A DNA stretch of 52,517 bases, counting the filler, from Diploschistes diacapsis (lineage: Eukaryota): the NCBI GenBank assembly GCA_023645945.1. It is 3 parts of 3 records of this genome, joined end to end, with 100 filler letters (N's around TTAATTAATTAA, not from the genome) between each part and the next. Parts side by side here need not be neighbours in the genome. Positions count along the whole stretch, not along the records: positions 17,573 to 35,014 come from JALAIB010000456.1; 2 more parts are not named here. One strand, given 5' to 3'. Positions 1-52,517 of the stretch are shown piece after piece. The translations under genes and the position numbers were made by a program. Under the pieces are notes generated by a model that made no database searches, was not told the DNA's origin, and saw nothing but the letters and a program-made list of their open reading frames with translations. How positions within the stretch are numbered: position 1 is the first letter of the stretch; each line of letters starts with the position of its first letter.

Positions 1-568
1 ATTTAATTTTATATAGTTTTACGTATTTCTATAAATGATATGCATTTATATATAAATTATATAAAGATTTAAGTATTTAATAGAACTACAGCGAATTAAG
101 CAGAATGCATCATTAGAACGCCACTAAATATGTTACACAATTTTATAGTAGGCAGAATAAGACATACCACGTATAGTTGGTTATAGGTAGCAGGAGGATC
201 TCCATGGTGCCGATGTTAGCGGCACCGCTGTAATTTATTGGAAAATTTCGTCATCGGCCATCTCTTAGCTTCCATCTTTCTGCGGCGGGAAAAAGGAAAG
301 GCTGCCTCGGAGTTTAAATTTCTCTATGAACAGGAAGGGAGCTGCAAAAAGAGGCCTTTGTCAAACACCTCTCTTTTATGAGGATTTTTGCGATGCCCGC
401 GACAATTTTGACCCCTAGGGAACGTCTGTGAAAGCTCCCTCCCGCCTTTGCGCGGCGACTAGGACTCGAAGCATGGCAGTTGCTGACCTAGATTTGCCTT
501 CTATCGTCTCCCCCGAGAATGGCACTACGTTCGACGTCGAAGTTTCGCGTCCACTGCAAGAAGCCCTC

Positions 569-3500
569 ATGCCACAAATTGTCTTTGGTGAGACTCGGCA
601 TCAGCAGGATGGGGGAGCCATGCCCAGGAAACCAGAAATTGCAATTGCAGTGGACCCAGTGGCCTTGGTCACGACAGAATGTATTACCGTCACATCCGCG
701 ATGAGGAAGCATGCCAGATGGGCGCAATCTTCTGTATCCGCTATTCTGGGTGGCTCCTCGTACCGAAACGGGTTCGCAGGTCCTCCAAGCCCAGCGCTTT
801 CGCGGCCTCCCAGTAGAAGGCAATCTGGCCGCCTTTCAGCCACTGATATTCATAGCACTGGTGAAGAAGACGCAATAACGAGTAGATGGGGTTTGCGCGG
901 CAAAAGGGGAAAGAGCCTACAGGACAATCCTCTCATGTTTGCGTTTGCCAGACTAAGGAACGACATCCGAGATTGTAGAGGTTTGTGGCGCATTTCTTGG
1001 GCCAGAGTGTGGCTAAATTGTTGTAGACATCAGGACATTTGATATACCATCGCTCCTTCACCCGTTCCTTCAGGTAATACGGTCTTCTTCCACATCCGCC
1101 CCGATCACGTCGCTAGCACTCATCGCCATTACCAAGTTCTTCGCATATAACCTCATCGGCAGAGAGTCTCCTCGGCTTAACCTCGGAATGCAGCTACTCT
1201 CTGCCGCTATAACACATTGTCGCTTCGAAGCTAGCGATTCTGCCGCCGACGAAATCGTTCTCCTACGGATCTTAACACTGATGGAGGGAATGCTATCTGG
1301 GCCAGGCGGCGACTTACTGGGTGACGAAAGCGTTTGCGAAATGATGGAGACAGGCTTGAGCATGTGTTGCCAGATGCGGCTCTCCGAGCTGCTCCGCAGA
1401 TCAGCGGAGATCTCCATGGTATCGATGTGCCAGGTCATTTTCGAGCGCCTCAAGCAGTTAGAGGAGGAAGCGGGTGGGAATGTCGAAATCTTAGGTTTGA
1501 TGGATGATGGAAGCGAAGAGACTGGACTTAGGATGGACGCGCCACTAGCAGGGACAAATACAGCTTCGCCGCAACCGAGTGGAGCCACCGTCTCATCAGC
1601 GACGCTTCCATCAACTGAGCTGCAGCGCTCGGAAATGTTGGTCGGCGACAGGACCGAGAGATTCTCATTTGATGGTAGGGGCACCACCTTGCCTATTGGA
1701 GCTGATCGGGAATCCGGAGCAAACGGCAAATTCGAGGTCATGCAAACCTCGCTGCCGAGCTCTACCGAAGCTTCAGATATCAAGCCATATTCTCTGCCGT
1801 CAATAAGAGAGCTTTTCCGGGTACTAGTAAACCTGTTGGATCCTCACGACCGTCAGCACACAGACACTATGCGAGTCATGGCACTTAGAATCATCGACGT
1901 TGCTCTTGAAGTTGCAGGACCGTCTATAGGCAAACATCCGACTTTGGCAACGTTGGCGAAGGACAGCCTTTGCAGAAATCTTTTTCAGCTGGTCCGATCG
2001 GATAACATGAGCGTTCTCAATGAGTCTCTTCGAGTAGCAGGAACGTTGTTAGCCACTTGCCGCTCCGTCCTGAAATTACAACAAGAATTGTTTTTGTCGT
2101 ACCTTGTTGCTTGTCTTCATCCTCGTGTCGAGATACCCCGGGAAGCAGGAATAGATCCGAGTCTCTATCAAGGTGTCCCAAAGGTTCCGAAGCTCGTTAA
2201 GCAGCCCCCTGGATCTTCCCCGGGCAGCGGGAGGTCGACGCCAATTCCTGTGAAGGACCGGCAAAATCTTGGTCTGGAAGGAGGGTCTCGTAAACCAGAT
2301 GCCAGGGAAGCGATGGTAGAAAGTATAGGAGCCTTGACGAGGATTCCTAGTTTCCTCGTCGAATTGTTCGTGAACTATGATTGCGATGTGGATCGGGGTG
2401 ATCTGTGCGAAGACTTGGTCGGTCTCCTCTCGCGGAACGCCTTCCCAGACTCAGCGACGTGGAGTACGACGAACGTGCCGCCGCTCTGTCTTGACGCGCT
2501 GCTCAGCTATGTGCAGTTCATAGCAGAGCGACTAGAAGACGAGCCAAGGACAGTCGGTTACCCCGACAGACCCAAAATTAAACAACAGCGGGCCCTTAAG
2601 AAGATCATCATCAAAGGGGCAGCCAAATTCAATGAAAGCCCAAAGGGCGGCATTGCGTATCTAGCTTCGCAAGGGGTAATCAAGAACCCTAACGACCCAG
2701 TTCAAGTTGCGCGTTTCTTGAGAGGAACTACGAGAGTATCGAAGGCAGCACTCGGCGAATACCTGTCAAAAAGGTCCCATGAGCACCTTTTAGGCGCATT
2801 CCTTGATCTGTTTGATTTCACTGGAAAGCGAGTTGATGAAGCCCTGCGAGACTTGCTGGGCGCTTTTAGGTTACCCGGAGAGTCGCCGCTAATTGAAAGA
2901 ATTGTTGTCCAATTCGCTGAGAAGTACTGTGTAAAATCGATGCCGGAAGGCATTGCAAACAACGATGCTGTCTATGTTCTAACGTACGCTATAATAATGC
3001 TTAATACCGACCAACACAATCCGAACGTCAAAGCACAGAACCGAATGACTTTCGAAGCATTTGCTAGAAATCTGCGAGGAGTTAATGGTGGCAAGGACTT
3101 TGACCAAGATTACCTGGCCGATATTTACAATTCTATCAAGAGCAACGAAATCATTCTACCGGATGAACACGACAATCAGCATGCCTTTGACTATGCCTGG
3201 AAAGAGCTTCTGGTCAAAGCTGGGTCGACCGGAGACCTCGTCAGACTGGATACAAACGTTTACGATGCGGACATGTTCGAAGCGACCTGGAAGCCAGTAG
3301 TTGCCACCCTCTCCTATGTTTTCATGTCCGCGTCCGAAGATGCAGTTTATCAGCGAGTGATTGCGGGTTTCGATCAATGTGCCCAAATCGCCGCAAAGTA
3401 TCGTCTCACGGAAGCGTTGGACCAGATTATTTATTGTCTGAGCACCATCTCAACGCTAGCGTCCGAGGGAACGCCCAATATTTCCCTGAACACAGAAGTT

Positions 3501-5680
3501 CAAGCTGGGACGAGAAGTGTCATGGTCAGCGAACTGGCTGTGAAATTCGGTCGAGACTACCGAGCCCAACTTGCTACCGTCGTTCTCTTCAAGGGTGTCA
3601 CAGCTGGTAATGAAGCTCATGTGCAAGGCGGATGGAAGCATGTGAGTAGTGCTGTTTAGAATCGAGTGCTCCTACGCTGATATTCTTCAGATTGTCCGGA
3701 TATGGCTAAACTTGTTTCTTAATTCGCTGCTGCCTGCGACCTTTGCGGAGTCCAGAAATATGCTTGAAAGCCCCCCAATTCTTATACAAACACCCTCGCA
3801 GGTGATCAACAAGGAAGAGAGAGCAAACGGAGCTGGTCTATTCTCGAGCTTCACCTCGTATCTCTCGAGCTATGCGGCCGATGATCCCCCTGAGCCTTCG
3901 GAAGAGGAACTCAATGACACATTGTGTACTTACGATTGCTTGAAGAACTGCCCATTCGAGGCCATCTTCTCCAATATGATGTAAGCGGCCATGTCACCAT
4001 ACAGGGTTTTGTGAAACTGACTGCACAGGAAAATACCGAAGGACGCTTCTCTTGCTTTGGTCCATGCACTCCTCGAGCGGGTTCCCCGAGAATCGACTCC
4101 TGTGGTGGCCGTGATCAAAGCTGAGCCTGGCTCGCCGAATCCCAGCAAGGCCAACCATCAGCAGGGAGCATCAAACTACGATCCTTCTACAATCTATCTC
4201 CTCGAGCTCGCATCGATGATAGCCATCAAGAATAAGGCCATTGGAGAAGCTGTTAGCAAAGACGTCGTTGAGGTCCTCCAAGACGTGGTGCGTAGTTCAA
4301 ATAGCTTGCATCCTTTGATCGTTTCGAGGGCTGCCTTCTGCCTACTGCATGTGCTTAATGCCAACTACGTAAGTCTTGAATCGATCTGGTGCGTGAAGAC
4401 GCTAATAGGCTTCAGGATCAATCGTTCATGCGTGCACCCGTCATTCTCCATACCATTTCGGCGCTCGATCGCAGAGTAGCCGAAAAAGCTGCCATACCAA
4501 TACTCAAGGGCTTGTCACTATGCTTGAGCGGATCAAGGTCATTGCGAAACGAGATCGTGAACATACCCGATTTCTGGTCGACTATCAGGGGCTTGCACTC
4601 AATACCAGATGCTGCAGCAGACGTGTTCGGGGTGCTCAAGAGTATCGTGGAGGACTCGCCTTCAGCAATCACTGCCGACAATTATGAAGCGGTTATTCTG
4701 CTGCTCAACGATTTTGCAACGGCAGGAAGTGCTGGTGCGATGGTGGAGCAGAAGCGGGAGAGGAATGCAAGACGGACCAAATCGGTGCGGCCTTTGGATG
4801 CGAAGTACTGAGTGCCCCTGGGATACGCGCCACCTCCCTATATTAACATGTGTCAGGGAAAACGAAACTGTCAAGCGTGGCATGAAAGCAGTCGACATGA
4901 CCGACCAGCTAAGTAGCAGAGTACCTGCGCTGATTGAGCATTCGCAACTGGAACGAAGAGAAGGTATGCTCGAAAGCTTGAGTAGTGAGGGACTTATCAC
5001 TAATGACGTGCAGCTTGGAACACGTATTGGTCGCCCATATTCCGCGCACTGAGCACGCAGTGTGTTAATCCGTGCCGGGAAATCAGACATGTCGCCTTCT
5101 CCCGGCTGCAGAGAGCACTGCTTTCCCCAGATATTGGCTCTCCTATCCATCAAGAGTGGACTGCGATATTTGGGGAAGCGTTGTTCCCGCTCATACTGCA
5201 GCTGATGAAACCCGAAGTCTATCATACGGATCCAGTAGGAATGGGTGAGACTAGGGTTCAGGCTGCCACGCTGCTATGCAGGGTCTTTCTGCATTACCAC
5301 GTTCTTTTGGCTGAGCTGGGCGGCATGCACGAACTGTGGCTTAGGATCCTCGAGATTATGGATCGGTTGATGAACAGCGGCCAGGGGGACAGCCTAGCAA
5401 GTCAAATTATTCTTTCAGCGAGACCAGATTGCTAACTCGTCGTCAGGAAGAGGCAGTGCCCGAGAGTCTCAAGAACATTTTGTTGGTCATGGCGAACGGA
5501 GGGTATCTGGTCCCTCGCTCGGAGGATCCCAGCCGGGTGCAGTTGTGGGAGGAGACGTGGAAGCGACTGGACAAATTCCTACCATGGATGTTCGCTGAGC
5601 TCTTTCCGGAGCCCAACAAGGAAGAAGCAGCGGGTGGGACGAAGACGGTTGAGAAGGAGCCAGTAGAACAGAGCAAATAG
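569..5680 (+). CDS. GEA2: GBF1/GEA1-GEA2-type large Sec7-domain ARF guanine nucleotide exchange factor, 8 exons (approx. 569-980, 1027-3641, 3691-3980, 4029-4368, 4416-4804, 4857-4963, 5014-5396, 5447-5680)
   Basis: Sec7 motifs AFRLPGESPLIERI and YAIIMLNTDQHNP, HUS-box-like VNYDCDVD, C-terminal EEAVPESLKNILLVM. Hand splicing with GT/GC..AG introns and CTRAY-like branch sites gives a continuous frame. Confidence 0.95.
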
Positions 5681-6776
5681 CGGAGGCCAGGCGAAGAAGA
5701 TCTCCGTAGTATTACATTACCGGCACTCGGCATTCCGATGGTGTCTTGTTTTGGCGCTTTTGTATATATACCCCATACATTTTTGATGCCCAAGCTGTAC
5801 ATATGGCAGGTCAGGGGCAGGCTTTCTTTCCTGGTCCCCATTCTACATCGGATTAACTCAAGCGCACTGAGTTATCTTGGGTGGGGGAATGGAGGCTCTC
5901 GGCGGTACTTTCGAGTAGCAAAAAGATGCGGGGGGTGGGCTCCAGTACCGGCTTGGCAGTTTGGCACTGTTTGAACGATAGGGGGCTTTCTTTGCATCAG
6001 AGTTGAGGAGGCGGAGAAGTGAGGAAGTCCTGGCTACAGCCCGGAAAAAAGCACGGGAGGTTTGGGGATTTACGCAGAGGATATTGGGCATGCACTGTGA
6101 GCTACTTGGGCGTGTCCTGCCAGCTTCCTTCCGAGAAGAGTCAAATCAACTATCGAGTGAGCAGAAGCTGTCTTCCGCTCTCCAGGTTCTCACATGTGAC
6201 GGTAATACGAAGGGTTGAAATGAATTCGTTGCGAGGCTTGGTTGTACCCTGCCAATATAATTTAATTAATATTCGTTAATTCGAATGGGGTTTAGCGGGG
6301 AGATTAATTCGAAAGGGGTTTAGGCCCCTGTCACTGGGTCTGGGTCCTGATCTGTGATCTATATAGAAGAATCTATCTTTGAAATGAAGCGATCTCTCAA
6401 CACGGTCAGGGCCAGACATGTATAGCTCGTTTCCTTCTGTGACAAGCACTGAACCGGTTCGCTTGGCGCGGCCATAACACTCCCAAGGCAAACTCGAGAA
6501 GCGATGTTCGTGATGCCAATCGAAGACGACGGGCCCTGCGGCCAAAACATCGTCAACTCTTCCTTTTTGCGAAGGAAATATTCAGGGACAGGGGCATCTT
6601 ACAAACCCGCTCTGTTTTCTGGTTTGTCTCTATGAGTTAAGGTTTCGCTTCTCTGAAACGCTGTCTCGTTGTGTTAGCCACACAGCTAGCTATTTAATCA
6701 GGCTCCAGAGCTCTAGGCAGGTAAGTTCTCTCGTCAACTGTTCCTTCCTCTACCTTGCCCCTTGAAAACTTCCCCA

Positions 6777-9224
6777 ATGGATCCACTCTCTGCCATCGGT
6801 CTTGCTAGCAACATTGCTCAATTTATAGGAATAGGCTACAAGGTTGCGTGCAGAGTGAGCGAGTATCACAATGCTAATCCCGATGATGTTCCCCGCTCTA
6901 TGCAGACTATCAACACGCTATTGCCACTTGTGCTCAAGTCTCTCGAGCGGATCAAGAGCGAAGCGGATGTCGAGAAGCTCGACATCGACAGCAAATGCAT
7001 GCTGAAGGCCGCCGTTGTCGGCTGTACGAAACTCTGCAAAGACATTGGGGACATACTTACAAAGGTCACCCGCACGTCGGGCGAATCAGTAATCCTCAAA
7101 GCCCGTAAAGCCATTGGCAGTCTGAAGCAAGACGAAAAGATAGCAGAAATTGGAAGGAGCTTGCAAGCCTACGTGCAGATCCTTGTTCTCTACCATGTCG
7201 TCGACTCGAAAGAAGTGCCCAGCCGTTCTCCGGACAAGGGCAAGTACAGCAACATTAGGGGCAAATTGGCCCCCGACTTTGTCCGTCAAGATAAACTTGT
7301 GAAAAAAGTCGATGCAGCGCTTGCAGGCGTCATTGCTTTCCAGGAAAAGCAACCCCAGAAAGTGATTCTCAGCGGCCCAAGCGGCGCCGGCAAGACGCAA
7401 CTCGCGCTGGATTACGGCCTGGAAGCCCACCAAGCAAGGCGTTTCCAGACTGCTTTCTGGCTTACAGCTTCGACTCCCGCAGCCCTTCGCTCCAGCCTGG
7501 AGGACGTTGCTGCCACCGTTCAGAAATCCAACCAAGGGTCCCAAGACGCAAAGATCGATTTTGTCAAAGACTTCTTGGCTGAAAGGTGGCATCCCTGGCT
7601 ACTGGTGCTGGACGGTTACGTACCTGCTCAGTTTGTAGGCGTCGATGTCTAGTCTCTGTTGCCACAGAAGGGCTGCGGTGGGATCATTCTCATTACTCGG
7701 GATGTTGTGCATGACGGCATATTGATTAAAATGAAGATATTTCCCAAGCCAGAGGGACTGAAAGCGCTCCAGAAACAGCTGGGGGCAGCCATAAGAGCCA
7801 AGAATCTTGATGAAACGATAAGATGCGTTGAGGGAGGGGCAGACATCCACGAGAAAAACTCACCAGGCAGATACTACAGGAGTCGTTTCTTACGTGAATC
7901 CGACCATTTCATTATTCAAGCTACTTTTGAGAGATTCGTCGAAGGAGTCAAGTATCTCCTCGAGGAGGGCGCGGACCCAGAGCCGGAGCAGTCCGATGGA
8001 TCGGTCATGGCCTCTGCTGCGTACCAAGGTGAGCCTGCGATCCTGCAAGCAGTTCTTGATTTCGAGGACTCCCAAGGCGCTCGCTCACAGCAGCGATCGT
8101 ACGAGAAGGCACTGGAAATTGCCGCGGACTGTGGCAGAGGGGACTGTTGCAGGATGCTGATGGAGCGGCGTGGAGCCAAACTTGGCGCGTGCTTCTACAC
8201 GCCAGACGTCTTATGGTTCAGAGCCGCGAGCAAGGGCCATATCGAAACTCTCAAGCTCCTGGAGGAATCGGGCCTTCGCCCAAAGGACGAAGACATGTGG
8301 TTCGAAACCATGAAGCAAGCGATCTGGGGCGAAAAGACCGAGTGTGCTAGAAGCATCACGAGCCTTCAGCCCCAACAGGCCAAGGCGAATGCTCACCGCG
8401 CGTTCGCCATGGCAGTTGATTACAACCGGATCGAAATTGTTCAGATGTTGCTCGATGCTGGCTGCGACCCGAACCTGCCAGACGACAATGGCAACATGGC
8501 GGTGCTGGCGGCTATCAAACAAGACAATCAGGAGATGATGCGTCTGTTGCTTCATCACGGTGCTCTGCCTGTCTCTTCGGGCAATGACGGCGATATCCAA
8601 TACATCCGCGGCGGCAGGGCCCATTCTTCCAAGGCAGCCATGATGATGCTGGAATCCATGACGTCCGAGACGCCGAAAGCAAGAGAGTTTCTGCTTATGA
8701 TGGTCGCGAAGTCCATCAAAGATGGCGGCTGGGAGATGGCCCTCGCCACCATCGTCGCTGCCGAGCGTCTCGGCCACAAGGAAGCCGTGCTTGGTTGCGT
8801 CCTCGTCGACGGATGCACCCCTCTAGCTAGGTCTATCGACTACGGCGACATGCAGTTCACGCGCTTCTTCATCAAGCAAGGCTCCGACCTCGACGTACGC
8901 AAAACGAGCAACGGCGACAGCATCATGCACATGGCCGTACGCGTCAACAGCGCCGGGATCGTGCAGATGCTGCTGGAGAAGACACAGGACAAGTTCGCCG
9001 GCGCCGAAAACAAGTACGGCAACACCCCGCTGCACCTGGCCGCGTCGGGAAACTACGTCAAGATCATGCGGCTGCTGCTCATGCACGGCGCGGACCCAGC
9101 GGCGGAGAACAACTTCGGCGTAACGCCACGCGACATGGCGCTCGAGAAGGGCAGCGATGCGCTCGAGGAGTTGCTAGTGGAGAAGGAGAGCACGTGGAGC
9201 TTGCCCACAAAAAGCAAATGCTGA
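6777..9224 (+). pseudogene. Fungal NLR-like gene: SesA-like N-terminal helical domain + NB-ARC-type P-loop NTPase + ankyrin repeats, interrupted by one in-frame TAG at 7650-7652
   Basis: N-terminus MDPLSAIGLASNIAQFI...LPLVLKSLERIK; Walker A GPSGAGKTQLA; Walker B WLLVLDG; same frame resumes after TAG with SLLPQKGCGGIILITRD; ankyrin motifs such as GNTPLHLAASGNYVKIMRLLLMHGAD. ORFs 6762..7652 and 7659..9224 are in the same frame. Confidence 0.8.
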
Positions 9225-11566
9225 GGGCAAAGATTTCGGATTTTTATTAATTAAACTCTTTCAGTCGGTTGCAGAGTCACGATCTATTTTAATTGTACGT
9301 TATCTGCAGCACGTCAAACATGTCGTTTTGGAGTTTTCATTGTTATTTGCAAGTGCCAGCCAGTGTCGACAACGCTACCGTTCCATTCGCACGGGCTCCT
9401 GCTAGCGAATCCTCTTGTAGGAATCTTCAGGATAATTCGCGTGTCACCTGGTGCAGGATTCCAGTCCGTCATCATGAATAGGCAGCCCTGTCCTGAGCCC
9501 CAATCTTTCCTCCAGCGCGGAGCGCGAGGTTGTTAAACAGAGACGAATCCAACGGCTTCTTGAATTTTCGGTGGAATGAAATTTTAGATCGATTTTCGAG
9601 TTTCGAAAGAAATGCAGTCCAACGTCACCCGCCATATCATCGGTGCCGGTCGCCAGCACTCCATGCATCCCTTCTCTAGTACATAGTCCCCAATCCCCAG
9701 TAGTCCAACCCCTCCCGCTCGTGCAATTCGTCCCACTCCTATCGCGAGTATTTGAGCTGTCCTCAAATGGGTCCTGGGCATACATCATCACATCCATCTC
9801 CTCGTCATACCAGAATAGTCCCTCTCCCAAAGCGCCGCCGCCCACTCCTCGGACCCAGCACCCGCCCCCAAACTCTGCTCAAGTTTCTGCGCAGCATTCG
9901 TGGCGCGCGTTTTCCCCGCCGCCGCCCTGTTCTCGATCTTGTCATCGCCCTCCCTGCCGCCCTTGGGTCCTCCGTCTTTCTTTCTTCGGGACCTGCTCGT
10001 CGAAGGCCTGGCCCGGCTTGCCGAACTTCTTGCGCGCACCGGGCGTGTCGTGCGTATGGGTCTGGACGATTTTCTTTGTTCTCGCCCTTGCTCTTGGCGA
10101 GTCGGTTTTTTGCCCCCCCCGGGTTTGTTCGCTTCGGGGCTGCTCTTGGGATGCTGACTGCTCTTGGGAGGCTCGGGGCCAATGCGGCCTCCCGTCTGGA
10201 ATACTAACCGAGGGTTGCGGTCCTGCATTTGGGATTTGGTGGGCTCGCCGGCCTTGGAAAAAGGCGCATTGGCAGCCTTGGTCATCGGTGAGGAGGCTGG
10301 GGGGAGCTCATCTTGGAGCAGGTGCACTATCCGTTGCCGATGCTGTACAGGCCGTTGGCGTAGTTGAGTTGGAAGTATCCTTCGTCAATCTGAAGATTGC
10401 TGTGAGCTTTGTCCGCCGGTATCGAAATGATTTGACTTACGCAAGAGTCCATGATTGTTCAACGTAAGGACACAGTCCAGGAGATTGACATCGATACACT
10501 AGCCGCCGCTTGGTACCCTGTAATCGTTACTCAGCTGATACACGCCGAGGTACTCGCAGTAGTTGTCCATAATCGTGGACACGACGCTCGTGGTGGTGGA
10601 AGTTGTCTACGTAACCGGCCGGGGAAACAAGCACAGCCATCAAACGGTGAGACGTCGGAAGCTTCATTTAGCCGGACTGCTTACTACGCATCTAGCAAAT
10701 AGCTTTCGCTGGCACCAGAGCCTAAGCTCTATTTGGGTTGGCGGATGCTGACTCAATTGTCAGCATGTTGTCATGAAGGCTAACCTAAATAGGCTTTGTC
10801 ATAAGCCCACGCCAGGGTCATAGTCTGAGGTACTGACGCAAGAAACTTCGCATTTTTTCTAAATTTTTGCAGATTTTCAGCATTCTTCGATGATTTTCAT
10901 CTCGAAGACAGTGATATTATCATCATCTCTTCGCGCATATAAAAATGTATATATGGAAGATGATACATCCGATTCTTTAGCTCTGACAATAGGTTGTATA
11001 TGCAGAATCTATTGTTCATGTTGTTATATCGCGATGAATCGACGGCGACTCGATTTTTGCCAAGTGCCTTCCTTCTCACGCCTCGTAGTGTAGCTTGCTT
11101 CGCTATGAGAGGTCTTGCACCTTCGGTCCGGATATCGAAACTCAAATAAGTCCCGATGCTTAGCTCCCCGACGAAAGCTCGCCATCTAATGAAGCCATGC
11201 TTGCAGCCCTTGTCAATCTGTAGACTCTTCATCCCGGTATCGGAAACGTAACTCCACTTGAGATCAAAGGATGGGGCGTCGGCGACTCGGTCCATGCCCA
11301 CGACTTCCTCCGGGGCATCCTGCTTCGTACTCTTCAATCCAGATTTCCTCTCCCCATTCTCTCCCCCATCCCCATCCCCATCGCCACGTCCAACCTCGTT
11401 CTCGCCTTCAACGGTCTACTTGATCAGACAAACTAACCTATTTGGGTTAATAATCTGACACTGAGCAAATCACCATGCAAACATTCAAAAAGCCCAATCT
11501 CAATCTCAATCTCAATCTCGGCCCATGTGGGTCTATATTCCAAAGCTGATAGTTCTTCTAGTCCGA

Positions 11567-11629
11567 CAAAAAGAAGAAAAGAAGAACAAAAGAAAAAAAA
11601 GAAAAAAAGAAAAAAAAAAGGAAGAAGAG
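11567..11629. repeat. Poly(A)/A-rich purine tract, preceded by a (TCAATC)n run at about 11496-11519, upstream of the LOV gene
   Basis: Read directly from the sequence. Confidence 0.7.
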
Positions 11630-12367
11630 TTCAGGTGGTGGTGATCTTCTCTTTGACTTTGCAACGGCAACTTGCCGACTCCTGTGCGAAGTTGTTGTCA
11701 CTTATTGTTCGTGGTACATACCTAGTACCTAGTACAAAGTGCAATTAGAGCTGAGATGCTACACGTACTACTTCACGTTGTATGAAGCAAAGCATATACT
11801 ATTCGATCGCTGCAATCTGCTGCTAAGGTAGACTAACCTTGCTATACTACCTACTAACCATCCATCTGCGCACAAAGTACGACTGCAAGCCACACGGCCT
11901 ACCAAACCAATATCCAATCCAATCTGAGCAGTCGATGGCCCAGCGTCTTCATGCTCCGTATCTCCTGTGCTTTTCACTTCCCTTGACTACTAGTAGTCGC
12001 GAGTCGCAACTGCCTTCCATCCGTCAATATGGAAACGACGCTGCTTTCTCTCTTCCGATCGCTGCCTGTCTCAATCCGGCAGGGAGCTCTTGATTCATGC
12101 CTTTTCCTTTTCCTGTTCTTCTCTCTGAATCCACCACTGCAATCGCCCTTGACTAAAGACTAAAGCCGTGCCGATTGGACCTGTTTGGGCTGCCCTCCCT
12201 TGCAGTGCCCAATGCTTGCCAATAGTCTGCCTCTTTCACCTGTCCATCGAGACGCCATTTCCCACTCACCCGCACGCCCGCGATGCCCTTGCGTAGGACT
12301 GCGGAACCGGGTCTTGCGTTTGTGTTTCTGCTCTCTTAAATGACCCCGTTCCACTTCCGCTCACTAC

Positions 12368-14833
12368 TTGTCAAGGGCTGCGCTTTCTGTTGCTGATGTT
12401 GAGTCGAACGACCAAGACCAATACCAGTTCGCTCATGACCCTTCCGGCGAAGAAGACTTGACCGACGACTCCGACGGGGACTCCTCCGTCATTCTTCTTC
12501 CACCTGTTCCCCACTCCAACACCAACTCGATCGTCGGTCCGACAGTGAAGATGTCGTCCAGCTCCTCGCAGGACACCCACAGCACGCACGAGACAGCAGC
12601 GACCGCCATCACGCAGCCGACGCTCGGACCTTTGCAGGAAAAGGGACTCGGTCAAGAAACCGACGAGTATGAACCCATTGACGAAGACGATCCACAGAAC
12701 TTTGATCTCACCGCACCGGCGGATGAGGGGCACTCTGGGCACGCAGCATATTCGCTGGAGGCACGATCCGAGCAGCTCTTCTCCAAGGAGCACCTCGAGC
12801 TTATCTTCTCGGAGCCCAGTCTGCTCCTCAAGTTCACCAACCATCTCAGCAAGCACAGGCCTCAGGCGGTCCCAATCCTCATCTATTACCTCGACGCTCT
12901 CAAAGCTCTGAGAGCGATAGCTTACGCCAATGCCGTTTCGGAGGGCCTCGAGCCACTTGGCGGCCATGACTTTACTCGCCACGCGCCGCAACTGTCGAAG
13001 AACCTTGCGCTGGAGGAAAAGGCAGCTCAAGCATTCGACGTTTTGGTCAGGGAGGAGCTGCCCGCGTTCATCACGTACAGATATGTCAGCATCGTCGGTC
13101 TCAGCATCCATAGACGGATAATGGGGACTTTGGCACCTCACCTACGTGAGGCCTCGGAGGGTTTGGCGGAGGTATTTTGCTTAACGGACGTCTCGAGGCC
13201 AGACAATCCAATAGTTTTTTCCTCCGAAGGTGGGGTCAACCTGTGCTCTACTGAATCGCAGCAACGTGCTGATCGTGTCTGTAGAATTCCACCGCACGAC
13301 ACAGTACGGCCTGAACTATGTTATTGGAAAGAATTGTCGCTTCGTGCAGGGTCCAAAGACGAGTAGGGATAGCGTGAGGAGGATAGGGCAAGCTGTGAGA
13401 GCAGGAAGAGAACACCAGGAGGTCCTTCTCAACTAGTGAGTCCACCAACAAAGCTCCAAGGCTTCACACTCAACCCTTGTAGCCGCCGAGATGGCTCTCC
13501 GTTCATGAATCTTTTGACCATTGCTCCTCTCTGCGACAGTCACGGCAAGGTCCGGTATTTTATCGGAGCTCAAGTCGACGTCAGCGGCCTCGTGAAGGAC
13601 TGTACGGATCTCGAGTCCCTGGAGCGGCTCGTACGGCGTGCGCGGCGTAAGCAACACGGCATCCCAAAGGACGCGTACAATGATGGGGATGATAATACAA
13701 TAAACGAGACCGTGGAGCCCCGACGGAAGGATGAGTTCCGGGAGCTTTCCGAAATGCTCAATGTGTCCGAACTCGAAACCGTTCGCATGCACGGTGGCCG
13801 CATGCATTCCGAGCTTGCTGATGCAGAAGATCGCGTGAGTGCGCGAGCCAGCAACAGACCTCGTTTGCTCATCAAAGAGCCGAGCGGCGAAATGAGCGAT
13901 GACCAGCAGGCACCCCTTCTCAGTACAAGGGGTCGCTTGCCTGGCGTCTATCAACACGTGAGCCTATGCCACCACTGGGCCAACAATTACTGACTTGAAC
14001 CACAGTATCTTCTCCTCCGCCCCCATCCTTCTCTCCGTGTTCTTTTCACCTCTCCTTCTCTCCGCGTACCAGGCCTCCTGCAGTCGCCCTTCCTCTCCCG
14101 CGTGGGGGGGTCTCAGCGCGTGCGCGAAGAACTCGTCGCGGCACTGGCCGAGGGCCGGAACGTGACCGCGAAAATCAAGTGGCTGAACCGCTTCGATGAC
14201 GAAGGTCGCAGCAGATGGATACACTGCACTCCGCTCATTGGCAGCAACGGTGCTGTCGGGTCGTGGATGGTAGTGATGGTCGACGACGCACGTGAGATCG
14301 AGAGAAAGCGAATGGGCGTAGAGGCAGGCATCGGGATGGGCTTCGGCATGGGAGGTCGATGGAGGCAGGCGCCGGCGGTGGACAGCAACATCGGCTCTTC
14401 GCGAGAGAGGGACGACCAAAGCATCATCAGGATGCACAAGCATCTGGCAGGGGACACAGGCAGCGGCAGCCAGGCCGGCTGGCCCCTACGTGACGACAGC
14501 CAGAGCTTGGACGGTAGCGTCACGAGTTTCGCACAGATGTCAGACGGCCAAAGGCTAGAGGAGCAGGCTGGGCTGCGGAGCGGACCTCACAGGGATCGCA
14601 CAGCAGAAACTTACTCGCCCAGAGCAGAGCCACGCGTGGCTGTGCGCTTCAAGCCGAGGAGTAACCCGAGCTGTCGTCAAAGCCCGGAACGAGGTTTGAG
14701 GGCCGTTGCGAGCAAGGAGAAGGTAGGGAGGGAGGTCTACCCGGGATCAGGAAACAGGAGTCGCGTGACGGATGGAGGAGGGAGTCGGGGGCGGTCGAGG
14801 ACAGGAAGTCCAGGGAAAGGCTATGCCTTTTGA
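12368..14833 (+). CDS. RGS-LOV family blue-light photoreceptor with C-terminal PAS-like region; introns approx. 13230-13284, 13436-13482, 13958-14005; 5' end uncertain (first in-frame ATG at 12551)
   Basis: Spliced product contains DNPIVFSSEEFHRTTQY...GKNCRFVQG...LLNYRRDGSPFMN...YFIGAQVDV (LOV core with the photoactive Cys), preceded by a helical RGS-like region (LELIFSEPSLLLKFTNHL...YYLDALKAL). Confidence 0.88.
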
Positions 14834-15462
14834 GTGCTGTTCGGGGCTCCGAGAAGAGAGTCCTGTACGATACAAGCATTCAGGGTGGGTAATATATACA
14901 AAAGCACGGCGTTGGTGCGGACGGAATGCGGAAGATCGGAAGCGAGGCTTGTGCATGGCTCCAGCGGCTATGTTTTGGGCATGAGCATCGCTTCGAGAAC
15001 ATCGCAGAGCTACTTCTGCTGAACTGCGCTATCTCTGAGTCGATACTATTTAGCTACTACTATGGGTCTCCAGCAGCCCTTTGAAGGCTACCGGTTGCAA
15101 TAATATAAGTTACGGGCCTCTCGTGCTCCCTGCGACGGTTACAAATCTGTGCAAAGAAGTATATGAAATGACTCGGTAGCCCCCGAAGGGTTGTTGAGCA
15201 GACTACTACTACTTCCATTGAAAGTTGCTTGAATATAGTTGAAGCCAACCCAGGCCCCATAGAGATGGAAAAATGATAAGCCGGGCAGAGCACGGTTGCC
15301 GGACGATCATCATCCACGGAGCTTCCTTCTCAACGCCGCATCGCACAGCCCACAAGCCCGTTGATAACTTCTCTAGTATAGCTGCAGTTCTGGGCTAATT
15401 TGGTAGATTCTTGGAAGAAAAAGCCTCGAATTTGCAGCTCAGGGAAAACAGACAAAGCGGCC

Positions 15463-17382
15463 ATGGCTCCTGGTATACAGGATCCTCGCATGAGCTCCGT
15501 GCAGCCTCGACTTAGGTACAATACTATTGGCGGTGTCAATGGGCCTCTCGTCATTCTCGAAAATGTGTGTTGCTAGCCTTTCGTCAGTAAACGCTTGAAT
15601 GAGACTCTGATGGCGTCCCAAAGGTCAAATTTCCCCGTTACAATGAGATTGTGTCTCTGTCGTTGCCCGACGGTACTGAGCGGTCAGGCCAAGTGCTGGA
15701 AGCTCGAGGTAAACCGGCCCCTGGACCTTCTACTGTCATTGCTAATAGGAGAATTCACAGGTAACAGAGCCGTCGTCCAGGTCTTCGAGGGCACATCCGG
15801 TATTGACGTGAAGAAGGTACATATATGAGGAGCAACAGGACGACGGTGTTGCACGCTGATGGGGAAGTAGACAAAAGTCGAGTTCACTGGCCACAATCTC
15901 AAGATTGGAGTTTCGGAAGACATGCTGGGTCGAGTCTTCGATGGTTCCGGACGAGCTATCGACAAAGGGCCAAAGGTTCTGGCGGAAGATTACCTCGACA
16001 TTAACGGAAGCCCTATTAACCCCTACTCTCGGGTAAGGGCATTGCACCGGGTCCACCCATAACTAATTCTCATTGGTGAAAGGTATACCCGGAGGAAATG
16101 ATTGCTACTGGTATTTCGGCTATTGACACCATGAATTCCATCGCCCGTGGTCAGAAGATACCCATCTTCTCAGCTGCCGGTCTCCCCCACAACGAAATTG
16201 CCGCTCAAATATGTCGGCAAGCCGGACTAGTTGGGAAACCTACGAAGGACGTCCATGATGGTCACGAGGAGAACTTTTCCATCGTGTTCGGCGCCATGGG
16301 TGTCAACATGGAGACGAGTCGCTTCTTCACACGAGACTTTGAGGAGAACGGAAGCATGGAGAGGGTTACGCTGTTCCTCAACCTTGCCAACGACCCAACG
16401 TGTGTCCTTGTCTCTATGTCTTCTGCGATATCATGGCTAATGGCATCTAGAATTGAACGTATCATCACCCCCCGTCTCGCTCTCACCACCGCCGAATACT
16501 ACGCCTATCAGCTAGAGAAGCATGTTCTGGTTATTCTCACCGATCTTACATCTTACTGTGATGCTCTTCGTGAAGTTTCGGCCGCGAGAGAAGAAGTGCC
16601 CGGTCGCCGTGGCTATCCTGGTTACATGTACACTGACTTGTCCACCATTTATGAGCGCGCCGGTCGTGTTAAAGGCCGCAATGGGTCAATTACGCAGATT
16701 CCTATCCTTACCATGCCTAACGACGGTAGTTCCTGCCCCCGTTCCGGTGATATACTCCAGCTGACGAAGATAGATATCACACATCCCATTCCGGATCTGA
16801 CGGGCTACATCACGGAGGGCCAGATCTTCATCGATCGTCAATTACACAACAAGGGCATCTATCCACCAATCAATGTCCTGCCGTCTTTGTCACGTCTAAT
16901 GAAATCTGCTATTGGAGAGGGCCGTACGCGCAAAGACCACGGTGACGTTTCGAATCAGCTTTATGCCAAGTACGCTATCGGTCGTGATGCAGGTGCGTTC
17001 ACCCTATGCTTGTGATGAACAAAAAATGCTCATTGGTACAGCGTCCATGAAGGCTGTGGTTGGCGAGGAAGCTCTGTCATCCGAGGACAAACTATCCCTC
17101 GAATTTTTGGAGAAGTTCGAAAAGACGTTTATCGCGCAATCCGCCTACGAATCGCGATCAATATTCGAAAGTATTGAGCTCGCTTGGAGCCTGCTCCGCA
17201 TCTACCCCAAGGAACTGCTGAACAGAATACCGAAGAAGATCATTGACGAGTATTACGCCCGGTCTGGAAAGGGTAAAGGGCGGGAACGAGGCAACAAGGA
17301 CACGCGCGACAACACTGAACAAGATGGCAAGAAGGACGGTAAGCAGGATGGAAAGAAGGATCAGCCGCTTGTTGATGTTTGA
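15463..17382 (+). CDS. VMA2: V-type H+-ATPase subunit B, 8 exons
   Basis: [93 protein letters not shown]; canonical introns restore the frame. Confidence 0.98.
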
Positions 17383-17472
17383 CGGACGAAAGCCAGGCGT
17401 TTGCAGTAAGCTCTCATGGCTTGATGAGAATAAAGGGCTGGGTGGTGATGGTGGCGGTGGTGGTGGTGGTGG

Positions 17473-17572
17473 NNNNNNNNNNNNNNNNNNNNNNNNNNNN
17501 NNNNNNNNNNNNNNNNTTAATTAATTAANNNNNNNNNNNNNNNNNNNNNNNNNNNNNNNNNNNNNNNNNNNN
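17473..17572. other. Artificial assembly spacer (44 N + TTAATTAATTAA + 44 N)
   Basis: N runs flanking a 12-mer that gives stops in all six frames; an identical spacer occurs at 35015-35114. Confidence 0.97.
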
Positions 17573-18263
17573 AAAGTCGACTGCGTCTGGGACTCATGCT
17601 GGGGCATGTGTGGCGGAGGGCTTTCTTCTGGGTGCTGGGGTTGAAGGTAAGGGATTAGGGTAGGAGGGGAGGAGGAGGAGATGGGCTGGGGCGGATGGCA
17701 GGGAAGAGCGCTCTGGTGGGGTGGAAAGAGAGAACTTCTAGTTAGTCTGTTAAGGGGAGTGGTGGGTGGCATGGAGTGGGCAAGGGTGGACAGCGGGGAT
17801 GGGCAGGGGATTGAGGGAAGGAGAGGATTCTGGTGGTCTCAGTGAGAGGGAACTTGGGATGTTGAATTCGAAAATTGCTCTCTTGTATTGTCTTGATTGG
17901 TTGATTGCTGAGCGCCAACTAGTCGGGAGCGTTCCTTAGAAGTAGGACGTGCGGCTAAGTCAAACTCCTTACGAAATCAATAACGGACCAGAAATCGAAA
18001 TATTATCATACTGTGGATAAACCCGTGGGCGGAACTCCTGATTTTTATGTGTTCAGACAACAATGGAATAGAACTTTGTAAACTCGTGGCACTGGACGAT
18101 GCATCGCACTGAAGACCATCCGACGCATCTCCTGCTCTAATATTAGCGACTTGGTCATGACAACTTCTAAGGGTACCGGCTGAGCATACCTCTAGCACTC
18201 CGGAACGCCACAGATCGCTCAATCCGTCCCTAACAAGTATCCAAAATCCTACACTACCACCTC

Positions 18264-18731
18264 CTACTTCTTCTCTTTCGCTTTCATAGCCTTTGCTAAC
18301 TTTGGCCAAAAGTCTCTGTTCATGATCGCGTCCACAAACTCCTTATGTCCCAGTATCGTGTCGCCCGACTCGTCAAAATCCAGGAACCAAACATACTCGT
18401 TTACGTATTCTCCGGCGTCCGTGTCGCCACGCGCCGTCAAGTACATGACAATGCGCCGGCCGGGAACATCCTCGACGAGCTCGTGGCAGGTTAGAGAGAA
18501 GCTGTGGAATATGGATAGGAGTTTTCGGAGCGAGCCGATATACGTCGCATTGTCGTGTGGAGGATGGCCGAGCGTGGAGGGTAGAATGTAGCGTAAAGCA
18601 TTCGGCGCCCGGAACCCCGCGACAGCATCGACATCCATGGCGTTGAAGGCGGCCACGTAGGCATTTGCAGTTTGATGCTGGCGGGTCATCGTAGCGGTAC
18701 CCATGTTGTCTTCTGCAAACGTACTTGGCAT
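18264..18731 (-). CDS. SnoaL-like/NTF2-fold protein (AusH/AusJ-like family), intronless, 155 aa
   Basis: AFNAMDVDAVAGFRAP...GEYVNEYVWFLDFDESGDTILGHKEFVD is typical of this family; TATAAATA lies about 35-40 nt upstream on the minus strand. Confidence 0.85.
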   Translation of the reverse strand: MPSTFAEDNMGTATMTRQHQTANAYVAAFNAMDVDAVAGFRAPNALRYILPSTLGHPPHDNATYIGSLRKLLSIFHSFSLTCHELVEDVPGRRIVMYLTARGDTDAGEYVNEYVWFLDFDESGDTILGHKEFVDAIMNRDFWPKLAKAMKAKEKK

Positions 18732-20733
18732 TTGACACCTGGAGAACGTGATTTCCTATTTGGGGTATTTATACCTTGTCCTGTACGTGAGAGATGCTCG
18801 TTTGGGACTCACAGATTTGTTTTGGGCAAGCGATTGTGTCCAGAAAGGAAAGTGGAGGCTCAGATCTTATCGAGAAAGGAAGGCTCCCTCCACTTCGCAG
18901 CTAGTGGCTAGATAGCGCTATACTAGCGTATGGCGTAGACTGCTGTGTCCCAATTTGGATAGCGCTATCTATGTGGTGTTGTCATCTCGGGTTCTCTTCG
19001 GGCCCCTAAGAGTCAAGTTTTTCAGGAACCGCTGCTACCGCCCGGTTGCTCAAATCAAATGGCATTGTTTGGTCTTCTGCTGTCGTAAGAAGCTCGAGAA
19101 ACAGGTTAATATGATTTAGATTGTATTAGAGGATGCAGAATAAATCGTGCAATGCAATGCAAGGGATGGAAGTATAGGAAATAGCGAGGTATAGATCAAC
19201 GCAGCACACCACGGTGATCATCGTAAGCCATATCAATAATGATGCAGAGTAAAGGATTAGATCGTGTCAAGATCCATCTTGCAACCTTCAGATACATATC
19301 TGGAAAAGCTTAAAAATCGTCCGGCGAACAGAGTAGGAGACTCAGAGTGGCTACCTGATTAGTTGTTGTTCCTAATAACTTTGGATTTGAAGGCGGTCAC
19401 TCCGAGATCTCAGGGGTAACAAGATAGCCCCCACTACCATACTGACAACCAACCCACGTACTGGACCCGACCATACGATAGACTCTGATTCGGTCGTATA
19501 TACAGTAATTCTCAAAGCGCGAAGCTCCAATCGGCGGCCCTGCTGCCACACGAGATGCTATATCTATACCGAAGCATTGTTAAAGAACCTCACGCTGCGC
19601 CTGAGAGGAATCTGATTGTCCTCTGCGAGGGACCTTTCGAGGCCACAGCATCGATCTGGTTCGCATGCCGCGTGGATCCTTCTCGGAGCGGTCCAATAAC
19701 GGATAGTAGATACTTAGGTAGCATTCGCTGGATACTCTTATCCCACACCACTGACTTTCCACTTGAATGCGAGAAGCAGTCTGGAGCCGCAAGAGCTCTT
19801 GTCGTCATGGTAGCTTTGGTCACTCAATGCTTCAATGATCCTTCGGCTTGATAAGAGATACAAATTTGTAGAGACTAGTCTAGTACATAAGAAAGGTTAG
19901 AATCATAGTCTCGAAGAGTCTGGTAAAAGAAGCGCAAGTATATACAAAACTAAGCAGCAAGCGTCTGAACAGAACCAGAGAAGCAATCTATTAGCGCAAG
20001 GTAGGTTTGTCGAAGTAGGCATAACTGTACCTGCCATAGTACGGAGCTTTGGCCACTCAAGTCGGCTACAGATAGAAACCTGTTCCTTGGGCGTAGTGAG
20101 AATATGTGTCTCTTCAAAGCGATATTGACAACTCCTCGAAACAAATTTGGGGTTCAAAAAACCGACTAATTTATTCGCCAAGCCTAGCCCTACGAGATGT
20201 ATCACGTGTGTTGTGTTAAAGCCGATACGCTGTGAATGAGACCCCTTCAGTAAAGTGCTGAGACAGACAACATGCAGACTTATATTTCGAGAATATCTTT
20301 TAACCAAGCGATAGTACAAATCCTCTGTAATTGTCCATATTGCAAACAGAAAGGCTGAATCATGACACCACGCCACTGGGTATATATAGAGAAGGCACCC
20401 AGAGATGCCACCATTTAATCCATCCTTCTTCCTTTCATCTTCATAGGGTGCCCCCAAAAACATCAGCCAGCTCCTGCACTTATAGGTGCCAAAGCCCTTC
20501 GAAGGGCTTAGCCTAACACTGTTCACAACATATACTGATTCAAAGGCCAGATTGCGATAGTGGAGTCCCGAAGGCTGTTAAGCAGGTTTTAGGCGTGGAG
20601 GGCATGACATTCTCGACTGGAGGTGATGTCGGCGTCATGAGTTCCGTTCTTCATAGGCTATATGTATGAAATCTTGAACACTCTCGGAAAAAGCCTGTAC
20701 TCGAGTCAACAATTATGATGTTCTAAGGTACAA

Positions 20734-22350
20734 CTAGAAGCTAATATCCTCGATCTGATACAGGATCTGGCGCTTGTAAGCATAGCACGATGCAGATATT
20801 GTGTAGCTTACCTTCTCAATATAGCGTACACCGACCATGATTCCATCTTTGTCAGTGAGTTCTGCTTCATCGCCAAAGCCCTGGTTGTTAGGATCTAAGC
20901 ATGTCAAGCAAGCCAGCACGACATTTGTATAGACTCTGCCCATCTTCTCTGGTAAGTGAGCTTCGGCCATAGCGACAAGGCTACTCTTGATCCGGAAAGC
21001 TCTCGCGCGAAGATCCTTATTTTCCAGATGTTTCGCAATGTCTAGCGCTGGGCTAGGAATTGCGCCCCTTGGATTCTGATTGCTGTACTGTCTTAGCGAA
21101 TCGCTAGAGCGGATGTTCGCTCGCATACCTCTTCCCACGTCGCCTCAAAGCTTACAAAAGAAGTACCCAGGCCAACCTCAAGTAGACACACCCCAAGACT
21201 GTAAACGTCATGTCGCATCTCATACTCCTCTTCGGGCACCTCTCCCTGTCACTTTGGATGTCGATAGAGATTCTTTTCCCAAAATACATCGCCCTTTAGG
21301 TACGTCTGGCCCTCAGCTCGCCGGAACTTCTCGAAGCCTACGAGGAACGGACTTTCTAATCCGGGTTGGGAGTGCTCCAGTAGAAGTATTGTTTCAGGTG
21401 AGACATTTTTGTGGACGATCTGTGCGGAATGAAGGAACGATATCGAACGTGCTATTAGCTTTGCAATCCGAAACCGATAATCAAGGGAATGGGGAATATT
21501 GGAGGCCAGTAGGTAGGTCCTTAGGCTGCAAGGGTTACGAAATGCAGGCGGAACGTTGAAGATGAACTCAACCCCCGTGATTCGATCGGAGGAGTCGTAA
21601 ACTTTGGAAAGGCCCCGGCAAGTAAGCAGACTAAAGATGCTTGGATCAACATTTGCAAGAATACGCGCGATATCGCGCGCATCCTTCATGGAGTTTTTGA
21701 GACGACTCTCTTCGACAATATGCAATGGGTCGATAACGACAAGATCGTGCGAAGCATCTGCGACTGCACCCACATCGGCGTATGTATTCAAGATGGATAT
21801 CCTCCCTTGCATGGAAAAGCCCCGCGAAAGAAAAATAGAATCGCCAGACTCGACAGGCTGCGAGTTCAGTTGTTGAGCATGTTGCAGATCTCGAAGTATT
21901 GATAGCTCTTTGCTCGTCGGCTCTTGATCGACCGGGCTAAGCGCAGATGGAATTCGCGCAAGAACATACCAGGACGGATCAAACCTCCTCTGTCACTCGT
22001 CGAGATCTCTTACAGTCCGGTCAAGTTTCTTTTTGGTAACTGTAGCATATTTAACCTTCTATGTGTCCCCTCTACTACCAATCAAAGTCTTCAAGCTAGG
22101 TTCAACTGCTTTTATTGCGTCAAGGTCGCTGACGATCGCGACTGCGGCCTGCAGTTTCTCCTCCAATACTGCCAATACATGACTCTGATGTACTTGCACA
22201 CGTGTGTCCAAACTGCTCCAAATTGACCCAATCGTCTGCACTTGATTCTGTGTTCTCAGCCATATCCCCTCAATGCTCAAAAGGCTTTCGCGAAGTTCAC
22301 GGTCCGCATGCTTATACGCTTGACAGACTTTGTAGAGTTGTTTTCCATAT
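20734..22350 (-). pseudogene. N-terminal helical (HeLo/HET-S-like) domain + degenerate protein-kinase-like domain (MLKL-like architecture); three in-frame stops (22059-61 TAG, 21993-95 TGA, 21249-51 TGA); first exon upstream of 22350 not resolved
   Basis: One frame reads YGKQLYKVCQAYKHADRELRESLLSIEGIW...DLDE*QRRFDPSW...ARSISFLHSAQIVHKNVSPETILL...FLVGFEKFR...LYRHPK*QG...HDVYSLGVCLLEVG, then spliced LPEKMGRVYTNVVLACLTCLD...VGVRYIEK|ILYQIEDISF*. Confidence 0.8.
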
Positions 22351-22923
22351 CTGTATGTAGGTTAGCAGCAGTGGCATTAGTCATGCTGATCATGGTTCGC
22401 TGAGTACGATGGACACGTGGGTGTCCCGCAGTCCATGGGAACATGGAAACCAACCAGATAGGTGACGTTCAGCCCACTTTTGGAGAGATTCACTTGAGGC
22501 AGAGATCGACCGTACCCAAGCCCAGATCTTGAATAGGCTTCTTTTGATATGATTTGAAGAGTAGCAAAATAAGGCTGGAACACAGCCTCGCTTTCTCCAC
22601 CAATGGCTATCACGGACATGGGCACTGCTGAGTTGTAAGCGTGGCTAGCCCGTATTTACAAGTTTACCTTGACCCGGCCTGCAGATACACGCTTAATCCC
22701 ACGACTCTTGTCGTATATGTATATACGGAAACATGTCTTTTCGAGGACCACACCGGAAATCAGACCGGAACATGTAGGTCTTTGAGCCAATGCCGCGAGC
22801 TAGGAAGGATTATATCATTATTATATAACAGACGTGCTATGAGCTAAATCTGTCGATAGCGGCTTCTTCTTATTCTTTCGAAGATGCCAGGACCATTTAC
22901 GGGGGTAGGTGGCTATCTAGTCG

Positions 22924-25900
22924 ATGTCGGCCGAACATCTTTTGGATCATTATAGGCTCGAGGCCGAGGTGTACACCGAGTACACGATACATCCGTCGTA
23001 TAGTTGCGGACCGCAGACGCGGCGTAAGGGACAAAGTCGCTATCAGATGGAGTCGAGTGGAATGCATTGGCGAAGGTGTATTCGGTAAGGTATGGAAAGA
23101 GCTGCGGAATCGGATCCGACAGATCGCAAGATGTCCGCGCCGTGAAGATTATAGAAAAGCAGCGAATGCACTCTTATAGGGTTGATTACAAGAAGGAGCT
23201 GTTGGCTTTAACAACGCTAGCTAATAAAGAGGTATGTAGCAATCTGAGACTGGATTGCACTTACGCATAGCTTCCTGCTTGTCAGTACTGAGAAGGAATA
23301 GTATCAAGAAGCGGGAGTATTTGTCACTTTCTTTGGCTGGTTTGAGACCGATCAAAGTGTCTTTCTCGCAATGGAATACATCTCAATGGGTGACCTCCCT
23401 CGCCACATCCCGGTTATATCAAGCGAAGATGAAGTGAGACAAATAACGATTGATTTGCTGGAGGGTGTCAAAATCATGCACCTGGAGGGGTTCGCCCACA
23501 GAGACATTAAGCCTCAGGTATGCAATTCAAACCCTCAGAATCTATTGGGTCGTGAGAACGCAATTTGTGGTATACCGGTTTGCTAATGCTGGCTCTTCTT
23601 TAACATAGAACCTCTTCGTTATGGAACGCCCTCCACATTCTGAAAGGTGGTGGGTCAAAATCGGCGACTTCGGGATTTCGAAGAGGGCGAAAAACGGCGA
23701 AACCGCATTACGAACTGAGGCTGGTACCATTCTCTTCCAAGCTCCGGAGATCTCAGGTTTCGTGGGCGAAGACATCGAAAGCTCTACGTATACCCATGCA
23801 GTGGACTTGTGGTCACTAGGCTGCCTCGTCTACAATCTAGCAGCTCAATGCGTACCTTTCCTTAAGCCAAGTCATGTCAACAGCTTCTGTCAAGAGCGCC
23901 TGAAATTCCCAGAAGCACCTTTACATCCTAGAATGCATCCAAATGGTATTGAGTTTGTTCAATGCTTACTTGTTCCCAAGCCAGCTCATCGACTATCCGC
24001 AGAAAATGCTCTCCAACATCCAGGGGTCCTTACACGACCAACACTTACTACTCACAATCAAGAGTCCATTGAAGATCTGCAAGGTCCGCTAGCAGATGTC
24101 CCGGCTGACCAGACAATTCAGAGTGCGTCAGGTAAGTATTCTAAGTCGACACGCGGCGAGATAGTCAAAGTAAATCTTGTTAATTTCTGAAGCAGAACAA
24201 CCTGCTCCGCTCAGCCTACCGTCTTCACCACGCTCAAACGAAGACTTTGCCCAACGCCAAGTAGAATCAGAAGTCGATATAATGGATACTGATTCAGCTG
24301 TGGTATATGGATCGGCTCCTCCCCCGGCCTCGGGCCTTGAAGTTTCGGAGCAGGTGGGTTTGTTAAGCACACTTGGGATGCAATTCCAGATATTAATATC
24401 GCATGTAATAAGGATATAAACTCAGAGAACTTCGAAGCTCCTCCCTTTCCTAGTGCGAGCACACCCGACTTAGGACAGGCCGAACAGAGCTCAGTCAATA
24501 CTTTCCGCGCTCTTCGGACGTGCCAATGGAACCTTTACAATCTCCTAACAAAACCCCAATACCAGCAGTAGTACCACATCCAGAATCAAACGTCTCTGAT
24601 GGTCACACTGGAAACTCAAATGCCACCTTAATGATTCTTCGACATTTGTCACAGCCATCGCTCTATCACCAGAAGGCACTCTCGTTGCAACAGGATTGGA
24701 GCGTGGGACAATCTTACTTTGGGATACTGCGAGCGGGACAGCTTACGGTACAGGTACGCTCAAGGGTCACAGAGGCTCCATTAGGCACATTGTGTTCTCG
24801 CTTGATAGCCGGTCCGCTGTATCTACGTCGTCAGATATGACAATTAGGATATGGGATGTAGCAACTGGCACGGCTCGACGCACGCTAGATAGCTCCAAGG
24901 CGATGCTCGCATCGGTCATCGCGATCTCCTCTGACAGTTACTATGTCGCCTCTGCTAATGGTTTCTCTGGAACGGTCAGAATCTGGAGCGTGTTAGATGG
25001 GCTACTAGTTCGTTCGATTAGTCAACATATAACTGGTGGGGTTAAGTCCCTTGCTTTCTCGCGGCACGGCGGTGAAATTGCGTCTGTGTCGCACTATGGA
25101 AGAGTCAGAATTGACAAATTTATAGGAGACTGGGCTGGTAGGTCGCTTCCGCGCCGTAGTTCTGGTTACGTTGCGTTTTCATCAAACGGAAAACACTTCG
25201 CTTGCGTGGGGGCATATCGAGGTCCGAGGTAGATGGACCAACGAGCACTGTAGCAAATACAACGTTTTTGAGTTCGATAAATTCAGAAGCTGAAACTTCC
25301 GATGCAGTATCTGAAAAGGCAGGCCACCCATCCCTAGTCGGAAAATGAGAAAATAACAGCTTCGTCACTGGGTGCATGCCGAGCGATTCTGGCAGTATAA
25401 GCAGTCCCACAAGTTCCTTGAATGACGAGCTTGCACGAAGTCCAGTTCATCCAGCAAGTCCAGTTCGTCAAGCAAATTCAGATGTCCCTAATAGTCTGGA
25501 GCTTTTCCCAATCGGCGGTGTGCGCCACTATCCTGAGGGGAAAACTGGCCTTACTCGTTTAAAAAAGAAGCTCCTAATCAAGCAGAAGCCTCCTTACAGT
25601 AGTTCTATACGTGATGATACTGGGAAAACGGCATCTGGGGGCACTCTTCTCGGTAGGAAGGTAAAGTCACTTTGGGATAAAGCGGCCGACGGTCATCCCA
25701 GTAAAGCGCTCGATTTCCTTCCTGGCAGAACGGTTCAGTCACATCTGCCGCTATCGAACTCTAAAGATCATCTATCAAAACAATTAGAGGGAAGGGCCAG
25801 CGAAAGATGATAGTGAAGCATCAGGTGATGACTGCAGCAAAGTGTCGCTGGACATCGTTACTGTTCCACAGAGGAAGATCCAACGACCAGAGTTGACAGT

Positions 25901-27416
25901 TCAAGCTCAACTACTTAAAAGTAAGTATAAATCAAGACCAGCAAAGGTTTTGAATCTCCGTATGCCACATCCACCTCGTTCAAGTGCCACTGAAACCCGT
26001 CGCAGTATAGTAGAAGATGTGGCATCACCACACCTACGTACGTACTCGAAGCTAGGAACGCGGCTCGAGCTTTCCCAACATAAGAAGAGTGACATACCTG
26101 AGGCTAGGCTACTATCAGGTACGTCCGAGCCACCAGTAGTAAATCAAGATCGACGAAAGAAAACTCCAATTATACATAGAATCAGTGCAGAGCAAATACC
26201 CTTGGCACCATCACCCATCCCGTGGCCAACAACAGGAATAGCAGAAAATCGTAAGGCACTGGAATATGGAATGGCAGAGGGCAGTTGGCCACAAGATGTA
26301 ATTCAGGGAAGGAAGGCAAACAAGCGAGAGCGCCTTACTCAGGTGCACAGTGATGACTCCGTCGATACTCGGCACACGAGAGATCGATCCCCAGACCTTA
26401 CTCGAGCGAGAGCAGACCCAAAGACCCTATGGCTCGACGGGGTTAGGGCTAGTCAGTATCGGAGCCTTGTGGATTTGGAGCATTATCAGGGCACTCAAGG
26501 CACGCAGCATACATCGGAGACGACAGGACCTGAAAGCCTAAAAGACTACAAGAGAGAAAGGGGAAGACTGCAGAATCAGATCGCAAGTCTCAAGTTTGGA
26601 AGTTTGGAAGACGGCTCGAGTGGGAGCGCTACGAGAGACCAGGGGGTAACGAAAGGTACTTCCAACAGCAGCAGCGTAGACTTGAACAGGAGGTCAAGGT
26701 TTGCGAGTACGAACTAGATGGACTGGAGCAGGAGTGGCGTAGGCGTCCAAAGCTTCAACAGGCTGCGGAGGACAAAGGAAGAGCAGTGGCGTTGTGGAAA
26801 GAAGAATCAAAAGGCAAGGAAAGGGCGCTCGCGGAGGAAAGAGATAAGGAGCTGGCAGATTTCAGAACGATGCTGCAAAGGGTGCTCGGAACGTAGACCC
26901 AAGCCGCGCAATTCAAGAGAAGAGCAACAGGCGCCCGAGAGTTCGATCTTTCACAGGGAGAGGAACGCAAATACAGGCCACGGACACGGTGGGGAATGGA
27001 AGAGGACCAACGTGCAAGACACGAGGAATACGAGCACGAAAGGTCAAGGGGAACGTCGCCTACAAATTAGAGAGCGGACCTCGGCAACTCCTGTGACCGG
27101 TCCAGTCCGATGCATCAACGGCCAGAAGATTCCGAGTGAACGTATGGAGAATGCACGTTCACGGCCATCTCGAGACGAGGTTGCTCTCGCGCGAACAATC
27201 CGACCTGATAAAAGCATGGATTCCTTGGTCGCCGCCATTCGAACGGACAGCAAGTGGATGATCTCCTACCCTGGGAACCCGCAGCGTTCAGCATCAGATC
27301 CACATCGAACCGGGCCAGGAGCCTCGCATGATAAAAAGGAAGAGTGGGAACCCCGGACCCCGGTTGCAGGACATCAGTCATGGCCTTATCAAAGTCACAA
27401 CGCAGAAGTTCGATAA
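22924..27416 (+). pseudogene. Ser/Thr protein kinase + WD40 repeats + long low-complexity/coiled-coil C-terminal region, broken by frameshifts and stops; 3' limit approximate
   Basis: MSAEHLLDHYRLEAEV..., frameshifts near 22993 and 23108, then IGEGVFGKVWKE, RAVKIIEK, HRDIKPQ|N, KIGDFGISK, APE, DLWSLG. WD40 repeats at about 24630-25230 (LKGHRGSIRHIVFSLDSRSAVSTSSDMTIRIWD). Charged coiled-coil-like frame near 26610-26897. Confidence 0.75.
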
Positions 27417-27809
27417 CCCGCCCACCGCCCTACGTCGAAACAAGCGCAGGACCTCCACAACTTTATCGGCAACTCCAGCCCACTTCGTTTCTCACTCAAA
27501 CCTGCGCGGCATCTTTTCCTTGCTGGATGGAGAAGGTGTTTCGGGCGCTTCTGGAGACATGCCAGGCGCCGCAAGAAGTATTTATGAGCTTTATCTCATT
27601 TGTGTAGGTCATTTGTCAGAGTGCCTCATGATGTTAATAGATATCGCAACGCTCTAAGATGAATATATACAATGTATGACCGGCGCATGCAAGCGTCGGA
27701 ATCTACTCTGCAGACTCTAATCTCGTCATGGATCTCGTGGTGATAACCAGGCTCCCAGTCTCACACCATTCTCCCCACCCTCGTAAACACGCCCAGAAGC
27801 ACTCGCTCT

Positions 27810-29833
27810 CTACTGCTGCTTCTTCTTCTTCTTCTGCTCCCGCATATTCTTCCACCGCATAACCCAGCAGCAGAACGGAAACAGCGCCGTATTCATCGCC
27901 GCCCACGCGAACAAGATGCCGAAGTTCAGCCCGAGCCGCGAATGCAGATCGAACAGCACCGTGCGGCTGGCCTCGACGATGTTGTGCAGCGGCCAGGCGT
28001 AGCCCCAGCGGAAGAAGCCGGGCGAGAGCTCGAGGGCGTAGAAGGAGGTGCTGACGTTGGTGATGACCCAGAAGATGAGCCAGAGCGCGGTCCAGGGCAT
28101 GCCGATGACCATGGCGACGTTCTCGCAGGCCATGCCGAGGGCTATCATGCCGCTGTTGAAAGAGCAACATTAGTCAAGGAGATTAAACGAATGCGCGGGC
28201 TTTTAGGAGAAGGGATGTGCAGAAGGGAATCGCGGTGGAAAAGTGAGGACCTACACATAGTTGATCATCCAGTACACCGGGAACGTGCCGTACCCAAAAG
28301 CGTTCGGATTCGTCGACGTCACGTAGTGCGAGCCTTGGGGTTGTCCGAAGGGGATCTGGAAGGCGAGACTGACGAAGGAATACGCCAGGCTCAGGAATAG
28401 GTAGGCTATGATTGTCGCGGACCAGCGCCATATAATGACTTGGTAGAACTTGAGTGGCGGGTGGCTCGGGTCGAGAAACTGCATGTGGATAGGCAGGAAG
28501 AAGGAGAAACTGAAGAATGAGATGATGATCAGATAGATGAGGCCGATCGAGACAGCGGGGATAGCCGTGTAAGGCACGAAGGGTCGGAGCTGAAAGGTCG
28601 CGAAGCCTATACCTGGCGAAACGGCTTGGGGCGCTTTCTCGAGATTCGTGCGGGGGATGCTCGTGTTGGAAAGCACTTGCTTGGCCCACTTCTCGCCGAA
28701 TTCCATGGTGATTTGAGTCTGAAGAGTCTGCATGTTTGGGTAGATGTAGTCGTAGTAGGAATCCTGGTCGCGAGCTTCAACATAAATGAGCTGGATCGCG
28801 CCCGTAGGGTCGTAGGAGGAGTTGCCTGTTTCAACGGCCTGGCGGAGGAGGGTGGTGGCGTTGGAGTTGACAACGATCGCTGCAAAGGCCTCTTGTTGGT
28901 AGATGGCTTCGCGGACGGCAAGATGGTCATAGTTGTAGGCCGAAGGGGGAATAGTGATGAAGCCGAGATGGGGCATCTTGTTTTCTTCGATGATGGATTC
29001 GGTCATTTGCGTGACCATTGGACCTACAAGGGCATCCGGCTGGGTCTCGAAATTGACTACAAAGACGATGATCGAGTTGAGGTTGTCGTCGACGTTGGAC
29101 AGAACGGCCCAATAGAGGGACAGGATTGCTAGGATGAATGTACACAGCATGGCAGCTGGACAAGTTAGTGACATATTTACGCCGAAGGAGAGGAATGCCA
29201 ACTCATGAACGCCCATCGCCGTAGCACAAGCAATCGCGTCTTGCTCAAGCTCTTATCCCAAAAGCCGACAGGTTTCGGCGGGCCTTCTTTTCCCTTTTCT
29301 TCGTCGGTGTTCTGTGATGATGCCGCTTCCCTCGACGCTCGATCGGCTCGATCGGTCTTCTCTTCTTCATTTGGATCACCAGGGATATATCGTCCCTCCT
29401 TTAAGCCAATCTCAATAATCGGTCGGCCTTCGCTGTCACGGATCCATAGGGATGACGAAGGGTGTCTGCTGCGCTTCTGGCGGTATACGGGATCAGGTGC
29501 ACGTGGGAGCCCATAGGGCTCAGTCTCCTTCTCGTGGCGCAGCGAGTCCTCGCTACTATGCTGATGGCTGATTGCGCCAGGCCCTGCCTCTTCGCCTTTT
29601 CCGTGAAGATAGTTGTGCCTTATTGTATCCGAAGAGAAAGGCCTTGGCAATCTCCGACCCTCCTGCTCGAAACTTCGATGCACAGGGTCAGCTTCATCAA
29701 AGTATGGATGTCCATTCTGGTTGAACTGCACATTGTGGAAACTTTCGCTTGATCGGTGGCTTCCTCTTGGAGTCCTGCTGTTGGGCCCTGGTGTCAGCGT
29801 CGTCAGCGATTCCCTGCCCAAGTGCGACGTCAT
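27810..29833 (-). CDS. SNG1: SNG1-family (DUF3533) multi-pass membrane protein, nitrosoguanidine-resistance-like; exons approx. 29833-29203, 29155-28255, 28152-27810
   Basis: FILAILSLYWAVL, SYDPTGAIQLIYVEARD, SIGLIYLIIISFFSFSFFLPIH, WLIFWVITNVSTSFY, YAWPLHNIVEASR; canonical introns. Confidence 0.88.
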
Positions 29834-30469
29834 TGTTGGGATTATCTAATCAAGACCTCGGGGGCCAATCGTCGGCCAGCAAAGAGCTGAGAGCTGCGCT
29901 TAGGGACGGGAAAAAAGGACGAGACTTTCCTGGAGGCCGATTGTTGGAGGTCGAACTTGATAAAGCGGAAGGAAGAAAGTCATGATGCAAAATCATTTTA
30001 AGAGAACTAATGGCCGAAGCTGAAAAAGCATGCGTCAAAGTTTGAAAGATCGGAGTTCGTGATGTCAACATGCGAGAACTCCAATTCGCCGCACACGGTC
30101 CGACTTTGAATCTCTCCTCGGTAAAGTCGGCAATCGCTTTACCGAAATCTGCATCATTTAGCACGGATTGGACGATGGACCCCAAAAATTCTGTGTCCAC
30201 AGCATGGTGCCATTTCCATATTAGTACGAGGCCATCGATTTCTCTCAGGGTACAGATGTGTAAATATTGGCTTCTCAACCAATTGCCGGATGCCATGCCG
30301 TGGTTCTAACATTCCATACCGTATTGTGTCATGTTTCGACAATCTTATAAGCCTCAGATGGCATTGAATTCATTGTGCAATCAGGCAATGCTACTCGACT
30401 GGAGTCAGCAGACACGCGGATATGACGGCTGCTGGCGATGCGGCGAGTGACTCTAAAAGAAGCACGTTG

Positions 30470-31405
30470 TCACATTCCCGCCCATTCTATGCAGAATGTC
30501 CTGACATGGTTTTCTTCCTCTCGGCCTTCCGAGCCTTCGGGTCCCCCAAGCAGGTAGCTTTTCTTAACTCCTGTGCCTAGTCTCCCACCTCCGATAATAT
30601 CAAGCAAGTCAATCTTCTCATTCCAATCCAGCCCTACTGCCAAAAAGTGACTGTGGTAGCGCAATGGATCGCCTGGATAAGCCGTGTATTGGCATCCGAA
30701 GCGAAGCCCGGGAGAGATGAAGTAACCCTTTTTATGAAGATGTTTGAAAAGTGCGTAAGATGCGATACTTACATCTGGCAAGGAGAGTTCAGACCGGACA
30801 AGAGGTGCTGTGAGCGGAGGGTAACTCGTAGTTGGCGTTATTCCCCACGAGTTTGTATCAGCACCGGCAACACTCGGACCCGCATGAGCTTGCGGATGCT
30901 CAATCGAGCCAAATAGGGATTCGGCACCGTTTGAAGGGTCTGAGACCCCATTTGCATTGTCCGCATCTTGTACGCTTGGCGTCGTGCATCTGTCCAGTTC
31001 AAGCCTCTTCAAAACCCGTTCAGTATTTTCCGCCTTTTTGCTCTGTGATGTCTTAGCAGCCTCCATGCCTTTACTGGTTAGTTCCCGCTGAAATCCTTGC
31101 AGCCGATCCTTGCCGAAATTTTGGAGCCCTTCATGGTGCCATTCCTGGTCATGGACAATATATGCGAGACCAGATTCGACGAGTAAACGAGCTTCTTCCG
31201 GCATCAATTCTAGCGGCAGACCAAGAAAGACATTCTGCTGAGGGATTTGAGGTAGAGTGCCAATGAGCACGCCCAGAATGTGATGTTCACATCGCAACCA
31301 GGTGATCACGTCGACATCAAACAGGATGTACTTTTCCGCAGTAGACGAGATACATGATATTTGAAATGGAAGCTCAGGAGCGGCATGTTCAGTCGAGCTA
31401 GCCAT
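30470..31405 (-). CDS. SEN34: tRNA-splicing endonuclease catalytic subunit Sen34, intronless
   Basis: GVLIGTLPQIPQQNVFLGLPLELMPEEA, GYFISPGLRFGCQYTAYPGDPLRYHSHF, GGGRLGTGVKK. Confidence 0.95.
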   Translation of the reverse strand: MASSTEHAAPELPFQISCISSTAEKYILFDVDVITWLRCEHHILGVLIGTLPQIPQQNVFLGLPLELMPEEARLLVESGLAYIVHDQEWHHEGLQNFGKDRLQGFQRELTSKGMEAAKTSQSKKAENTERVLKRLELDRCTTPSVQDADNANGVSDPSNGAESLFGSIEHPQAHAGPSVAGADTNSWGITPTTSYPPLTAPLVRSELSLPDVSIASYALFKHLHKKGYFISPGLRFGCQYTAYPGDPLRYHSHFLAVGLDWNEKIDLLDIIGGGRLGTGVKKSYLLGGPEGSEGREEENHVRTFCIEWAGM

Positions 31406-31838
31406 CGTTACGTGAATCCGAGGTGCCCATTGGGTTGGCCAAAAAACTAGTAACACGAGAAGCAGTTAGTAGCTCATCTAGAAGGTGTCGTGAGAGCATC
31501 ATAGACGAGGAGGAGGGGCTGGTGTCATATCTAGAGCTAAAAGGTCTTCTACAGTAACCAATGAAGGTTTCAGTGGATTGACAGATTGAATTTTTGATTG
31601 TAATCATAGAAGCTTGCGTGTTGATTGAAAGCAATGGTTGATGAACGTACCTTCAGCACCAAATTATTTGTCCTGCAGCATCAAACCATGCTGCCAATTT
31701 CATACGATGTTGTGGACTGACTCCATGTTCAAGAGTGAAGATTGTGGGATTCTCCAACTCAACACCAAACATCTGCAGAAGGCTTTGTATACAGAGATTT
31801 TTTGTGGACAAAGAGGTCGCTTACCTAATAGGGTAGAA

Positions 31839-31871
31839 TGTGGCTCAATTGTGGCTCAATTGTGGCTCAAT
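31839..31871. repeat. Three tandem copies of TGTGGCTCAAT in the SEN34/homocitrate synthase divergent intergenic region
   Basis: Exact 11-mer x3, followed by a degenerate copy. Confidence 0.85.
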
Positions 31872-32020
31872 TGTGTGGCTAATGGGGTCGAGAGTTGAGT
31901 TAGCTATCTAGTAGACTAATATAGTAATAGAGCAGAATAAGCCTTGGCATTTTACCCACTGACGTCCCCAGAACTTGTTGGTGGGGGTCCTTATTCACAA
32001 ACTGCAATTTTCAATTCCCG

Positions 32021-32027
32021 TGACTCA
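32021..32027 (+). promoter_or_regulatory. Gcn4/CpcA (cross-pathway control) consensus site TGACTCA about 110 nt upstream of the homocitrate synthase ATG
   Basis: Perfect consensus directly upstream of an amino-acid biosynthesis gene, the established target class. Confidence 0.7.
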
Positions 32028-32136
32028 CAAGTGCGTGCATGTTCACAGGGGAAGATAAATACCAGGCGAGCTTTACAATTGACTATTCAACATCTTGTAA
32101 AGGCTCTGCTAGTCCTATAACTAGAAACTAGGCATC

Positions 32137-34572
<2,436 letters not shown>

Positions 34573-35014
34573 TTTACTGCGCAGCTCGCTTGTACGTGGT
34601 CTCGCAACAGGGGAGGGTGGAAAAGCGACCCTGCCTCTAGGCAGGGGGAAATACGAATGTGTCGAGCATGTCTTCGATTGAGATAGATACCACAGCTGGC
34701 ATAAATCAAGTACATGGGGGTGCCAAACGAACACGCCTAACAGGCACTCACAAGTGAAAACACGACATCAGTTCATATTATTGTTCCTTATGTACTCAGC
34801 TTCCCATAGGTTGAAGAAGCCGAGCTTATGATAGAAGATTTGATCACTCCACAGTGTAGTAGAGGCACTTGTCCGAAAGCTCGCTGCAACGGACAGTCAC
34901 TATTCACGGGCAATGGAGAACAGCCCACCTCGCCGTCCCCTTCAGCCGGAACGGGATACATTTAATAACGAACTATTCCCGTCGTAATGGTACTTTGCAA
35001 CATGCAAACAAACC

Positions 35015-35114
35015 NNNNNNNNNNNNNNNNNNNNNNNNNNNNNNNNNNNNNNNNNNNNTTAATTAATTAANNNNNNNNNNNNNNNNNNNNNNNNNNNNNN
35101 NNNNNNNNNNNNNN
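35015..35114. other. Artificial assembly spacer (44 N + TTAATTAATTAA + 44 N)
   Basis: Same structure as 17473-17572. Confidence 0.97.
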
Positions 35115-35971
35115 TTAATAAATAGATAGAACTATTATTCTCCCATTTTACCTATAAAGGATAAAATAGCCTCCAAAGTTTTCTATTTATCACGTGATTA
35201 GTATCAGTATGATTAAACTATATATAAGGAATGGTTAGGAAGATGCCCGATCAGCTATGAAGTGCCAAATGAACTACCACCTAGTTACTTAGATCGTAAC
35301 ATATACTTCCGTGAATCCACGAACACGGACACCGCAGCTAAAAAATCTAAAATACTGACACTGACACTATCAGTGTCAGTGACGGCTAGCCTAGTTTAGC
35401 GAAACACGGCAAGTCGCTTAAATACATTTGTTACTTATTTTGCCGGTTTTGCCAGTTTCGCTAACCTTGCGGATTTTCGCGGTATTTCGCCGCCAAAAAC
35501 TTTTCATGATGTAAACATACTAATCCGTAACTATCGTCCTCCCTTTCGCTTAAGAATTAATTAAAACCAACGGTTATCGGATTATCCCAAAAAACACTAA
35601 AAAACATGCAGCAGCGAGAATTCCCAGATGGTCACCCACTCCAGTACTAGTTCACCGGTCTACAGATTAGATTGGCAGATCGGACGGGATACCTCGTTCT
35701 CTGTAGCCTATGGCCGCATGTGAGAGATCTTGTTCTTAAAGGGAAATATATATACCTTTGATATAATAATAATTAAGGTACTAAGTGGTTAACAAGCTAG
35801 GCTCAAGTTAGATTGTGTGTACTGTAGCTTGAAGATACCACTTCAGGCTGTGATAAGAATAGTACCATCTTTGGATAACTTTGCTTGCGTCTCCTACTCT
35901 AGTCTTTGCCTCGTTTGTGTAGCGTGGTTATAATACTAGATAATAGTCCGTCTTGCTGCTTCGCTACCAAG

Positions 35972-37663
35972 ATGAATGTTTTGGGGTCCTTGAGGCGCTT
36001 CGCGCTACACCGTGGAGCAATCAGTCCGAACTATCCGAGATACTTGCCATGGAGGCATACACGGCCTTTCCATGGCTCTTGCTCCCTAACAACAGATGGA
36101 GTGCATCCTGAACTCACAGCCATGAGAGTACGAGTACCCTGGATCGAGGCATTCAGGGAGCAGCAGAATATCGGCAGCCAAGTGGAAGCCACCGCTCCCC
36201 CGTCTGTGAAAGCAACAGAACGTGACTTATCCCCAAGGAAGATGTCAGCTAGCTTCCACAGCATAGTAGGCGCAAACGAGTGACCTCTTGTCGAGCTATG
36301 TGCTTATTGGGGTTTCGGTAGTAGATACTCCCGCTTGCTCAGGATCCTTGGCTTTCGGATAATTACCTGAATGCTACTGGCCACATCAGGTTTGTCGATT
36401 TCCTACAGTAGAGATCTAGCCTGATCAACGCAGGCTCGGCACGCTCTTCATGGACTTGGACGCCCTGTCTGGAATCATTGCTTACAAGCATACAGGGGAG
36501 TCTGTCATGACAGTCACTGCTGCGGTGGACCGCATCACGATCAAGAATCAGCTGACGGAGCTATGCGATCTGCAGCTATCAGGGCAAGTATCATTCGCTA
36601 CCGGCCGCAGCAGCATGGAAATCTCCTGCCAGATAGCTAGGGCCCCAAAAGGGGGTGCTGAGACTGCACCGGGCGACGTATTACTGACTTGCACTTTTAC
36701 CATGGTCTCCCTAGATCCTGCCACCAAAAATCCTGTTGCTATTGCACCACTTCAGATAGAAAGTCCGGACGAACAGGCCATATATGATTTGGGGGAAAAG
36801 AACTACCAAGCGAAAAAGGCCCTAGCGAGCGTCGCGCTTCGGAAAACATCGCCAAACGCTGAAGAGGGCAGCCTCATCCACAAGATGTGGTTGAAGCAAC
36901 TGGATTACCAGGGTGAGTTTTTTTCCTTACGACAATACCGCCATTACCGATGTGCATGGATCGCTTAGTCGTTCAACGCCAGACTCGAGCACGCCGACGA
37001 ACAAGCCGGCGAAGGTCATCTACATGGAAAGCACACGGCTCCATTCGGCGCAGATCATGCAACCACAGGTAGGTCTTTGCCATCGCCATGCACCCAAGCC
37101 AAAATCTCTGACAACCGCGCACCCAGTACCGCAACCGCCACAACTTCATGATCTTCGGCGGCTACCTCCTCAAGCAGACCTTCGAGCTGGCCTTCAGCTG
37201 CGCCGCCTCCTTCAGCCACACCCGGCCCACTTTTCTCAGCCTCGACCCCAGCACCTTCCAGAACCCTGTCCCCGTCGGCTCCGTGCTCTATCTAACAGCG
37301 ACGGTCGCCTACACCGACAAGCAGCCCGCCACAGCCAACAGCGACGACAACAGCCACAATCCAGTGGGACGCCCCACCGAGGAAGGACAAGAAAAGGGGG
37401 AAGAAGCCTTCAGCCGCGTCCAAGTGCGCGTGGACTCCAAGGTGCGGAACGTCGAGCACGGCGAAACCAAGCCGACGGGCCAGTTCAACTACACCTTCCT
37501 CGTGAAGAAGGACGTTGAGGTCATGCCGCGCACGTACTCGGAGTTTATGATCTGGACGGATGCCCGGCGGCGCGCGCAGCGGGTGGACGCCAGTCTTGGC
37601 TCCTGCGGCGCCGGGCAGCGGCACGGGCAGCGGCAGCGGACGGAACAGAGCGTGACGGAGTAG
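35972..37663 (+). CDS. Double hot-dog acyl-CoA thioesterase (ACOT9-like), probably mitochondrial, multi-exon
   Basis: MDLDALSGIIAYKH, VTAAVDRI, GQVSFATGRSSMEI, RNRHNFMIFGGYLLKQTFELAF; Arg-rich N-terminus resembling a transit peptide. Confidence 0.9.
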
Positions 37664-38620
37664 GGAACGGGGGGCTTCGCGCGTGGGTGCTGTTCGGTGT
37701 CGTTGGGCTGGCCGCACCGGCGCCGTCGTTACGCCCCGGAGAGCGCCCCTTGGGCGATACATACGCTTTTTTTCCTTTTGGAGGATGGCATCGTGCAGCA
37801 GTGGGGTTTGGCTAGCTTTCTGCGCCGGGGGAATAAAACCATCGTACACTCCGAGGGGTGGACAATGAGCTCCGATGCTTCTATGTACGTAATTTTGGGC
37901 CTTCAGCATGAACTTGAAGGGAAGTGAATGGGGGAAAGCGAAGGTGTTCTTTCGGCACAAGCCATCAGCGATTGGGGCTCTACTTAATACATCAAGTCTC
38001 TCCAAACAATTATGCCACACCCTAAGTTAACTCCCTTTTCGTGAATAAGTTTATTTTCAGTATAATAAAATAACTTTTTCGGTTTTGCTGTACAACAACG
38101 CCCCCGGTCACTAGAACACGGTTTGAGTTCTTTAAGTTGTGGACGAACGGCCCAAAACCGGGGATGGGGGAAGCAACCTGATCCCCGCTCCGTTACAATC
38201 TCAGATGCTGCCAGCCCCAACCTCCCAAGCCGTGGGATTAGTTTTCCTCAAGCTCAGTAACAGGGGATGCGATACTCTTGTAGGCAGACGAGTTAAAACC
38301 CTGTGGGAAACCTGCCGCCGTTTGAAGCTCCCACACGATGAATGATGAACGTATAATGCTGCTGCCTAAAGCCAATGCTGCCCACCCGCTGCTCCAAGCC
38401 CATGGCCAGCTCCCACGCTCAATCTCCGGGTATAAGAACATGCAACAGCACCTCGCTGCCATTTTCTCTGCCTCATTCCCCCTGACCATCCCGTTTTTGA
38501 CCCACTGGCATCCCTTCCCTCAACGATTGCCCTTGCCCCCCCCCCCCCTTCGTTCCTTCACTCTACCTACCTACCTGTCCAGCCCTTCCCTAAAAGTAAA
38601 CTCCCCTACGACATACCACA

Positions 38621-39829
38621 ATGTCCTCCCCCTCCATCCCCCAAACAATGCGCGCCTGGACTTACACGGCCCGCGGCCAACCCCGACGTGTCCTCTCCCT
38701 GACCAGCATCCCGACGCCTCCCCCACCCACGGGCGCCAACCTCCTGGTCCGCGTCTCCCACGCGGCCATCAACCCGGACGGCCCCATGGTCATGCGCACC
38801 TTCCCGACGACCTGCCGTCGCAAGCCCTGCATTCCCGAGCTCGAGTTCTCCGGGGTCATCGTCGCCGCAGGGCCCTCCGTGCCCTCCACCGCACCCGGTT
38901 CGGCTTCGGTTTCCTTGACCCCGGGCACGGCGGTTGTTGGCTGGTTTCAGCCGTACAATGCCATAGTTTTTGGGCGGGGCGCGCTGGCCGAGTACGTGAC
39001 CGTGGCGAGCGACAGTGTCGTTGCCAAGCCCAAGGGTGTCGGGTTTGAGGAGGCTGCGGGAATGACCGCGGTGGGACAAACGGCGTGGAAGATGCTGAGG
39101 GTTGCGCAAGCGAGGGAAGGGATGAAGGTGCTCGTTAATGGAGGTAGTACAGGGGTGGGGACGATGCTGGTGCAGTTGTTGAAGGTGAAGGCGTGTGAGG
39201 TTGTGGCGACTTGTTCGGAGGGGAATGCGGGGATGGTGAGGAGGTTGGGAGCCGATGAGGTGGGTTGCTAGCTGAAGGACCTCGGAGCTGCGCGAGGGCG
39301 GTCAGAGGTTGTGGGTTTTCACTATGGATTAACTGGTGCACCTAGATCGTTGATTATCGCAAAGAACATCCCGTATGGGAGTACCTGGCCAAAGAATACA
39401 AGGGGCGTCCGTTCGACATCATCTTCGATGCCGCCGGCACGCAAGCGCTATTCTCGCACTCGCCTGCATATCTCAAGGAAGATGGCCCGTTTGTCAACGT
39501 TGGAGCATTTGAGGGCCCCGTCAAGACCTTAGTAAACGCTATGTACAACTGGTTCTGGCCGATAATGTTCGGTGGCGTCCCGAGGAAGTACTTCTTCCAT
39601 AGCACTGCAATGAACAAGCAAGTAGAAGAGGAGCTGATGGACCTGCTGGAAAGGCGAAAGATCAAAGTGGAGATCGAAAAGGTTTATCCGATGGAAGATG
39701 CGCTAGAGGTGAAGCTTTCTACGAATGTCCCGTCGAGCAGATCCCCTTGCTGACCGAGACCAGGGTTATGATAAGATAGTTGGTCAGAGAGCCAAGGGGA
39801 AGCAGATCATCAAGGTCCAGTGCCTCTGA
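38621..39829 (+). CDS. MDR-superfamily NAD(P)H quinone oxidoreductase / zinc-type ADH-like protein (YIM1/RTN4IP1-like), 3 exons
   Basis: LLVRVSHAAINPDG, GALAEYV, VLVNGGSTGVGT, LGADE|IVDYR, last exon RAKGKQIIKV. Confidence 0.9.
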
Positions 39830-40279
39830 AAAAGGCTCGACAAACCTATAGCATCCATATCCAACGTTTTGGAGGGTTGTTGCTGGCTGTCCTGCATTTT
39901 TTAACGTAGTCCAGTGTGTAGATATTTTCCATTTTCGGATTTCCATAATCAGATCATTCACATCGGCAAGAATTCACATTAGAGTCGTGCCGTTTAAATT
40001 CAACACGTCGTCAGATCATACTCTGACTGATGTTCCGCTAGCATCCCCCGTTGCGAGGGCTCGGTGCGAGATCGCAATAGTGGCACAGACCGCCTCCACC
40101 ATCTGCAACATGGACGCCCTTATTCATCAAACAATCAGGGGTGTTTCCTAGACTTGAATATAGTTGACTGTTCTAGCGTAGTGAACATGATTGGCGCTGC
40201 TTATCCAGCCATTTTAGCAAAAGCTAAATCTGACATGCCCATGTTCTTTACCCGAAGCAACTAGGGATATGACTCGCAC

Positions 40280-41390
40280 TCAAGAGAGCAAACCGCAGAA
40301 GCCGAGACCGTCTTTTTCATACCAGCCACGCGAGATGAGTTGTTGCTCGATAGATCTCCAGCGTTTGGTCTTTTTGGGAGACTTCAAATCGAGATCCCCA
40401 ATTCGCGCCTCAATCGCTCCGGTTTCAACAGGGGGGATCTATCATAACTGTCTCAATCGATTCTGGCTAATGAAATATGCATCTATTTACCTTGAGATAC
40501 AACGAGCAATCCCGTAAAGTCATGGCGGTACGGAAACCTTTGTCCTCAGCAATAGCACCAATGATTCCAACCGGATCTAGCTTCTGCTGCAAGTACCTGA
40601 TTTTGGTTAGTAGCGGTGATGTTAAGAAATATGCAACTAGACGCTTCTCGAGTGACGAATCTGATACTCCATGGACCTGGGACTTGTTCAATATGGCCCT
40701 CACGGCTCTTTCTACCTTGGATTCTATGCCTGATACAAGGTCCAAAGGACACAGTGTGCAATCAAAAGTCGGAGAGTCCGAGCTCCAAGCCCCTTCTGCC
40801 GCTCGTGCGAGTCCAAGTGCACAAGTGCGGCATCTCCTCGCTCCCGCGGGTGCGTTGGGAGACTGCGAGAGCCACTTCGGCTTGAGCTCCACGGTCACCC
40901 AACCCCGCCCGGGTGGAGAAGACATGTCTTTTACTAGCTGGCCGCACTCGCTTTTTGCAAGATAGACACCACTGAACACCTTGGGCCTGTAACCACCATT
41001 GTCCATGGCAACAAGGACAGCATTGAGCTGGTCCACCGTCGCTTGCGGTACCTCAATCAGGGTTTGCATGACGATCTCATCTTCCTCGAATAGAGGTTCG
41101 ATATGGTCGTGGAAATCTCGTTGCCCCTCCAGAATAGTAGTCACTGTTGGGAGATCCTTGCGGAGGCGTAGAAGATTGCCTTTTAGGTATGAATGATCGG
41201 GCTGATCCAGATCTACTTGCCAGGCTTCAAGCGCCGTCGGCTGCGGTGTAGCAGGACTATAATGATCAATCTCCGTAGGTGGTATCTCATCCATGGTACT
41301 CGACGTTGGGATGCCTATCCGATATAAGACATTCGCACCGCCCTCGGCGAAGTAGGTCAGGCTTGTGGCCTTGGGCAGTACAGGAGCCAT
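40280..41390 (-). CDS. IPK1: Inositol-pentakisphosphate 2-kinase; exons 41390-40491 and 40438-40280
   Basis: YFAEGGANVLY, LLRLRK, VELKPKWLSQSP, CRTCA, CPLDL, AMTLRDCSLYLK|...IGDLDLKS. Confidence 0.92.
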
Positions 41391-41684
41391 GCTGCAAGAG
41401 CTTGTTGCAAGTCCAAGACCAGCCCCCTGCGATGACCAGCCGCCTCTGTATTACTATGTTGAGTAGCTGAGCAGAAAAAACAAAAGCACGTTGTGAAAAG
41501 CTTGATATGGAATAGCCGAGAGGGAACATCGATGAAACATCGAGATTGAGCATGATATGGGAGGCACTCGGGCTCCAGACCCGAACTGTTATTTCAACCA
41601 GCCGTACGTAGGTTCACATGCTTGGTAAGAAAGGGGACGGACGCCTTTGGTCTTGGCTCTCTGGAGTTGGACGTACCAAAGTTA

Positions 41685-41711
41685 AAGAAGAAGAAGAAGA
41701 AGAAGAAGAAG
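41685..41711. repeat. (AAG)9 microsatellite
   Basis: Read directly from the sequence. Confidence 0.9.
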
Positions 41712-42555
41712 GGGATATTCTTTTGCGCCATGATGGTTTGTGCATGTATTCATTCGCACATTAGGCGCAACTTCAATTGTTAAGGGGAAATTTTACCGTT
41801 CCCACGATTACTCTTGTACGTGGGGAGACTGGGATGATCTACTGTACAACATGTCCTTCGCACTGGGCTCGACAGGTTGAAGTTGTCCAAGCTACTACGG
41901 CTAATAAGCACAAGTTGGCTACAAGCGGGACGGCAAAGACTTTTCCGTAATGACTATGGGTAGGCACGGTTATTGACGTAGGAAAACTGCTTTCCCATGA
42001 GCTTTTACTCAGGCATTTACAAAATCACCAAGTTCTGCGAATGCAACACAACCCGTGTCAGCGAAGAGCCTTAATTGGGCACATATTAGCATGACATCCC
42101 CGATCCAGTGGATATGCTGCTCCAAGCTCTCTCCCTATGCTAGCACGAACCGACAATTATTCCTTCATTAAGAGGCCGAATTATTTTCCTCCACCAACAC
42201 CGTAGGCTTGAGCCATGCTCTTTCGTTAAGATCGTAAAGGCCTTGTGGCCAAATTGCGGCAGCAAGAAGGAGCCGTTAATTTAGGTCGATGCGGGTCGGG
42301 ACATAATGTTGTAGAGATTGCTCTTGCATTCGAGGTCGTAATATTCTGTAGCGGGTCCGAAAGCGCCGGGAGTAAGTACGACAACCATGCATTGGGCGAA
42401 GTAAACAAACCCCCCGTGGGGGAACTTAAGTGTCGAAATACGAACTCCACCGGGCACAAGAGCGAAGGGAATCCTGCATTGCAGAGCGTAGAACGTGACG
42501 GATGTGCTTTGATCGTTCACGAATTGGGGCGGTCCCTTGTTCATAGCGACCAAAG

Positions 42556-45500
42556 TCACCCCAACTTTGGTTCTTCCTCCGGGATTGTCCCGAACTGGAC
42601 ATTGCCAGCATGATGAACCATCGACATAGCTGGATAAGGTCCCTGGCGCAGTCCGCTCTGGCCCATCATGTTCGCTACAGGAGCGCCCGAGGCACTTTGC
42701 AGCTGAGCAGCCTGATAATGCGTCAACACGGGTGCCTCTTGTACGGCTTGTTGGGCTTGCTGTACGGCTGCTTGGGCTGCCTGAGCGGCATGTGCGGCTT
42801 GAGCCTGTTGCTGTTGAAGACGCAGCTGTTCCTGATTCTGAGCCTCGGGCGTGACCGGTGGCTCCTCCTTCATGCACGCAGCTTCCAGCATGTTTGTCCA
42901 CTTTCCGGGATTCCCCCCATGGCTGTGCTTTAGATGCTGCCTAAAGTGATCGGCGCGATAGAACTTCTTGCTTTGGTTGCACTCGCTGAACTTATGAACG
43001 TTTGTCAAGTGTTCGCCTCTTGCCAGCCAGTCGGGCTGCGGAAGATTGGGAAACTCTTCGCCACAATACCCACACACGTCGAACGGGGCGATCGTGCCGG
43101 GAGGGTGTTGAGGTTGAACATGGCCGCTTGTGTTGGGCGGAGTTGCCGTGCACGGGTGGAAGGCGGCTTCAAAGTTGCGTTCGAGCGTTGCGCAAGACCA
43201 GGAGTGACGGCGAAGGTGCAACGAATTTTGGTGCCGCTCCGCTTCGTTCTTATTTTTGAACCTGTTGTGGCAGTATTGACAAACGTACTGTTTTTCGGCT
43301 TGATGTTGCCTACGAAGTTTTCAATTTGTTAGCAAGCAAGCGCGGACCAAGTGGACAAGAAGGGCTGTAAGGCTTAAGGCTTAAGGCTGAGTGAGGGCTG
43401 AGAAGGAACTTCCAAAAATAATAAAAACCTACCGAAGCTCTTCGACAGTGTCAAACTTCTTTGGTTTCTTTGGACAACAGTCACAAATGTGATGACTTGC
43501 CGAATGCTTTGGTGGGTTCTGTTGTTTCATACGACTGGCGTTTTCTGCATGAACTTTTTGCGCCGCGGCGGCAGCAAGCTGTTGGGTTGCGTCGACAGAA
43601 AACTGAGGCTGACTTTGAACATCGAGCCCTTGAAGGCCCGGATCCAGCGTCAGCGAGCTCATGTACGGCGAGGCATGTGACTCTTGCTTCAAAGACTTCG
43701 GCATGGTGGCGGCGGGCGAAAGACGGTCTTGTGCGGATGGAGAGGTGATGCTACTGAGTCCGACGGACAAGTTTGACGCGTAAGAATCGATGGTTGACAG
43801 GCCTGCAGCAGAATCGGGTGAGTACGAAGAATAATTGGGATGAGCTAGATGTTGAAAGACTGGGGTTGCGCGTTTTGCGAAAGGATGATGCTGACCGGGG
43901 GTGCGACGCTGTTGCTCACCGGCCGCTCCCTGTGGTGGCTGCTGCTGTGCCTGGGCCGAGGCCGCCTGTCTCTCGTCGGGCGACACCTCGGTTGGCGGGG
44001 ATGAGGCTCTGCGCTTCATGCCTGATCTCGAAGGCTGCGAGTGGAGACGAGGGACTGTTGCTGAGGTTGAATCAAAACTGTGCTGTGGTGGCGGTGTTGA
44101 GTAATAATCGTCGAGTTGCAAGTGTCTCATATCACCTCCAGTTTCTGCCAGAGTCAGAGGGAAGTCAGCGGTCTCGGGTTGTTCGCGACTAGTAAACGTT
44201 GTACTAGTAGTAGTGTTAATGTTCGGATTCCCGTGTTCAAAGCTCGCTCGGTTAAACATTCCCGGTGTGCCCCCCCCACCACCACCACTTCGAGCTCCAG
44301 CTCCAGCTCCAGCTTCAACTCCAGCTTCGACTCCGCGACTGCCGCGACCGCCGCGACCGCGTTGTCTTTGTGAGGGTGCGCGTCTTGCTTCTGTTTCAGC
44401 TACTTGCCGCGACGAGCGTGATCCAAATGATGATGATGATGATGATAATGATGCAGATGCTGATGCCGATGCTGCAGCAGCAGCAGCAGCAGCAGAGTTT
44501 GCTGCTTCGACTGCTTTCGCCGCAAGTGTCAAATAACTTTTTTCAACCTTCGGTCTTGTGTTTCCTAGCTTGACGCGCCCGAAATGATGTTCACCAGCCA
44601 TTTCGTTCAACGAACTTCCCCCAAGCGATGTACGCGACGAAGCTACGCTTGTTGTACCAAAACTTGAAATTGGAGTTCTTCGAAAATCTGTACCGGGCGA
44701 TGCCAAGGATGACTGCGGACTGTGCGTAAATCTGCTACTCGCTGGGGACGCGACTCTGAAGGGTGAATCGGAAGACGCGCTCAGCGATCGGTCTGATAGT
44801 GAGAGCGTGTTAAGCCGTGGTGGACGACCGGCTTGAGCGCTGGCCCGTGATGGCAGTACTGCGGGAGATGGGTCGATGCTGCCGGCTGTAGATGATCGTG
44901 TAGGAGTTCTCGGCCCCCCCATCTTAGCTTTTAGATGGTTATCGTACGCATGTGATGAGTCCTTGCGGTTTTGCTTCTCCAGCGGTCTTTCGCCTTGGAG
45001 TCTAAGACATCCACCGGTGTCAGCCTAGTTCTACACCCCTTCTGACAGACTACAGCCCTGGATCACACACCGCCTCCTTCACTAGAGTAGACAATGAAGG
45101 GGGGGGGAGGTGGGGAACCTTTTTTGAAAGCTCTGCAAGGGTGCTATCATTCCCATCGCCCAATATAAGGATAAGGAAATGAGATAAACTGGAGACTGAC
45201 TGCAGAAAGCTACCCACGCCCGGGAGGCTATTGTATCCCTCATCACCTAAACTCATTGTGAACGCATCTGTTCCCGTAGGCGACCTTACTGTCGAAGTTG
45301 ACGCCGAGCTTTCCCTGCGCCGGCTGTCCCAAAGTTCTGACGAAAGAGTAGACCGGTGCTCGCGACTACCTTTTTGATCCCATGGCGTTGTCCCAGGACT
45401 AACGGCGCGCGACCCCGGCTGCCGCTTCCAGTTCTGATTCGACCATTCCCAATAAATGTCATTTCCCGCCTCAAGCTCTCGATTGAAGGGCGGCGGTGGT

Positions 45501-45691
45501 AATGGAGGGGGTGGGGAGGGAGGTCTCGAGGAGTTCGGTATCGTCAAAGGTAGAGCGCCTCTGTGATACGCTCTTGAGGCATTGGGAGAATGCGAAGGCA
45601 GCCTGTTCGAGTGGCGAGAGGAGTCTGATACTCGAAATCCGAGGGAACTATCGATTGAGGAGGGGGACGAAGTAGGAATTCGCTGGGCCAT
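42556..45691 (-). CDS. nsdC: C2H2 zinc-finger transcription factor resembling the NsdC developmental regulator; exons 45691-45201, 45001-43433, 43309-42556
   Basis: HICDCCPKKPKKFDTVEELR|QHQAEKQYVCQYCHNRFKNKNEAERHQNSLHLRRHSWSC, CGYCGEEF...HLTNVHKF, KKFYRADHFRQHLKHSH. The C2H2 call is firm; the symbol comes from recalled similarity only. Confidence 0.8.
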
Positions 45692-48158
45692 CTTGACAGA
45701 CGGGATTGGTTTGCCACCAGATTACCTGTGTGTGACGCGCCAACCTTTCTCAACTGGCTGGTAGCAACGCTTTGGTTGGCAAGCAGCCGCGGACCCAAGC
45801 CCCCAGTGCTTAGTCCGGGAACAAGCTTGAGGCGGGCAATGCTCGCGGTGACACGATCTTGGAGTCAAAGTTGAATAAGTAAAAGCAGCGAAAATGGCAG
45901 TTAAGCAAAGGAAGAGCGAGAAGAGAAGACTTGAAGGGCGTTGGGAGTGCTCCAAGTCGACGACGAGATATCGCGTGAGATATTTGCGGCTCAGCACTGC
46001 TAGAGACAATACTATCATTGTTAACCCAAGTTGTTATACAACCCATCAAAAACAGTCAGAAATAAGATTGCCAGTCAAAATAAAAAACGCAGCGGGGATT
46101 GGCTGCGGATTAACTGATTCAGAAGACCCATAGGGCCTGGGAAGAGAACGGGCGATGTAAGCCTCTCAGGGCTACAAAGCCTACAACGGGAGAAAAGGGA
46201 GGCGGTGGTATCCAGTAGTAGCACGAACATGGAACAGTACAGAGTATGGTTTTTAAGAACGTACCTGTTCTCGAGCTCACCGGCTGGGGCCTGCCCAGTG
46301 TACGCAACTGTACAACTGCACAACTGCACAAACTGCACAACGGCTCAGGGCCTTAGTTAGAGTGTAGAACAAAGACCCTGTCGAATTTCTCAACCGCTGC
46401 CAACAAGCTTCGCAATCGAGCCACTATTCCCACTAAGACCCGTGGGGGGGATGGACCTTCTTCTGGGAGCCGGACATGAAAACTTAGCGTTAATAATCGA
46501 GGGAAATAGGGGGGGTGGAGGAGGGGTGGCCGAGTGAATGAGTGAGTGAGCGAGCAGTGGTGCCTCGTGTACTTACCTGCAAGTCGTCCGTGCGTATACA
46601 GTTATACTGAAAAGATCCAGTGATGACCAACGACCAATGATCAATCCGCGAGAAAATGACAGCTAATTTTCTGAATCCCCTCCTCGGTAGTAGTAGATAC
46701 ACACACTAAAGCCCCCCTTGAAGCCCCGAAACAGAGAGCACCTGGCAAGTTTTGCAGCTCCCCGTTGTGCCACCAGCTTCAAGTTCCTACCAGTACGATC
46801 CCGCAAAAACACGCACCAACTGCACGTTGATCGCATGGAAAGAAGATCGCGACTCCAGATTGGGAGTTGCCGGATTGCAAAGCACAATCCTCGTTTCAAG
46901 CCTCGAAAGTTGCAGTTTCAGGGTTGGAGAAGGAGCTCAAGCACGTGATTCAGCCTGTGCTTTCTTTTTTCCCAAGATCCAGGCCAGGATGTCTACCGGC
47001 GCTGCCGTCACTGCTCTGTACCACATACAGTAAGCCGTGCTATAACGTTGAACTCCTTCCAAAACAGAGAGACCTTAATCTTGGAAATCATCCGCACGTG
47101 GATTAAGTATGGTCTGATCAGTGCCTCAAGGGTTTGTGGCCTTGCGCAAGTGATGCTGGGTAGTTTTTCGAAGGCTTCGTGAGGCCGAATGCGAATTGCT
47201 CCAAATGCTTAGTATAAGATGTCGACTTGCTAAGAATACAGACCGCACACGTTGCGTGGGGGATTTCGGAAGAGTGCAGGAGCCACAGCAGCCGTGCTGG
47301 TGCTTCAAGGAGCTTCGTTGACGGGTTTAATATGGATCCTATCGAGGTTCTAGGATCTCAGTAGCATGAAGGATGCCAGAGATGAAAGGGAAGGGCAGGC
47401 TGAGGGGCTTTATTATTACGATACTATCATCTCAGCTGTGGTTTTTTTTACGACGTCTTGTGCATGTGGGTAGCATCAGATGCTGTGTTGAGATGTGCAA
47501 GGTTTACTAGTCGGACCTCTAAGAATCCGGCTTATGGTCAGTAGCCCCCCATAAGAAGTTGAGAGGGCCTTGCGTATAGGTATCATCCTCTTGGACAACG
47601 AAGACGCTATTTTGCTGACCGCAGATACTAATCATTCATGGAGGAGCAGAAGGGGATTGCACAAATGGGGAGATAAAGCAGCGAAAATAAGAGAGAGAGA
47701 GTGATGAACTACTGCTGTATGCAACATTAGCATCAGCACAAGTTTTTCTCCGTCTGGTAGTATCATTGATTGTCAGTTGCTTTGTTTTTACTGCACATTC
47801 TGCCGTGACTGCTCAGCCTTCCAAGGCGATGGCCGGTAGGGCTGCGGTGTGGCTACCACATCAGGGTGTCAATACGACGGTAGAAAAATAAAAAGGTAAA
47901 AAGGTAAAAAGGTAAAAAACCAAGGAACAACAACTAGCAATTGAACCCGTGCTTACTTACTACTCTTACTACTCTTGCTCTCACAAACCAAACTTTTGCA
48001 ACGGGGTGTGTGCGAATCAAAGCCCTGTAGGGCTTGAGCTATACATAAGGTTTAGCGAGAAACGGTCAGCTTCGAGCAAAACAAGAAAAACGAGTCATAA
48101 GGCACTTCCCCACTTCTTCTACACGAACCCAGACTGTGACAAGGATGTGTTTCGTTGT

Positions 48159-48166
48159 ATTACTAT

Positions 48167-48217
<51 letters not shown>

Positions 48218-48220
48218 CAC
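48159..48220. repeat. (ACT)n/(ACC)n compound microsatellite
   Basis: Read directly from the sequence. Confidence 0.9.
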
Positions 48221-48675
48221 GTAAGAGCGGAACGGTAGCGGCGCGGGAACCTTGAAAAGAAAACACAAGAGAGCATCTGGGGCAAAGCAAGCCTACTCTA
48301 CTACCTCACCGTATCTTATTGACTTCACTTCTCTAGTAGTGCCACTACAGAGTGCTTCATGCAGCTAACTAAGCTAATACTGTGGCTGGGCAAACTAGAT
48401 CTGAAAACCAGGACCAGCACACTATTTTTTTTTCCCTTTCCCTTTCCCTTGCCCTTTCCCTGTCCCTGCTCCTACCCGGCGTACCCGCACTTCTAAAGTC
48501 GCAACCCGATTCAGGAGCATAACCTTCCCGGGCTGATTGGCCAGTTATTTAGGTCGTATGAACTAGCGTAATAAAACCGTCAAGGACAGGCTGCGCTGCG
48601 ATAAGTCTTATCATCGAGGAATCTTGTCGGCTCCCCAGTTCTTTGCAACAACCCATCAGAGCCCGTGTGTGCGCC

Positions 48676-50056
48676 ATGTCGTTGGACAAGGTGCCACAAG
48701 CAGGAGAGCTTTACATAGGCGGGTGAGTCGAAGAAGCCCCGTCGATCGATCGTATAGCTAGAGCCTTTACGCAATCCCATAGGAAATCAAGCTTCATATG
48801 CTGATCACTGAATCGTGGACAGGCTCATTTCTATGCGACGATCTGAGGCTCTACAGAAGGCAAACATCACTCACGTAGTCTCCGCCCTGCGGCAACCGTT
48901 GGAGGTCCAGCTATTCAGTCGCTTCGAGCACCTTGTGGTCGAATTAGACGATGTTGACGACGAAGATATAGTCCAACACTTCGCTAGGAGTAACGCCTTC
49001 ATCAAAGAGGGATTGGATAGCGGCGGCGGGGTGCTTGTTCATTGGTATGTCAGTTTTCCTGGATTGTGCGTTGCAAGCTCCTTGGCGACTGTATTTGTAT
49101 GGTATCAAGAAATGCATTTAACTCTCTGTCATCAGTGGAAATTAGGTCGTCTACTGCTCGTCTCACGCTTAAAAAATTTGGGTCACCGTTTTCCCAATTA
49201 GAGAAGTGATCGTGACAGGTCCAGTCTCATTATGTTTGCGTTCTGTGCATACCAGTCCCCCCTTAAATAGCTTTTGAATTGACGTTGTGTCTGACGCAGT
49301 ATGATGGGCAAGTCTCGGTCTGCGACACTAGTCATTGCCTACCTTCTGAGCCAGAACCCGGAGGCAACACCATATAGTGCGTTAGACAGCCTTCGAACTG
49401 TCCGGTCGATCGCGGAGCCAAATGAAGGCTTCATGGAGCAGCTGCAGCTCTATCACAGTATGGGAGCTCCAATAGATGTCGATGCAGAGCCCGCCTATCA
49501 GCGTTGGCTCTTTGATCGCTCGGTGAAGATGAGCGTGGAGTGTGGACAAGCGCCAGACAATATACGCTTCGAAGATGAAGCTCGTCCTGTCCAAGGAGCT
49601 GCCTCTGGATTGGTCATCCGCTGCCGGAAATGCCGACGAACCCTCGCCACAGCAACGTACCTGGTGCCACACGAACCGAAGCAGTCTTCTGCGACGCAAG
49701 ATGCTCTTGTTGCGGCTGCTACCGAGCCCATCTCTGAGATTCCTGCCCCCCGGCAAGAGTCACAGCCCAAGGCAGGTCCGAAGCAGTGCGCACACCTATT
49801 CGTGGATCCGCTTTCCTGGATGCGGCCTGAGCTGGAAAAGGGTCAACTGGATGGCCGTCTCGAATGTCCAAAGTGCAATACCAGTGTGGGCCGGTACGCA
49901 TGGCAGGGCTTAAAATGCACTTGTGGCGCTTGGATAACGCCTGCCATCAGCTTGTCGCGAAGTCGAGTCGACCAAATCCCATCCCGTTCTCTTGCTTTTG
50001 TTGGTGGTGAGCGAAATGGATCGGCCAGCAGAGTCGGGTTTGGTGGCAAAATGTAG
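48676..50056 (+). CDS. YVH1: Dual-specificity phosphatase Yvh1/DUSP12 with C-terminal Zn-binding domain; exons approx. 48676-48722, 48823-49044, 49300-50056
   Basis: Spliced catalytic loop VLVHC|MMGKSRS (CX5R), EPNEGFMEQL, RCRKCRRTLA, CAHLF, GRLECPKC...VGRYAWQGLKCTCGAW. Confidence 0.95.
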
Positions 50057-51663
50057 ATGGTAAGTAAAGCCTAAGTCATGTCTTGGTAGGGTTGCCAAGA
50101 ACTTGAATTACTGCGGCGAGCATTGACGATTGGCCATGAACCATTGAATCTACATGTACAATAATTCTACCTCCACCCAACTACGCCTTACCAAACCACA
50201 AACTCGAGCTGAAGTTTTCAATTTGTCGGGCCAAGGAAGTCGCACAAGCAAGGCTGCGCCCAAAAAGTCCCCAAGTAGGATCTTCATACTTGGACCGAAA
50301 GAACCGACGCCCTGGTAGGTGGCAGAGCCTGGATCGACTCCACAGAACTAACTTCCACCGTACTTGTGGCAAAGTTTTGTCGTCCCCCAAGCACATATCT
50401 ATATAGGCATTGATCAGATGTTTGGCTGCTGTACTGGGGGCTCGGAGTAGGAACTGAGTGAGGGCCGCAAATCTGCCAAGCCCTGCCTTCCTACGTTGTA
50501 AAGATCACTGCTGCGCCGACTGTTTTTTATACCGAAAATTTTAACCACAAGGAGCACACACAGGACAGTCAAAGCGCTGCGGTCAGTCCCTCATATCAGA
50601 TGCGCTTGTTATTATGGAGGCGGAAATGGATTAAGGGTTTCCCCGTCATCTGTAGCATTCAAGGTGGCAAGCCTGTTTTTTTTTAAATGAGAAAGTTTTG
50701 AGTTCATTTATCCCATTTGTGAGTATTCCGTTCCCCAGTTAATCCCCGACAAATGAGGATTGGTAAGTGCTACTCTTCTTTTTGCTAAGGGAGTCCACAG
50801 AGTCTTGTGATCGAAAACTGATCCGCGCCGCGCCATATGACAGCATAATATCGAAGCTCAGCTGTGGCGTCTACTTCATCCGAGAAGCTGATATAATTCT
50901 TTGACACCGACCGAGAAATATCACACAACAAAACAAAATAAAACAAGGGATGATTAGTCTGTCGTTGTTGCATGTCCGACGATCCAAGAACTGACGCGTC
51001 TTTGAGATAATCACTAAAATGGAAGCGAGAAACAAGATGTTGCAGAAGACGATTGCATAATGTTCCTTCTAGGTCGCATACTAGAATTTTCAATTGGTAC
51101 ATGTCGATGGCACATTCTTTCTCGGAAGAAATTGTCAGAGCCTTATCAGTTGAGTCTTTGGACAACATATAAGCGCTGAGACATGCTGGGCACCATGCCT
51201 CGCTAGTGACGCCTTTGGAGATCTCTGCGTCTGCTTTCGCCATGTAAGCTGAGCTTCTTCCACGTGACCAGATGATAGCCTTTTTCTGCTCACTCCGGCC
51301 CCTGGTGGTCACGACGCGTGAAAGCCCACGGATACTGGCCTGATTGGGTATTTCGCTCTTCAATCTTGCTTACCCGCCGTGGGCGAGACCACATCTGAAC
51401 TCATTGAGTCTGCGTGATATTCGTGCAAGCTGTCATCCCACGTGGAAGCCAAAAGTTCCCCCCGATACCGCTAAGCAATACAGTGCGGTTGCTGCCTACG
51501 CAACAAGAGGCCGGTTGTTAGAAAGGACTTCGTAGAGTGATCCGAGCGACAGGGCTGAACAACAGTAGAGCCTCGCTCATAGGGCTAGCGCTTCATCGTT
51601 AGAACCTGATTCACCTGACCAAGCTCAGTTGGAGTGAGTGCACGCGGTCGATCAAGCGACCAC

Positions 51664-52479
51664 TCAAGGATTTCCTGTAGGCACCGAAGGAAACGACTTC
51701 GGCTTGCTGAGACGCTCTCTGCTCCTTCGAGCAATCTCAGCATTCCGCATCCTGTCCACTCTCATCTGGTAGAAATTTCTGAATTCGAGTCAGCTTGTAG
51801 ACCTCCACGCAACAGCTCTAGACTCCAAACCTATGGAGCGAAAATATCCGCGGCTCATCGCTCCTCTCGTCCGTACTGGCCTGCTTCTCCGTCGCCGCTT
51901 TGATCTGGCAGGTCATCAGAAGCGCTTACTCTCGGGCCCAACAGTAGAGCCAGAAAGGTTGTGAGCGGGTACCTTCTCATCCCTCTCCTTCTCCGCCTTC
52001 GTTTCCTCCTCCCTCTCTTTCTGCTTCTCCACTTTATCCCCCTCTTTCCCCTTCTCCTTCTCCTTCTCCCGCCTCCGCCTCATCTTCTCCTCGTACTCTC
52101 TCTTAATCCTCTCCACCTCCCTATCCAGCTCCTCCCTCTTCTTCCGCGCCGCAACCTCCTCCTCGTCCACGACGGGGGAGCAGAATCCGCGGTCCTTGAG
52201 GTGCCCGCGGCACGTGTAGAAGAAGTCCTTGAACAGCCGATCAATATCCCATATGCAAGAGTAGCAGGGCCGACAGAGACGAGGTAAAAGGAAGGCAGAT
52301 GGAACAGAGAGAGCAGAAGCGGCAGATGGGTGGGAGCAGAGGAAAAGCAGAGCAGCTGGGTAACGTACTTTGTTGTCGGGCGTGATCAGCACGGCCGTCG
52401 TGGATCGGTAGCACACGTAGCACGACTTTGCCGCGCTTTCGGCGACCGTGCGCAGGTGCCAGGTGTTGGGGAGGGCCAT
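51664..52479 (-). CDS. VFA1: VPS4-associated protein 1 (VFA1/DUF1742), 4 exons
   Basis: NTWHLRTVAESAAKSCYVCYRSTTAVLITPDNK|DFFYTCRGHLKDRGF, charged linker, PRIFSLHR|NFYQMRVDR...FPSVP*. Confidence 0.9.
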
Positions 52480-52517
52480 TGCGGTGCGGAGTTCGTCCGC
52501 TGAGGGTTGGGGGGGAG

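Follow-up and report, generated by a model that had tools for sequence, protein, structure and literature searches.

Decayed remains of a divergent pseudokinase and kinase-WD40 gene pair in Diploschistes diacapsis, possibly from a conserved two-gene module of Pezizomycotina

The window (the whole stretch of Diploschistes diacapsis DNA analyzed here, 52,517 nucleotides) carries the relics of two genes placed head to head: a minus-strand gene for an MLKL-like pseudokinase (20734-22619) and a plus-strand gene for a kinase followed by WD40 repeats (22924-25232). Both genes are real but are pseudogenes in the window, and this genome thus has no working module. With moderate confidence, the locus is read as the decayed remains of a two-gene module conserved in Pezizomycotina. 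An active, sensor-like kinase and an MLKL-like pseudokinase that are widely conserved as a pair and diverge together make a concrete and easily testable candidate.

The Gene Pair and its Decay

The pseudokinase relic is delimited by tblastn of the homologue P0004, by 409 homologues (best identity 62%) and by splice sites read in the sequence, and the kinase-WD40 relic by tblastn of P0124 and P0127, Pfam matches to Pkinase and WD40, and splice sites. The start codons at 22619 (minus strand) and 22924 (plus strand) share an intergenic region of 304 bp (22620-22923), and 572 bp separate the homology blocks of the two genes. An earlier, sequence-only reading had placed the divergent genes on less than about 600 bp of shared upstream DNA; its layout, motifs and WD40 repeats stand, while its coiled-coil tail does not.

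The pseudokinase gene (minus strand) is split into exons at about 22575-22619 (uncertain), 21129-22350, 20812-21082 and 20734-20766, with splice sites defining introns at 21083-21128 (46 nt) and 20767-20811. By tblastn, residues 16-421 of P0004 align to 22352-21138 at 59% identity and residues 424-519 to 21084-20797. The exon-2 part of the N-terminal helical-bundle domain, placed from a model of the P0004 N-terminus, covers 21950-22350, and the first 15 or so residues of the domain would derive from exon 1. The catalytic-loop HRD is replaced by HKN at 21405-21413 (VHKN at 21405-21416) and DFG by GFE at 21330-21338, within LVGFE. Both substitutions had been noticed before, together with a helical N-terminus in front of a kinase fold, and that description holds, the P0004 model being helical.

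Three in-frame stop codons and one probable frameshift interrupt this gene. A TAG at 22059-22061 occupies a position that is K or R in homologues and reads AAG (Lys) in the related runs X2 and X3 (A>T at 22061). A TGA at 21993-21995 replaces an invariant or near-invariant Trp of the family (W135, in DLxxW), where X2 and X3 read TGG (T>C at 21993). Another TGA, at 21249-21251, falls on the near-invariant Arg of YRHPxRQG (R384 in 77 of 78 sequences, the remaining X being the window copy); in the related runs this site falls at a contig end. Finally, a run of G at 21134-21136 carries one base more than its counterparts in X2 and X3 and, by frame arithmetic, probably shifts the frame directly before the intron donor, so that exons 2 and 3 would not join in frame over the 46-nt intron; use of an alternative acceptor at 21088 is possible.

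The kinase domain of the plus-strand gene is encoded by exons at 22924-23231, 23302-23517 and 23609-24131 (tblastn and splice sites), beyond which lies a linker with no assigned frame. All the canonical motifs named in the sequence-only reading are present: GEGVFG at 23069-23086, AVK with its lysine at 23145-23147, HRDIKPQ at 23497-23517 with the following N across the intron, DFG at 23666-23674, and APE. About 550 bp separate the kinase from the WD40 repeats (24612-25193; Pfam PF00400, E 4.4e-23, in four stretches, and tblastn), which are themselves degenerate and are ended after about 4.5 blades by a stop codon at 25230-25232. Two frameshifts, each of one extra base, lie in exon 1. The first (23004-23005, frame +1 to +2 by tblastn) separates MSAEHLLDHY...HPSY from ADRRRG...GEGVFG, and X2 is one base shorter at 23004. 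The second (23104-23110, frame +2 to +3) comes after the G-loop and before the AVK strand, as P0127 HSPs pass from frame 2 (22967-23104) to frame 3 (23109-23228), and X2 and X3 are one base shorter at 23110. Close to the end of the array, at 25216-25223, is a deletion junction beyond which X2 and X3 run on, with loose ends of 120-255 letters, into WD40-like sequence absent from the window.

The supposed coiled-coil tail is a purine-rich stretch with long ORFs (25233-27416, plus strand) with no evidence of belonging to the pair. Its part from 25349 to 27416 has no Pfam match and no relative in 80 related loci, its best score in the Atlas feature search is 0.81 with a recognition of 1047 (low), and P0124 (774 aa), the closest full-length relative of the kinase gene, stops directly after the WD40 array. 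The tail is therefore withdrawn from the gene.

Long housekeeping ORFs elsewhere in the window stay open (e.g., a Sec7 ORF of 880 aa), so the breaks in the pair are not general assembly noise. Repeat-induced point mutation (RIP) was rejected as the cause, the TpA/ApT (0.71-0.82) and (CpA+TpG)/(ApC+GpT) (1.14-1.29) ratios being the same as in the window's housekeeping genes. In the close relative X2, Gln replaces the AVK lysine (A>C at 23145) and an extra C is found at 22016, and constraint on the locus may thus be relaxed in this lineage. Counts of in-frame stops within HSPs were discarded for gauging decay at other loci because the HSPs read through introns. The window copy presents the cassette as dispensable and quick to decay, like immune-type loci.

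The Pseudokinase Family

Catalytic residues are lost throughout the family. Among 78 relatives, the HRD position holds H in 78, K in 78 and N in 69 but never D, and the DFG position holds G in 78, F in 78 and E in 68, while GxGxxG is found in none of 31 pseudokinases. A Thr or Ser at position 366 (P0004 numbering), between GFE and the APE-equivalent YRHP motif, is retained in 78 of 78. A profile search of PDB with the pseudokinase retrieves TKL kinases (B-Raf at 4e-7, IRAK4, MLKL 4m68 at 6e-5 and MLKL 4btf at 1.7e-4). By sequence, then, the domain is classed as a TKL-like pseudokinase that has lost the G-loop and the Asp of both HRD and DFG. With a model of full-length P0004 (pLDDT 81.6), MLKL 4btf ranks fifth and gives the longest alignment (545 columns) among the best 50 matches listed. 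Judged by source names, family members occur in many classes of Pezizomycotina.

In the AlphaFold model of its N-terminal domain (pLDDT 76.7), P0004 forms a four-helix bundle (helices 3-27, 33-62, 65-97 and 111-138) that begins with a hydrophobic leader. Mean hydropathy is +1.16 in the leader and -0.37 in the rest of the domain, charged residues make up 9% and 29%, respectively, and leader hydropathy exceeds 1.0 in 35 of 50 leaders. Is this bundle related to the executioner domains of MLKL and of the fungal HeLo superfamily, as the sequence-only reading held? The helical bundle itself stands, and in VIA it superposes on MLKL 4btf with Z 10.3 (rmsd 2.1, 98 aa), with similar values for NRG1 CC-R (10.0-10.8), Rx CC (9.8-10.5) and the human MLKL NTD (9.3-9.6), although Z below about 13 is common among helical bundles. 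Indeed, unrelated bundles score as high or higher, in the range of 11-14 (IncA 13.2, designed proteins 11), as does Cbl TKB (10.9), and HET-s HeLo is absent from the best 50 of both VIA lists. The Foldseek check of the N-terminal model against PDB gave no match at E <=1e-3 (best, IncA at 0.029; NRG1 CC-R at rank 14 with E 0.29).

No Pfam match to HeLo (PF14479), Helo_like_N (PF17111) or SesA (PF17107) is found at E <=0.1 in P0001 and nine full-length relatives, and none of the 120 relatives listed carries such an annotation. The N-terminal profile retrieves nothing at E <0.1 from PDB sequences, and no cell-death domain, and its comparison by hhalign with a SesA ORF from the window gives a probability of 0.3%. 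Short stand-alone relatives of the domain give ten matches, none with a Pfam family; nearly all lie on contigs shorter than 3 kb, so they are likely fragments. The top matches of the Atlas feature search are HeLo PF14479 clusters (0.93 and 0.91), with 167 of 256 features shared where the same-family mark is 170. One family member, P0094, is named "HET-s/LopB domain protein" by one source. Homology of the modeled bundle to the MLKL four-helix bundle or the HeLo superfamily is only consistent with these results.

The Partner Kinase

The best solved relatives of the partner kinase P0128 are Rad53 (3.7e-31), CDPK, CaMK1 and CHK2. On this sequence evidence the kinase is assigned to a CAMK-like (Rad53/CHK2/CaMK1) rather than a TKL/RIPK group, and it is not a relative of RIPK3. 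The family is apparently catalytically active, judging from motifs retained in 28 of 31 (HRD), 30 of 31 (DFG) and 31 of 31 (APE-like) partners.

The C-terminal tails are variable. Across 23 head-to-head loci they carry WD40 repeats in nine, ANK in three and KA1 in one, and seven of the eight closest database relatives have WD40. A RhoGAP-like tail is seen on some partners. In P0124, seven WD units of 42 aa have a mean mutual identity of 78% (64-90%), with variation limited to a few columns. Highly conserved repeats are enriched in fungal NLRs (PMC4986451); the P0124 units resemble these high-identity repeats but fall under the 85% cut-off used there. Neither NACHT nor NB-ARC is present in the window gene and the partner ORFs, where only Pkinase and WD40 or ANK are found.

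Linkage and Co-divergence

Loci were gathered from fungal metagenome contigs with the pseudokinase alone as query, giving 80 loci in 62 groups at >=95% nucleotide identity. In the 33 groups that include the N-terminus and >=2 kb of upstream sequence, a related kinase lies upstream on the opposite strand in 22, mostly 380-770 bp away; it is elsewhere in the flank in four and absent from the flank in seven. With the threshold set at >=1 kb upstream, the kinase is head to head in 26 of 38. As the control, 37 flanks of >=2 kb on the downstream side were examined, and 3 of them contain a related kinase (Fisher p = 2.6e-7). No third gene recurs, the largest cluster of flank ORFs being found in 3 of 62 loci. 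Five loci (L008, L038, L054, L061, and L070) are rearranged and retain both genes nearby. L010 has no kinase nearby, even though L013, with a pseudokinase >=95% identical to its own, does have one.

The partners also diverge together. In trees of 31 pairs, the window included, 14 of 28 bipartitions are common to both genes, whereas 2000 label shuffles yield 0.20 on average and never more than 4; for the same 31 pairs the Mantel r is 0.69, a value reached by 0 of 2000 permutations. Such congruence would also be expected if both genes just track the species tree. The pairing spans a deep divergence, with pseudokinases down to about 26% identity. The prediction that homologues recurrently neighbor a divergent kinase is thus supported by linkage, control and trees, and in many fungi the pair looks intact. 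A complex prediction for the intact-looking L021 pair (a 500-aa pseudokinase exon and a 340-aa kinase domain) scored 0.00, was run without controls and counts neither way.

Proposed Working and Alternative Explanations

How might such a pair work? The product of the first gene would combine the bundle and its hydrophobic, uncharged leader with a linker and a TKL-like pseudokinase bearing the invariant activation-segment Thr/Ser. The product of the second, divergent from a few hundred base pairs away, would be a CAMK-like kinase whose C-terminal module varies (mostly WD40, otherwise ANK, KA1 or none recognized). The repeat domain of the kinase may sense a cue, upon which the kinase would bind the pseudokinase and phosphorylate its activation segment, and phosphorylation would free the bundle to insert into the membrane, so that the cell is killed or arrested. 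By analogy with RIPK3-MLKL, with fungal protease-gasdermin pairs and with NLR-HeLo pairs, we regard it as an evenly balanced proposition that the locus was a two-gene, kinase-triggered executioner module, now dead in this genome. The earlier interpretation survives here in its MLKL-like layout, its active-looking WD40 kinase and the linkage of the two genes, and loses the tail. A more specific version is offered tentatively: a two-gene cassette of filamentous ascomycetes in which a CAMK-like kinase might sense non-self through fast-evolving WD40 or ANK repeats and directly phosphorylate an MLKL-like protein whose bundle permeabilizes the membrane.

The strongest alternative, although unlikely, is a signaling pair without a killing step. 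Some active kinases have pseudokinases as allosteric partners or scaffolds, and here the pseudokinase would serve the CAMK-like kinase in this way, with the bundle as a docking or oligomerization domain. Linkage and co-divergence suit any obligate partnership, the bundle fits generic four-helix bundles (e.g., the four-helix domain of Cbl TKB) as well as it fits MLKL and lacks a HeLo HMM match, and the KA1 or RhoGAP-like tails on some partners are not sensor-type repeats. However, an uncharged hydrophobic leader and HeLo-like Atlas matches are unexpected of a scaffold, and the ready loss of the locus (in the window, and in L010 vs L013) fits a dispensable immune-type locus better than a core pathway. 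Variable WD40/ANK tails with high repeat identity, moreover, look like non-self sensors (PMC4986451).

Less probable still is an allorecognition pair, a special case of the executioner reading with a self/non-self trigger, in which kinase and pseudokinase would be co-adapted linked alleles and their mismatch after hyphal fusion would cause death. Tight linkage with co-divergence, repeats of high internal identity, and presence/absence and decay among close relatives all agree with this scenario, and linked two-gene loci are common among fungal het systems (PMC12881547). The spread over many classes of Pezizomycotina, on the other hand, is by itself no sign of balancing selection. Improbable, finally, is co-regulation alone, with a bidirectional promoter keeping the genes together without direct biochemical interplay: the shared intergenic regions are short, but a specific family of pseudokinases has stayed with a single clade of kinases through deep divergence, in rearranged layouts too, and this exceeds what promoter sharing usually preserves.

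Comparison with Known Systems

The combination of a bundle with a pseudokinase has already been published. No paper on the pairing of pseudokinase and kinase was found in the literature searched, and "DUF7580" occurs in none of its papers; the supplements of PMC9815663 may list such architectures. Within the executioner reading, the nearest fungal systems are the HeLo/HELL proteins (HET-S/NWD2, HELLF/FNT1, and HELLP), in which a receptor with a NOD signals through amyloid templating (PMC12881547), and a figure legend there shows some HELL domains on proteins with a kinase or pseudokinase domain. The present pair resembles the HeLo/HELL-NLR pairs of that source in its adjacent candidate sensor and executioner, in a helical bundle whose N-terminal helix is hydrophobic, and in WD40/ANK/TPR repeats on the sensor. 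Differently from these, it has no NOD, the kinase would be the sole enzymatic link, and Pfam HeLo and Helo_like_N are not matched.

Fungal gasdermin and protease pairs likewise place a pore-former beside the gene of its activating enzyme, which is often fused directly to WD40/TPR/ANK without a NOD (PMC12881547). There the protease cleaves the executioner, whereas the present kinase would phosphorylate it. Among fungal executioners, those of the HeLo/MLKL type are known to be amyloid-switched and gasdermins to be switched by proteolysis; a kinase-switched one was not found described in the literature searched and, if the proposal is true, would add a third activation logic alongside these two.

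Outside fungi, the plant MLKLs combine HeLo, brace and pseudokinase, and an immune role has been proposed for them, according to the portion of the preprint available (bioRxiv 10.1101/681015). They share the three-part architecture outside animals, but that portion describes no linked activator kinase, and no sequence relation to the fungal family is detectable beyond the kinase fold. Animal RIPK3-MLKL offers a further parallel: a linker joins a four-helix bundle to a pseudokinase that has GFE and lacks the catalytic Asp, MLKL structures are matched both by profile and by fold, and a separate active kinase is the candidate activator. Unlike RIPK3, the fungal partner is CAMK-like rather than a TKL RIPK and bears WD40 or ANK, and the fungal genes are adjacent and divergent. 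The pair is relevant to the question of whether necroptosis owes its kinase-to-pseudokinase logic to a time before animals or whether this logic arose more than once; if the proposed working is true, the fungal module would either be anciently related to RIPK3-MLKL signaling or have re-invented it by convergence.

The Gene Pair and Its Decay

The window consists of fungal DNA whose introns are short and whose long housekeeping ORFs are open (an 880-aa Sec7 GEF, V-ATPase subunit A, IP5 2-kinase and tRNA-intron endonuclease). A head-to-head gene pair occupies 20734-25232. On the minus strand, the pseudokinase aligns to P0004, an intact homologue of 524 aa, with P0004 residues 16-421 on 22352-21138 (59% identity) and residues 424-519 on 21084-20797; its introns are read from the sequence at 21083-21128 and 20767-20811. 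A tentative exon 1 opens with the ATG at 22617-22619 (minus strand), where MSVIAIG is like the family start (MDVTAFG in P0004). In contigs of the related sequencing runs X2 and X3, ~27-34 other letters replace the stretch 22551-22622, making the first exon of this lineage uncertain. The plus-strand kinase-WD40 gene starts at ATG 22924, where MSAEHLLDHYRLEAEV aligns to MSAEDLLDHFKLEAEV of P0124, a kinase-WD40 relative of 774 aa. The start codons lie 304 bp apart, which bears out the head-to-head layout proposed in the sequence-only reading, and every motif named there for the two genes is found in the sequence.

The coiled-coil tail that had been assigned to the kinase gene (25.3-27.4 kb) does not hold up: it has no Pfam match, no relative in 80 metagenome loci and no recognisable neighbour in Atlas, a language-model feature search, and P0124 ends straight after its repeats. 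The plus strand at 25233-27416 is purine-rich (AT skew 0.35 at 26001-27000); among the long ORFs that it carries in several frames, two are split by one stop at 26715-26717.

Read from the sequence, the window copy of the pair is a relic. The relatives used for comparison, mostly 95-99% identical to the window, are contigs of X2 ("organism A") and of the rock metagenome X3; a contig of the lichen metagenome X1 is identical to the window and may be its source. Three in-frame stops interrupt the pseudokinase on the minus strand: TAG at 22059-22061 (K/R in relatives, AAG for Lys in X2/X3), TGA at 21993-21995, replacing a Trp that is invariant in the family (TGG in X2/X3), and TGA at 21249-21251, replacing the YRHPxRQG Arg. 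This Arg is present in 77/78 alignment rows, the sole exception being the window row; in X2/X3 the third stop coincides with a contig end. A fourth lesion probably lies at 21134, since X2/X3 have one G fewer and this puts exons 2 and 3 in frame across the 46-nt intron. Exon 1 of the kinase contains two frame changes, near 23004 and near 23110, with too little space for introns; one base fewer than in the window is found at 23004 in X2 and at 23110 in both X2 and X3. The WD40 array stops after ~4.5 repeats, and X2/X3 run on at 25216-25223 with WD40-like sequence absent from the window. RIP as the cause of decay was ruled out by test.

X2 has differences of its own: an additional C at 22016 in the pseudokinase, a one-base difference at 22929 beside the kinase start codon, and different sequence in place of the exon-1 region. 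At 23145, A>C at the first codon base gives Gln for the AVK Lys; the X2 kinase may be inactive, although its reading frame is unbroken where the window's shifts. Elsewhere, 6717-9224 (plus strand) holds a SesA-domain ORF (PF17107, E 1.7e-12) followed by a same-frame ankyrin-repeat ORF (Ank_2, E 8e-38), split by a single stop at 7650-7652; lying 14 kb from the pair, the two ORFs resemble a further immune-type gene cut by a premature stop. GC content dips to 0.356 at 35001-36000, and GC skew reaches 0.35 at 17001-18000.

Linkage and Joint Inheritance

Metagenome contigs were scanned with pseudokinase patterns alone, giving 80 loci in 62 groups (at least 95% nucleotide identity). Of the 33 groups that retain the N-terminus and have at least 2 kb of upstream sequence, 22 show a related opposite-strand kinase just upstream, four a related kinase elsewhere in the flank (L008, L038, L061, L070) and seven no kinase in the flank (L001, L009, L010, L037, L039, L047, L056), versus a related kinase in 3/37 downstream control flanks of at least 2 kb (Fisher p = 2.6e-7). 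The opposite-strand count is 26/38 with at least 1 kb upstream and 16/25 with at least 3 kb. The proposed recurrent linkage to a divergent kinase is thus upheld. L010 was tallied as lacking a kinase despite its near-twin L013: their pseudokinases are at least 95% identical in nucleotides, with a divergent kinase in L013 and none within 7 kb upstream in L010, which looks like presence versus absence of the partner between close relatives. No third recurrent gene was found in the flanks.

The partner kinase is CAMK-like (Rad53, CHK2, CaMK1, CDPK). HRD is found in 28/31 partners, DFG in 30/31 and an APE-like motif in 31/31, some misses falling at HSP or exon borders. Seven of the window kinase's best eight database relatives carry WD40, and the next group carries ankyrin repeats. 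Across 23 head-to-head loci, several with flanks truncated by contig ends, partner tails comprise WD40 (9), ankyrin (3), KA1 (1), none recognised (7) and, once each, a RhoGAP fragment, a WW domain and a second kinase ORF. A second Pkinase ORF lies past the partner kinase at L013:3047-3826 (minus strand, E 4.8e-27), and a pentapeptide-repeat ORF follows the WD40 part at L020:79-1020 (minus strand, E 6e-25).

Quick maximum-likelihood trees were built for 31 pairs (the window, 25 head-to-head loci and five of other layout; L029 and L054 are near-duplicates). They have 14/28 bipartitions in common, against a mean of 0.20 over 2000 shuffles, with a Mantel r of 0.69, as expected by the co-phylogeny proposed earlier; the window's nearest neighbours in both are L005, then L021. 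This shows joint inheritance of both genes, which by itself does not separate co-duplication from shared vertical descent. That the pair reflects co-regulation alone is improbable.

A Dead Kinase Behind a Helical Bundle

The pseudokinase has 409 relatives (E up to 1e-5, among 5718 candidates; the top one 62% identical), with source names from Dothideomycetes, Eurotiomycetes, Leotiomycetes, Lecanoromycetes and Pezizomycetes. Pfam matches to kinase and DUF7580 are sub-threshold or marginal. In the alignment, HRD is replaced by H-K-N (H and K 78/78, N 69/78, D 0/78) and DFG by G-F-E (G and F 78/78, E 68/78), the G-loop is found in none of 31 rows checked, and a Thr/Ser lies 11 residues past the G of GFE in 78/78. 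A profile search of PDB sequences returns the TKL kinases B-Raf (4e-7), LIMK1 and IRAK4, and MLKL at 6e-5 and 1.7e-4. The full-length P0004 model (pLDDT 81.6) resembles kinases in general, with full-length MLKL (4btf) fifth; of the 50 rows shown, 4btf aligns over the greatest length (545 columns, rmsd 16 Å), which fits the model having its two domains in the MLKL order.

The N-terminal domain had been read as HeLo/MLKL-like. In the model of P0004 residues 1-191 (pLDDT 76.7), four long helices are accompanied by shorter ones, so the predicted four-helix bundle stands; Foldseek of this model gave no significant match, and HMM and profile tests no connection to HeLo, HELL, SesA or MLKL. VIA-align against 48,161 chains gives MLKL 4btf a Z of 10.3 (rmsd 2.1 Å, 98 aa, chain residues 2-117), NRG1.1 CC-R 10.0, Rx CC 9.8, human MLKL NTD 9.4 and a wheat resistosome 8.5, levels that the tool itself cautions are common for helical bundles, unrelated ones reaching 12.5 and, in a second look, 14.3. 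HeLo (PF14479) clusters top the language-model search (0.93 and 0.91, 167/256 features shared). Ahead of the conserved R-Y-G lies a hydrophobic leader with almost no charge, similar to the way in which HET-S and HELL proteins begin. The modelled fold is compatible with the MLKL/HeLo class and at most a candidate homologue of it.

Relation to Known Fungal Systems

The data are compatible with a cassette in which a sensor-like active kinase would phosphorylate the activation segment of an MLKL-like executioner, itself catalytically dead, and so control it. Beyond the two genes belonging together, we infer this cassette throughout: what the sequence-only reading observed is partly confirmed, its interpretation partly supported. 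A scaffold or signalling role for the pair is unlikely, and an allorecognition role somewhat more so.

The bundle-plus-pseudokinase architecture is already published and not new; no description of the linked kinase partner was found in the parts of the literature searched. In fungal protease-gasdermin and NLR-HeLo pairs, the gene of a membrane-targeting executioner adjoins that of an enzyme or receptor bearing WD40, ANK or TPR repeats (PMC12881547). Both kinds of pair are similar in design to the kinase-pseudokinase cassette. The conserved pair is a new variation on a known fungal activator/executioner theme, and worth bench testing.
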